Source: Rhizaria sp. SCN 62-66
Lineage: Eukaryota
Length of the DNA: 59,521 bases
Assembly (NCBI GenBank): GCA_001724265.1
Contig: MEDY01000160.1
Coordinates: forward strand, 1-59,521
Direction: 5' to 3'
The notes beneath the pieces were generated by a model. That model was given only the letters and a program-made list of their open reading frames with translations, was not told where the DNA came from and did no database searches. A program made the position numbers and the translations under genes. Below are positions 1-59,521 of this stretch, in pieces (positions within the stretch are counted from its first letter, which is position 1; each line of letters starts with the position of its first letter).

Positions 1-397
1 TGTTTTCACAGAAAAGAGAAGTCTGTGTTCACAGGAAACGCCACCTTTATATACCCGCCCCGAAACGACCGTGGGTGGTGTTTGCCCCAGTGTGAGCCTA
101 TGAGAGTTGGTATTTTATGCAGAATGTCGGTTGTGACATTATTACATGTGATGAAAGTGCTGATGGATTGAATATCATGTATAGTTACGATCGCAAAAAA
201 AAATATGACAACGATAGATGGAATGTAGTGAATTTCCAAGAAACAATGGTAAGAGTCTCGCTGTTTTTGCGAACGATCGTTTGAGTAACAAATACCCTAG
301 AAAAGTACATTGTGAACTTTAATATATATATGTGACTATCGACAACTTATTTGCCTCGAAATCGTCTCTTTCTTTTTGATGTTCCATCTCTGTAGAC

Positions 398-1217
398 ATG
401 TCTGACTCTGCCAACGCTTCGTTGTCTGCCTCTGCTCCCGTGACCGACTACTCAGCTGTTGCGATGTACCGTGAGCAGCTGGCCATCGTTCGCGCCGAGT
501 TAAGCAAGCTTGAAGATTATCGTGACAATGAGGAAGGTGAGAGCCCAAAGTCGAAGCGCCTCGACACTCGGATCAAGAAGAAAGAGAATGAGAAGGCTAC
601 GCTTGAGGCCAAGCTCGAAGCTGCGATCGACAAAGCTGCGATCAACAAGGCCGAGTAGCGGCATTTGCCCCCATCAGGTTCGTGTTTCATTTGTTGTGTT
701 GCTTGGCATTGGCATATTCATTATTCAACTGCTTTATGCCCCGCTTCTCCTCACAATTTCGCCCCCAATGTTTGCTTTCACAGAGTCGTGGAAGCGCTTC
801 TACTCCGAGACCACGAGCCCGACGACCCACCCTACCACCTCAACCTACTACAAGACCGACGCCGCGCCCGTCCATGTTCGCGCTTTCTTCACTCACGTGG
901 CTGCGTGGTTTGCTAAAAACAAAGATGTTCAACCGCTGAAAGAAGGCTACGAAGTGACGATGGGGGCCGTCCTTAGCCGCTCCTTCGAAGACGGCATTCA
1001 CGAGGTGTTCACGGATGAAGAGTGGGAGCACCTCACGCGCCTTAACGAGTGGGCCAACACCCAAAACCACAAGATCTACCTGCCTCGCGAGGCTGACGGC
1101 TCGATCACGATGATCAACCCCTTAGCTGTGTTCGATGCAAAGGCTATGAAGTCGATCGCTGTCAAGACGAACCTTGTTGCGAGCGTGGATCAGCTACTAT
1201 GCGCTCGTTTTTGTTGA
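398..1217 (+). CDS. Hypothetical protein (N-terminal coiled coil plus globular C-terminal region); model join(398..677,784..1217) with in-frame TAG at 656-658
   Basis: 398-655 has coding-like codon use (AAG/GAG/GCT/CGC). After the TAG the frame reads CGG CAT TTG CCC CCA TCA G|GTTCGT...TTTCACAG|AG TCG TGG AAG. Removing 678..783 joins it in frame to the ORF ending at TGA 1217 (...ESWKRFYSE...LLCARFC). No family recognised; could be a pseudogene. Confidence 0.55.
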
Positions 1218-2368
1218 TCCCTCCTGAAAAAGACTCGCGTTTATTTCTCGTAGTTCATCTCACAGTATTCAGATTTTATAATGTTTGAGCTATATGTAAA
1301 GGTTCGATTCTCTTATCTGTCTACAATCATTATCTTGTAACAATCATGTACGCAGCGCCCTGACCATCTACAGCGCCCTCTAACGGGTTTGATTGGTTGT
1401 CCATAGCTTTTTACATCCAAATATGAACGATTTTGTGCGGTCGCAGTCTCTTTTAAGTCACGGTAACAGTTAAGGCGAGACATGCAATGAAAGAGACAAA
1501 AAGTGCGTTGTATTTCAGAGGTGCAGCTTTAGCACCAGTGCTGTCGACATGTTGCTTTGTTTTCGCTAACACCTGATACAGCTGTAATAGAAAGACAGAC
1601 TACAAGTGTGGTGAAAATAAATGTGCATCTACATGTGTTCGCCTTAAAAGACGACATACGTACGATGAATTAAGTGAGAAAGAGAACTAAGGTAACTGAT
1701 GATCCATATCAAAAACGATTGAAAGTGTGACATAAAATAGCATGACAACACGAAAAAGTTTGATACAGAAACACATGAGCTGAAAACAATAACAATCAAA
1801 ATCAAGGCAAAAGAGAAAGACAGGGAGCCAGAAATACAGGAACTCTTGAAAAGATGACGAAAACTTATATGAAAACAAAAAGAGAAGATGAAGCATCACG
1901 GTCAACACAGAAGGCGTGTTGGAATAACATTGTTACCGTAGTTGCTCGTTGGTGTGAAGAGAGACACGAAGCAGCACAGTACACGCGCAGCGCAACAAAA
2001 CGCACAGCACAGTAAGAGCACAGCAAAGCAAATGACAGCATCGCATCGCAAAGAGCAAAGAGCAAAGTGTGTGGAAACAATGCACATCGGCAGCAGATCG
2101 CACAGTATTGCAAAGCACAGCATTGCGAAGCAGAGCTAGCGAGCAGCCAGAAACAAAACCACGAACGGAACAGCAAAGCATGGGAATCGGGAGATTTAAA
2201 CATAAAGCTACAAAGAATGAAATCTACACCATTACAATTACGTATTGATATTCGGATCGACAAATGCGACAAAACTGACAAGACATGGAGGAAGATCGCA
2301 CAAGTTCAAAACATTGTGCTTGAACAGAGAAGGATGAAACATATGAACTGAAATATATACACTAGTCG

Positions 2369-2407
2369 ATATAGAGGGATATAGAGGGATATAGACGTAT
2401 AGAGGGA
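2369..2407 (+). repeat. Short imperfect tandem repeat (ATATAGAGGG)n
   Basis: atatagaggg-atatagaggg-atatagacgt-atagaggg in intergenic DNA. Confidence 0.7.
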
Positions 2408-2643
2408 GAAACAAAGAGACAGTCTAGGATAACACATAGAAACACAAAACGGCAGCAATGGCAAAAGTGACTGTGGAAACTTACAAAGCGATCTAACTCA
2501 ATCAAGTTTGACAACTTCGTATAGAGTGGCTTAACGGAGAGATGAGTGACTCAAACGGTGAAAACACAACGCTTAAGAGCCAAATAACTCGTGGGAGCGA
2601 AGACTACAGTCAAATGTCGCATTACGCGTGCCTCAGAACATAC

Positions 2644-2670
2644 ACATAAACATAAACATAAACATAAACA
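2644..2670 (+). repeat. (ACATAA)n microsatellite downstream of the Nudix gene
   Basis: About 4 copies of acataa; produces the spurious HKHKHK in ORF 2591..3214. Confidence 0.75.
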
Positions 2671-2857
2671 CACGAGCATAAAGCATACAGGAACAGGAAG
2701 GAATACAGTCGAATCAATTTTGTTGTTGTTGTTGCTGTTGCGAAATGGTGGAATTATTTTAAACATACTATCAATCAAATCAAAGAACCAAATGAAAATA
2801 AAAGCAGCAATAGGTAGAGCGCATGCAATGTTAAAGCCAAGTACAAGTACAACGGAG

Positions 2858-4763
2858 TTACTTGCCAGTGCCTGCCTTCCCCTTAGCGCCGCCCTTGCTG
2901 CCCCCACTCGCACTTACACCGCCGTGCCCACTGCCACTACTTACACTGGCGTGTCCCTGGCTGCTGACGGGTGTGCCGACCCTCTTGCGCCGCTCCTCCT
3001 TCCGCTCCGCCTCGGCCACGGCTGGCGCCCCCGCGGCGCGCATGACGGCCCACACCTGCGCCTTAAGCGCCCGCGCCGCGTCGGCCGGCGCGTGCGGCGT
3101 CGGCACCCACCGCTGCGGTGCCGCCAGCTGCGCCCAAGCAGCGGGGTGTTGTTCCGCGAAGGCGTAGATCCTGTGGGGGGAAGCAACAAGGGAGCAACGA
3201 AGAACACGAAATGAGCGATATAGAGCGAATATGATATTTTTTCAAGAGTATACAGAAGAAAAAACAATTAACGTTCATTAATAAGCGATATATCCTAAAA
3301 TTAGTTGATATTAATAACAGTATGTCCCAAAAATATGTATCTCTTCTCTTTGTTTCGCCGTACCATGGGTGCACCTCGAAGCGGCCGCCGGTGGCTGCAA
3401 CGAGCGGAAAGAGGGCCGCCACAGGGAACCACCCGTACGCGGCGTGCTCCTCCGAGAGCGGGGGGCGCAGCGCCGTCTTGGTGGCCTCGGCGACCTTGCA
3501 GACGTAGACGGTGTACCGCTTGCACCCGTCGCCGCGGTAGACGTTGTGCGCCGTGATGAGCTGCAGCGGCGTCGGCAGGCAGCCCAGCTCCTCGGCGGCC
3601 TCGCGGATGGCCGCGGCCCAGGTGCCCGAGCCCAGCCCAAAGCCGTGGTGCAGGCTAGGCGGCGTGCCGCGGTCGTAGAGGGGCACTTGGGAGGACTGGG
3701 ACAGCAGCGCATTCGCAGTCGCCGTCGCGGTCGCAGTGGGGGCGGCGGCAGTGGTGGTTGAGTCGGAGGCAGTGCTGGCGGTTGAGTTGGCTTGTTGTGA
3801 CTGAAGTTGCTGGTGTCGTTGTTGCTGGCGCTGTTGGAGGTTAGAGTGGAAGTGGCGGCGGTACTGCTCGTCCACGGAGATGTCCTCTGGGTCGACTTGT
3901 CCTCCTGGACAAAAGCGGAAGCAAAGGCGGAAGCGAATGAAGCGTGAGAAACGCTAAACACAAGGTATGACAAATTATATATTCTCTCATTGAAATGAAA
4001 ACAAATAATACACGTAGTCAATATCCAAATAAATATTATGTTGCAATTTTGTGCAATAATATCATATTAGGCGTGTTTAAAGCTCTGTTTCGTGCGCAAG
4101 ATATTCGAGGAACGTACCGGGAAAGTCCCAGCACAGATCGTTGTAGCGCGAATTGCGCTGCAGTAGCAGGACCTCGCCGCCCGAGTAGAGCAGCACGCCC
4201 GCGCACAGCTTGTCGAACAGGTGCGCCAGCGCGAAAGGGTCGTCTCCGAGCAGCGCGGCCGCGGAGGCAGAGGCGGCGGCGGCAGTGGCAGAGCCGGAGC
4301 TGGAGCTGGGGCGACTGATACTGCGACCGTTACCCACTACCGCGGCGGCCTGGTGGAGCTGCGCAGTCGAGGAGGACCGGGAGACGCGGCCCGCGCCGGC
4401 CAGCCCGCCGCCGCTGAGGCTGCGGCTGTAGTGTGACCCGGGGTAGGCGCTGCTGCTGTTGCTGTTGTTGTTGCTGTAGCTGTCGCTGCTGGCGTGGCTG
4501 GCAGCGCTCTCTGCGCTAGGGCTCCGCATGCTCTTGAGCGGGACGGCAGCAGCGCCCGCGGCGGCGGCGGAGGCGGGGGAGTTGGGGTTGCAGTCGCTGC
4601 CGCTGCTCAACCCGCTGCTGCTGCCGTTGTTGTTGCATTTAGGGTGGTGGGTGTAGCCTGCGCTGGGGTGGCGGCGCGGGCCGCGGGGTTTGCGGTCCAT
4701 GCTATCGTCCTGCGCGCAGTCGCAGCCGCAGGCCTGGCGGAACCATCTCAGCAGGGCGGACAT
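2858..4763 (-). CDS. Nudix hydrolase-domain protein, complement(join(2858..3170,3364..3904,4118..4763)), about 499 aa
   Basis: Spliced protein reads CAGVLLYSGGEVLLLQRNSRYNDLCWDFPG|GQVDPED...AAAIREAAEELG...YTVYVC...LSEEHAAYGWF...HPW|IYAF, matching the Nudix beta-strand, Nudix box and 'EH..xxW' elements. Both introns are GT-AG with matching phases. Stop TAA. Confidence 0.85.
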
Positions 4764-5649
4764 AGCGGGGCGGCGGCGCAGGGGCGCGGGGTGCGGGGGG
4801 AGCGCGGGGGGAACCGACGGGGCTTGGGAGGGGTGGGGCGATCGCAGAAGACGAAGGTCGCGATCTTGGTCGACTGATGAAGCGCGATAAAGTAAGTTAT
4901 CAAAGTGAGAACAAGTAATGTGAAATTAAACGAGTTTTTGATACTAATATTGATTATATGTCATCAGCGACGGTCGAATGAAAGAGAAATCGATGCAAGA
5001 AATCGTCGGATCCCGCGTTCCCCGTTCGGACCTGCTGGAAGTCGTTGCGGCGAATTGTCATGAAGCACAGCACTGGCGTCAAGCTGACGTCAATTGGTTG
5101 CATTTCACTGCATTTAACCCGCATAGTTGCAAGCAACTAGAAATATTCAAGTGTAGTAATATGTATCGTGGAAGTTTCAATTTAAATGGCTACAAATAAT
5201 ACAGAAATATAGAGAAAAAAATCACATGTCTAAACCTTGCTTGAAATTAGGTAGACTCTCGCACAAGCACATCTTACCGCCAATCTTGAGAGAGTGCACT
5301 GAGTGGCCACAAAGGCCAAATCTAACTTTGAAATAGAAAACATCGCGCCGTAAAGCAGGATATATGCTAGCTTCAAGGCGATATAAAGCAGCACTCGCAA
5401 GATCTATCCCGTTCAAGTCTGTAACAAAGCTGCAACAACGAGTATCTTAGGGCGTCCTAAGACACGACAAAAAGCTCTGCATAAACGCAACGTAAAAGCT
5501 GAAATAATGCGTTACAATTGAAACACATCAAGTCATCTCTGTGAAATGCTTAACAGACGTGCTACCGCAATAATCTCTTTGAAACGAAGACACAAGCAAC
5601 AACAACAACAACAACAACAAATCCAATCTTGTTCCGTCGAGTTACTTAA

Positions 5650-8600
5650 TCACTCGCGGGAGCAAGCATCGCTGTCGCTGCCACTGGCACCGAGACGACG
5701 GCCGTGGCCGTGACCGAGGCCGTGCTTGTGGTCATAACGGCGCCACAGGCACCCGCGGCGGCAGCAGCAGCAGCAGCAGCAGTAGAAGCCGACGCAGCGG
5801 CAGCAGCGGAGCAGGAGCTCGACGGCGGCGGCCAGCAGCATCACAGCGGCGAGCGCGAGCGCGAGCAGGCCCGCGGCGGCGCGCACGGTGCGGCCGCTCA
5901 CGGTCACTGCCGCGGTACGCGTGGTGCCCACGGTCACTTCACCCACGGTCGCTTGGTTAACGTTGCTGCCGCTGGTTTCGCTCGTCGTAAGGCTCGGAGT
6001 CGTAAGGCTCGGAGTCGTAAGGCTCGGAGTCGCATCAGTGCTTGCAATGACAGCATCGTTCGCAAACTCCGTAACAGCAGCAGCAGTCTCAGCAATAGTC
6101 GCAGTCTCAACAGCAGAGGTCTCGGTCTTGGCCACAGTCACCGAACCAGTTGCAGTCACCTCGGCTACAATGCTTTGCTCCTGCTCCTGATGCTCCTGCT
6201 CCTGATGCTCCTGCTGCTGTTGATACTGCTCTTGCCCTTGCGTGTGCTGCTGCTCCTGAGGCTCCGGCTCCCCCTGCTCCTCCGCCTCCGCCCTGTACCG
6301 GGCCTCGGCCGCCCTCTGCACCGCGACCGTGGCGGCCGGCAACGCCCGCCTGGCCCTCTGCCGCGCCGCCAGGATCCCCTCCACGGTCGCGGCCTCGTTG
6401 CTGGTCCCGGCAGGCAGCTCCATCGGGCACGGCTTGGGAAAGTAGGACCGATAAAAGCCGCGCAGTACGGCGAAGACCTGCGGGTCGGGGACGCCGCGAA
6501 CGTCGTCGTTGATGCAGATGAACTTGGGCATCTTGGCCCTGATCCCGTCAAGGCGGACCTGGGCGTCGGCTGCGTTGTTGGGCATCATGTAGAACTCGAT
6601 CTCCGTCTCGGGCATCACCTCGTGCGCCCACCGCCGCCGGGCCTGCGCGGCGTAGGTGCGGACGAGCTGTTGCTGGAAGAAAGGGTGCGCGCGCAGGGTC
6701 TGCAACGTCACAGCAGCGGCGCTCGAGTCGACAACGGCGACAGTATTGCTGGAGTCAACGGCAGAAGAGTCTGAAACAGTGCCGTTACTCTGCTGTTGCT
6801 GTTGCTGTTGCTGTTGCTTGAGAGCGAGAGTGAGAGTGGCGTTTGCAAGAGCGGTGGTAAAAGGCGCGATATTGGTCTCGTTGACTCGCTGGCCGCCGTT
6901 GAGCGTCTGGAACATATACGCCACTTCGTCGTCGTCGAGCCGCCCGTCCCCGTCGAGGTCGACCTCGGCGAAGAGCGCCCGCAGCGACGCCGGCCGCGGC
7001 GCGTGCACCACATAGTAGTAGTACGAGAACGAGAACTGCATGTCGTGCGGGTGGCGGAAGCGGTGCGCGGCGGTGTCGGCAAACTGCTGCGGCCAGGCGG
7101 CATGGAGCTCCCGCAGCACGCGCGCGTCGACGAAGTGCGGCATGTGGGCCGGGACGAGGCGTGCGGCGCGGCCGAAGGCGGCCGTGTACAGCCGGTTGAC
7201 AAACTTGAGCGACTCGCCGAAGGTGTCCACGGCTAGGGGCGCGCGGGCGCCGGGGGACGGGGACGCGGCGCCGGGGGCGGTGACGTCGGCATTGACATCG
7301 CGAGGAGTAATAAGCTCCTCGTCACGGGTGGCCGAGAGCAAGTCGTCATCGCCGGGAGTATGAGTATGACCGTGACGTTGACCGTGACCGTGACCAGTGT
7401 GGCTGCGGCGGCCGAGGCGGGTGTAGGGGTCGCGGTGGTAGTAGGCCTCATCGGCGCTCAGCGCGGCCTCGGCAGCCGAGTGGAGCCCGGCCAGCAGCGG
7501 CACCGTCCAGGGGGCCAGCAGGGGCGGCGCCACGTCACTGTCACTGCCGACATCAGCGCCCCCAATGCTCTCGATATCGCCATTGCCGTTGCTGTTGCTC
7601 TGAGGGGATAGGAGCTCACGGACGGTCTGGCGCAGCAGAGCGCGGCCCACAGCGGCGGCGTCGACGACGGCAGCGTCAGCAGCAGTCGCGGAGGGAGTTT
7701 GACCGGCGCGTTTACTGTCACCCTGTGGAGTTTGACCGGCGTTCTGTGCGGTTTGACTGGCGCCTTGCTGTGAAGTTTGACCGGCGGCGCGCAGAGCGGC
7801 GAGCGTCTGCAGCAGAGGCGTGTGGTCGGCCGTGGACACGGGCCTCAGGCCACGCGCACGCAGACATGACATGCCACTCGCTGTTGCAACACCACTGGCC
7901 TCAGACACAGTCGCAGTTGATTCACCCGTCATGTGACTGTTAACGTTGTTGTTCTCGTCATCGATATAAGGAGGTGCGAGCATGAGTAAGTGTCCGAAAT
8001 GCGTGGCGATCAGCTCACAGTCACTCAACTCTTCCGCCCGTGCGGCAGCACTGCCCGGCGGGTGGGTGGCGAGAAGCGACTTAACATCAAAGTCAAGCCG
8101 CATGCTCCCGGGTAGAGGAGCGCGGTAACCCGCGCGCGGGTGGCGAGCCTCGCGGGAGTGTGGCGACTTAACTTCGTGAGCAGTATGCGGCTTGACATTA
8201 ATCGGGATGGAGAGCGGCTGACGGGAGCCGCTAAGTGCCTGTGCAGCAGACTCTACTGAGTCAGAAGCAGCGTTGTCGAGGCTATAGTCGTCATCATCAT
8301 CGCCGTCAATGTCGTCGTCGTCGTCATCCAAATCGTCATCACTCTCATCGGCGGCGTCATCGCTGTGGTCGCTGCTATCCCTAACAGCACTACCACCACC
8401 ACCACCACCACCACCAGCAGCAGCGGCGGCATCACTCGTCGCAGTCTCAGTCTCACTGGCACTGGCAATACGATCAGCCGCAGCAGTCGCAGCGGAGGCA
8501 GCAGCCTCGCCCGGATAGCGCTGGCCGCGAGTGCGGCGCATCCGGCCCACACGGCGACTGCGGCGTCCGCGACCGCGTCCGCGGCTGCGACGGGGTTGAG

Positions 8601-11600
8601 TTTGAGCCTCAGTCTCAGTCCCAGCCTCAGTCTCAGTCTTAGACTGAGCAACAGCATCCAACTCCGTCGTCGCCTCAGACGCAACAACAGCAGACTCAGT
8701 GGTAGCCGTCTCGGCATCGCTCGCAATCGCATCAGGAGCAGGAGCAGCAGCAACAGCTGCAGCCTTGCTATTGCTCACGGCAGCGGCAGCCTTCGTCTGA
8801 CCCTTAGACGCGGACACCTTGCCCTTAGACTTCGGCACAGCAGCGCCCGCCTTGGCCTTCGCCTTGGCCTTCCCAGCCTTGCTCTTCCCACCCCTAGCCT
8901 TTTGCGCACCGGCACCGGCCTTGGCCTTGGCCGCCCTCTGCTTGGCCACAGGCCGGGGCTCCCAGTCGCCGCCCCGGGCGGCCAGCGCGGCCGCCGCCGC
9001 CCGCGCCCCCGCGCCCGCCGCGGGGCCCATCGCCGCCCACACAGCCTCGTTGGCCAGCAGCGCGGCGTAATCGGCCGCCGTCGCGGTGCCGAAGCCGCGC
9101 GGGAGACGCAGCTCCGCAGCAGTCATAGCAGAGGCAGTCGCAGCGGCCTTCGCAGCAACGCCGGTGGTCGTCGTCATCTTCGGCGTGAGAGGTGACTGTG
9201 AGCTAGCGCCAGCGCCAGTGTGGGTGTCAACGCTGGCGGTGACGTCGGGAGCGGTGGCGGCGAGGGCGGCGGCGGCGTCAGCGATGGCGGCGGCCTCGAC
9301 AGCGGCAGCAGCGGCCGCCGCGAGGGCCTCCGCCATCGGATCCTGCTTACTCACAGTCGCAGAGACACTACTTACACTGTCGCCAGCAGATGGGGTATTT
9401 ACGCTAGGGCTGCGCTGAATGGCGCCAAACCGACGCTCCTTGCGCGCGCCCTTCCCCTTCTTCGGCGGCGGCGGCGGTGGTGGCTGCGGTGGGAACAGGG
9501 GCGCGTAAAAGAGCTCCCTGTACTGCTCCGGGTCCGTCCACGGCTTGTCGCCCTGTGCCAGCGCACGCTTGAGCCGCGCCACGGACCCCGGCGGCGAGAG
9601 GGGCAGCCGGCCCCGCGCCCGCTCGAGGAACACCAGCGCCATGTTGCCGCTGCCCACGGTCTCGGGGAACCCCGCAGCGCGGTTGGCGGCCGCCACAGCC
9701 TCGGGGGACATGCCGGCGCTGGCCTCGAGCAGGCCAATCGCCGTGTCGCTGGCGCGGGCGGCCGTGGCGGCGGCCGCGTCCGCGCGCTGCTGCTGCTGCT
9801 GCTGCGCCGTCAACGGCGGCGGCGGCGGCGGCATGCGCGGCGGCAGCGGGGGCCGGACGAGGATGACTGTGACGCGCACCGACACCTCCTCGTCCTCCTC
9901 GTCCTCCTCCCCGCCGTGCGCATCGCCGTGAGCAACCGAGCCGCCCTTGCCGCCGTCCCTTCGCGCCGGCGCCGACCGAGAGCCCTTGGGCGGCGCGGGC
10001 AGAACGCCGCGGATGGTGATCACGGCCTCGTGCTTTGGTGGCAGCGCAACGTCACCGCGCCCCGCCTCGATACTGCCCGCCTTAGCACCTTTAGCCTCGC
10101 CGCCGGGGCCGGCGCCGGCAGCGGCGTTTGCAGCGACGTCAGCGGCGGCGTCCTCGTCCGCGGCCGCCGCCGCCGCCGCCGCCGCCGCCTGCGTGAGCCG
10201 CTCGTCGTTGACGTCGGCGGCGAGCGCGAGGGTGAGCACGCGCGCGTTGTTGGCGACTGCGGCGGCACGGATGAGCCGCCGGTTATCGTGGCCGGCCTCG
10301 GTGACGCGGCCCGTGGCGGGGGAGACCAGCCCCGGGGCGCCGAAGACGGCCGCCAGGTCCAAAGCGACTGCGCGGGTGCCGGCTGGGACGGCGACGAGTA
10401 GGCAGGGCGCGGTCTCACGGTCACCGCCGCCCGAGCTATGACCGCTTGACTCAGCGCCGCCAGCGCGAGATTCTAGGCCTGCCTTACTGCGACCGTGGCC
10501 ATAAGCGTGGGTGTCGTCGTCGTCTTCGGCGGAGGCCGGGACGGGGCAGGCGAGCAGCTGGGGCGGGGCCGACAGGGGTAACCACGGCAGCGGCAGCACT
10601 GCAGAGTCAGCCTCAGACTGCGACTCCGGCTGTGAATCTGACTGGAGCTCTGCCGGCTCTGGCTCGGGCGCGGGCTCGGGCTCGGCGCCGGCGCGAATGG
10701 CGTGGCCGGTCAGGGCCAGCCTGAACCCTGCCACCTTCTCCCCCGTCCTCGCAGCAGCCGCGTTGGCCGCGCCGCCACTGCCCTTGACTGTCTGCCGTCG
10801 GACCATCGCCGGCACGAGGACCGTGAGCAGCGGCCCCCCCGCCGCGCCGGCACCGGCGGCGGCGGAGAGCGCGGCGGGGGGCGCGGGCGCGGCGGCGGCG
10901 GCGGGCACGGGGACGACGGGGAGCAGCGCGGTGCGCTCATGGCCGCAGTCACCCAGATCATACCCGCACTCGGGCACGTTGCAGGGTCCGTCGCAAGATC
11001 CGTCGCCGAGCCAGACGTACGGGCACCCGGGGCTGCAGTAGCGGCCCTGCAGCGCCGCAGCCATCGACGCGCCTCCCGCGGCCGTGCCGAAGCTAAAGCC
11101 GGCCCCCGGGGACGCCGCCGCCGAGCCGGAGCCGGAGCCAGAGCCGGTGGCCGAGGAGCCTTCTTGGCCCTTGCAATCGCCGAAGTCGAAGCTGCAGTCC
11201 GCGTTGTTGCAGGCGGCGTCGCAGTAGCCGTCGCCAAGCCAGGACTCGGTGCAGCCGGGCGCGCACTTGGGCACGGCCCAGGACAGGTATACCTTCTGCC
11301 CGCCATGGGGAGTCCAGAAGTCTCCGGGCAGGACGGCGTTGCCCAGCATCACGTCGTCGTTGAAGTACAGGAAGCGGTCCGCGAGCCCGGGGATGCGGTG
11401 CAGCTGCGACTCGATCGCCGGCGACGCGAACACGGGCAGGTGCGACCGGTTCGCAAAAATGTCTTGGTGGCGCACCAGCGCAATGCGCGGGTGGTCGAGG
11501 TCGAGCCAGGAAGGCACCTGCCCGTTGGTCACGAGCCAGACGCGGCGGACCCACGGCGCGTACCGGAAAAGGGACCGCAGCGAGTAGCGCAGCTCGTCGC

Positions 11601-14083
11601 TGTCGCGGAACCGGTTGGCGGCAGCCGAGGTGGTGTCGTCCTCACTACCGTCCAGCAGCGCCAGAGCGGCGGCCGCGGCCGAAGCGGCGGCGGCCGAGGA
11701 GGCCAGCACCGAGGCCGTGGCGGCGAGTGCTGCGGCCGCGCGCGCGGCCTCGATCAGCGCCAGCGCGTGGGCGGCCGCGGGGCGCAGGGCGCTCGCACTT
11801 ATAGTCGCAGTCTCAGCGGTCTCAGCAATCGCGGCTGCAGTCGCACTTGGAGAGTCGGAAAGCTCGGACTCTGAAGATTGCTGTGCCTCAGCCTCAGTCG
11901 CTGACTCCGTCTTGGTGTCAGAAGACTCGCCCTTGGCCTCAGCCTGAGCCTCGGTGCGCGGGTGCTCTGACGTCGCACGCGAGTCTGCCTGCGCCGCGTC
12001 TGCTTCGGCATCAGCGGCCTGGGTGGCGGCAGTGAGGTTGGGCGCACCGTACATCACGGTGGTGAAGTCGCCGCCCCAGCCAAGCCGGCCCAGGCCCCGC
12101 GACGGGGCGACACTGGCAATATCCGTCTCAGACGCAGTCTTCGTCTCAGTCTCAGCAGCAGCAGCAGAGGAAGCCTCAGACTCGGCGGACTCAGTGTCTG
12201 TAGACTTCGACTGAGAATCAGAGCCGGAGCCAGAGTCTGCCTTTGACTCCTCGGACTCACCCTCGCTCTGACTCTGGCTCTCAGACTGCGTCACAGCGGC
12301 CTCACTCGGGGCGCTACTATCGCCCTCTGGCGCGAGGACAACTGGCGCCCCCTCCGCCTCGGCCTCCGCCTCAGCCAGTCGCCACGCGTCTTCTGCCCGC
12401 ACCCAGGCCTCGACGGCCCGCTCCCTCGCCTCGGCCGCCGCCTGAGCCGCCTCGCGGGCCACGTCCTCGGCCTCAACCGCCGCCTCGCGCCGCAGAGCCA
12501 CGCGCCGGGTCGCGTTCACGCGCGCCGCGCGGTCCTCGTCGTCCTGAACAAAGAGAGATCAGAGAGGAGAAATAGTATAACAGAGATTGTGAGGGGATAT
12601 ATTAGTGAGTATTTTTGACAAAAACAAATAAATATTAAGAATTTCAATAAATAATAGTTAAAATATAAAACTTTGAGGCTAGATTAACGTTATATACGCG
12701 AGAAACATCCAAAGAGTTCAAGCCCTACCTGCACGAGCGCGCCCGACGCAATCTCCCGCTCGCGCCAGAGCGCGATGGCGGCCCGGAGGTCCGGGTCGGA
12801 ACCGTTGACCCAGGTGTACACCACGTCCACGGGCGGCTGCAGCAGCGAGTCGGCGGGCAGCGGCCGGCCGCCGATCGAGTCAGTGAGGTCACGGCCGTAA
12901 CAGCTTGCGGATTGACCGTGGGCGCCAGAGTCCGGCAAGGCCGGGTCGCAGTAGCCGCCGTTGCTGGCGAGGTTGCCGCGGGCACGCCTGCTCACGGCCG
13001 CCAACACGCTCGCAATGCCGGGGCCGGCGCTGGCGGCCACGCCGTCGCCGTCGAGGTCGCGATCACTCTGCTCACGGTCAGTGTCACTGTCGGTGAGGGA
13101 GCAGGGCAAGAACGCAGGCGCGGGGGCGGGGAGCGAGTGGGGCGACTTGTGGAGCATTGATGATGATGACGACGACGAGTCAGAAAACGAGAGATGACTG
13201 CGAGCAGAGTGGCTGTGAGCAGCGGAGGCGACTGTGACCATATCGGGCATCAGCACCGTCACGGCGGCGGTCAATGCGGCCGCCACCGCCCCCAGCAGCT
13301 CGTCGACCGTGAGCGCGACCGCGTTCGAGACAGAGGCGGAGACGGACTGGACCTGCGCTGTGACGGTGCCGCCGAGTACTGAGTGAGCCAGCGACAAGTG
13401 AGGTGGTGACCGTGAGTCCAACAGCAACATCTGCTGCGAGTAGGATTTCGCGTACTGAAGCAGCGGAGACATCACCTCAGCCAGCCCAACAGTCACCGTC
13501 TCCGGCACGGCCTCAGACACCAGCGCCGCCGCCGCGGCCGCCGCGGCCGCGGGCGCAGCGGCCGCCGCAGCCAGTCCCCGCTCGATCTGCGCCTCGATGG
13601 CCGCCAGCGCGGGCGCGGGGGCCAGAAGCAGAGTATGCGCTGCGTAGCCGGCGGCAGCCGCGAGCGCGAGCAAGAGCAGGGGACACAGGGAACGCAAACA
13701 GTGGCGGCGGCGGCGGCGGGGGCCGTGGCTGTGGGGGAGGCCGGGGGGGCGGGCATCGTCGCACACGGTCGTCGCGGCGGCAGACGCAGGAGCAGCAGTC
13801 GCGCTCGGAGTGGCAGCAGCAGCAGCGGGGGTGGCGGCGGCGGGGGTTGTGGCCACGTTGACTGTTGCGCTTGCAACTGTCGGGGCAGAGTCTGAGCTGC
13901 TGTCGGGCTTAGCGACCTTGGCGTTGTCGGCACTGCTGCACTCTGAAGCAGAGCTAGAGCTCGAGCTCGACTTTGAGCTCGACTTAGAGCGAGAGGCAGG
14001 GGATGTCACTGGCGATGCCTGTTTGCTGCCGCTGCTGCCGCTGCTGCCGCTGCTGCCGCTGCTGCCGCTGCTGCTGTTGCTGT

Positions 14084-14118
<35 letters not shown>

Positions 14119-14165
14119 TTGCTGTCAGCTTCGCTCGCAGACGAAGGCGGTGACAGTGACGACAT
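5650..14165 (-). CDS. GNPTAB: GlcNAc-1-phosphotransferase alpha/beta-like Stealth family protein, complement(join(5650..12543,12729..14165)), about 2776 aa
   Basis: Stealth CR1 PVDVVYTWVNGSDP (~12790-12835); CR2 RFRDSDELRYSLRSL..APWVRRVWLVTNGQVPSWL...[22 protein letters not shown] (~11290-11612); two Notch/LNR repeats ([62 protein letters not shown]); CR3 DTFGESL...VPAHMPH...RFRHPHDMQFSFSYYYY; EF-hand DLDGDGRLDDDE; CR4 KFICINDD; hydrophobic segments near both termini. AT-rich phase-0 intron 12544..12728. Stop TGA. Confidence 0.93.
5986..6030. repeat. Perfect 15-bp tandem repeat x3 (CGTAAGGCTCGGAGT), encoding TPSLT x3 in GNPTAB
   Basis: Three consecutive identical units are directly visible. 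Confidence 0.95.
14024..14124. repeat. Compound coding microsatellite (GCTGCCGCT)n + (GCTGTT)n, encoding SSG and SN repeats of the GNPTAB N-terminus
   Basis: Directly visible 9-mer and 6-mer tandem arrays. Confidence 0.9.
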
Positions 14166-15021
14166 TGTGACACAGCTCAGTCACCCACCGGCAGTGCGGC
14201 TGGCAGCAAGAGTAGGAGTGGGGTAGAGAAGTAAGTGCGCTCTATAACTGCGAATGCGGAGCTACGAATGCACTATGCAACACAGCAACGACCGAGCGTT
14301 CGCAGTGACAGGGAGAGATGAGAGAGCGGATAACCTCCGCTGCCGCTAAGAGAAGGCGCAGTGGCGGGGCGGCCAGAGCGGGGTACAGACGGAGCGTGCG
14401 CGGTCACAGTCGTCGCAGCAGACGTGCCGGGCGCGAGTGCGAGTGCGAGTGGTAAGCGAGTAGGGGGAACGAGACGCTCCTTTCGCGAGCGGGCCAGTAA
14501 GGGTGCAGAAAGGGGGCGGGATATAGTGAAGATGGGATCTGGATGAGATAAATACAAAAGATAATAGCTTTAAAAGATCGTATGTTTCCTAAAATGCTGC
14601 ATTTGTGCATAACAACGGAAGATACATAGTGTGAGACATGTCGAAAATGAGGCTGACAAAGTGACCGTGAGCCCCAGTCGGTCACGTCGGCCGACAGCCC
14701 GACTGCCGACGAAATTTCGATGACCAGCAAGCTCGTCTTCGGCAATTGACTGAAAAGACTAAAAATGGTGTTATACGTCGTTCCTGTGGACTATTATCAA
14801 ATAACCAGCTGTGTTTTGTTGTGGCGTATTTCTTTCTTGTATTATTTGTTGCGATGTCGGTGTATTTCGGCATCAAAACTCTGTTTGCCTTAATCCGCGG
14901 ACCCACGCCGTTTTGGTTCCCGCTGTTTCCCTCCAACCGACCTTCCCGGCTTTTCTCCTCACTTAACCGCTCTGCCTTTTTCTTTTTCCACCATGTTTCT
15001 GTCCGCCCCAGCCTGTCCGCG

Positions 15022-16791
15022 ATGACCCAGGGTCCAAAGCGCGTGACAACTCCCGAGTCTGCGGGCAACTCCGCCGCTGCGGCCGCCGCCAAGCCCGCCG
15101 CGGCTTCCCCCCACGCCGCGGGCTCCACCGCGGACGCGTCCTACACCTGGGAGGAGGTTGCCGCGCACAACTGCGAGGCCACTGGCATCTGGATCTCCGT
15201 CGACGAGTCAGTCTACGCGATCCCCGAGTCCTTTTACGATCAGCACCCCGGCGGCAAGGAGTACCTGCTGCTCGCCGCCGGCCGTGACTGCACCGACCTC
15301 ATCGCCTCCTACCACCCCTTCACCAGCAAGCCCGCGGCCGTGCTCAAGTCCTTCCGAATCGGCGCGCTTGCCACGCGCCAGTACCCCAAATTCAAGCCCG
15401 ATGACGGCACGGGCTTCTACTCGACCCTCCGCAAGCGGGTCGGCGACTACTTCCGCAACAACAAGATCGACGAGAAGTCGATGGGCCCCTCGATCATGCG
15501 CATGTCCGCCATGGCCGTTGTGTACGTCTTCTCCTACACCGCCGCCATGACCAACACCTTCGCGCCTTTCTACGCCGCCCTGCAGGCCCAGTCTGTCTAC
15601 TTGGAGTACGCGGCCAAGGCCCTCTTCGCGGTGCTGCTGGGGTGGTCTCAGGTCATGTTCCTGCTCCACATCATGCACGACTGCTCGCACTCGGCGCTCG
15701 GCCACTCGGAGTCGATCTGGAAGCTCGGCGGGCGCATGTTCTCCGAGACGATTGTCGGCTCGTCGATGGTGTGCTGGCAGAACCAGCACGTCGTCGGCCA
15801 CCACATCTACACCAACGTCTACTCGATCGACCCCGACCTGCCGACGGCCGCCACGGGCGACATGCGCCTCATCGCGCCGCAGCAGTTCACGTCTTGGCTC
15901 TACAAGTACCAGCACCTGTATCTGCTGCCGCTCTACGGACTCTTCACCTTCAAGTCGCGCATTCAGGACCTGGAGATCTACCTCAGCCGCAAGAACGGCC
16001 CCATCGCAGTCAACCCCGTGACCCCCTCGCAGTGGCTGCGTCTGCTGGGCTCCAAGCTCACCTTTACCGTGCTCCGCGTCGTCATCCCGCTGATGCTGCT
16101 GCCCTCTTGGAAGCAGTGGGCCGCGCTGAGCTTCCTGGCCGAGTTCGTGTCCGGCGAGTACTTGGCCATCAACTTCCAGGTCTCCCACGTCTCCACCGAG
16201 GCCGAGTTCCCCGTCGCGGCCCTCATCCCGTCCTCGGCCTCCTTCCCCGTTGACGCCCACGCCGAGAAGCGCGCGCTGGACACGCACGTGCACGGCTTCA
16301 GCTCCCGCGAGCTCAGCTACGGCGAGTCTAAGAGTGCCAACTCTAAGTCTAAGGGTGGCCGCGTGACCACGATCGACAACACGGGCAAGTGGGGCGAGAA
16401 GACCACGATGCACCCGGACCACCGCAAGCCCTCCCCCGCGAACACCGCGGAGAACGCCAAGGCGGCGGCGGCGGACAAAAGCAACACGCGGTACATGTGG
16501 GACATGGCGTGGGCCGAGCTGCAGGTGCGCACCTCGGTCGACTACGCGCACGCGTCGGCCTTCTGCACCTTCATGTGCGGCGCGCTCAACTACCAGACTG
16601 AGCACCACCTGTTCCCCACGGTCTCGCAGTACCATTACCCGGCCATCGCGCCTATCGTGCGGCAGACGTGTGCCGACTTCGGCATCAAGTACAACTACAT
16701 CGAGACCTTCACTGACGCCATGGCGGGCCACCACAACCACCTGAAGGAGATGGGCGCCAAGGGCATCTTCTGCTACCCCAAGATGGACTAA
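15022..16791 (+). CDS. Cytochrome b5-fused front-end fatty acid desaturase (delta-5-like), intronless, about 589 aa
   Basis: YTWEEVAAHN...HPGG cytochrome-b5 domain; histidine boxes HDCSH, QHVVGHH and QTEHHLFP (Q-initial third box typical of front-end desaturases); NFQVSH and WAELQVRTSVDY resemble fungal, amoebozoan and oomycete delta-5 enzymes. ATG 15022 is chosen where GC-rich coding composition begins. Stop TAA. Confidence 0.92.
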   Translation: MTQGPKRVTTPESAGNSAAAAAAKPAAASPHAAGSTADASYTWEEVAAHNCEATGIWISVDESVYAIPESFYDQHPGGKEYLLLAAGRDCTDLIASYHPFTSKPAAVLKSFRIGALATRQYPKFKPDDGTGFYSTLRKRVGDYFRNNKIDEKSMGPSIMRMSAMAVVYVFSYTAAMTNTFAPFYAALQAQSVYLEYAAKALFAVLLGWSQVMFLLHIMHDCSHSALGHSESIWKLGGRMFSETIVGSSMVCWQNQHVVGHHIYTNVYSIDPDLPTAATGDMRLIAPQQFTSWLYKYQHLYLLPLYGLFTFKSRIQDLEIYLSRKNGPIAVNPVTPSQWLRLLGSKLTFTVLRVVIPLMLLPSWKQWAALSFLAEFVSGEYLAINFQVSHVSTEAEFPVAALIPSSASFPVDAHAEKRALDTHVHGFSSRELSYGESKSANSKSKGGRVTTIDNTGKWGEKTTMHPDHRKPSPANTAENAKAAAADKSNTRYMWDMAWAELQVRTSVDYAHASAFCTFMCGALNYQTEHHLFPTVSQYHYPAIAPIVRQTCADFGIKYNYIETFTDAMAGHHNHLKEMGAKGIFCYPKMD

Positions 16792-17154
16792 GCCAAGCCG
16801 GGTCCTGTCGTATTTGGTCGCTTCAATGACTTAAATGGTGGCGGGCGGAAGCTCTATTCCCTTTTTTCAAGTGTTATGAAAGGATAGCCGCTTCGTGTCC
16901 ACCCTAATACGCAATCACAACAACAACAACAATACGGATCTCAGCATAACAACCGCGCGCAGCTGTTTCTGCTAAATCGCAGTTGCGTGTTTATGTTCTC
17001 GCTCGATTTGTTATTGTGTGTGACAAGTGTTAGGTCGGAAAGCTATTCTCTGTGCGTGTGTGTCTGTATTTTTTTATTCGTCGCTTTATTTAAGTGGCCT
17101 TTTATTGTTATATTATTATCGAACAACTGCCTTGTTATTTGCAACACCTCCGAA

Positions 17155-17187
17155 ACAACAACAACAACAACAACAACAGCAACAACA
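17155..17187 (+). repeat. (ACA)n microsatellite in the 3' region of the desaturase gene
   Basis: About 10 near-perfect ACA units; similar (CAA)n tracts at ~5596-5620 and ~16917-16932 also lie just downstream of genes. Confidence 0.85.
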
Positions 17188-17836
17188 TCAGAAGTCGTTC
17201 GCATGCAGCCACCGTGTCGGCTATCACCGCGACTGTCTCTGTCAATCAGTCTCACAAGCAGCGAGCACACCTCTCACACAGGTGGCTGCCTCCTGCGCGA
17301 CTGCGGGGTGTATCGACTGCTGCTGGTGTTGTTGCTGCGTTGCTGCAATGATGAGGATGCGAAGAGGAAGGGAGGAGGAACACTATTTACTTTATTAACG
17401 TACAAAGATGTACTAGAAACAATACAACAAGTTCAATTTATTGATCAATCTTAATTTTCCATATCATATATTAGCGGCTCATTGTCATAGCCTTTTAGTT
17501 CACCGAAATATCGATGCTATTGTGGTGGAACGTTATACTTTTACGCAGCGCAAGCAGTGGCAAAATGTTTGATTGTGGTTGCGAAGTCGCGCGCATCGGT
17601 AGGTCAACTTTCAACGAGCACACTGCATAAATCCTATCGTCAACAGTAAATTAATTTAAAGACGGTATATTATACCTTTAAATTAACTTTAATTTGTAAT
17701 TTTATCTTACTTTAGTTTGTAACCTTGTTTGAAATCTCTGTGCAAAGAATCACCCAGGTTCAGGTTCTCTCAGCAAGCCACCTGCATAAACACGCGCTCT
17801 CAGTAGGTCAGGGACAGAGCAGACGTGTTCCGCTCG

Positions 17837-20800
17837 ATGTCCCACCACCCCGCCCGGCCAAAGCGTCCCTTTGATGCCACCGCCGAGGCCATAACGACCG
17901 ATGCCGCGAACGACGACGCTTCCTCCGCAGCCACTGCGTCTTCTGATGCGGTTATGACTGCAAACGTTGCGACTGTGACTAACTCCGGCTCTGCGTCTGA
18001 CGACGAGTACGCGCACAACCGAGACAACCGCGGCAGCCCCGCCGCCGCCGCGCGCGCCCGCCGCCCCCGCAAGGCCACCGCCGCCGCCAACGCTGGTGCC
18101 GCGGGCGCTGCGCAGTCGTTTCTGTCCACAATCACGCTGCCCGCGCTGGCGACCCCCTCGACCGCCTCGACCGTCCCGCAGCCCGCCGCACTGCGCTCCG
18201 CCCCGGCTGCCTCACGGCCTGCGGCGCCAGCGGGAGCGGCGGTGTTGCTCAGGCGGCTGGACTCAGCGACGGCAACGGCGGCCATCACTGCCGCCGCCGA
18301 GGCAGCCGCCGCCGCCGAGGCAGCCGCGCTGGCCGCCGCGCTCGAGACCACGGAAGCCGCCTCCGCCGCTGCTTCTGCGACTGCCGCTGCTATGCCAGCC
18401 GTTAGTGGGAGGCCGCCGGCGGTGGTTGTGCGGAAAGCGTTGCCGTCGTTTCTCCCGCTTCGGCCAACGCAGAAGCAGCCTCCAGTGACTGTGCAAGCTC
18501 GTAACGTGGCCGGTAGTTCTAGCTCTAGCTCGAGTTCTAGTTCGAGTTCTATTGCACCGACTGCTGCGACTTCTCCGACTGTGACCTTGCCACGGCCACG
18601 GCCACTGCCGCCGCCGCCGCCGCCGCAAACCAGCTCCAGATCAAGCTCTGACTCAAGCTCAAGCTCTAGCTCTAGCTCTCGCTCTCGCTCCGGCGCACGT
18701 AGTGACTCGGCGTCGACCTCGGCCTCGGCCTCGGACTCTGGATCCGCTGTTTCTGCGACTGGTGCTGCTGCCACCGCGACTGCAATCACTGATGCTGCTG
18801 TTTTGGCTCGTCAAAACCCTCGCTCTCGCCTCACCACCACAACTACAACAACAACTGCAGCAACACCAGTTGCGACCACTGGCCCGAGCGCGAAAGCTGC
18901 GTATGCACCTCAAAGCTCTGCAACAACAGCAACATCAACACCTGCAGCAGAAACCAAATCAGCAACAATAATATCACAAGCTCCCAACTCCAAGGTTAAA
19001 CCTGACTCGCGTTCACAGTCACTCAGCTCACAGTCACCTGGCTCACAGCCGCTGCCGCAGCCACTCGCCCCCGAGGCCGCGGCCGCCCGCGCCGCGCTCC
19101 GAGCCCGCCTGCTTACTATGGCCGACGGGGCGGGGCTGCTGCGCGGCGCGCGGGACCCAGTGCCCCGGCCGCTCTTTACGCCTGGACCGCTGGTCAGGGC
19201 CGGGCCGGCGACATGGTCCACCGCGCTGGCCCACAGCAACGTTAATACCAACGGCATCGGCTATGCCACGAATTGGGCTAGCAGCTCTAGCGGTGGTGCA
19301 AGCGGTGCGGTGGGCGGTGCGGCGGGCAAAGTGGCCGCCAACAACAGTGCAATGAAGGTTTCTGCGACTAATAGCATGTACGCGAATGCAGTTGGTGGCA
19401 CTCCGCGGGGGTCGGCGAATAATCTCAGTATCTCCTCGTCCAACCCGCTAAGTACCAACCTCAGCTCCTCGCCCGGCCTCAGCGCTGCGAGCGCACACCC
19501 GAACGCTGCCCACGTGCCTGCTGGCTCTGGCGCTGGCTCTGCTGTCTCTGACTCTGCGAATGCGGCTGCGGACTGGGACTGGGCCGGTCTTAGCACCGAC
19601 GCGTCCCCCGGCTACGCCCTCACGGCCACGGCCCCCGTGGGGGTCGGAGCGCGGCGGCGGCTGTTCGTGCTGCCAGGCCGCCTCGCGGGCCCACCCCGGC
19701 CAGGGCTGAGCTCGGCGTGGGTGGAGGACGCCGCGTCGGACACGCCCCGGGTGGTGTTCTGCTTCCCCGTGCCGGCCAAGGGCAAGGGCAGGGGCGGGGA
19801 TAGTGGCGGAAGCAGCAAGAGTCAGAGCAAGAGCAAAAGGGACCGGAGGGATAGCAAAGCGAAGGATAAAGCGAATCTGACTCCCAATTCGAAGGCGAAA
19901 GGGGTTAAGATGGGTGATGACTCTGATTCTGGCTCTGGCTCTGAGTTGGAGTTGTCGCAGAGTCTGCACCGTGACTGTGACCGTGGCAACAGCGACGACG
20001 ACGACGACGATGACACGAATCTCAATCCCAGCCGCCGTCGTCACCGCAGTCGAGTAAGCACTCCGAACTCCAAGAGTAAGCCTCTCGACAAGCCTGCCCG
20101 CAATGCTGCCCGTGACACCGACACCGACACCGACAGCGACAGCGATGATGGCAGTGGCAGCGGCGGCGGTGACGCCGCCAGCGGTGCTTTGGGCGTGGGC
20201 ATCCTGGTCTTCCAGGGCGTCGCCGTGCCCACCGACGGGCCTTTCGTCACCCTCACGCCAAAGCAGCCGAACTTCAACAGCAGCAGCAGCAACAGCGGTG
20301 GCAACTCTGCGAGCTCTCGCTACGACGCCGGTAGTCCAAACGCTACTGCTGGCACTGGCGCTGGCGCGGGGGGCACGGGCGATGGAGGGTTTTGGGTCCG
20401 TGCGTGCGACGACGTCGTCGTGTTTCCGCTCTACTGGTGGCGCGTTCTGCCGCCTCTCGACGACGATGACGGCGGCGGCGGCGGCGGTGAAGTCTCTGCC
20501 AGCAGCAGTACCAGCGGCGAGAACAAGGCTGTCGCGATGATGATCGCGCAAAGCCGCGAGCTGTACAAGCCTTTCTTGCCCGCGCAACCTGGCGCTGCCG
20601 ACGCCGACGCGACTTCGCAAGGCAGTGACTGGCGGCGCTTCGGCTCCGGCCCCGAGCCGCCCCTCGCCGGTGGCCGCGGCCTGCCCTCCCACGTGCACTC
20701 GCGGGAACCGTGGGCCGGGCTTGTGCAGCGCCACGCCGCAGCCGCTGCCGCTGCAGCCACAGCAGCCACCGTGGCAGCTGCAGCGGGGGCGGGCCTGGGC

Positions 20801-22924
20801 GGGGACGGCGGCGGCGGGGGCGGGAGGGGCAGTCCTGGCCGCGGCGCGGGGCGCGGGGATGACGGTGTGGGCTCTGCGGCGACGGGGTATTATAACAACA
20901 ACAGCTATACTGCCAACAGCAGTCGGTTTGGGGCGAATGTGCGGGGGGAGCTGGCCGCCAGTGTGCTCGACTACAGCGGCGACCGCCACCGCGACCGTGA
21001 GCGTGCTGCGAGTGACCGTGAGCGGAGTGACCGTGGCCGTCCCACAAACACGAGCACAACCACGCACACAACCACGCACGCCGGCAGCTCCCCCAGGAGC
21101 AGTGGTAGCAATGCTAATAGTGGTAAGATCGCTGCAAATGCTTGTAGCGAGGCTGTGTTCGTCTCCCCCGCCGCCCCCGCGTCCCCCGCCTCCCCCGCCA
21201 CAATCACTGTGCGGAGCAGGAGCAGCAGGAGCACAGTTGTCTCCCACGCACCCTCCGCCGCCACGACCGCTGTTGCGACGGCCGCGGTGTCGCCCGTCGC
21301 AACCCGCTCGCAGCAGCAGCAGCCGCCGCAGCCGCACGGCGACAGACCCGTCGTGCTGTCCTTCCTCCCGGCCCACGGCAGCGGCGGCAGCGGCGGCAGC
21401 GGCGGCTCGCAGCCGGGCCTGGCCGTGCGCTCCCGCCGCGACCGCAGCAACAACAGCAGCGGCAACGGCAACAGCAACAGCTCGAGTCCCAGCGCTCTCC
21501 GTGTGCCTGCGACTGTGACTCTGAGCAACAGCAGCAAGGGCGGCAAAATGGGGCGCAACGATGACTACGTCGACCACGGCGATAATAAAGCCGACGACGC
21601 CGCCAGAGTCAGCGGCAGTGCCGCCGGTGGTGGCGGGGGGGTCGGACTGAGACTGCTGCTGTCGCCCACAGTCTCGCGATCGCACAGCCTTCATTCCAGT
21701 CCTGCCCACGGTCAGTCCGGCTCTGCCCACGGTCACCTCGCGCCCAGCCCCCGCTCTCGCACCGCCGCTCCACCCCACAGCAACAACACCAACGACAGCG
21801 GCGGCGGCGGCAGTGGCAGTGGCGGCGGCTGGAGTCCCGGGCGCGTGGGCTCAGGCGCCGGCGCGGGCGTGGCCGTGTCCCCCTTCGCCAGCGCCAACCT
21901 GGCGCAGCTGCTGGGCCCCAACGCGCGCGCGCTGTCACCCAGCGACGGGGCGGCCCTCGGCGCGCGCGCGCAGTCGCCGCCGCGCAGCGTGAACACCGGC
22001 ACTGCCACGGCTGGGAATGCCGCGGCCGCAAGCGCTGCTGCGCTGTCACGGTCTGCGTCGTCGTCCTCGTCCTCGTCGTCCTCGTCGTCGTCGCATGCAG
22101 GCCAGTCGGCTGCGGCGGCGTTCGACAGCGGTCGCGCGTGGTCCAGCTCCACCCCCCGATCCAGCCCCCGCTCTCGCTCTAGCGCCAGCTTGAGCGCCAG
22201 CTCTAGTGCTGTTGCTGCCCCTAGTATGGGTGCCACAGTAATGGGCGACAAAGCGAGCCGCACGGCCGCTGCTGCGCTGCGCTCGAGCCCCCGCACTCGC
22301 TTCAACCCAGCGGCCTTGGGCTCCAGCTCGGGCTCTGTCGCTGGCGCTGCGAATGCGGCTGCAAATACGGCTGTGGCGACTGGGTCGTCACCAGGTGCAG
22401 AGACTGAAACAGCTGATGGTGCTGACGCGTGTGTTGGAGTCGCCGGGAACGGGAGGACTAGCCGCTCCCCGAGCCGCGGCAAGACTGCTGTTAACGCAGC
22501 AACAACAACAACGACGACGACAAAGACGACGCCGACGACGAAGACAGCAACAGCTGTTGCGGCGGCTGCGGCTCCGAAAGCAAGCAGTGCCTGCGGCACT
22601 CTGAAGCTGGGCGGGCCGCTGGGCGCACTGGGAGTCACCAGGGTTGCTCGCGATGGCAGCACAATCAGCCCCAAAGCGAGCGGTGTCGCTCCGGACGTGA
22701 ACAGCAAAGCAGCAGGCAAGGCCGTCGCGGGCGGTGAGGACGGCAAAGACAGCAAGGACAGCAGCACGAGCGGCGGCGGCGGCGGCGGAGGTGTGGACGC
22801 CAAGAGCGGCGGCGGCGGCGCCGGTGGGTCCGGGCCGGGTCCTGCCGCCCGCTCGCGTCCCAAGGCCAACGCGATTGGCAATACCAGGATGGAGAGCTCT
22901 CGTGGGGCATCCAACAACACATAA
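17837..22924 (+). CDS. Large low-complexity protein (about 1695 aa) containing a split RHL1-like domain (plant topoisomerase VI accessory subunit)
   Basis: Uninterrupted 5.1-kb ORF, stop TAA. Ordered blocks RRLFVLPGRLA, EDAASDTPRVVFCFP, GILVFQGVAVPTDGPFVTLTP and CDDVVVFPLYWW parallel, in order, my recollection of RHL1 motifs (RYLFSFPGLLAP, KNPVLYLDFP, GRMKLFGTIVYPKNRYLTLQF, FDNMIVFSDAWW). The gene is well supported; the family call is from memory. Confidence 0.6.
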   Translation: MSHHPARPKRPFDATAEAITTDAANDDASSAATASSDAVMTANVATVTNSGSASDDEYAHNRDNRGSPAAAARARRPRKATAAANAGAAGAAQSFLSTITLPALATPSTASTVPQPAALRSAPAASRPAAPAGAAVLLRRLDSATATAAITAAAEAAAAAEAAALAAALETTEAASAAASATAAAMPAVSGRPPAVVVRKALPSFLPLRPTQKQPPVTVQARNVAGSSSSSSSSSSSSIAPTAATSPTVTLPRPRPLPPPPPPQTSSRSSSDSSSSSSSSSRSRSGARSDSASTSASASDSGSAVSATGAAATATAITDAAVLARQNPRSRLTTTTTTTTAATPVATTGPSAKAAYAPQSSATTATSTPAAETKSATIISQAPNSKVKPDSRSQSLSSQSPGSQPLPQPLAPEAAAARAALRARLLTMADGAGLLRGARDPVPRPLFTPGPLVRAGPATWSTALAHSNVNTNGIGYATNWASSSSGGASGAVGGAAGKVAANNSAMKVSATNSMYANAVGGTPRGSANNLSISSSNPLSTNLSSSPGLSAASAHPNAAHVPAGSGAGSAVSDSANAAADWDWAGLSTDASPGYALTATAPVGVGARRRLFVLPGRLAGPPRPGLSSAWVEDAASDTPRVVFCFPVPAKGKGRGGDSGGSSKSQSKSKRDRRDSKAKDKANLTPNSKAKGVKMGDDSDSGSGSELELSQSLHRDCDRGNSDDDDDDDTNLNPSRRRHRSRVSTPNSKSKPLDKPARNAARDTDTDTDSDSDDGSGSGGGDAASGALGVGILVFQGVAVPTDGPFVTLTPKQPNFNSSSSNSGGNSASSRYDAGSPNATAGTGAGAGGTGDGGFWVRACDDVVVFPLYWWRVLPPLDDDDGGGGGGEVSASSSTSGENKAVAMMIAQSRELYKPFLPAQPGAADADATSQGSDWRRFGSGPEPPLAGGRGLPSHVHSREPWAGLVQRHAAAAAAAATAATVAAAAGAGLGGDGGGGGGRGSPGRGAGRGDDGVGSAATGYYNNNSYTANSSRFGANVRGELAASVLDYSGDRHRDRERAASDRERSDRGRPTNTSTTTHTTTHAGSSPRSSGSNANSGKIAANACSEAVFVSPAAPASPASPATITVRSRSSRSTVVSHAPSAATTAVATAAVSPVATRSQQQQPPQPHGDRPVVLSFLPAHGSGGSGGSGGSQPGLAVRSRRDRSNNSSGNGNSNSSSPSALRVPATVTLSNSSKGGKMGRNDDYVDHGDNKADDAARVSGSAAGGGGGVGLRLLLSPTVSRSHSLHSSPAHGQSGSAHGHLAPSPRSRTAAPPHSNNTNDSGGGGSGSGGGWSPGRVGSGAGAGVAVSPFASANLAQLLGPNARALSPSDGAALGARAQSPPRSVNTGTATAGNAAAASAAALSRSASSSSSSSSSSSSHAGQSAAAAFDSGRAWSSSTPRSSPRSRSSASLSASSSAVAAPSMGATVMGDKASRTAAAALRSSPRTRFNPAALGSSSGSVAGAANAAANTAVATGSSPGAETETADGADACVGVAGNGRTSRSPSRGKTAVNAATTTTTTTKTTPTTKTATAVAAAAAPKASSACGTLKLGGPLGALGVTRVARDGSTISPKASGVAPDVNSKAAGKAVAGGEDGKDSKDSSTSGGGGGGGVDAKSGGGGAGGSGPGPAARSRPKANAIGNTRMESSRGASNNT

Positions 22925-23529
22925 GGGGTTCTGTCTGGAAGTCATATCAGATTATAAATGCGCCGTATCTTCGGCGGAATATGTGCAGAATACATAGTAT
23001 ATCCAGGTTTTTTATCTGACCATGATGGTGATGTTAAGCTTACCGATTACTACTTATTTATGGTCAGGAATAGTGTTTCGAGACCTGGTGATCAAAAAAT
23101 TATGGCAGTTAAAAATTATGACAATGTGCGGGTGAATATACGTCCATACGAGGCAAATTTAAATTATCGCGTGAGTAGTCACAAGCGTAGATTTTGCAGA
23201 AAGAGAGAAAAAACAAGGGATGTGTGTGGATTATGATTTGCCGCGTTTAAATTGGTTCAAATCGACATAACAACAATTAAAGAAACAGATTTCACCGAAG
23301 CTAATAAGTCTGAAAATGTTGTATAAGGATCCAAGTATAGCTTGATATAAATCCAAGCAGAAACAGTTCCTTAGTACAATGTACTATCTAGAGTCAGGAC
23401 ACATGAAGAGTCCACTAGCAACACGTCACAGCCGCCTTACGCATCCAAATCTCGATCAAACCTATTCAATAAAACTTATTTATAAGACTATATACACGCA
23501 GTACAGCAAAATGCGCATTAATAAAACCC

Positions 23530-25722
23530 TCACAGACTCTCCTTCACCTCATCATCATCATTCTCATCCCCCTCAGTCTTCGCAGCCGCGGCGTTCATCT
23601 GCACCATAACATTCCCAGGCAGACTGTTTCTGCGCGTCACGACTTCCTCAGCCAGCACGCGCAAGTGCTCCTGCGCCGCCGCCAGCAGCCCGCGCGCCTC
23701 GCCCATGACGCGGCCCTCGCGCGCGGTCGCCGCGGCAAGCCAGCGCCGCGTCTCGCCCCGCTCCGCCTCTGCGCGCGCCGCGAAGGACCGTCCTTGCACC
23801 ACGAGCGCCACTGCGCGGTCCGACTCGGCGGCCGCCAGCACGCGCTGCAGCTCGGCGACCTTGGACTGTGAGACGGCGAGCGCGGCCTCGAGCTGCTGCA
23901 CGCGGCAGATGGCGCGCGCGCGCTCGAGCTCGGCGCGGGTGCGCGCCGCAGCCACCAAAGCGCTGCCAGACAGCGCCGACGCCGAGGCCGACGGTGAGGT
24001 CGACTTAGAGCTCGCAGTACTAGTGGTGTCATTGCTATTGTTGTAAGGAGGAGTGATGTTGCAGAGGAGAGCGACGCGGTCGGCCGCCGTCGTTAGCGTC
24101 TCGTTCAACCGCGAGAACCGCTCACTCGTGCTCACAGATACGCTCCCGTTCGCACTAGCACTCTCGTTATTAATGACGCGGTCTTCGTGCGCGATCTCGT
24201 ACAGCTTGTTCATGAGCTCGGACCGGCGGAGCGCCTCCCTGAGTTCGCGCGCCTCGCGCCGCAGCCGGCCCGCCTCGGCCGCCTCGGCCGCCGAAACGCG
24301 CGCCGCGAGCCGCGCCTCGGTGAGCGAGCGCTCGAGGTGGCCCGCGCGGTTCAGCGCCAGAACGTGCTGACCGTGGAGCGCAGAGTACGCTTGGCGCGTC
24401 GCACGGAGCACCTTGGTCGGCGAGGCAGGGTTAGACCCGCTCTCGGTCGCGGCAGAAGCAACGGCAGCAGCAGAGGAGTGAGCGCCATCATTGCTCGTGT
24501 TATTGATGTTGTTGTTCATGGAGTTGTGGAGATTGTTGATGCGGCTAAAGTCGGCATCGGGCGTCTCGCCAACCAGCCCCGCAAGCGCACTCGCACGTAC
24601 GCTTCCGCCTGCGCTGTAAGTCGCAGTGTTGGCCAAAGCGGCGGCCTCGACCGCGGAGCGAGCGGCCTGCGTCAGAACACCGCGGCCCACAGTGCGCGCC
24701 AGCGCCGCGGCGGCCGGGGGCAGCAGCGCCACCGACGCGGTCGTCTCGACCCCGTACGCAGCGGCGATGTCGCCTGTGCTCGTCGACGGAAGTGAGGGCA
24801 GAATGGCCGCGTTCAGCAGCGAAACCTCCTTCTCGTCCTCGCCGCCGGAGCCGCTGGCCGTGGCCGCGGCGGCGGCGGGCAGCGCAGCGGTGTCCGCGTC
24901 GGCGGTGTAGCCGGGCCGCGCCATATGCGCCAGCTGGACCGAGCCCTAGTGCCAGGCGCCGCGCCAGGAGTCCTCGAGCGCGGCGGCGGCGCGGGGGAAA
25001 GTCGAGGCTGCGAAGGACACGGCGGCAGCGACGGCGGGACTGAGCTGGGCGGCGATCGCGGCGGCGGCGTCCATGTCGAAGTCATTATCCCCATCGCTAA
25101 CGACGACAGTGCCTTCCTTTGATTTCGCGCCTGACTTAACCTTTAATGCAGAACTGGGGGAGGTCTTTGCTGCTGCTGCTGCGGCGGCAGAGGGGCTGTT
25201 GTTGGCAAGGCGAGAGCGTTTCTGAGGCGACACAACAGCCACGCCTTCCGTCGTGTCAATATCAGTCACATCGGAAGATATACTAGCAGCTGTCACAGTT
25301 GCAGTCGCACGCTTGTTGTTGCCAGTGCTGGCAGCGGCGGTAGCCGAGTCAGTGTCAGCGGCAGTCCTGGCGGCCACAGCGGCCCGCTCGGGCTTCACGG
25401 GACCCACCAGCGGCTTAGACCCAGCAGCAGGGGCGGCAGCAGCGGCAGCAGCGGCAGCAGCGGCAGCAGCGGCCTTGACGGCGCTCGTGGGGTGGGGCTT
25501 AACGGCACCCGCGGCCGCTGCGGAAGGCTTCACGGGGGTGCTGTTGGGCGCGAGAACGGCGAAAGGGGTTGGCTTACTCGCGGCGGACGCGGTGGCGGGC
25601 TTCTTCAGTGTGTTATTGCCGTTGGCCGGCTTGGCTGGGGTGCGGGTGACGGTGTTTTCGACCAGGACAGGGGCCGGGCCCGGGAAAGGGGCGCGCTCGG
25701 AGCGGCGAGCGTTTTGGCTCAT
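23530..25722 (-). CDS. Hypothetical Ala-rich protein with C-terminal coiled coils (about 730 aa), continuous frame with one in-frame TAG at 24948-24946
   Basis: ORF-track entries 24946..25797 and 23530..24924 are in the same frame: ...TGG CAC TAG GGC TCG GTC CAG CTG GCG CAT ATG GCG CGG.... Composition is GC-rich and coding-like on both sides, with no AT-rich intron or spacer. Heptad-like segments LERSLTEARL..ELREALRRSELMNKLYEI and RVQQLEAALAVSQSKVAELQRVL. Stop TGA. Confidence 0.65.
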
Positions 25723-26848
25723 CCTGTACAGGCGCGGCAAGGCGGCGCAAGGCTGATCGGAGTTGCGTTGTGCTGTGGGAACGTGTGAAGAGAGCAACAG
25801 TGGATGAAAGTGGACGCTGAGATCTGTTGGAACAGAGCAAACATGGCGCGAAAAGAAAGAGTTGAGGTGTGTGAGATAAAACCAAGTTCTTAAGAGATAA
25901 TAACATAGTTATCGCTAAATTTACGTCGCTTAAAGTGTAAATAAAATGTTTAAACTTGGTTACAAAAGGGAATAGAGGAGAAACACGTTGGGTGAAAAGA
26001 GGCGAAGATGGCGAAGGCTTCTTTCGCGCCACTGTTGCAAGTGCTAGAAATACACCTGCATATCAATCGTGCATCGTCATATAAAAAAGAAAAAAGAAAA
26101 TAAGACCTCACAAAATTATTAAATCACGCAATAACATTCTCTCCTGCAGCCGAATACCGCGAGAACGCCTTGATCTAAGACTCAACTCGGTCAATTTCAA
26201 AAAGAGCGGGAATGGGGGCGGAGCGCGGGCGGCAAACACAACATACGCGCGCGAAACCTGACTTTTCAAGTGCAATTTTTGTTATCCCTTTATAAATTCA
26301 AATAAAATGTGTATTATTACATTTGCAACGCTATAATTCAAACAGTGAAAGCAATATTATTTCTAAAGGTTTTCGTTTTACAGAGATATATCTTGCCGCA
26401 TGACGCAACATCGCAAATCTTCGCCGTAACAGCGCGAAGAGGAGGACTCGACCACTCTGAACGAGTTGTCACAAGCGCTAAATGTAGTTTCTTCGGGATA
26501 TAATGTGGTTGTTTTATATTATATCTCGACCTCACGTTGATCTTCAAATATCTAACGCGCATAAAAATCTCAAAGTGACAATAGCACAACTGTGCTCATT
26601 CGAATGAGTTAACCAAAGAATACGTCCAAAGTTGTCGTAAGTAGCACAACAACAGCCTCAATTGTCATCATAATACAGTCACACAGTCACAGTCACACTG
26701 CAACCTGTAACGAAACGTCACCGCCACCGCAGCAACAAAGAGCTCTCATATACAGTTCGTATAGCAGACATTATAATCCGCATAAAGCTTAAGTACATGG
26801 ACATGTACTCGTAAATAAGCTTATTCCTCTCTGTTTGTTGCTTGGGCT

Positions 26849-28582
26849 TTAGGTGCTGGTGACCTTGTGGATGGCAGCGGCGAGCGCCCCGACATTTTTG
26901 CTCGTGATGCCGGTCATTGCCGTGCGCCCGTTGGCGGTCATGTACACGTGGTACTCCTCCCGCAGCCGGTCTACGTGCGCCTTGGTCAGCCCGGTGTAGG
27001 CAAACATGCCGCGCTGCTTCGTAATGTGGCTCCAGTCGAGCTTGGACCCCGAGGCCTGGAGCTCGGCCACCAGCTTCCCGCGGATGCTCACCAGCCGGTC
27101 CGCGATCTGCTTCACCTCGCCGCGCCACTGCTGCGTCAGCGCCGCGTCCTCCAGCACGGTGCGCACGATGCGCGCGCCGTGGATCGGCGGGGAGCTGTAC
27201 TCGCCGCGGGCAGTGATCTTAAGCTGCGAAAGCACACGCGCCCGCTCGGCCGGGTCCGCGCAGACCACGGCCAGGTTGCCGATGCGGTGGCCGTAGAGGC
27301 CGAAGTTCTTGGCGAACGACTGGCAGACAGCCATGAGGTGGCCGTCGGCGACAAACTTGCGGATCGCGAAGGCGTCCTTGTCGAGGTCGCCCGTTGCAAA
27401 GCCCTAGAGTGAGAAGTGTAAGAAATGTACGTAAGAACAAGGAGGAAGTTAGCAACCAACGTCATACAAGTGGAAATAATATATTATTTGGCGAAAATAT
27501 GACAGTGAACAATGATAATATGCCATATGAAATTAAAAACTGGATTATATCAATAATTAATGCGATTATCCCTCTACTTTGTTGTTTTGTGAAACAGTAC
27601 AAGTATAAACATAACGACATAACGACGTACCTGGTAGGCGTTGTCGAAGATGGGGAGGTGGCCCATGCCCTTGATGACCTCGGAGAGCTCGGCCCACTGC
27701 TCCTCGCTGGGGTCCACGCCCGTGGGGTTGTGGGCAACGGCGTGGAGCACCACCGCGGAGCCCTTTGGTGCGGCCTTGAGGTCCGCGACCATGCCGGCCA
27801 GGTCGAAGCCTTTGGTCGCGGGGTCCCAGTAGCGGTACGACGCCGTGGCGTGGCCCGCGGACTGAAAGATCGTGAAGTGGTTGCCCCACGTCTCCTTGGG
27901 GATCAGCACGGGCAGCTTCTTCCCCGCGGGCGGGAACGCGTGGAGGAAGTCGGCCAGAGTGCGGAGCGCGCCGGTGCCCGAGAGCGACTGCAAGGCCGCC
28001 ACGCGCGAGTCGGCGCTCGCCACCGCGGGGGGCGCGCCGGCCGCCGCGGCGGGCTTGGCGCCGCCGAGGAGCGGGGAGTCGGCCCCGAAGGCGAGCTTGG
28101 TGGCCTGGTGCGTGAAGCGCGGGCAGCCGTCGATGGGCGAGTACTCCATATCGAGCCCGGCGGCGACGACGCGGCGCTCGGCCTCGCGGACCGAGGGCAG
28201 CACCCAGGGCTGCGCCTCGTCCGTGCGGTAGGCGCCCATGCCGGCGTTAATCTTGGACGGGGACGGGTCGGCCTGAGGGCATGGGAGAGAACAAACAGAG
28301 ATTGAACAAGGGTTAGAGATGGCGAAGGCGATGCAGATGATGACGTAAGAGAAATCTAGGGACGGGGATTGAAGCGGGGGCTTTAGGCGGAAAAAGATTA
28401 TAATGCGGTAAAAATAGGACAACAGGGAGTTGTACCTTGTAAGCCTCGTTAAGACCGAGGATAGGGTCGCTGGGACCCATCTCGACGCCGCTCCAGAAGG
28501 CGCGGGAGGAGACGGCGGAAATAGCCTTGTTCGTGCCTGAGAACAAGGAGAAAACACGCTTCGATGCCTTAGAAGCAAGCAT
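26849..28582 (-). CDS. GOT2: Aspartate aminotransferase, probably mitochondrial, complement(join(26849..27403,27631..28272,28436..28582)), about 447 aa
   Basis: VEMGPSDPILGLNEAYK|ADPSPSKINAGMGAYR, QSLSGTGALR, HAVAHNPTGVDP, FDNAYQ|GFATGDLDKDA, PLP-lysine motif SFAKNFGLYGHRIG, WSHITKQRGMF. N-terminus MLASKASKRVFSLFSGTNKAISAVSSRAF is basic, Ser-rich and acid-free (presequence-like). Two phase-0 introns. Stop TAA. Confidence 0.95.
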
Positions 28583-30214
28583 AATCTGCATAGTTGTAAT
28601 AAAAATATCATAAATCGTTTGTGAAATATCATGAAAGTTTAATGGTTTCGCTGTTAATCCCTTGTTGGTAGAGAAATAAAGACAGATATGAGAAGGTGGG
28701 GGAGGGCAAGATGCATCAATTTGAAAAATGCTACGAAGCAATATTCTGCCTGCATACAATCGTCTGTGAAACGTAACAAATAGCGACCAAGTAAAAAGGT
28801 AACGGATCTTCTTGATACAAGAACTTAAATCCGGATACACGTACTAGTACTGCAGAAAAGTCTTCTTCTCTAAGCTGGCTTGCCAACTAGACCTCACCCT
28901 CAATTTCAGCCACATGGTTAAAATGCACTTGTGGTCAGTCAATAGTTCCTTCGATATCTTGGTGAAACAAAAGTGAATGGTACTGAAACTGCAATACACT
29001 ATTTAGTAAATGCTATTAAATTGACACTGTTAATGCTGAATCTGTCTGCAATCATTACGCTGTGTGTATACCTGGAAGATGCCAATGTTACGCAACTTGA
29101 AACAAGCCACGCCGACACTTCTCCACCTCAAATCCTCATCTTCTTCATCACTCGGAGCCCTCTCTTTATCAGTGAAATGCATTTCAGGCGTCATCAACTG
29201 CACTAGCAGAATCAGCAACATCGCACCAGCGTTGTTCTTTCTGGATGTGCATTGTATTAATACGAATGTTCGCACTTGAATGTCTTGAGCTGACGCTTGG
29301 TCCGTGCTTCAAGACGACAATTATGGATGTATACTCTAGTTTTCACTTTAATCCTCTGTACATCCTCCCTCGTTTTCGTCTTTTATTAGTAAATATTGAT
29401 TTGTTTGGCTTGGAAAAATTCCACGGTGAGAGGATTGTGAGGACATAAAATTGTTTATTTTTTTATTTTTGCTGCTGACTAATTTGTATGCAAAACTTTT
29501 CCCGCAAAACTCTTTTTTTCACAACACTTTTTAACTTTTGACAAGATATATCACATATTACAAATTAAAAAACTATACTAAAATACTTAAAAAATTGTGC
29601 TTAATTTGAATCTAAAGTTATTACTTTATGAGAATGGAATTATTTACTGTGAATCGTTAAAAGAGAGAAATTTTCTATTGTAGTCACGGTGGACTCGCCG
29701 TGTTTTCCCCGTCAATCTCAACAACAACGTTGTTTGTCTCTGCTGTGCTGCGCATGGGGCCAATTTACAGTCCAAAGGCGGCGTTTGGGGCATACACCCA
29801 AACCCGCATTATTACTTTTACTCGATCTATCTCGCAATTGGAGGGCTCGTAGACAAGTAAGGACAACGAACAACTCACATAGAATACGATGATATAAAAC
29901 AAATACGTATACAGAGTCAAAACACATCTCTAACCACGAATATACAAACAAAACTATCTAAATCTTTTTACCTAAGTGCCCAGTTTGCTGACAAAGGAGT
30001 CACGCAAGCAAAGAGCGTAACAAGTACGAACAATGAGTCATCACCAAATCATCTCAAAACAGCGCAAAACGTCTCAAAGCCCAAAAAAACGCAAACGACT
30101 ACACTAATCACAACAACTCTACTACCAAAATAAAATATTTTCAGCAGCCTACGTGATGATTATGCATATTCGCATGTTTTGTGGCTTTGTCTCTTCACAC
30201 ATCATCGTGCTTGC

Positions 30215-30985
30215 TTACGCGTGGGGCGCAAACTGTGAGTTGAGCGGGATGGTCTTCTCCTTGTACTTGCGCTGGATGTAGGAAAACGCGACGTTGCATT
30301 CGCGCGGGTCCTTAGCGAGCTCGTCGCAGAGCTGGATGTAGTCGCCCTCGCTGATGGTCACCATGGCCAACAGCACGCGGTTGCGGAAGCGCTGCTCATC
30401 GAGCTGCGCGCGCACGCGGGCCAGCTCCAGCTCGGCGTCCTTAAGGCGCGCGTTCAGCTCGGCGGCTTGCAGCGCGACGTCGGAGCCGCCGGCCTGGGCG
30501 ACGAGCGTGCGCTGCTGGTTTGCCACCGTGGTCTCGAGGGCGGCATTGTGGCGCTGCGCGTCGGCGAGCATCATCTGCAGTTGCTGCAGCTGCTGCGTCT
30601 GCGCCGGGGACGCGGCCGCAGCGGGGGAGGCGGCAATCGCGGCAACGGGGGCGGCCGAGGGGGTCATGGCGGGAACGGGACGCGTCGCGGCGACCTGGAG
30701 GAGAGCGAAGTATGGGTGAAACAGGGGGACAGGGAATCAAGGAACAGAAGTGAGTTTCATTGCACAAGGAAGGGAAGACGTCGGACAACAGCGGTGTAGA
30801 AATATTGAAAGGAAGCCAAGGTAGCCTAGTAAGTAGCGTTGGTGTTCGTTTGCGTTACAACGTACGAGAACCCACTGGCCAGCCTGGTCCATTTGGAACT
30901 GGTAGCCGTTCAAGTTGAGGGAGGGACAGGGAAGTTCTTTGGGCACCTGCACAATGCCCATCTTGGGACGCCCGAAGAAGCTCAT
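30215..30985 (-). CDS. Chibby-like small coiled-coil protein, complement(join(30215..30694,30866..30985)), about 199 aa
   Basis: Phase-0 intron GTACGT...CCAG. MSFFG start, PSLNLNGYQFQMDQAGQWV and the C-terminal coil ..RFRNRVLLAMVTISEGD..ELAK resemble Chibby (MPFFG.., PTMNLAGQSLKFENGQWI, LKVDILLDMLSESTAE), recalled from memory. Stop TAA. Confidence 0.6.
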
Positions 30986-31889
30986 GGACTAAAGTAAGCG
31001 TACAAACAAAGCATGGAAAAAGAGAAAAGCGTGGAGAAAGTGAGGGTTTGAGGAGTGGGAAAGTGGGGAGCGGGGCGGAAGGGGGCGGCAGGCGGTGGCA
31101 GTGTGGCAAGGGAAAGAGGGGGCGCTAACGGCTCTTGACTTTCGGGTAATAGAAAGCGCAAGGCGGGATAAGGAATGATGGTAGAATTTTCAGATGCAAG
31201 GGTAACATAAGTATACCCGAAACTCGCCGATTGACGGATGAAGCACGTCTATTCAACCTGTTTTAGTTCGGGCCCAACTCTGACTGAGAGTTGTGTCGTC
31301 GAAACGCTCACGGTCACCCCAGCGGCCTTGCTTTAGACTGTCGATCAAATTTTGACCGACCGCCGACCGAGACTGACTGACCGAGCTCTTGGTGGGCTGC
31401 AGCCTCGAGCCTACGACGTTTTGCACTGGGAACGAATCTATCATTTTCTCCGTCATTCTTTCGCCTGGGGCGTTGTAACGGGGTGTATTCGTTGTTTAGA
31501 GCAGAGTGTGTTTTGTGTTTGTGTTGATCAGTCCGCTGGGTGGTTTCTTTGCGTCGATTTAACTGGCGATTCCAAGCCCTGCCTCCACCCCCCACACTCG
31601 TTAACTCAAACGTCTCAATGCTCCGCGCTCCCGACGTCCCCACGATCTCCCCCGCTCTGCTCTGTCACAATCTACTTCTACGCGCTTGTCTCATATCCGA
31701 ATTACAACGCAAGACTCTCTATTAGCTCTTCCGCGGCCCGTTCTATCCCCCGCAGAAAGATCTTTCTTCATTCATATCCTAGCTTGAGCCGCCTTGCTTC
31801 TTCTTTTCCTTTCTCTCTTGCCTCTCTCTCACTCTTCCTGCTGCCCATTTGCCGTTGTTCCTTGCTTACCGCAGACAGTTTCGCCCGCC

Positions 31890-34800
31890 ATGTCGTCGAA
31901 AGAGATGCGCGGGTTGTCCGTCTTCATCCAGGACCTGCGCTACGCCCAGTCCAAGGAGCAGGAGGCCGACCGCGTCAAGAAGGAGCTGGCCAACATCCGC
32001 GCCAAGTTCACCTCCACCTCGAACCTGTCAGACTACGACAAGAAGAAGTACGTGTGGAAGCTGCTGTACATTGCACTGATGGGCTACAACATCGAGTTCG
32101 GCCACATGGTCGCCGTCGGCATGATCGGCTCCAAGAACTTCACTGTCAAGCAAGTCGGCTACATCGCCTGCACCATCCTCTTCACGGAGAAGTCCGAGCT
32201 GCTGCGTCTGATGATCCAGACGATCCGCATCGACATGATGTCGCACTCGGACGCCATCCAGGGCCTCGCGCTCGCCTGCGTCGCGAACCTGGGCGGCAAG
32301 GAGTTCGCCGAGACGCTCATCACCGACGTCGCCAAGGTCCTCTTCTCGCCCCAGACGCGCGCCATCGTCCGCAAGAAGGCCGCGCTGTGCATGCTGCGCA
32401 TCCTCCGCAAGTGCCCCGACCTTATGCCCCAGGACGGCGACTTCCCCGCCCGCATGCAGTCCCTGCTCGACGACGGCAACATCGGCGTCCTCACCGCTGT
32501 GGCATCACTCTTCCTCGGCGTCGCGTCCATCACCACGACTGGCTACGACGACGTCGTCTCCAAGGCCGTGACGATCCTCACCAAGCTGTGCTTTGCCGAC
32601 GCCCGCAACAAGTCCTTCTACAAGTACTACCAGACGATCTGCCCCTGGCTCCAGGTCAAGCTGCTCAAGCTGCTCCAGTACTATCCCCCGCCCACCGAGG
32701 ACAAGTCCACCGCCGCGCGGCTCTCGAACGTCATTGCCGAGATCCTCACGCGCACGGTGGTGACGCAGAACGTCAACAAGGACAACGCCGACCACGCCAT
32801 CCTGTTCGAGGCCGTCAACCTGGTCGTGGCGCTCGCGCGCAAGGGCCACCCGCTGCACCTCGAGGACACCAGCCGTCTGCTCGGCCGCTTCGTGGCGATC
32901 CGCGACCCCAACTTCCGCTACATGGGGCTCGAGGCCATGCGCAAGCTCGCCCACCTGACTGACATGGTTCCCGTCATCCGCACTCACCAGGTACGTCCAC
33001 GCTCTATCGAGTGTTATTTTAGTTTCAATATTCCAGTTTTGTTTTTGTCGTGATATGAACATATTTTCATTTTATTTTAAAGTATTATATCAAAAAATGG
33101 AGTTATATTTTCCCCCAATTTCATTCATGACTAATATCTCACACATATCTCTTCTTCATATCTTTAACAAACTCCTATTACAGGCGACGATCCTGGCCTC
33201 GCTCAAGGACGCCGACGTGTCGCTGCGCAAGCGCGCGTTGGACCTGCTCTTCGCCATCTGCGACAAGTCCAACTGCGTCGAGATCGTCGAGGAGCTGATG
33301 GCGCTGCTGCGCTCTGAGGCGCTGGGCATGCGCGAGGAGCTGGTGCTTAAGGTCGCCATCCTGGCCGAGAAGTTTTCCCCCAACCTGCAGTGGTACGTCG
33401 ACACGGTGATGACGCTCGTGGCCTACGCGGGCGCGTTTGTGACGGACGACATCTGGTTCCGCATCGTGCAGGTGATCACTAACAACGACGACCTGCAGGA
33501 CTACGCCGCCACGCGCGCGTTGGTCCACATCGCGGACCCCGAGCTGCACGAGAACGGCGTCAAGCTCATGGGCTACGTGCTGGGCGAGTTCGCCTACCGC
33601 ATCACCGACGCGTCTGTGGCGCCCGAGGCCATCTACAACGCGCTGCGCGACAAGTACAAGACGGTCACGGCGCCCACGCGCGCCTTGCTGCTCACGGCCT
33701 TCTGCAAGATGGCCAACACGTACCCCGAGCTTAAGGCCGCCATCGACTCCCAGGTCCTGCGCGCGCGCGCCAACGCCGCGTCGCTCGACGCCGAGGTGCA
33801 GCAGCGCGCGAGCGAGTACTTGGCGCTGGGCGAGCAGGACGAGGCCTTCGTCGAGGCCGTGCTTAACGTCATGCCGCGCTTCGAGGACCGCGACGAGGAC
33901 GCGCTGATGAAGCGCGTGCAGGCCGCCGCGGCCGCGGCCGCGGACCGCGATGTGTGGACGCGCCCCGAGGCCGCGCGCGCCGCCGAGGAGGAGGAGGAGA
34001 ACAACGCCGCCGCCAACGCCGCCAACAACAACGACGACGACGACGGCGAGGGCGGTGCGCATAGAGGCGCTGCGGGCGCCGGCACGGGCGACGACGACGA
34101 GGAGGACCTGGGCCACCACTCGGCGGACCCCTACCCGCCGCAGAAGCCCTCGCTGGTGCAGAAGGCGCTGCGCGGCGAGGCGGACAAGTCGCCCGACATC
34201 TACCTCTCTCGCGCGCTGGCCGTGGCGGCCAAGGTGGCCCCGGGCGACACGGCCGCGCAGGCCAAGATGATCGTCGTCGTGGTCAACAAGTCGGCCGTGC
34301 CGATGACCAACGTCGAGCTCCACCTGCCCCAGAGCGACGTGCTCAAGGGCGTCCAGAAGCCCGCCTCGATCGCGACCCTGGCTCCCGGCGCTCAGGACCG
34401 TTTCCTTGTCCTCTGGTCCGTCTTCCGGCCCTACGACGCGCCGCCGCCCGCGAAGCTGACCTTCACGGTCCCGGCCGCGCTCGAGGGCGCCGCGGCCTCG
34501 GCGTCGCTGGTCGCCGCCCCCGCCGTCACGGCGTCGCTCATCCCCGGCCTGGAGGAGTTTGACCTCCTGGGCATGATGGGTGGCGGCAGCGCCAGCGCCC
34601 CCGCGGCGGCCGCCACGAGCCATAACATGTCCGTGGCGCTGCATCTGCCGCTGCTGGCGGCGTCCTTCACGCAGCCGGCCCCGATGCAGGGTCCCGCGTT
34701 CCTGCCCGCATGGAAGGGCCTGGCGCAGCAGGTCGTCGGCAAGGTCCGCCTCGACTCGCCCATCACGGGCGCCGGCGTTCGCGCGCTGGCCGCCAAGGCG

Positions 34801-35040
34801 CTCAACCTCGCCGTCGTGACGGGCTGCGACGACAACGACAACAACGTCTACGCCGCGGGCACCTTCTGCACCAACACCAAGACCGCGGCGGGCGCCGCCG
34901 TCAACATCCCCGTCATGATCCGCGTCGAGACCCGCCCCAACGTCTTTGTCGCGCGCGTCACCGTTAACTCGGGCCACGCGGGCGTCGCGGAGGCGTTCCT
35001 CAAGGCGCTGTCGCACGTGCTCCTCGGCCGTCTCGAGTGA
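31890..35040 (+). CDS. AP2A: AP-2 adaptor complex alpha subunit, join(31890..32990,33184..35040), about 985 aa
   Basis: MRGLSVFIQDLR...KELANIRAKF...YDKKKYVWKLLY...FGHM, KQVGY, VRKKAALC, PWLQVKLLKLLQYY, HAILFEAVNL, NFRYMGLE, LKDADVSLRKRALDLLF, REELVLKVAILAEKF, DAEVQQRASEY; acidic hinge and C-terminal appendage. Phase-0 intron 32991..33183. Stop TGA. Confidence 0.96.
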
Positions 35041-35660
35041 AGTGAGTGACCGTGAGCGAGCAGTGACTGTGAGCGCAAGAGCAAGTGACTCGTGACTTGC
35101 GAGTTGTTTGGTTTGAGTTTGAGTTTGGATTTGTTGTTTTTAATGCTGGCCAGCGTATGTTGGAGCAACAATAGCATTCGTTTGTGATTGCTGTGCTATG
35201 TTGCGATCAACAACTTGTCGAACGCGAATAAGCAAAAGAAACATCATAGAGGAACCACGTTGTGATGTCTTTATCGCTATCGCTGTTTTGAACTTTAATA
35301 GTTTCAGAACATGAGGCAGGCGCACAGTTCTCGGATATTTTCAGCACAGATTTACAATACAATGTATAATTATAAACATTTACTTACCTTACACAGTGCA
35401 TTGCTCGAAGTTTTGTGCCTTTCTAATGACGTTCGAATGATACACATTGTATTGCTTATTCTTTACTGGTAAGGAAATACACCTGTGCTTAAATATGTTA
35501 AGGCTTACTCTTTAAATATATCATACTCAATTTTCGGTTCATACAAACTACAGTTCCATTCTGGCCCTCTGACCTTTGATTCAGCTCACATAAACAACCA
35601 TCACGTGTCAGTCCATAGCTCACTGCTCAGCCACTGCTCAGTCAGTCCAACACAGCCCGC

Positions 35661-38004
35661 TCACATCTGCTGCTGGCCGCGGTGGCCGCTCTCAGCCGAC
35701 TTAGCGACGGCGCGCTTGTGCAGCTGGATCGCGCGCAGGATCTGCACGGCGCTGGCCTGCAGCTGCTGCAGCGGCAGGCGGGCTAGCATCACCGTCTCGC
35801 GGGTCATCGCCGCCGCGGCGCCCGGAGGCGGGCGGAACATCCTGTTGAGGAATCGAAACAAAGTGAGGCCAAGGAAACAGAAAGCAAGCAAAGATGTTTG
35901 AGTGACTCTGTAAGGAAATAATTTCGACAAAGCGAAAAAATAGCTTAAAAAAGCATGAAATAAAAATAAAAGCAGACATATTAAAGTCAACCGTGATATA
36001 TCTCATGTTAAAATGAAGGGTTTAGCTTGCGTACCTCGCCATCGCAGCCACCTCGGCAGCCTCCGCAGTGACATCCCCCATCGCAGTAGTCGCGGCCGCG
36101 GTCTTCGGACTGGCAGCACCGGGAGTCGTGAAGGCAAACTCGCCGTCATGGCCGTCATCGGCGCTCTCAGCACTCGAGCCCGCAGCCGCAGCCGCAGTCG
36201 CATTGCGAGTGCTATTGTTGGCGCCGCTAAGGCCAAACATCTCTGCCAGGGCCTCGACGGTGCCGTCGTCCTCGTCCTCCTCCTCAAGCCCACTCGCACC
36301 CGCGCCAGCGCCGCTGCTGTTGATGTTGTTGGTGTTGGCGTAGGGGCTGTACCCGCCGTTGGCAGCCTGCTGGTGCTTGTAGAAGCGCTTCATGTGGCGC
36401 ATGCTCTCGGCGCCGGTGGCCTTGACCGAGGCCAACGCCACGGTGAAGTCGGCGGCCGTCACGGCCCGCAGCCGCATGTCCCGCGCCCCGCGCCGCGCGC
36501 GCCGTTGCACGGGCCGCGCCGCGGCGCCGGGGCCCTGGACTGCGCGCGCCAGAGAGGAGCTCATGCTGACGCCGCCCGTGGCGTCCGAGTCGGGCACGGT
36601 CGCGTCGGGGTCACTGTCGTCGTCGTCGGTCACGAAGCCGTCGTCCTCGTCATCGCTCTCGCCGCCGCCGCGCGCCGCCGCCTTGCTATTGCCCGCTGCG
36701 TTGTTGTGCGTGTGGATGCGGTTCGCGGCGGCGAAGTGCTTGCGGTTGCGGCGAGTGAACTCGCGCAGGGGCTCCATCGCGGCCGCCTTGCAGAGCTCCT
36801 TGAGGTCAGACCCCGAGTACTCGTCGGTCTGCGCGGCCACATGCGCCACTAGCGCCCCCGGCTCCCCGGCCAGGGGGATGTCGCGCAGCAGCAGGGTCAG
36901 GATGGCGGCGCGCTCCTCAAGCCCGGGCAGGTCGAAGAGGATCTGGCGCGGCATACGGCGCAGGAAGGCGGCGTCGATGTCGAAGGGGCGGTTGGTTGCG
37001 CCCAAGACAAGGACGGGGGCGGAGTGGTCGGTAACGAGCCCGTCCCACTGCGCCATAAACTCGCCCTTAATGGTGCTGCTGGCGGAGCGGTCGAGCGAGG
37101 AGCGCGAGGACAGGAACACGTCGACCTCGTCGATGAAGATGATGCTGGGCGCGAACTTACGCGCCAGAGAGAAGATGGCGCGGGCGATCTTCTGCGACTC
37201 GCCGTACCACTTGTTCTCCAGCGTCGAGAAGTTGACCGGGATGAAGGTCGCGTTGCACTCCTTGGCGATGGCCTTGGCCATGAGTGTCTTGCCCGTCCCG
37301 GGCGGCCCGTAGAAGAGCACGCCCAGCGGGATCGAGAGCAGGTTGTGCGCGGGGGTCGCCGCTGCCGTCGCGCCCTCGCCAGCCTTGGCCATCGCAGACG
37401 CGGCGCTCGGGCGGCCGCCGGCGCGCTTGTTGGCTTTGCTGCTGCTGTTGTTGGCGGAGAAGGCGGTGGCGGAGTTGAAGAGTTGGGGGTGCTGCAGCGG
37501 CAGGAGAATCGTCTCCCACAGGGTCTCTTTGATGTTGCGGAGGCCGCCGATGTCGTCGATGGAGACGTTGATTTGCTCGGGGAAACACATGTCGGAGAGG
37601 ATCATCATCTCGTGCTCGTCGATAGCGGGAAGGGTGCCCGGACGCTGTACGTATGCGCACAACAAAGCAAGGAGGCAAAAGCAAGCGAAAACGATGCAAG
37701 AGAGAGAAACGTAAGCAAAGCGGGTTATAACGAGGTTTTAGAGAAAAATAGAGTATAGAAGAAATAGGCGAGAGGTAATTAAGCTTTGTTGTAGCTAGAT
37801 TAAGGAACGTACGCCGAGCTTGATCCAGATTTTGTAGAGGGCCTTGGTAGCAGCTTTGGAGCGCTCAGTGTCCTCGTTCTTGAAATGGTTTGCGATCTTG
37901 CGCGCGAGCCAGATCGACACGATCGTCGGGGCAACAACGGTGATGACTTCAAATGCCGTGGCAATCCACGCCTTCCAGTTCGCCTGGTTGGCGGCACTGG
38001 ACAT
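35661..38004 (-). CDS. ATAD1: Msp1/ATAD1-like membrane-anchored AAA+ ATPase, complement(join(35661..35841,36035..37644,37813..38004)), about 660 aa
   Basis: N-terminal hydrophobic anchor; DEHEMMI...PEQINVSIDDIGGL; Walker A GVLFYGPPGTGKT..AKAIAKE; pore loop KWYGESQK; Walker B IIFIDEVD; KGEFMAQWDGL; SRH VLGATNRPFDIDAAFLRRMP; YSGSDLKELC. Intron phases match. Stop TGA. Confidence 0.92.
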
Positions 38005-38674
38005 CGCGGGCTGGGGGGTGCAAAGGGGCGGGGAGGAAGGGGAGATGCGAGTGTCAGGCCGAAGTTGAGAAATGGCGCGCAAAGTAGGATAGACGAAGAC
38101 CGAGTAAAGTCTAAAAACAAGAACAAGTAGGTACATGAGGGTTAAACACGATGATTGATGTAATTCACTGTTCTGACGATGGGAAGGTATAGTTATGGAC
38201 TGCCGCAGTTTTGTGTCTTCTCGCCCTTGACTCTCCAGCCAGCGCTTGTGGCTGGTCACTACAGGCACCACAAAACACATTTCATTGAAGTTCATAGGCA
38301 TAATGATTAAGAAAAATCACGAGACTTAATTTATTAATAGTAACTTTAAAGTTATACTTTTTACGAAGGTTTTATATGATGAGTTTATCATTTGGATGAG
38401 ATATTATGCTTGAAGTTTTCGTTACTTCAAGTAACACTCATTCGCAGCGTTACACAGTATAAACAGATGATATAAAAGATTATCGCAACAATTCCGAATT
38501 ATTTAAGTGTTTTATTTACTAAATTAACACACAGCCTCTAAAAATCGTTAATTACCACTCTGAGCAGTGCCGTTTTCACATTGATGCGTAACACAACCAC
38601 CGCAACAGCAACGCTAAAGCATCGATGTTACTGCTGCCATCAGGATGAAACTAGCAGGTTACAATGGTAACGCG

Positions 38675-39326
38675 TTAAACATTGACAGGAAACACCTCGG
38701 GCTCGGGTGTTGGCCCCGTAGAAGGCTCAGCAGTGGCCATATTCGAGACACCCTCTTCAGGGTACGCAAGCCTAAGAAATAGCACAAAACAGAGGTTTTG
38801 AAGCCATGTATAAGAGCTTTTCATGTAAAAACGATAATATACTATAAAAAACACATTGTTAAAAAAATATATGCACTTTTCGGTTTAGTTCGAGCATATT
38901 ATGCTGATATAAGTGCGATTTCGTCGCCATGACGGACCTTGGGACGAGCTCGCCGCTCTCGCAGCCGTACCGCTCCGCGTTGAAGCACGCTGCGCCACAC
39001 AGCGACGGCGCCGAGTACGGGCACGCAAACTCCTCAAAATGGCAGATAGAGTTGGCGCGGTTGACGCAGCCGTTGCCGCAGCGGACTTCGCCGAACTGGC
39101 AGATCATGTTGGCCGAGCACGTGTGTGTGGCCGGGTTGTAGCAGCCCACGACGCCGGCGCGGCCGCGGAGGACGATGTTGCAGGGACGGTTCGGTTCAGA
39201 GCAAGGGTTGCGCAAACGGGCGGGAGCGCGAGTTGCGAGCGCCAACGTTGTAGTTAGTAGCAGAAGATAAATGAGGAGTGGGAGAGAGCGGGCGAGTCGC
39301 GAGAGCGAGGCTTGACAGGCAGCCAT
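38675..39326 (-). CDS. Small secreted cysteine-rich protein with repeated C-G-x-x-C-(Y/F)-N-x4-C modules (CBM52-like), complement(join(38675..38771,38938..39326)), about 161 aa
   Basis: Signal-like LPLLIYLLLLTTTLALA; modules GCYNPATHTC, CGNGCVNRANSIC and CGAACFNAERYGCESGEL. Donor AG|GTCCGT (38937) and acceptor TTCTTAG|G (38772) add an in-frame acidic tail LAYPEEGVSNMATAEPSTGPTPEPEVFPVNV-TAA not shown in the ORF track. An upstream in-frame ATG at 39365 is an alternative start. Confidence 0.72.
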
Positions 39327-39817
39327 CGAACACTTAAAAACAACGAAGAAACAGAGGTATGCCATAAGCTACACGAAGGGTTTTGGGCATGATCGATATC
39401 AAAGCGGATTTGTTTAAGTTGTCTTAACGCTTTCAATAAGTAGCATATCCATATCCAACAATTTCTTATCCGGAAATCGACATGAACAAGATCGGCTTCC
39501 TCGTTGCGCTTCCATCCGCAACGGAGCTCACAGTCGTTAGTCATTCATTGCCCACAGTCAAGGAGCTAAACACACAGGATACCATTTGAGATTAATAAAC
39601 TATAACGTATGTATTTACTTCAAATTAACCTTTTAATTCTTCATGGCCTTACCCATATAGATAACTGACAGAAACAAGACTTTGATCTCTCTCGCTTCCA
39701 AAAGGCCTTTACTTGATTGATCTCACTATGCATCAATCGATCCTTTCAACTCAGTCCATAAGCGCCTTTTTGGCGATATTATGCTTGCAGTAACGTAATT
39801 GCTCTGTCACTCTTTGT

Positions 39818-40521
39818 TCAACGGAGGTCAGCGAAGAAGTCGTCCTCGAACCCGTCGCTGAGTACGGGCTTCTTCTCTTCCACAGGGGGGGCCGCGGCCG
39901 CTGCCGGCGCCGGCGCCGACACAGGCGCAGCAACCGGGGAAGCCACAGCTGCAGCAGGGGCAACCGGGGAGGAGGCGGAGGGAGCAAAGAAGTCGAAAGC
40001 ATCGCTCGCGCCGGCACTAGAGCTCGCGCTCGCAGGGGCAGTAGCAGCAGCGTTAGTGTTATTGCTGCTGACGCTGAGGCCGCCGAACGCGCTTTGCAGC
40101 ACCGCATCATTGCTGCTGCTGTTGGCAGGGGTGCTGCTGAAGCCGAGGCCCAGAACATCACTGACACTGCTCCCGCTCTTGACAATCGGGCTGGCCGCCG
40201 CAGCACTCGTTGTCGCAGCAGCAGCAGCAGCAGGCTTAGAGCTAGAGCTTGAGTTAACGTTGCTGCTGCTGCTGCTGCTGGCGGGAGAGGCCATGGACTG
40301 GGGACGCATGCTGCTCCAAATGTCGTCGATGTTGCTGGCGCTGGCGCTGCTGCTGCCGAAACCGCCGTAGACGCCGCGGGGCGCGCTGGCTGCGGCGGCG
40401 GGGTTGTACAGGGGAGTGGCACCGGTACCCGTGCCGGTACCCGTGCCGGCACTCGCGGTTGCCGTGTTGGAGCTAGAGCCAAAGCCGCCGTAAGGATTAC
40501 TACTGCTCGTCGCGTAATTGG

Positions 40522-40557
<36 letters not shown>

Positions 40558-40825
40558 TGTTATATGAGGAGCCGGCGTGGGGGCTGCCGAGGCCGGGCGC
40601 GGGCGCGGAGCCGGCCTGGAAGCCCACCTCGGCCCCCGGCACGGTACCGCCGACGCTGGCACTCAAGCCGTCGTCGGCGTTGTAGCCGCCACCGCCACCG
40701 CTGCTGCTAGAGCTAGAGCTAGAGCTAGAGTAGCTGTTGGCGTTGCTAGAGCCGGAGCCGCTGGAGCTGTTGTAGCTGCCGCTGCCGAAGCCGCCGTAAG
40801 GGTTGGTCGTGCCGTTGTACCCAGA

Positions 40826-40859
<34 letters not shown>

Positions 40860-42396
40860 TGTGCGCCGCTGTAGCTGCTGCTGTGCGCTCCCTCCGTGCC
40901 GACGATGTTATGGACGACGGCGGACATCTTGTGCCAGCCCGTGGCGAGCGACTCGTTGAGCTGCATCTCGCGCGACTTTGCGCTGACGACCTCGGCCGTG
41001 TGCTGGAGCCCGTCCTTGGCAAGCGCGGCGCCAGTCACCGCCAGCTCGCGCGCCTTCTCGCCCGCGATCGAGGCTGCGGTGGCAAGCGTCGACCACCAGT
41101 CGGCAGCGGTGGCGCCAGCGTTGGACGGCCGCTGGGAGCCGGAGCCGGAGCCGAAGCCAGAGGCAGAGCCAGAGCCACCGGAGTTGTTGTTGTAGTTGCT
41201 GCTGCCGAAGCCGCCGTAGGGGTTGCTGGAGCCCCCGTAGCCAGAGCCGGCGCCAGAGCTATTGCTCGAGTTCGAGCTCGGGTTGGAGCTGCCTGAGTGG
41301 TAGCTGTTGCTGTTGTTATTGTTGTTATTAGGGCTCGAGCCAAAGCCAGAGCTGCTATTGCTGTTACTGCTGCTGCTGTTGCCGTAGCCGAGGCCACCAC
41401 TCATGCCGCCGTAGCCCGAACTGCTGCTACTGCTGCTGCTGCTATAGCTGTTGCTGAGGCCGCCGTGGCCGTGGCTGTGGGAGGAAGGCCCGAAGGCGGC
41501 AGCCATGCTCGAGGCGACGACACCCGAGGTCGAGGGCGCGGCGGCGCTGGTGTTGGCGCTGTAGCCGATGAACGGCAGAGGGTCGGGCGCGGGGCCCGGC
41601 GGAGAGAGCAGCAGCGCCTCGGCCTTGGCCTTGACCCACTGGCGGTAGCGGGCCATCGCGGCGCACGAGTAGCGGTCCTGAATCGAGAGTGAGTCGGGGA
41701 AGGACTGGTCGCGCCAGAACTGCTTCATCTGCGCGTTGCCACCAGCGCGCATCATGGCGAGCTGCTTGTCGGACCACGAGTCGATGGTGACGGAGCGCAC
41801 GAACGAGTAGTGTACGCCCAGCGAGCGGTGCGTGCCGGAGCAGGAGATGCAGATAAAGGTACCGTGGGAGACCGAGGCCCAGAGGGGGGACTTAAGGCCG
41901 CAGTCGACGCAGTGCTGAGAGAGAGCGTAAGAAGCCAAGAGCAAGAGTCGGAGTTACGACAGCGAAGGGCGGGAGATAAGAGATGAGCGGGAGAGATATA
42001 GAAGGGGATAGAGGTGAGGGTTAAGGAATAAAATGACGATTATGGCTGTAAAAAGTTGTCAAACAACTTAATGTAGAATTATGGAGTAGTATTCTGAAAT
42101 ATGAAGGCGAAAGAGAGCAAACAAGATAACATGACAACAAATCGCAAAAGATCCGATTCTGAGACGGCTTTGCGGGACGACGTACATTGTTCTCACCAGT
42201 GCGCAGGGTGGCAAAGACCTTGGCGGTCTTGCGCTGTTGCTCTTCCGCGCTCTATGTGTGAGACAGCAAAACAGAGCCATAGAGAGAAGACAGAGGGCAC
42301 GAGAGAGTGAGCAGAGGAGCGAGAGATCGATTGGGGGGAGCAAAGAGCTGTAGAATCAGAGGCGAGTTGAAGGGAATAGGAAGCAATGCGTACCAT
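39818..42396 (-). CDS. ArfGAP (ArfGAP1/Gcs1-like), complement(join(39818..41914,42186..42251,42394..42396)), about 721 aa
   Basis: Zinc finger CVDC-x16[26 protein letters not shown]..QL..M..GGN; amphipathic segments [13 protein letters not shown] and [13 protein letters not shown]; long S/G/N-rich tail ending EDDFFADLR. The 5' exons are reconstructed as ATG|GTACGC and a 66-nt exon [22 protein letters not shown]. Stop TGA. Confidence 0.9.
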
Positions 42397-44237
42397 GGTC
42401 AATTGTCAACAGCCTAGTTACAAGGGTGACAATGCCGTGAGGGGATGCTAGAAGGTGCGGGGAGTGCAAGGGAAGGCCGAGAGGGCTGTGAGGGAGAGTG
42501 CTCGCCTGTGTCCTCACACTGGGGGCGGATGGAAGAAAATAGTGCTTCGTAGGAGCCGTGGATCAAGCGTAATGAAAACAATTCTTAAATATCAAGGAGG
42601 AGCAGAGATAGTAAAGCGTGGACCAGTCTATACAATCGTCGCTGTCGGGTTGTTGAAGTGCGAGATTGAGCGGCAGATATCGCTTGGCTGCCACGTCTCT
42701 TTCCGTGGTTCGCCGCTCGGCGGCTTGACTTCCCACGTCATCATTCCTCTCAACATAGCCAGCGCTTTATATGCAATACATGAAAGAACATTAGTGCTGT
42801 ATTTTACTCATCACGGTAGAGTGTCTATTACATTGAATTTTTAGCGCAATTAACGATAATCTATGTCTTCAAATTCGGACCAAGAGCTACTTGTTGCGGC
42901 TCGTTGACCGCAGCAGGCGATCTCGCACCGCCAACTCATGCCGGCTTCGTGATATGCAATATAATAGTCTGATATAGCGCTCTCACATGAGTGTTACCCA
43001 TGAGGTAGTGGCGTACCGCTGCTGGCTTTGGCTCAAGCATGCGTGTCGTCGTTTGTGTGCCGTTTAAGATAATTCAATTGTGCGTAACTGCTAAGGTGTT
43101 GCTCGCTGTTTCTCGCTGTGCTTATGCAGCAGTATTGCCAGCACAACTACCGAGTGAGAGTGTGAGTGAGATGCATGCATCGTGTTCACACACGCGCCTG
43201 TTCTGGCTGGTGACCGAGCAGGGGCGACAGTCAGGTCCTGGCTGCAACGAAGAGCTGAGAGCTAACGAGCCGTTACACAACTGTAATTAAGATTGCGGGC
43301 GGGCACAATTGCAGTGATATATCAAGTCCATGTAGAATGTTGTCAATTGGAAAGAATTATGCGAACAGGCAATCTGACGTGGTTTCATAACATAACTTAG
43401 CCTTTTCAATGTTGGCACGTAATTTTGACATTTATTAAGCTTAAACGGCCGGTAGAGCTTACCACACTGAGACAATATATTTAGTAAAAAACTTGACTGA
43501 GTGTGAACTATAGCAAAGCTCAAACGTGTTGATTTACGCAGTAACGTTTGGGTGAAGACGATTGGACGTTCGCTACCCAGCGCGCCACCGCCGCCGCCAA
43601 ATTTTCGCCGCTTCACTTTGGGTCCCTGTTGTATCTGGTCCCGCAACGCCGCGAGGGCGTCCCTAAGCTCGCCGCCGCAGGCTTTCTTGCTTACTCGTAT
43701 CTAGCTTGCCAGCGCAGAGCAAACACAGACCGAGAAGACAGAGGTGATTTGACGGAAGCGGTGAGAGAAGTGTTGAAGGTAACAGTTCCAATGATTGAGA
43801 GTAATACACTGTGTAAGGAGATATTTATGCCATCAGCACTTAGAATTAAGGTCAAACCCGCAAAGAAAAAGTGCACAGCTCATATCAAAGAAAAATATCA
43901 ACATTAATGAGTCATTCGACTCGGATTTTGCTTGTGCACGATAATTCAGGTTGGTACTCGCCCGAGTGCAATCCACCTCAAAAAAGTTCGTTCGCGATCT
44001 GCGATACAGACACTTACTATCCTCCACATCCACTCGTGTGTTCATTATATAACGCATGTTTACGATATTTCTATTGTGTTTTCTATATTATATGTAATTT
44101 AAGCTATCTAAAAAGCACACCAACATCTCTATCACCGGTATCATTATCCCGCTGACTCTGACTCCATTCTTGTCTCTCTCGCACTCACTTGCTCCCGCCT
44201 TCATCCTCTAGGAGTAACTCAGTTGGAGCGGTCCTCG

Positions 44238-47156
44238 ATGTCCTCAGCTCCCCCTTCTACCCTAGGCGTGCCCCTGCTTACCGTGCCCCTTGTGCAGACG
44301 CAGTGCGACTGGCACAATGTCCGCGCAGACTTCACCAAAGCTGCTACAAGCAAAGCCAAAGCTGCCTTAACCTCAGCCTCAACCTCAGCCTCTTCCTTAA
44401 CAGCCGCGACTGGCACAGGTGATAATGCATTGGAGACTGTGCGTTTGATCTCGCGCGGTATCAACGGCGAAGAGATTGCCCTCACTTCCCTCCGCCCTAA
44501 CATCAGCTCGACGAGCGCTGGCTCTGGCTCTTGCTCTGGCTCTGGCGCTGGCGCTGACACTGCGTCCTATTGGCTGAGTGCGTATCTCTACGACCCCGTC
44601 AAGGGCGAGTCCCGGCCTCTGCACTCCACAATCACCCTGAGCTCCGCCCCCTCTCAGTGCTCTTCCTCAGGCGCCGGCGTTCCCGCGAGCGATTCGACCA
44701 GCACTGCCAGCAAGAGCACCGCTGTGCCTGCTGCTGCTCCTGCTGCTGCTCTTGCTCCTGCAGTGGCTGTAAGCTCGTCGCACCCTGCAGTGACCGTGGG
44801 CACCGCCCCCGCGAGCCACGCCCTGAAGCAAACCGTCACTCTCCCTCCCGTGCCCTCCGTGTCCTCTGCCTCTGCCTCATCTGACTCGGCGGCGTCAGGG
44901 TCGGTGCCGGCGAGTTCCCAGCGGCCGACCGTGGTCGAGGTAGTGGCCCCCCTGCGCGCCTGGCCCGCCGTGCAGGGCGCCGACCGCGGGCTGTGGACGG
45001 CGCCCCCCGCGGTGCCAGTGCGCCGGGGCACCAACGATATCACCGACGACATCGCGTACGCTGACGCGCTCTCTGCAGACGCAGACGCTCTCACAGCAAA
45101 CACGCAGCAGCTGGAGCGGCAAGGACAAGAGCTGGAGGGTGACCTGAGCTCGGTGAAGCCGAAGTATGACTCTAAGGGTATCCCCATCGACTCTGTGCCT
45201 GCTTTCATGCTGAAGAGCAAGAACAAGAACAACATCAGCAAGAACACGAGCAGTGCCAACGCTGCTGCGGGCACTAACAGTGATAGTGCCAATAGTAACG
45301 CCGACAAGCCCGCTCCTGGTCTGTATTTGGCTTCTTCTTCCTCTTCTGCCGACAGCGGCTTACCTTCAGCACCGGGCGGCCTAACATCCTCCAGAATCAG
45401 CAGCAGCAGCAGTATTAAGCGTACCCCCGTGCACTGCATCAGCGTCAACAGTGCGCTCCAATGCCTGACGGGCGGGCCTGACGGCAGCCTCAAGGTCTGG
45501 AACGGCATCACTGGCGCCGAAATCGTCTCCCTCTCCGGAAAGAGCAGCGATAATACTGACAAAACCACTGCCGTGAATGCGCCGTCGCTGCCCGATAGCC
45601 ACATCGGCGACGTCACTGCCTGCGCCTGGATGCCCTCCGGGGTCGTCGCCCTCTCGGCCGCTGCGGACTGCCGCATCAAGATCTGGGCGCCTTTCCTCAC
45701 CCCCAGCGCAAATACCGACGCCACGTTGAGCAGTCCACCGAGGCGCTGCGTCAAAACTCTCCCCGCTCTCCCTAACAGCAGCAGCAGCAGCAGCGGCGCC
45801 GAGCTGGGCCTGGCTCCCCGGGGCCATACCCGACCCGTGACCGCGTTCTCGTTCCTGTGCCCCACGGGCCGGTCGTTCGCCACGGCCGCGCGCGACGGCG
45901 CAGTGCTCCTCTGGGACACGGCGCAGGGCGCGCCCGTCGCACGGTGGTGCGCCAAGGGCGCCAGCAACGACAGTCTTCACGGTCAAAGCAGCTCGGGTGA
46001 GAGTGGGAGTGAGAGTGTGCTGAGTGAAAATGCGAGTGTGAACACTGAGCGGCCGCTGTGGTGTCTGGCGCGGCGCGGCGCCGTGCTGGCTGCCGGCGCC
46101 GAGGACGGATGCGTCGACTTGATCGACACACGCATGCGCGGGGGCGTTGCGATGACACTTGCGACTGCAACTGCAACTGTGAACGCTGCGACTTCTGGAA
46201 TCGTCTCGGTGTCGGTGGCGCCCAGCATGATGAGGCCCGGTCTGGCGTGGCCCTCTCATCCTGTCCTCCACAACGGGAATACCGCCAACGACAACGTGCT
46301 TGCGGGTAGTGGCTCGAGCGCGGTCTACTCCGCACCGGCCGCCGTGCGCTCCCTGCTCTGGACCGACGGCTCGGGCGCTGCGTTTGCTGAGGGCGGGCAG
46401 CTTTACGCCGGACTGGGCAACGGCATTGTGTGCTGCTTGGACCCCCGCGTGGCTGTGCAGAGCAACAACGGCCGCCGCAGTCGCCGTGCTCACGGTCACT
46501 TCGTCAGTACCCATGATGCTCACGGTCAGGGCCAGTACTCGTGGGCTGGCGCGTTTGGCCCCTTTGTGGTTGACGCTGAGGCTGCTGCTCAGGGGGCTGC
46601 TGAGGCCGCCGCGGCTGCCGAGGCCAATGCCCGTGCTCAGGGCCCTAAGCACGACGACGACAATGATGGTGACGATGAGGATGACGATGAGGATGTGTTG
46701 TTGTGGTATGCGTGCCACGCCAATGCCGCCGTTACCACTCTTCTTCGCGGCGACCGTGAGCAGTCGCAGTCAAGTAGTGACTGTGAGCACGAACAGCGCC
46801 TCTGGGTCGGTGACGAAGAGGGCAACATGGCTCTGTGGAGCGTGTCGTCCCAGTACTCCTCTAAGCACTCCCCAGCGTCGAAGTCTACGGGCCGCGCCTC
46901 GCAAGCGCCGCGCGTGACCGTGAGCCCGGTGGTTTCGCTGTCGGGCCACGACGGGGGCGAGGCCGTTGCCGCCGCCGCAGCCGCGTGGCACAGCCCGGCC
47001 GCCGACCTGGCCAGCGCGCGGGCTCTGGCGATGCGCGCTGCCGGGGCCGGTGTGGGTGAAAGCTCAAGCAATAGTGCTGCAAACGCCAGCTATTGTGATT
47101 GGAAGCAGAGGGTGTGGACTGTGGGGCCTGACGGGGCACGGTTGTACTCAGTTTGA
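44238..47156 (+). CDS. PAAF1: WD40 protein, proteasomal ATPase-associated factor 1 (Rpn14)-like, intronless, about 972 aa
   Basis: N-terminal VQTQCDW and YWLSAY (cf. PAAF1 RIQSDW, AWLSCH); GGPDGSLKVWN; HIGDVTACAWMPSGVVALSAAADCRIKIW (cf. HVFDVNCCRFFPSGLVVLSGGMDAQLKIW); GHTRPVT...GRSFATAARDGAVLLWD; LAAGAEDG; terminal WTVGPDGARLY. Stop TGA. Confidence 0.82.
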   Translation: MSSAPPSTLGVPLLTVPLVQTQCDWHNVRADFTKAATSKAKAALTSASTSASSLTAATGTGDNALETVRLISRGINGEEIALTSLRPNISSTSAGSGSCSGSGAGADTASYWLSAYLYDPVKGESRPLHSTITLSSAPSQCSSSGAGVPASDSTSTASKSTAVPAAAPAAALAPAVAVSSSHPAVTVGTAPASHALKQTVTLPPVPSVSSASASSDSAASGSVPASSQRPTVVEVVAPLRAWPAVQGADRGLWTAPPAVPVRRGTNDITDDIAYADALSADADALTANTQQLERQGQELEGDLSSVKPKYDSKGIPIDSVPAFMLKSKNKNNISKNTSSANAAAGTNSDSANSNADKPAPGLYLASSSSSADSGLPSAPGGLTSSRISSSSSIKRTPVHCISVNSALQCLTGGPDGSLKVWNGITGAEIVSLSGKSSDNTDKTTAVNAPSLPDSHIGDVTACAWMPSGVVALSAAADCRIKIWAPFLTPSANTDATLSSPPRRCVKTLPALPNSSSSSSGAELGLAPRGHTRPVTAFSFLCPTGRSFATAARDGAVLLWDTAQGAPVARWCAKGASNDSLHGQSSSGESGSESVLSENASVNTERPLWCLARRGAVLAAGAEDGCVDLIDTRMRGGVAMTLATATATVNAATSGIVSVSVAPSMMRPGLAWPSHPVLHNGNTANDNVLAGSGSSAVYSAPAAVRSLLWTDGSGAAFAEGGQLYAGLGNGIVCCLDPRVAVQSNNGRRSRRAHGHFVSTHDAHGQGQYSWAGAFGPFVVDAEAAAQGAAEAAAAAEANARAQGPKHDDDNDGDDEDDDEDVLLWYACHANAAVTTLLRGDREQSQSSSDCEHEQRLWVGDEEGNMALWSVSSQYSSKHSPASKSTGRASQAPRVTVSPVVSLSGHDGGEAVAAAAAAWHSPAADLASARALAMRAAGAGVGESSSNSAANASYCDWKQRVWTVGPDGARLYSV

Positions 47157-48024
47157 AGTGAAACATACGAGTTATGTGCATCCTAGCGATAATTATGAGG
47201 TTTATATAGTTGTACTTGTTGTGCTTGGTTTGAGGCACGTAGCTTTGGATCGCGTCCATTTTAGACAAGACGCTTTTTTTTTTTCTTCACATGGTTATCA
47301 AGTACGTGTACAAATCTATGTTTTTGTGCATTTCACATCTATTACACAGCCCAATAAACACAGCAAGAGTTCAAACGTATTCTTTTGCAAAATACAAGCT
47401 TTTAGATAGAGTTGTACAGATATACATCTTTGCCAACTAACCAGTATTGCGAACAAAACGTTACAACAAGTGCGAAAACTCGCGAAGCTAAGTTCAACTA
47501 TAAGTAAAAGGTACTCAACCCGCTCACCAGGTTGAAGGCACATAAGACACTTTCAGATTTTCACACTTGTTGAAGCTTGAAGTCGCATGGGCGGTTGTCA
47601 GCTTTTCGTGTCGACTTCAGTGACATAATTCCGAGTTCGTGTATTCGCATCAAACTAATCTAACAATATACACGTGACCACTATCGTGTAAGGCAACACC
47701 ATGCGCACGTCACATCATGTGCACATCTGTACGAAATAATGACCGGTGACCCAGTTGCGTCGCGTAACGTTTGTCCTTACACGCTCTTGTGAATCCCTGC
47801 TCACTGTCACAGGAACCACACTCACGAAACAAATTCAACGAATTAAGAAATGAAAAAAGACAAGACGACAACAAAAACGTCATGTCATATGAACTAATGA
47901 TGAAATAAATCAAGACACTTTTGTAAATAATGCCTGCCGGCCACAGTTTGTTATAACGTTATAAGCTTTCAGAAGAGCATCGCACCAGTTGCTCTGCTCG
48001 TTCGCCTACTGTCATTGCCCATAG

Positions 48025-48433
48025 TCACTGCTGCGCGGGCACGAGACGCCAGATGCGCGCGAGGCCGTCGTCGCCGGCCGTGGCGAGCACGTTGCGGCGC
48101 TTGGGGTGCCACGCAACGGCGTTGACCTCGCCCCTGTGGGCCGCCTCGAGCCGCGCCACGACGGCCACGCCCGCGAGCTCCACGCCCTTCCCGCTGCCCT
48201 CATCATCACCATCCTCGTCAGTCTCAGCCAGAGCACTAGACGTGGTGGGGGAAGAGGCGCTCTGGTCGGCGCCGGCGGCGAACGTGGTCGACGGGAAGAA
48301 CCGCGGCCTGTCATAAGTGACGCTGTAGGGCGCCGCGTAGGGCGACGGGCGCACGGTCTGCGACGCCGCAACGGCCTCGGCGCCCTTCTCCTTCTCCTTG
48401 TCACCCTTGGCCATCGCCCCGCCCTCCCCGACG

Positions 48434-48475
<42 letters not shown>

Positions 48476-50241
48476 GCAGCCTCCCCGTCCGCAGCCAGCG
48501 CGCCCCGCGCCGCGGTGACCGAGGCTACGGTGCTGGGAACCGTCCGCTGCCCGCCGCGCCCCGCGCCCGCGGTCGCGGCGGCGGCGGCGAGCGCCCGCGC
48601 GCCGAGCGGCAGGGGCAGGGATACGGTGACGGCGTCGTCGCCGCCGCCCGTGGCGATCAGGCCGAGGGCCGTGCCGGCGCCGGCGACCGCGGTTGACGCG
48701 GTCGGCAGCCACCAGTTCTCACTACTGTTACTGTTAGCGCTGTTATTGAGCAGGATGGCGGTGGCAGCGGCGACTGCGCCATTACGGGCGGCCTCGGCAG
48801 CGGCAGTGGCAACAGCGGCCGCAGAGGCGGTGGCCTCAGCCTCAGCCTCAGCCCCAGCGGCAGCAGTGGCGGCAGAGGCAGCGGTGGCGGCGGCGGCGGT
48901 CTCCAGGGCCTCCAGCGCCGCCGCGGCGACCTGCTCGGTCCCGGCCTCGGTGCCGATGGCGGCGGCGGCGCGCACCGCGGCAGCCGTCACGGCCGCGACC
49001 ACGGCGGCGGTCTGCGCGGGCTTCAGGCCGCTCACACCGCTCTGGCTCTGGCGGAGGAAGGCGGCGACGGCGGCAGCGGCCGTGAGGAGAGCCAAGTCGC
49101 CGGGGCGCGACCAGTCGACGCAGAGCACGGGCCGCTGGTGGAGGTCCGCGGCCTGGACGGCGACCGGCCACGCGCGCGCGCCCCCAGCGGTGGCTGCCCC
49201 GTCCGCTGCTGAGTCAGCAGAGGCTGCGCCGAAGCCGTCGGCGCCGGTGGGCGTGTGAATGAGCGCGAGCGAGCGGTCGGCCGAGACCGAGGCCAGGTAG
49301 GCCGCGGCGGGTCCGGGGGAGAAAGCGAGGGCCCAGACGGTGTCGGTGTGGTGGGTCAGCGTGGCGGAACAGAACCACTCCTCTTCTTCGGGCAGCCAGA
49401 CCTTGACGCTGTTGTCGTAAGAGGCGGAGACGAGGAGCTCGTGCGAGGGGTGGAACTTGACCTGCTTGACGTCCTGCGTGTGTCCCGTGAGCGCGGCGCA
49501 ACATTCCCATTCGCCGGGCCCGCCGTCGGAGGCCCAGACCAGGACCGACTTGTCGCGCGAGCAGGACGCCAACAGGTCGCCGCTGGGCGCCCAGGACACC
49601 CACTTGATCTCGCAGCCCTCCTGGTGGCCCTCCAGAGTCGCGATGCACTCGAACACTGTGGGTGAGCAATGAGCAAAAACAAAGAGAGAGAAAGAAAACA
49701 GCTTTGGGTGTGAGCTTGGTTTGCATTATATAGAGTCCAAGATGGACGCGTGATGGAATAAAAACAAAATGATATGATATAATAAGTTGTTTTGAGTACA
49801 AATTCTAACGCTTCACCTTGTTTCGCGCAAGAACGTACCTCCGTTGGAGAGCTCCCAGATGGAGATTGAGCGGTCGAAGGACGCGATGGCGATATACCGC
49901 CCGCTGGGGGCCCAGGAGCCGCAGCGCGCGGTGCGCGCGTGAACGCCGTCCAGCACTTGGAGGCACTCGAAGGGCTCGGCCGCGCTTGCGCCGGCGGGCT
50001 CAAGCCCGACCTCGGCGGGCGCGTTGGCGAGCGGGATGAAGGGCGTGGCGCGCTGGAGCCGGCGCGCCCAGACTCGGGCAGAGCCGTCGGAGCCCGTGGT
50101 GAGCAGGTAAGCGCCGCCGGGGGACCAGGCGCAGCTCCAGACGCGGCCCGTGTGGCCAGAGAGCGTCGCCACGGGCTCGAGCGTGAAGGGGAAGGAGGTG
50201 GCGGAGGTCGCCGAGGAGGATGGGGGGGAGGGTTGGGCCAT
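48025..50241 (-). CDS. CIAO1: Cytosolic Fe-S assembly WD40 protein Cia1, complement(join(48025..49655,49839..50241)), about 677 aa
   Basis: [138 protein letters not shown]...LATAGDDG. Phase-1 intron 49656..49838. Stop TGA. Confidence 0.93.
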
Positions 50242-50864
50242 CGTCGAGCGAGCGAACCTAAGACCGAGAGGGGGCGCAGTATGGGCGCAGAAGAATGAGA
50301 TGAGCGCATGATAACAAACAAAAAGGTTTAAATATACCAAATATGCGAGGCAATCTTGAGGATGCGTATGGGCGCTATTTGACGATCGGAAGGGACAGAA
50401 ATCAAAGGTTGTAAGAAATCGAGCAAAGGCTGGGTGCGAGACGCCTCACGTCTGCTTCGGCTCGTGGTGGCCGAGCTAATCTTTCGAATTACTCACTCGT
50501 TTCAACGTCAGGTCCTTATTTTATTCGCTTTTGCGATCAAATGTAAACTTTTATTTACGGCCATGTTTTATCATGGCTACTGGGGTTTGTATGTGTCTCG
50601 CTGCAAATGCCGAGAATCTCACCCCTTTCCTCTCTTCGGCCACGTCGTTCTCTGCTCCCTCCTCTTGTCGCTCTCGCTCGTACCTCTAACTCTTTGCATA
50701 GTAGCTGTCCCAACAGCATCTGTTTGTTTCTGTCTTAAAGAACACCCTCAAACTCTGGTTAATCAATCTTTCACTACCTCTGCGCCCCCAGCAGCAGTCG
50801 TCACAGCCGAATCAGTCGCCGTCGTCGCAGCTGTAGCAGTATCAGCTTTAGCCAAAGCCTCAGC

Positions 50865-53800
50865 ATGCGTCCGAGCTCCACAAGAGGCGGCGCGACGGCC
50901 AACCCTAGTGATACGGGCACGAGCGCTAGTTCCCGCCAGCAGCAGCAACAGCAGCCTCAGCAGCAGACGCCTGTGCTGACCTCCCCCCTTCTCTCGCTCG
51001 CTCTCGCCCACAGCACCAGCCCCAGCCCCAACACGAGCACCTCGGCGAGCGGGGGCGTGGGCGCGAGCGGCAGCGGCAGCCTGATGTCTCCGCCGCTGCC
51101 CGACACGGACCCGCGGCGGCTCACGTCGTTCGGCCTCGTGACCGAGGCCGCCCCCGCTCGCTCATTATTGGCACGTCTGCTGCCCTGGCGCTCCGCCAAC
51201 GACAACGATGACAACGACGACAGCAACAACGCCAACGCCGGCGCCAGCTCTAGCTCTAGCTCTAGCTCTAGCGGCGGCGCTGACGGTGACGGCGACGGAC
51301 ACTGGGGCGCTGGCGCCGACTCGCAGTCCCAGCTGTTCGGCAACACCGCGAACGCAGACCCGCTCAACCAACACCAGCCGCGCCGGTCGCAGTTGCAGGC
51401 GCAGGCGCAGGCCCAGGCACAGGCGCTGCTGCTGCCGTTCCAGCAGCAGCCCGAGGCGATGGGCACGGGCGCGCTCTCCGAGGCCGACGAGGTGGCGGGG
51501 GCCGCCGACAGGCTCTACTTCGGCGCCCCCGGGTACGCCTACCTGGGCGCGCTCTTCGACTCGAACCCCTCGGGTACCACTGGCAACAAGAACTACAACA
51601 ACGGCAGCGCTCGAAGCAGCAACACTGACTCGACTGGTGATGTCGCTGCGAACCGCAGTGACCCGAGCAATGCTGACTCTGTTAACAACACCGTCTCTGA
51701 TAATATCGCAGACAGCGAGAACCTCACTGACCAGGGTGCCATTACTGATAATGACGATGATGACGAGATTATCACGGATACCACTGCGAACACCGACGCA
51801 GTCCCCGGCGCCGACCCGACTCCCAACATTCTTGACTCGATTGCGGACGTCACCGATGCGGCCACCCCTCAGGAGACAACTTATCTCTCCGCATTCGGTA
51901 CTACCCCCGCCCCCACAGCAGCAACCCCCAGCCCTAGCCCCGCCGCCGCTGCGACCGCCGCGACCGCAACCGCGACAGCGACTGCGGCTGCGTCCCAGTC
52001 GCTGCCACCGCCGCCCCCGCGGCCCCCCGCGCCGCCCGCCGCGCTAATGCCGCGCGCACAGTGGGCCTCGGACTCGGCCTCGACCGCCTGCGCCGCGTGC
52101 GCTAAGTCCTTCGGTGTGTTCCGCCGCCGCCACCACTGCCGGCTCTGCGGCCGGGTTTTCTGCGCCGGCTGCACCGCCGAGTCGCTCCCGGGCCCCGCGC
52201 TGGGCGTGGCGGGGGCCGTCCGCGCCTGCACCCGGTGTTTCGAGCTGTGGCTGACGCGGCGGGAGCAGCAGCAAAGATATGAGTTTCTGTTGCAGCGGTA
52301 TCAACAACAAGTCAAACAGCAGCAGCAGCAGTTACACCAGCAAACAACGGCGAGCTCCACTCAAGGACAGCCACAGCTGCAGCAGCAGCAGCAGCAGCAA
52401 CACCGCCAGTCTCAGTCTCAGTCTCAGTCTCAGTCTCAGTCTCAGTCCCAACTGCGGCAGACACGGACACAGTCTCAGTCTCAGTCTCAACCGACGGCTG
52501 CGCCTGCACCTGCGCCTGCGCCTGTGACCGTGGCAGGCCCCCCGCGGCCGCCGTCGCTGTCTCACCGCCTGTGCCCTCGCAAGCGCGCCGAGCCGCCGTC
52601 GTCGTCCTCCGACGCGCGTGACTTGATCTCGCTCGTGCACGACCTGCATCTGTTCAACCTCGTCTCGTGCCAGTTCCAGGCCCTCGAGGCCCGCCTCGCG
52701 AGTACCGTCGCTGCTCAGAGCGCCTTCAGTCAGAGCAAGAGTGTCGCCGCCGGTTGTGATGGGAGCTCTGACACTGCGTCGTTGCCCTCAGCAGTCCAGT
52801 CCGAGGAGGGCTACCGCATGGCGCTGACGTCCCTGTGGCTGCCCGCGATCTACACCCTCGCGCGGGACACGGCCGCTGCCATCCAGCCCGGCTCCGCGCG
52901 CGGCGACGCGACCGACCCGCGCGACTACGTGACCGTGCTCCCGGTGCCCGGCGGCCGCGTCAAGGACTCGGCGCGCGTGTCCGGGCTTGTGCTCGCGCAG
53001 GGCACGGCCGCGGGCGGCGCGGCGGTCACCGCGGGCCGCCCCGTGATCGCGAATCCGCGCGTGCTTGTCGTCGCGGCCCCGGTCGGCTACTTCGCCGTGT
53101 CGACGAACAAGGACAAGGACAAGGACGGCCACCACACCAACACCAGTGGCGGCGGCAGTGGCGGTCATGGTGCCGGCGGCTCCGGCGGCGGCGGCAGCGG
53201 CGGCAACAAGTCGGGCGCCGCGGCCCCGGGCGGCGACACCGCGGCTTTGACTGAGCTCTCCGACCTGCTCGCGCATGAACGCGAATACACGGACAAGGTA
53301 ATCTCGCAGATCCTTGGCATGCGGCTTGACTTGCTGGCGACCTCGCATCCGATATCGCCGCTCGCGCGCACGCTGCTGCAGGCCAACAACATCACTGTTG
53401 TGCCCAAGGTCCCGCCCCGGGTCCTGGCCCAGCTCGCGCGGTGCACTGGGGCGACTGTGGTGACATCGCTCGACCAGCTCGACCCCCGCCTGCCCTTGGT
53501 CGGCACTTGCCAGCGCATGTACACGCGCAACCTCGACGTCTTGAGCTCCACCGAGCTCCGCTTTGCTACTCCGAGCGCTAACGACGCCAACTTGAGCCAA
53601 GGCGGCGGCGCGAGCGGGGGTGGCGGCGGCGCGGGGCTCAGTGCTGCCCAGGTGGTGAGCGCGGAGGCGGGCACCCTGTCCGCCTGGGACCCCGTCTGGC
53701 TGGATCTCGTGGGCGCGGACCTGGCCACCGGCGGGCTGGGCTCCGCTGCCGGGGTCACGGGCTCTGCGCGCAGCGGCAGCGGCAGTGGCACTGGCAGTGG

Positions 53801-56800
53801 CATCGGTCAGGAAGCAAGGAGCAGCGGGTCGGACACGGATGAGGGTCACTCTGATTCTGAGTTTGAGCCTGAGGGTGATGATGACAACGACGAGAATGGC
53901 AGTGCTGAGGCTACGAGTCTCGGCTTGTCTATTGTCAGTCCCATCAAGAAGGGCAGTCGCAGCGAGCGCAAGTCGAAGCGTGACCGCGATCAACAAGGCG
54001 ACCGTGAGCAGACCAAGTCCACGACCAAGACCGTGACCAAGACCACGACGACCGTGAGCCTGACTGCCGACGGCCGCGCTTTGGCCAGTTCGCACTTGGC
54101 TGCGGCGGCGGCGTTGGGACGCATGTGCTCCGTTCATAGTCACTCTGCTCTTGCTGTGACCAATGCTGTGCTCTCCGAATGCGACTGTGTCACTACTGAG
54201 CTTACTTTTGAATCAGTCTCCGCCGCTGCTGCTGCCGATGTTGAACAGAAGCAGCAGCAAGAGCACCAATTGCAGCAACAGCTCAGTACCACTCGCAGTA
54301 GCCGCCGTCGCGCGAATCGCAACAAACGCCGTAACAACAACGACAACAACAACTCGACTGCGGACGCAACTGAGGCAGAGACCAAAGATAACTCTCTCCA
54401 CGAGGCCGAGACACGCGCCAGCACCAGCGCCACCAATCCCCGCCGCGCGTCCGCCTCGACGCAGAGCCGTGCCCACCTCCACTTGCACGCCAACTCGCCT
54501 TTCCCGCTCGACCGCCTGCGCCGCACACACCACCGGCTGCAGCCGCGGGTGACTGAGCAGACTCTCCTCGTGTTCGACGGCTGCGACCCGCGCGCGTGGG
54601 CCACCGTTGTGCTGCGCGGCGCCCCGCTGCCGGTGCTGCATCTTCTCAAGCACGTGCTCTCGGTCTCCGTTTTTGCCGCCTACGCGCTGCGGCTCGAGGG
54701 CGCCCTTTGGTTCGACCTGTCGGCGACCTACACACGCAACCACGTCGACCAGCTCGTGCGGTCAGTCCCGGCCGCCTTCCGCCCTCTGGCGCTGCGGCTG
54801 GGGTTGGTCGACCTGCGCGACTACCCGAGCTTCGCCGTGGGGGCGCCTGTGCTGCCGTTCACTGCGCCGCGCTACCTGCCCTACCCCAGTGTCCCTCTGT
54901 CCAACACGGCGCCGCTGTTCATCGCTTCACAGTATAATAGCGTTAATACCAGTAAGAACAAGGGCAACAAGAGCAGGAACAACAGCGTCAAGGCCCGCAG
55001 TGATTCCGGTGCTGACTCAACCCAGCTCTCGGCCACAGCGAGGTCCGCTGCTACGGCGACTGCGACCGCGATGTCAGAGACCGCGAGTGCTGAGTCAACA
55101 GCCCAATCCGCGCTCGCGGCCGCCACGGCGCCGCTGTGGCAGCTCTGGCCGCTGCCGGCTGCGCTGCCCATGTCGCCCTTCGTCCCCGCACTGGCGCCGG
55201 ACCCAGTCTCGCCGTACCGCCCCCCCGCGCTGCAGGCGCCTGCGGGGGCCAAGGCCGGCGCGGGGGCCGTTGCGGGCGAGGCAGAGATGTGGCTGGGGCA
55301 CTTGGCCGCGGCGCACGCCTCGGCCGCTGCGGCTGCGGCTGCCGTTGCCTCTAGTTCTGCCGCCAGTGCGTCCGCCTCTGGCTCGACTGCGAAAAAGGAT
55401 AATGGCAGTGCTGTTGTTGCTGAGAATAGTTGCAGCGCGCAATGCTGTAAGAACTGCGGAGGCACTGTACCTGCTGCCACAACCAACAAGCCGAGCCTTG
55501 TCGGTAAGACGACTGGTGCTGCAAACAGTACAACTGGCAACAATGTTGACAAGTCAGGTTTCGCCCCAGTTTTCTCTCTATCTCAGAGCAGTGCTTTCGA
55601 CGCAGTGCCTGTGACTCGCACGGAGACCGACACCGGGATTCTGACTACCTTTGTGTCCCCCTTTGCTTCCATTGCGGCCGCAGCAGGTGCCCCCGCTCTC
55701 GCTCTTGCCGCCGCTGCCGCCGCCTGCGCCACCTCGACCAGCACAGCCCACGCTACAGTTAACTCTGCCTCGAGTGCGAGTGCGGGTGCGAACGGCCTCT
55801 GCGGCTCTCTGCCGGCGCTGGTGTTCGCCCGCGCGGCCCCGCCCCCGCCGGCCCTGTGTCTGCCGACGCCGCTGACCCCGGCCGCATTTGCACGCGCGCT
55901 CGCTATGATTTACGACGAGGGCAACCGTGTCAATAGCGGTGTGAAGTATGTCACTGAGCCTTTGTTCTCGGGTCATTCTGCTGCTCACACGCCGACGTCG
56001 ACTGGCGCTGCTGCTGCTACGAATGCAAGTGCTGCTGTTGCTGCGTCTGCGTATATGAACCGTTTCACGCCATTCCCGTTGCTTCCCTCCACAACACCCC
56101 TAGCTGCGGGCCTTGGCTGCGCGCCCGCTCTCCCGCTCACGGTCATCTCTGGCAGCGGTCATTCGTTTAGCGGAGTGAATACAACTGCACCGCGCGGCTC
56201 GTTGTTGCTGCCTCCAGCACCTAGCCCTGGTTACATTGCACCCTCTAACGCCGACTCAGATAACAATGGTAGTAACCCTAATAGCAATTCCGCAGCAGCC
56301 CAGAATAGCGCCGCCGCGTCCATGAGCAGCCTCGGCGCCCTCGGCGGCGCTGGCGGCCTCGGCGCCAGCGTGAACTGGGCCTCGGCCGCCCTTTCTCTGC
56401 ACGCCTTCCTCCTCGCGGCCTCCCCGGCGGCGCTGGCGGCCGTTACCGACTGCGCCCTCACCCCGACACTGGCGCTCACGCTTGCGCGCACGCACATCAC
56501 TCACTCTGCCCACCGCCACGCCACCGATCCCGCCCACGCTCTCGCTGGCGGTCGCAGTCACAAGGTGGACGCCTCCGTGGCGGCCGCCGCGGCCGCGGCC
56601 CGCGCGCTGGCGTGGTCCCGCGTTGACGACTGCGCCCGCGCGGGCGCCCGCGCGCTGGGCCTGCCCTGGACGCCCTCGGCGCCGGTTCCGGCGGCCGTAG
56701 CGGCGCTCGTGCCGCGGGCGCTGCGGAGGACGCCCGCCGTGGCGGCGCTGTTCGACGAGACTGCCGCCGCCGCCGCCGCCGCTGCTGCTGCTGATGCGAT

Positions 56801-59489
56801 TGCGGAGAGTAACGACGATGGTAGTGATGGAGGAGACGACGAGAGCGACAATGATCAACAGAGTGGTGATCTGACCGATGATGCTCCTGCTCTGACACAG
56901 ACTCAGTCCCAGACTAGCGTTGCAGGTGCGACAGAGTCTGATGCCGTCATCGAGGTTGATACCGACACCGCTACCGCCGCTGCCGTTCGTTTCATTGCCG
57001 ACTCTCTGTGCACCATCAACTTCACTACCCTGGTCAACAGTCCCATCCGCACCCCATTTGAGTTCCCCGCCACCGCCCACGGTTACTCGGGTTTCGCTGC
57101 CCACGGCCACCACCTGTTTGGCCTGGGCGCACACGGGCCGCTCTCTCGGCCCAATGCGCCGGTTACTGTGCCCGCCTCCGCTTCTGTCGTCTCCGCCTCT
57201 AACGCCGCCGCCGCTGCTGCGGCCGCTGCGGCCGCTGCTCTTAGTTCGAGTTCGAGCGCGAACGAAGGAGGGAGCAGCCTTATCAGCATCGGCACAGTCG
57301 GTGCGGCCGCCGCTGCCGCCGCGGCCTCAGCCGCCGCTGCCTCTGCCGCTGCGACCGCCTCTGCCGCCGCTGCTAACTCAAGCTCTGCGTTCAACAGCTC
57401 TAATGCCTCTGCCTCTGCCGCAGCTGCGGCCGCGGCCGCCTCTGCCGCCTCCGCTGCCGCAGCTGCAGCTGCCGCGGCCGCTGGCATTAACACTGCTTCC
57501 ATGCCCAGCTCCCAGCATCTGCAGTCGCCGCCGCTGGCGTCGTCGCCGTCGCTGATTCTATCGACTGGCGGCAGCGGCCGTGGCCCGTTCTTCGGTGTTC
57601 ACATCGGCTCCCCCACATCTCCCTCCCTGAGCTACAATAGTAGCGCGAACGCCAACATTCCTGGCTATGCGTTGAGCAGTGGCGCAGGCTCAGGCGCTGC
57701 CGGCGTCACCACCGGCGGTAGCGCGCGCGCTCTCTCCGTCGGCGGCGCAGCCCACCCCCTGCGGTCACACGTCACCACCCACTGGTGCCCCCCGCTGCTG
57801 CTGCCGGTCATTCCCGCCTCGCACCTGCCGCCCTCGGCGCTGCTGCTGCCGCCGACCGTGGCCTCCACGCACGTGCTGCCCACCTCGGTCGCCGCCGCGG
57901 GCACCGTCGACGCGGACGCCTTCCCGCCCGCGCCGCTCACCCTGCCCGAGGGCCCGTCAGCCGCCGCCTCGGCGACCGGCAGCGGGGCTGCGGGTTCGGG
58001 GGCGGCACGGGCGGGGGCGTGGCCCGCCGCGTCGCTCGCCGGCGCTCCGCTGCTGACCGGCCCCGCCCCGCCGCCCGCCGTGGCCGCCGCGGCCGTCGCT
58101 GCGCTGGCTGCGGGCCCCCGCGGCGCCGTCGTCTGCGGCGGCCTCCAGCCTGCAGCGAACGCCACGGCAGCCTCGACAGCGACTGCGGCATCGACGGCAG
58201 CGGGGGCGGGGGCGCTGGCGTTCACGTCCGACGGCCAGCTCATCACCCGGCCGCTGCCGCTCGCGGCCGTGCTCGCGGCCGCTGCTGCCGCGGCGGCCGC
58301 GGCTGCTGCGGCGGTGGCCGCCTCCACCTCGTCCTCATCGTCGTCCTACACCGAGGGCGGCGGCAGCAGCGGCGGCTGGGGCGGCGGCCACGGGCCCAAC
58401 GCCGAGTCGGCCGCTCTGGCAGCCGCGGTGGCCGAGGAGGCGGCCGCGGCCGGGGTCGACTCGCCCTACGCGTACGCCGTCGCGGCGGCGGCTGCGGCGG
58501 CCGAGGCTGCTTCAGCTGCGGCCGCGGCGGCCACTGCAGCTGACCCCGGCTCCGAGGCCGGGTCGAGCATCGGGGCTCTCGGCGGCGGCAACCGCCGGAA
58601 TTTCATGGGGTCGAACGGCACTCGCCACGCGTCTGCCAGCTCGATCAGCGGTACCCACGGGTTACATAACAGTACCCGCGACGGCGACAGCTTCGGCGAC
58701 GCGTACAGCTACGGCGACGACGCCCACGGTAGCGGTGATTATCAGAGCAGCACCGGCAACAAGGGCATCTTCCGCGGCTCCGGCGCAGGCCCCCGCCACG
58801 CCGGCAGCGCCAACGGCCGCGGCGGCGCGCAGTCGAGCCTCAGCGCGGTGGCCGCCGCCGCCAAGGACGGCTCGCTGCCGTGCTATGTGTCGTGCCCGCT
58901 GCCCCCGCTGGCCGCGGCAGCCACGGGCGCGCCGCTGCTGCCCGCTCTGCTGGCCCCGCCCCGCGCGCTGTGGGAGGTTCTGCTAGACCCGGTCACCGCG
59001 CTCACCAACGCTATCCTCGCTCTCCTGCCGGCAGAGGATGAGGACTCCACCAGTATAAACCCCAGCGAGGCTGCTGATGTTAACAAAAGCGAAAACAGCA
59101 ATAACACTGGAGCCCGTTTTGCGTGCACGTGCCCGACTCCTGGTTTGCGGCTCCACCTGCGCCCACCGCTGCCGCCCCCGCCTGCGGTCTGGCTGTCCCG
59201 GGCTACGCGGCTTACGGTCAGCTGGACCTCCGAGGGCACGTCGTGTTTCCCGTCCGTGCTGCGCGCGCTGCCCGCCTACGCCGCGCCCGACCGCACGCTC
59301 GGCGCCTTCCTCGCCACGCACTGGTTCTCGCGCCCCAAGTGCCTCTCGTCTCGCTGCGGCCGCGACGCGCTGCGCCACACCGCCGCGCTGCTGCTGCCGC
59401 ACGGCCGCGTTGTCATTAGAGCGCGCAGGCTCCCCTCGGCCGGCGGCGGCGGCGGCCGCGGCGCCGGCGCGGGCGGCGGCTCGGCCTAC

Positions 59490-59520
<31 letters not shown>

Positions 59521-59521
59521 T
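50865..59521 (+). CDS. PIKFYVE: Fab1/PIKfyve phosphatidylinositol-3-phosphate 5-kinase, 5' part (runs off the window; kinase domain not included)
   Basis: Frame from ATG 50865 appears open to the window end (no ORF-track entry terminates in this frame; spot checks at 52047 and 59289 are in frame). FYVE: WASDSASTACAACAKSFGVFRRRHHCRLCGRVFCAGC...VRACTRC (52062-52240). CCT-like domain: DPRDYVTVLPVPGGRVKDSARVSGLV...LARCTGA...TLLVFDGCDPRAWATVVLRG..LKHVLSVSVFAAYALRLEG. Cys/His region DRTLGAFL...C..RC....H.....HGRVVI (59289-59420). Confidence 0.92.
52407..52448 (+). repeat. (CAGTCT)n coding hexamer repeat, encoding (QS)7 in Fab1
   Basis: Six perfect units plus one variant, following CAG-rich polyQ tracts. 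Confidence 0.95.

Follow-up and report, generated by a model that had tools for sequence, protein, structure and literature searches.

An in-frame TAG in an orphan alanine-rich coiled-coil gene of an uncultured wastewater protist is probably a GAG-to-TAG nonsense allele

The window, by which we mean the whole 59,521-nt stretch of DNA analysed here, originates from an uncultured wastewater/bioreactor protist whose exons are GC-rich and whose introns are AT-rich. Its genes include those for a GNPTAB-like Stealth/Notch-LNR protein, a PIKfyve-like FYVE/CCT protein, AP-2 alpha, an ArfGAP, an AAA ATPase, two WD40 proteins, a cytochrome-b5 desaturase, an aspartate aminotransferase and a NUDIX protein. 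The GNPTAB-like protein (5650–14180, minus strand) comprises Stealth CR1–CR4 and a Notch LNR domain, and very long Ala/Ser/Glu-rich inserts located between CR2 and CR3 extend it to more than 2,700 residues; its gene has one AT-rich intron near 12558–12690. The AP-2 alpha exon has an unnamed relative, P0003 (83 % identity), and its best named match (51 %) is a transcript with a Paulinella accession prefix (cercozoan amoeba); the other named matches, at 42–48 %, come chiefly from algae, plants and stramenopiles, and a single one is fungal. Comparison of the same exon with genome contigs and viral contigs returned no relatives. An affinity of the organism with Rhizaria/Cercozoa is possible on these sequence matches, as a weak lead.

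Introns in the window have a GC content of 0.28–0.43, GTACGT-type donors and YAG acceptors, and the surrounding exons range from 0.55 to 0.74. The donor consensus, G/GTACGT (with C at +4; the slash marks the splice position), recurs at 4117, 27630, 32991, 37812 and 49838, with introns of 100–250 nt. Together with AT-rich introns in GC-rich exons, it constitutes a signature that could be used to recruit further contigs of the same organism.

The gene of interest lies on the minus strand (Table 1), where translation of the frame from the ATG at 25722 to the TGA at 23532..23530 gives 258 codons, a TAG, 471 codons and the terminal TGA. The preliminary description of this DNA, made from the letters and an ORF list, had reported a single 731-codon frame interrupted by one TAG, and this holds when the terminal TGA is counted. 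The sequence around the interruption (24960..24922) reads GGC GCC TGG CAC TAG GGC TCG GTC CAG CTG GCG CAT ATG, matching that description letter for letter. As it had also noted, the two listed ORFs (24946..25797 and 23530..24924, both minus strand) belong to the same frame, because 24948 − 24924 = 24, and the TAG is separated from the following ATG by exactly 21 GC-rich nucleotides (24945..24925). The 464-aa ORF that starts at this ATG, P0002, is what prokaryotic gene callers report.

Table 1. Coordinates of the features discussed in the text (positions are those of the window)
Feature	Position	Strand	Remarks
In-frame TAG, codon 259	24946..24948	−	GAG (Glu) in the X6 RNA contig
Upstream coding part, codons 1–258	24949..25722	−	Ala/Pro/Lys-rich, low complexity; starts at ATG 25722
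Downstream coding part, codons 260–730 plus terminal TGA	23530..24945	−	Coiled-coil-like Ala/Arg/Glu-rich stretches
First ATG past the TAG, Met267	24922..24924	−	Start of the 464-aa ORF P0002
W-R-G-A-W-H, codons 253–258, just before the TAG	24949..24966	−	Aligns with W-R-R-D-W-N in the N-terminal region of P0124
Best conserved segment, residues 541–687, including LVVQGRSFAARAE-ER--TRRW	23662..24102	−	Common to P0124
Gene A	398–1217	+	Exon 1 from ATG 398 to in-frame TAG 656–658; no Pfam family

Since long open frames occur by chance in GC-rich DNA, frames were scored by codon log-odds, using a model that was trained on ten other ORFs in the window (11,199 codons) and excluded the target gene. 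The part upstream of the TAG scored +89.7 in frame (other five frames, −137.8 to −19.8) and the downstream part +126.0 (other five frames, −230.1 to +2.4). We then applied a two-sided test to all 3,188 stop triplets in the six frames, accepting those flanked on each side by a stretch of 40 codons that lacks stops and scores above 6. Two triplets passed. One is the TAG at 24948..24946 (17.4 and 18.1); the other is the TAA that ends the AAA-ATPase gene, with 14.8 and a weak 7.0 downstream. The position of the TAG between two coding-like flanks is therefore more than chance. Beyond the TAA of the AAA-ATPase gene (35701–36024, minus strand) lie 106 in-frame stop-free codons, which score weakly as coding (7.0 over 40 codons) and have a GC3 of 0.42; this stretch is probably a 3′ UTR.

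The two ORFs are one intron-free gene of 730 codons. A collinear RNA contig of run X6 (described below) and the alignment of a distant homologue, P0124, both continue across the TAG, so the two ORFs cannot be read as adjacent genes. The earlier suggestion that no separate transcription unit fits between them is borne out by the same evidence, the X6 contig being unbroken from 24800 to 25090, and the checks proposed with it, i.e. for a single transcript and for an orthologue aligning across the site, have both given that result: the RNA contig is collinear over the TAG with no intron, and P0124, though a distant homologue, has a sense residue there. The remark that introns in this DNA are AT-rich was right for the other genes, and the GC-rich surroundings of the TAG contain no such intron. 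A cryptic intron removing the TAG was considered and rejected, as no AT-rich intron with a GTACGT-type donor flanks the site and the RNA contig is collinear. The sole donor-like motif upstream, at 25310, would imply a GC-rich intron of 365 nt that breaks the frame.

The TAG is genuine in the DNA. Scanning metagenome contigs for the target region returned a single match, the 1,809-nt contig L001 from a separate JGI metagenome, which is identical to window positions 23340–25148 with zero mismatches, TAG included. A Logan contig of run X3 (1,895 nt, 23340–25234) likewise carries the TAG and differs from the window at no letter; X3 bears a different study code from X1, the likely source run. P0002 is found on six contigs from three sources, and the repeatedly assembled form of the gene is accordingly the TAG form. 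All TAG-bearing sequences examined are DNA or of unrecorded kind. On these grounds, we reject an assembly error, including the consensus error listed as an alternative in the preliminary description, given that L001 and the X3 contig carry the identical TAG.

Four of the 16 listed runs were compared with the window (X3, X4, X5 and X6), of which X3 and X6 cover codon 259; X4 and X5 have zero cover there and are hence uninformative at that codon. X6 is a polyA metatranscriptome of activated sludge from 2025. Its record 27, a 291-nt contig, spans 24800–25090 without gaps and with a single difference from the window, A>C at plus-strand position 24948, which changes TAG to GAG (Glu) on the coding strand. 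Because X6 has no depth over the intergenic region 25814–26818, its signal looks like RNA; in X4, from the same study, the depth there is 8.2. GAG at codon 259 was thus seen in RNA alone, the DNA-containing run X4 lacking cover at this point. A putative joint from 24891 to 25048 in X3 and X6 was discarded, as the records behind it match just 40 nt with seven differences and have 156 nt swapped for 39 others; these records are from other GC-rich organisms.

At 23358 and 23638, X4 and X6 agree with each other and depart from the window, indicating that the population they sample is a distinct strain at the DNA level. The two strains differ by ~0.2–0.3 % in DNA (~10 differences in ~4.6 kb of X4 contigs), or by ~0.2–0.6 % of sites on a wider estimate. 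Besides codon 259, three differences fall in the coding sequence of the gene, one upstream of the TAG (codon 148) and two downstream (codons 522 and 695), and all three are synonymous (codon 148, for example, is ATA/ATC). Such synonymous-only differences on either side make the gene look constrained, which suggests purifying selection on the whole gene and fits poorly with a tolerated null allele. Between 23000 and 29000, there are four synonymous strain differences of A/T versus G/C (ATA, GCT, GCA and AAA), with the window carrying the A/T-ending, unpreferred codon in all four, and three non-coding differences, with the window carrying G/C in all three. In these small numbers, the window strain tends to have the less typical base in coding and non-coding sequence alike.

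Searches with the protein itself returned little. No Pfam family was found for either half, and the ESM Atlas model is of low confidence (pLDDT 0.52), with look-alikes that are coiled-coil-like, unnamed entries only (at 0.91). An exhaustive search with HMMER, covering 1.84 billion representatives, gave two matches, the protein itself and P0124 (430 aa, E value 2e-13). BLASTP aligns P0124 with residues 541–687 (46 % identity over 147 aa, E value 3e-24). In addition, the first 16 residues of P0124, MRWRRDWNARAEQLAR, align with DSWRGAWH-X-GSVQLAH, placing a sense residue at the TAG position; the local score of this alignment across the TAG is 49, a value reached by 0.4 % of 2,000 shuffles. A word-based search found the protein itself as its one match among 7,999 scored candidates, although poly-Ala words may crowd out relatives, and exact look-up of the full-length Glu version showed it to be absent from a collection of 15 billion proteins. 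The predicted product is a fast-evolving orphan, Ala-rich, of low complexity, largely disordered and partly coiled-coil. In fast-evolving orphans of this low-complexity, coiled-coil-like kind, truncating alleles can persist.

The only other candidate for an in-frame TAG in the window is that of gene A. Some 19–21 nt past it lies a donor, CAG/GTTCGT at 677/678, which with an acceptor at 783/784 would join exon 2 in frame. Both exon parts score as coding, and exon 2 does so for 58 codons ahead of its first ATG, so an upstream exon is needed. There are further in-phase GT sites upstream of the TAG, e.g. AAG/GTGAGA after 536. The triplet at 656–658 may therefore be either a second in-frame TAG or one avoided by alternative donors upstream of it. 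Exon 2 of gene A (700–1217, plus strand; P0123 and P0125–P0129) occurs in at least two haplotypes that are ~85 % identical at the protein level. P0127, from a 59,459-nt contig, has one haplotype in its first half and the other in its second, a mosaic that could reflect recombination or else a chimera assembled from coexisting strains.

At the ends of genes, the window has 13 terminal stops, each followed by AT-richer sequence: seven TGA, six TAA and no TAG. The probability of finding no TAG among 13 is 0.055 if the TAG share is assumed to be 20 % and 0.25 if it is assumed to be 10 %, in what is a small sample. These counts are suggestive of TAG avoidance in a sample too small for a conclusion. 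ARAGORN found no tRNA genes in the 59.5-kb window, and hence no tRNA with a CUA anticodon within it, and an Rfam scan of the window returned no matches. The genes of the window do not include eRF1.

Several explanations of the TAG were weighed against a GAG-to-TAG nonsense allele. An artefact, be it a mistake in sequencing or assembly, a minor variant promoted into the consensus or two genes sharing a frame by accident, is highly improbable. It draws some room from the nature of the evidence, which consists of contigs, in which allele frequency and heterozygosity are not visible, and from the common start of L001 and the X3 contig at 23340, which may mean that they derive from related samples; against it stand the TAG with zero differences in two further assemblies and the 464-aa ORF on six contigs from three sources. 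For two genes in particular, the GAG transcript and the P0124 alignment both cross the junction and only 21 GC-rich nucleotides separate the ORFs. Alternatively, UAG could be a stop with useful readthrough, programmed or as tolerated leakiness, such that some full-length protein is still made. The intact downstream frame, with strain differences that are all synonymous, and the presence of the TAG allele in several assemblies would suit this reading, yet we consider it very unlikely. Programmed readthrough sites are normally conserved stops. This stop is not conserved, as the related population has GAG and P0124 a sense residue at the aligned position, and the programmed readthrough put forward in the preliminary description is disfavoured for that reason. 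Moreover, the base after the TAG is G, and G after UAG is a strong termination context. RNA editing, by which a TAG carried by all the DNA would become a sense codon in the transcript, is barely credible, even though GAG was found in an RNA library alone and X4 does not cover the codon. In filamentous ascomycetes, A-to-I mRNA editing converts UAG to UGG, so a stop in DNA is likewise set beside a sense codon in an RNA library. Here, however, it is the first codon position that differs (U to G) rather than the second (A to I); the X6 RNA keeps the A in the middle of the codon, which contradicts the A-to-I editing that had been proposed. We know of no U-to-G mRNA editing system, and the X4/X6 strain differs from the window genomically too, with the differences at 23358 and 23638 shared by DNA-containing data.

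The main proposal of the preliminary description was that UAG is translated, for which reassignment is one route. In the form of reassignment weighed here, UAG would be a sense codon, probably for Glu, by means of a suppressor tRNA or an altered eRF1, and codon capture would be very recent or would involve very few codons. We regard this as unlikely. In its favour are the lack of TAG among the 13 terminal stops, the candidate second TAG of gene A before a phase-compatible donor resembling the GTACGT consensus, the fact that, with TAG read as Glu, none of the four strain differences in the gene would alter the protein, and the cercozoan transcript (51 % identity) as the closest named match of AP-2 alpha. 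The code in an Oligohymenophorea sp. is said to read UAA as Lys and UAG as Glu. Reassignments of UAG alone are known from Rhizaria, fornicates and ciliates, and one ciliate is reported to use UAG as Glu. The literature describes UAG as Leu in the rhizarian exLh (384 in-frame UAGs in 71 genes) and as Gln in Iotanema spirale (204 in-frame UAGs in 126 genes), with 1.6–5.4 in-frame UAGs per gene in known UAG-reassigned protists (PMC5304391); UAG as Leu or Gln in phyllopharyngean ciliates (PMC11687900); UAR as Glu in Blastocrithidia (PMC12153298); and a ciliate code in which UAA and UAG specify different amino acids (PMC10553269). The window resembles the UAG-only codes in having an in-frame TAG, TAA and TGA as stops and no terminal TAG in 13. 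In those codes, however, hundreds of in-frame UAGs occur at conserved positions, whereas the window has one or two TAGs in ~14,000–15,000 codons, of which the clear one alternates with GAG between strains. The codes with UAG as Glu (Blastocrithidia and the Oligohymenophorea sp.) share with this locus that the relative's sense codon at position 259 is a Glu codon, but their reassigned codons are frequent; here TAA is a common terminal stop (6/13) and TAG is nearly absent in frame. Instead of many in-frame UAGs across genes, we found only codon 259 and, possibly, gene A 656–658. The other clear codons of the window, ~13,500 (the ten training ORFs with their 11,199 codons, plus further stop-free exons), contain no in-frame TAG, and ORFs of 2,302, 1,705, 2,919 and 1,014 codons are free of it. 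This near-absence contradicts a reassignment of the known kind and, together with GAG at the codon in the related population, speaks against the translation of UAG. If UAG were a sense codon, that a strain so similar should differ at exactly codon 259 would be a coincidence, estimated at roughly 1–3 %; a nonsense allele predicts such a difference. The window also contains no tRNA gene, the statistics of 0/13 terminal TAGs are weak and the in-frame status of the gene A TAG rests on predicted splicing. Incipient UAG capture, with UAG gone from gene ends, TAG and GAG at codon 259 synonymous and the gene A TAG as a second sense use, is accordingly unlikely. If it were true, i.e. if TAG stops were missing and a second in-frame TAG were present genome-wide, the organism would show the earliest stage of UAG reassignment, of which, to our knowledge, there has been no direct observation so far.

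A GAG-to-TAG nonsense allele in a gene for an orphan Ala-rich coiled-coil protein is, by contrast, the probable explanation. With GAG at codon 259 in the RNA of a near-identical strain, an ordinary nonsense mutation is most likely, rather than a new code. Two findings that bear on it are that the collinear gene in a related sequence (X6, 291 nt) has a sense codon one substitution away and that the stop is in genomic DNA, identical in L001 and the X3 contig. GAG is one transversion from TAG and is the top-used of the ten codons tallied (370/11,199), eight of which are one substitution from TAG. The high weight given to the nonsense allele and the low one given to sense decoding are judgements that give a variant code a low prior, not computed posteriors. 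A nonsense allele had been named among the alternatives in the preliminary description and turns out to fit best, the X6 RNA differing from the window by TAG to GAG and nothing else. The precursor codons listed there (CAG, TGG or TCG) give way to GAG, which the related strain reads and which we infer to be ancestral.

The event would have been a single G-to-T change, GAG (Glu259) to TAG, within the 730-codon gene, with GAG as the presumed ancestral codon. In the TAG allele, translation would end after 258 residues, and the downstream 471 codons may be lost, weakly expressed by reinitiation at Met267 or translated by low-level readthrough. The TAG allele is the form assembled from bioreactor/wastewater DNA of 2015–2017; the activated-sludge population of 2025 expresses the uninterrupted GAG form. 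As in natural nonsense polymorphisms elsewhere, the stop is a one-nucleotide change from a common sense codon, GAG, which the conspecific population has, the frame is intact on both sides and the gene is an orphan with a single distant homologue among 1.84 billion representatives. It differs from them in that a loss of function is putative, in that every other difference in the gene is synonymous and in that the TAG allele recurs across several assemblies.

Read in this way, the orphan gene carries an ordinary nonsense allele of natural origin, which is of little weight alone. The locus is of use as a worked case, in which the transcript of a near-identical strain decided which codon occupied the site: when a metagenomic contig of a eukaryote has a lone in-frame stop, that stop is no evidence for a variant code.
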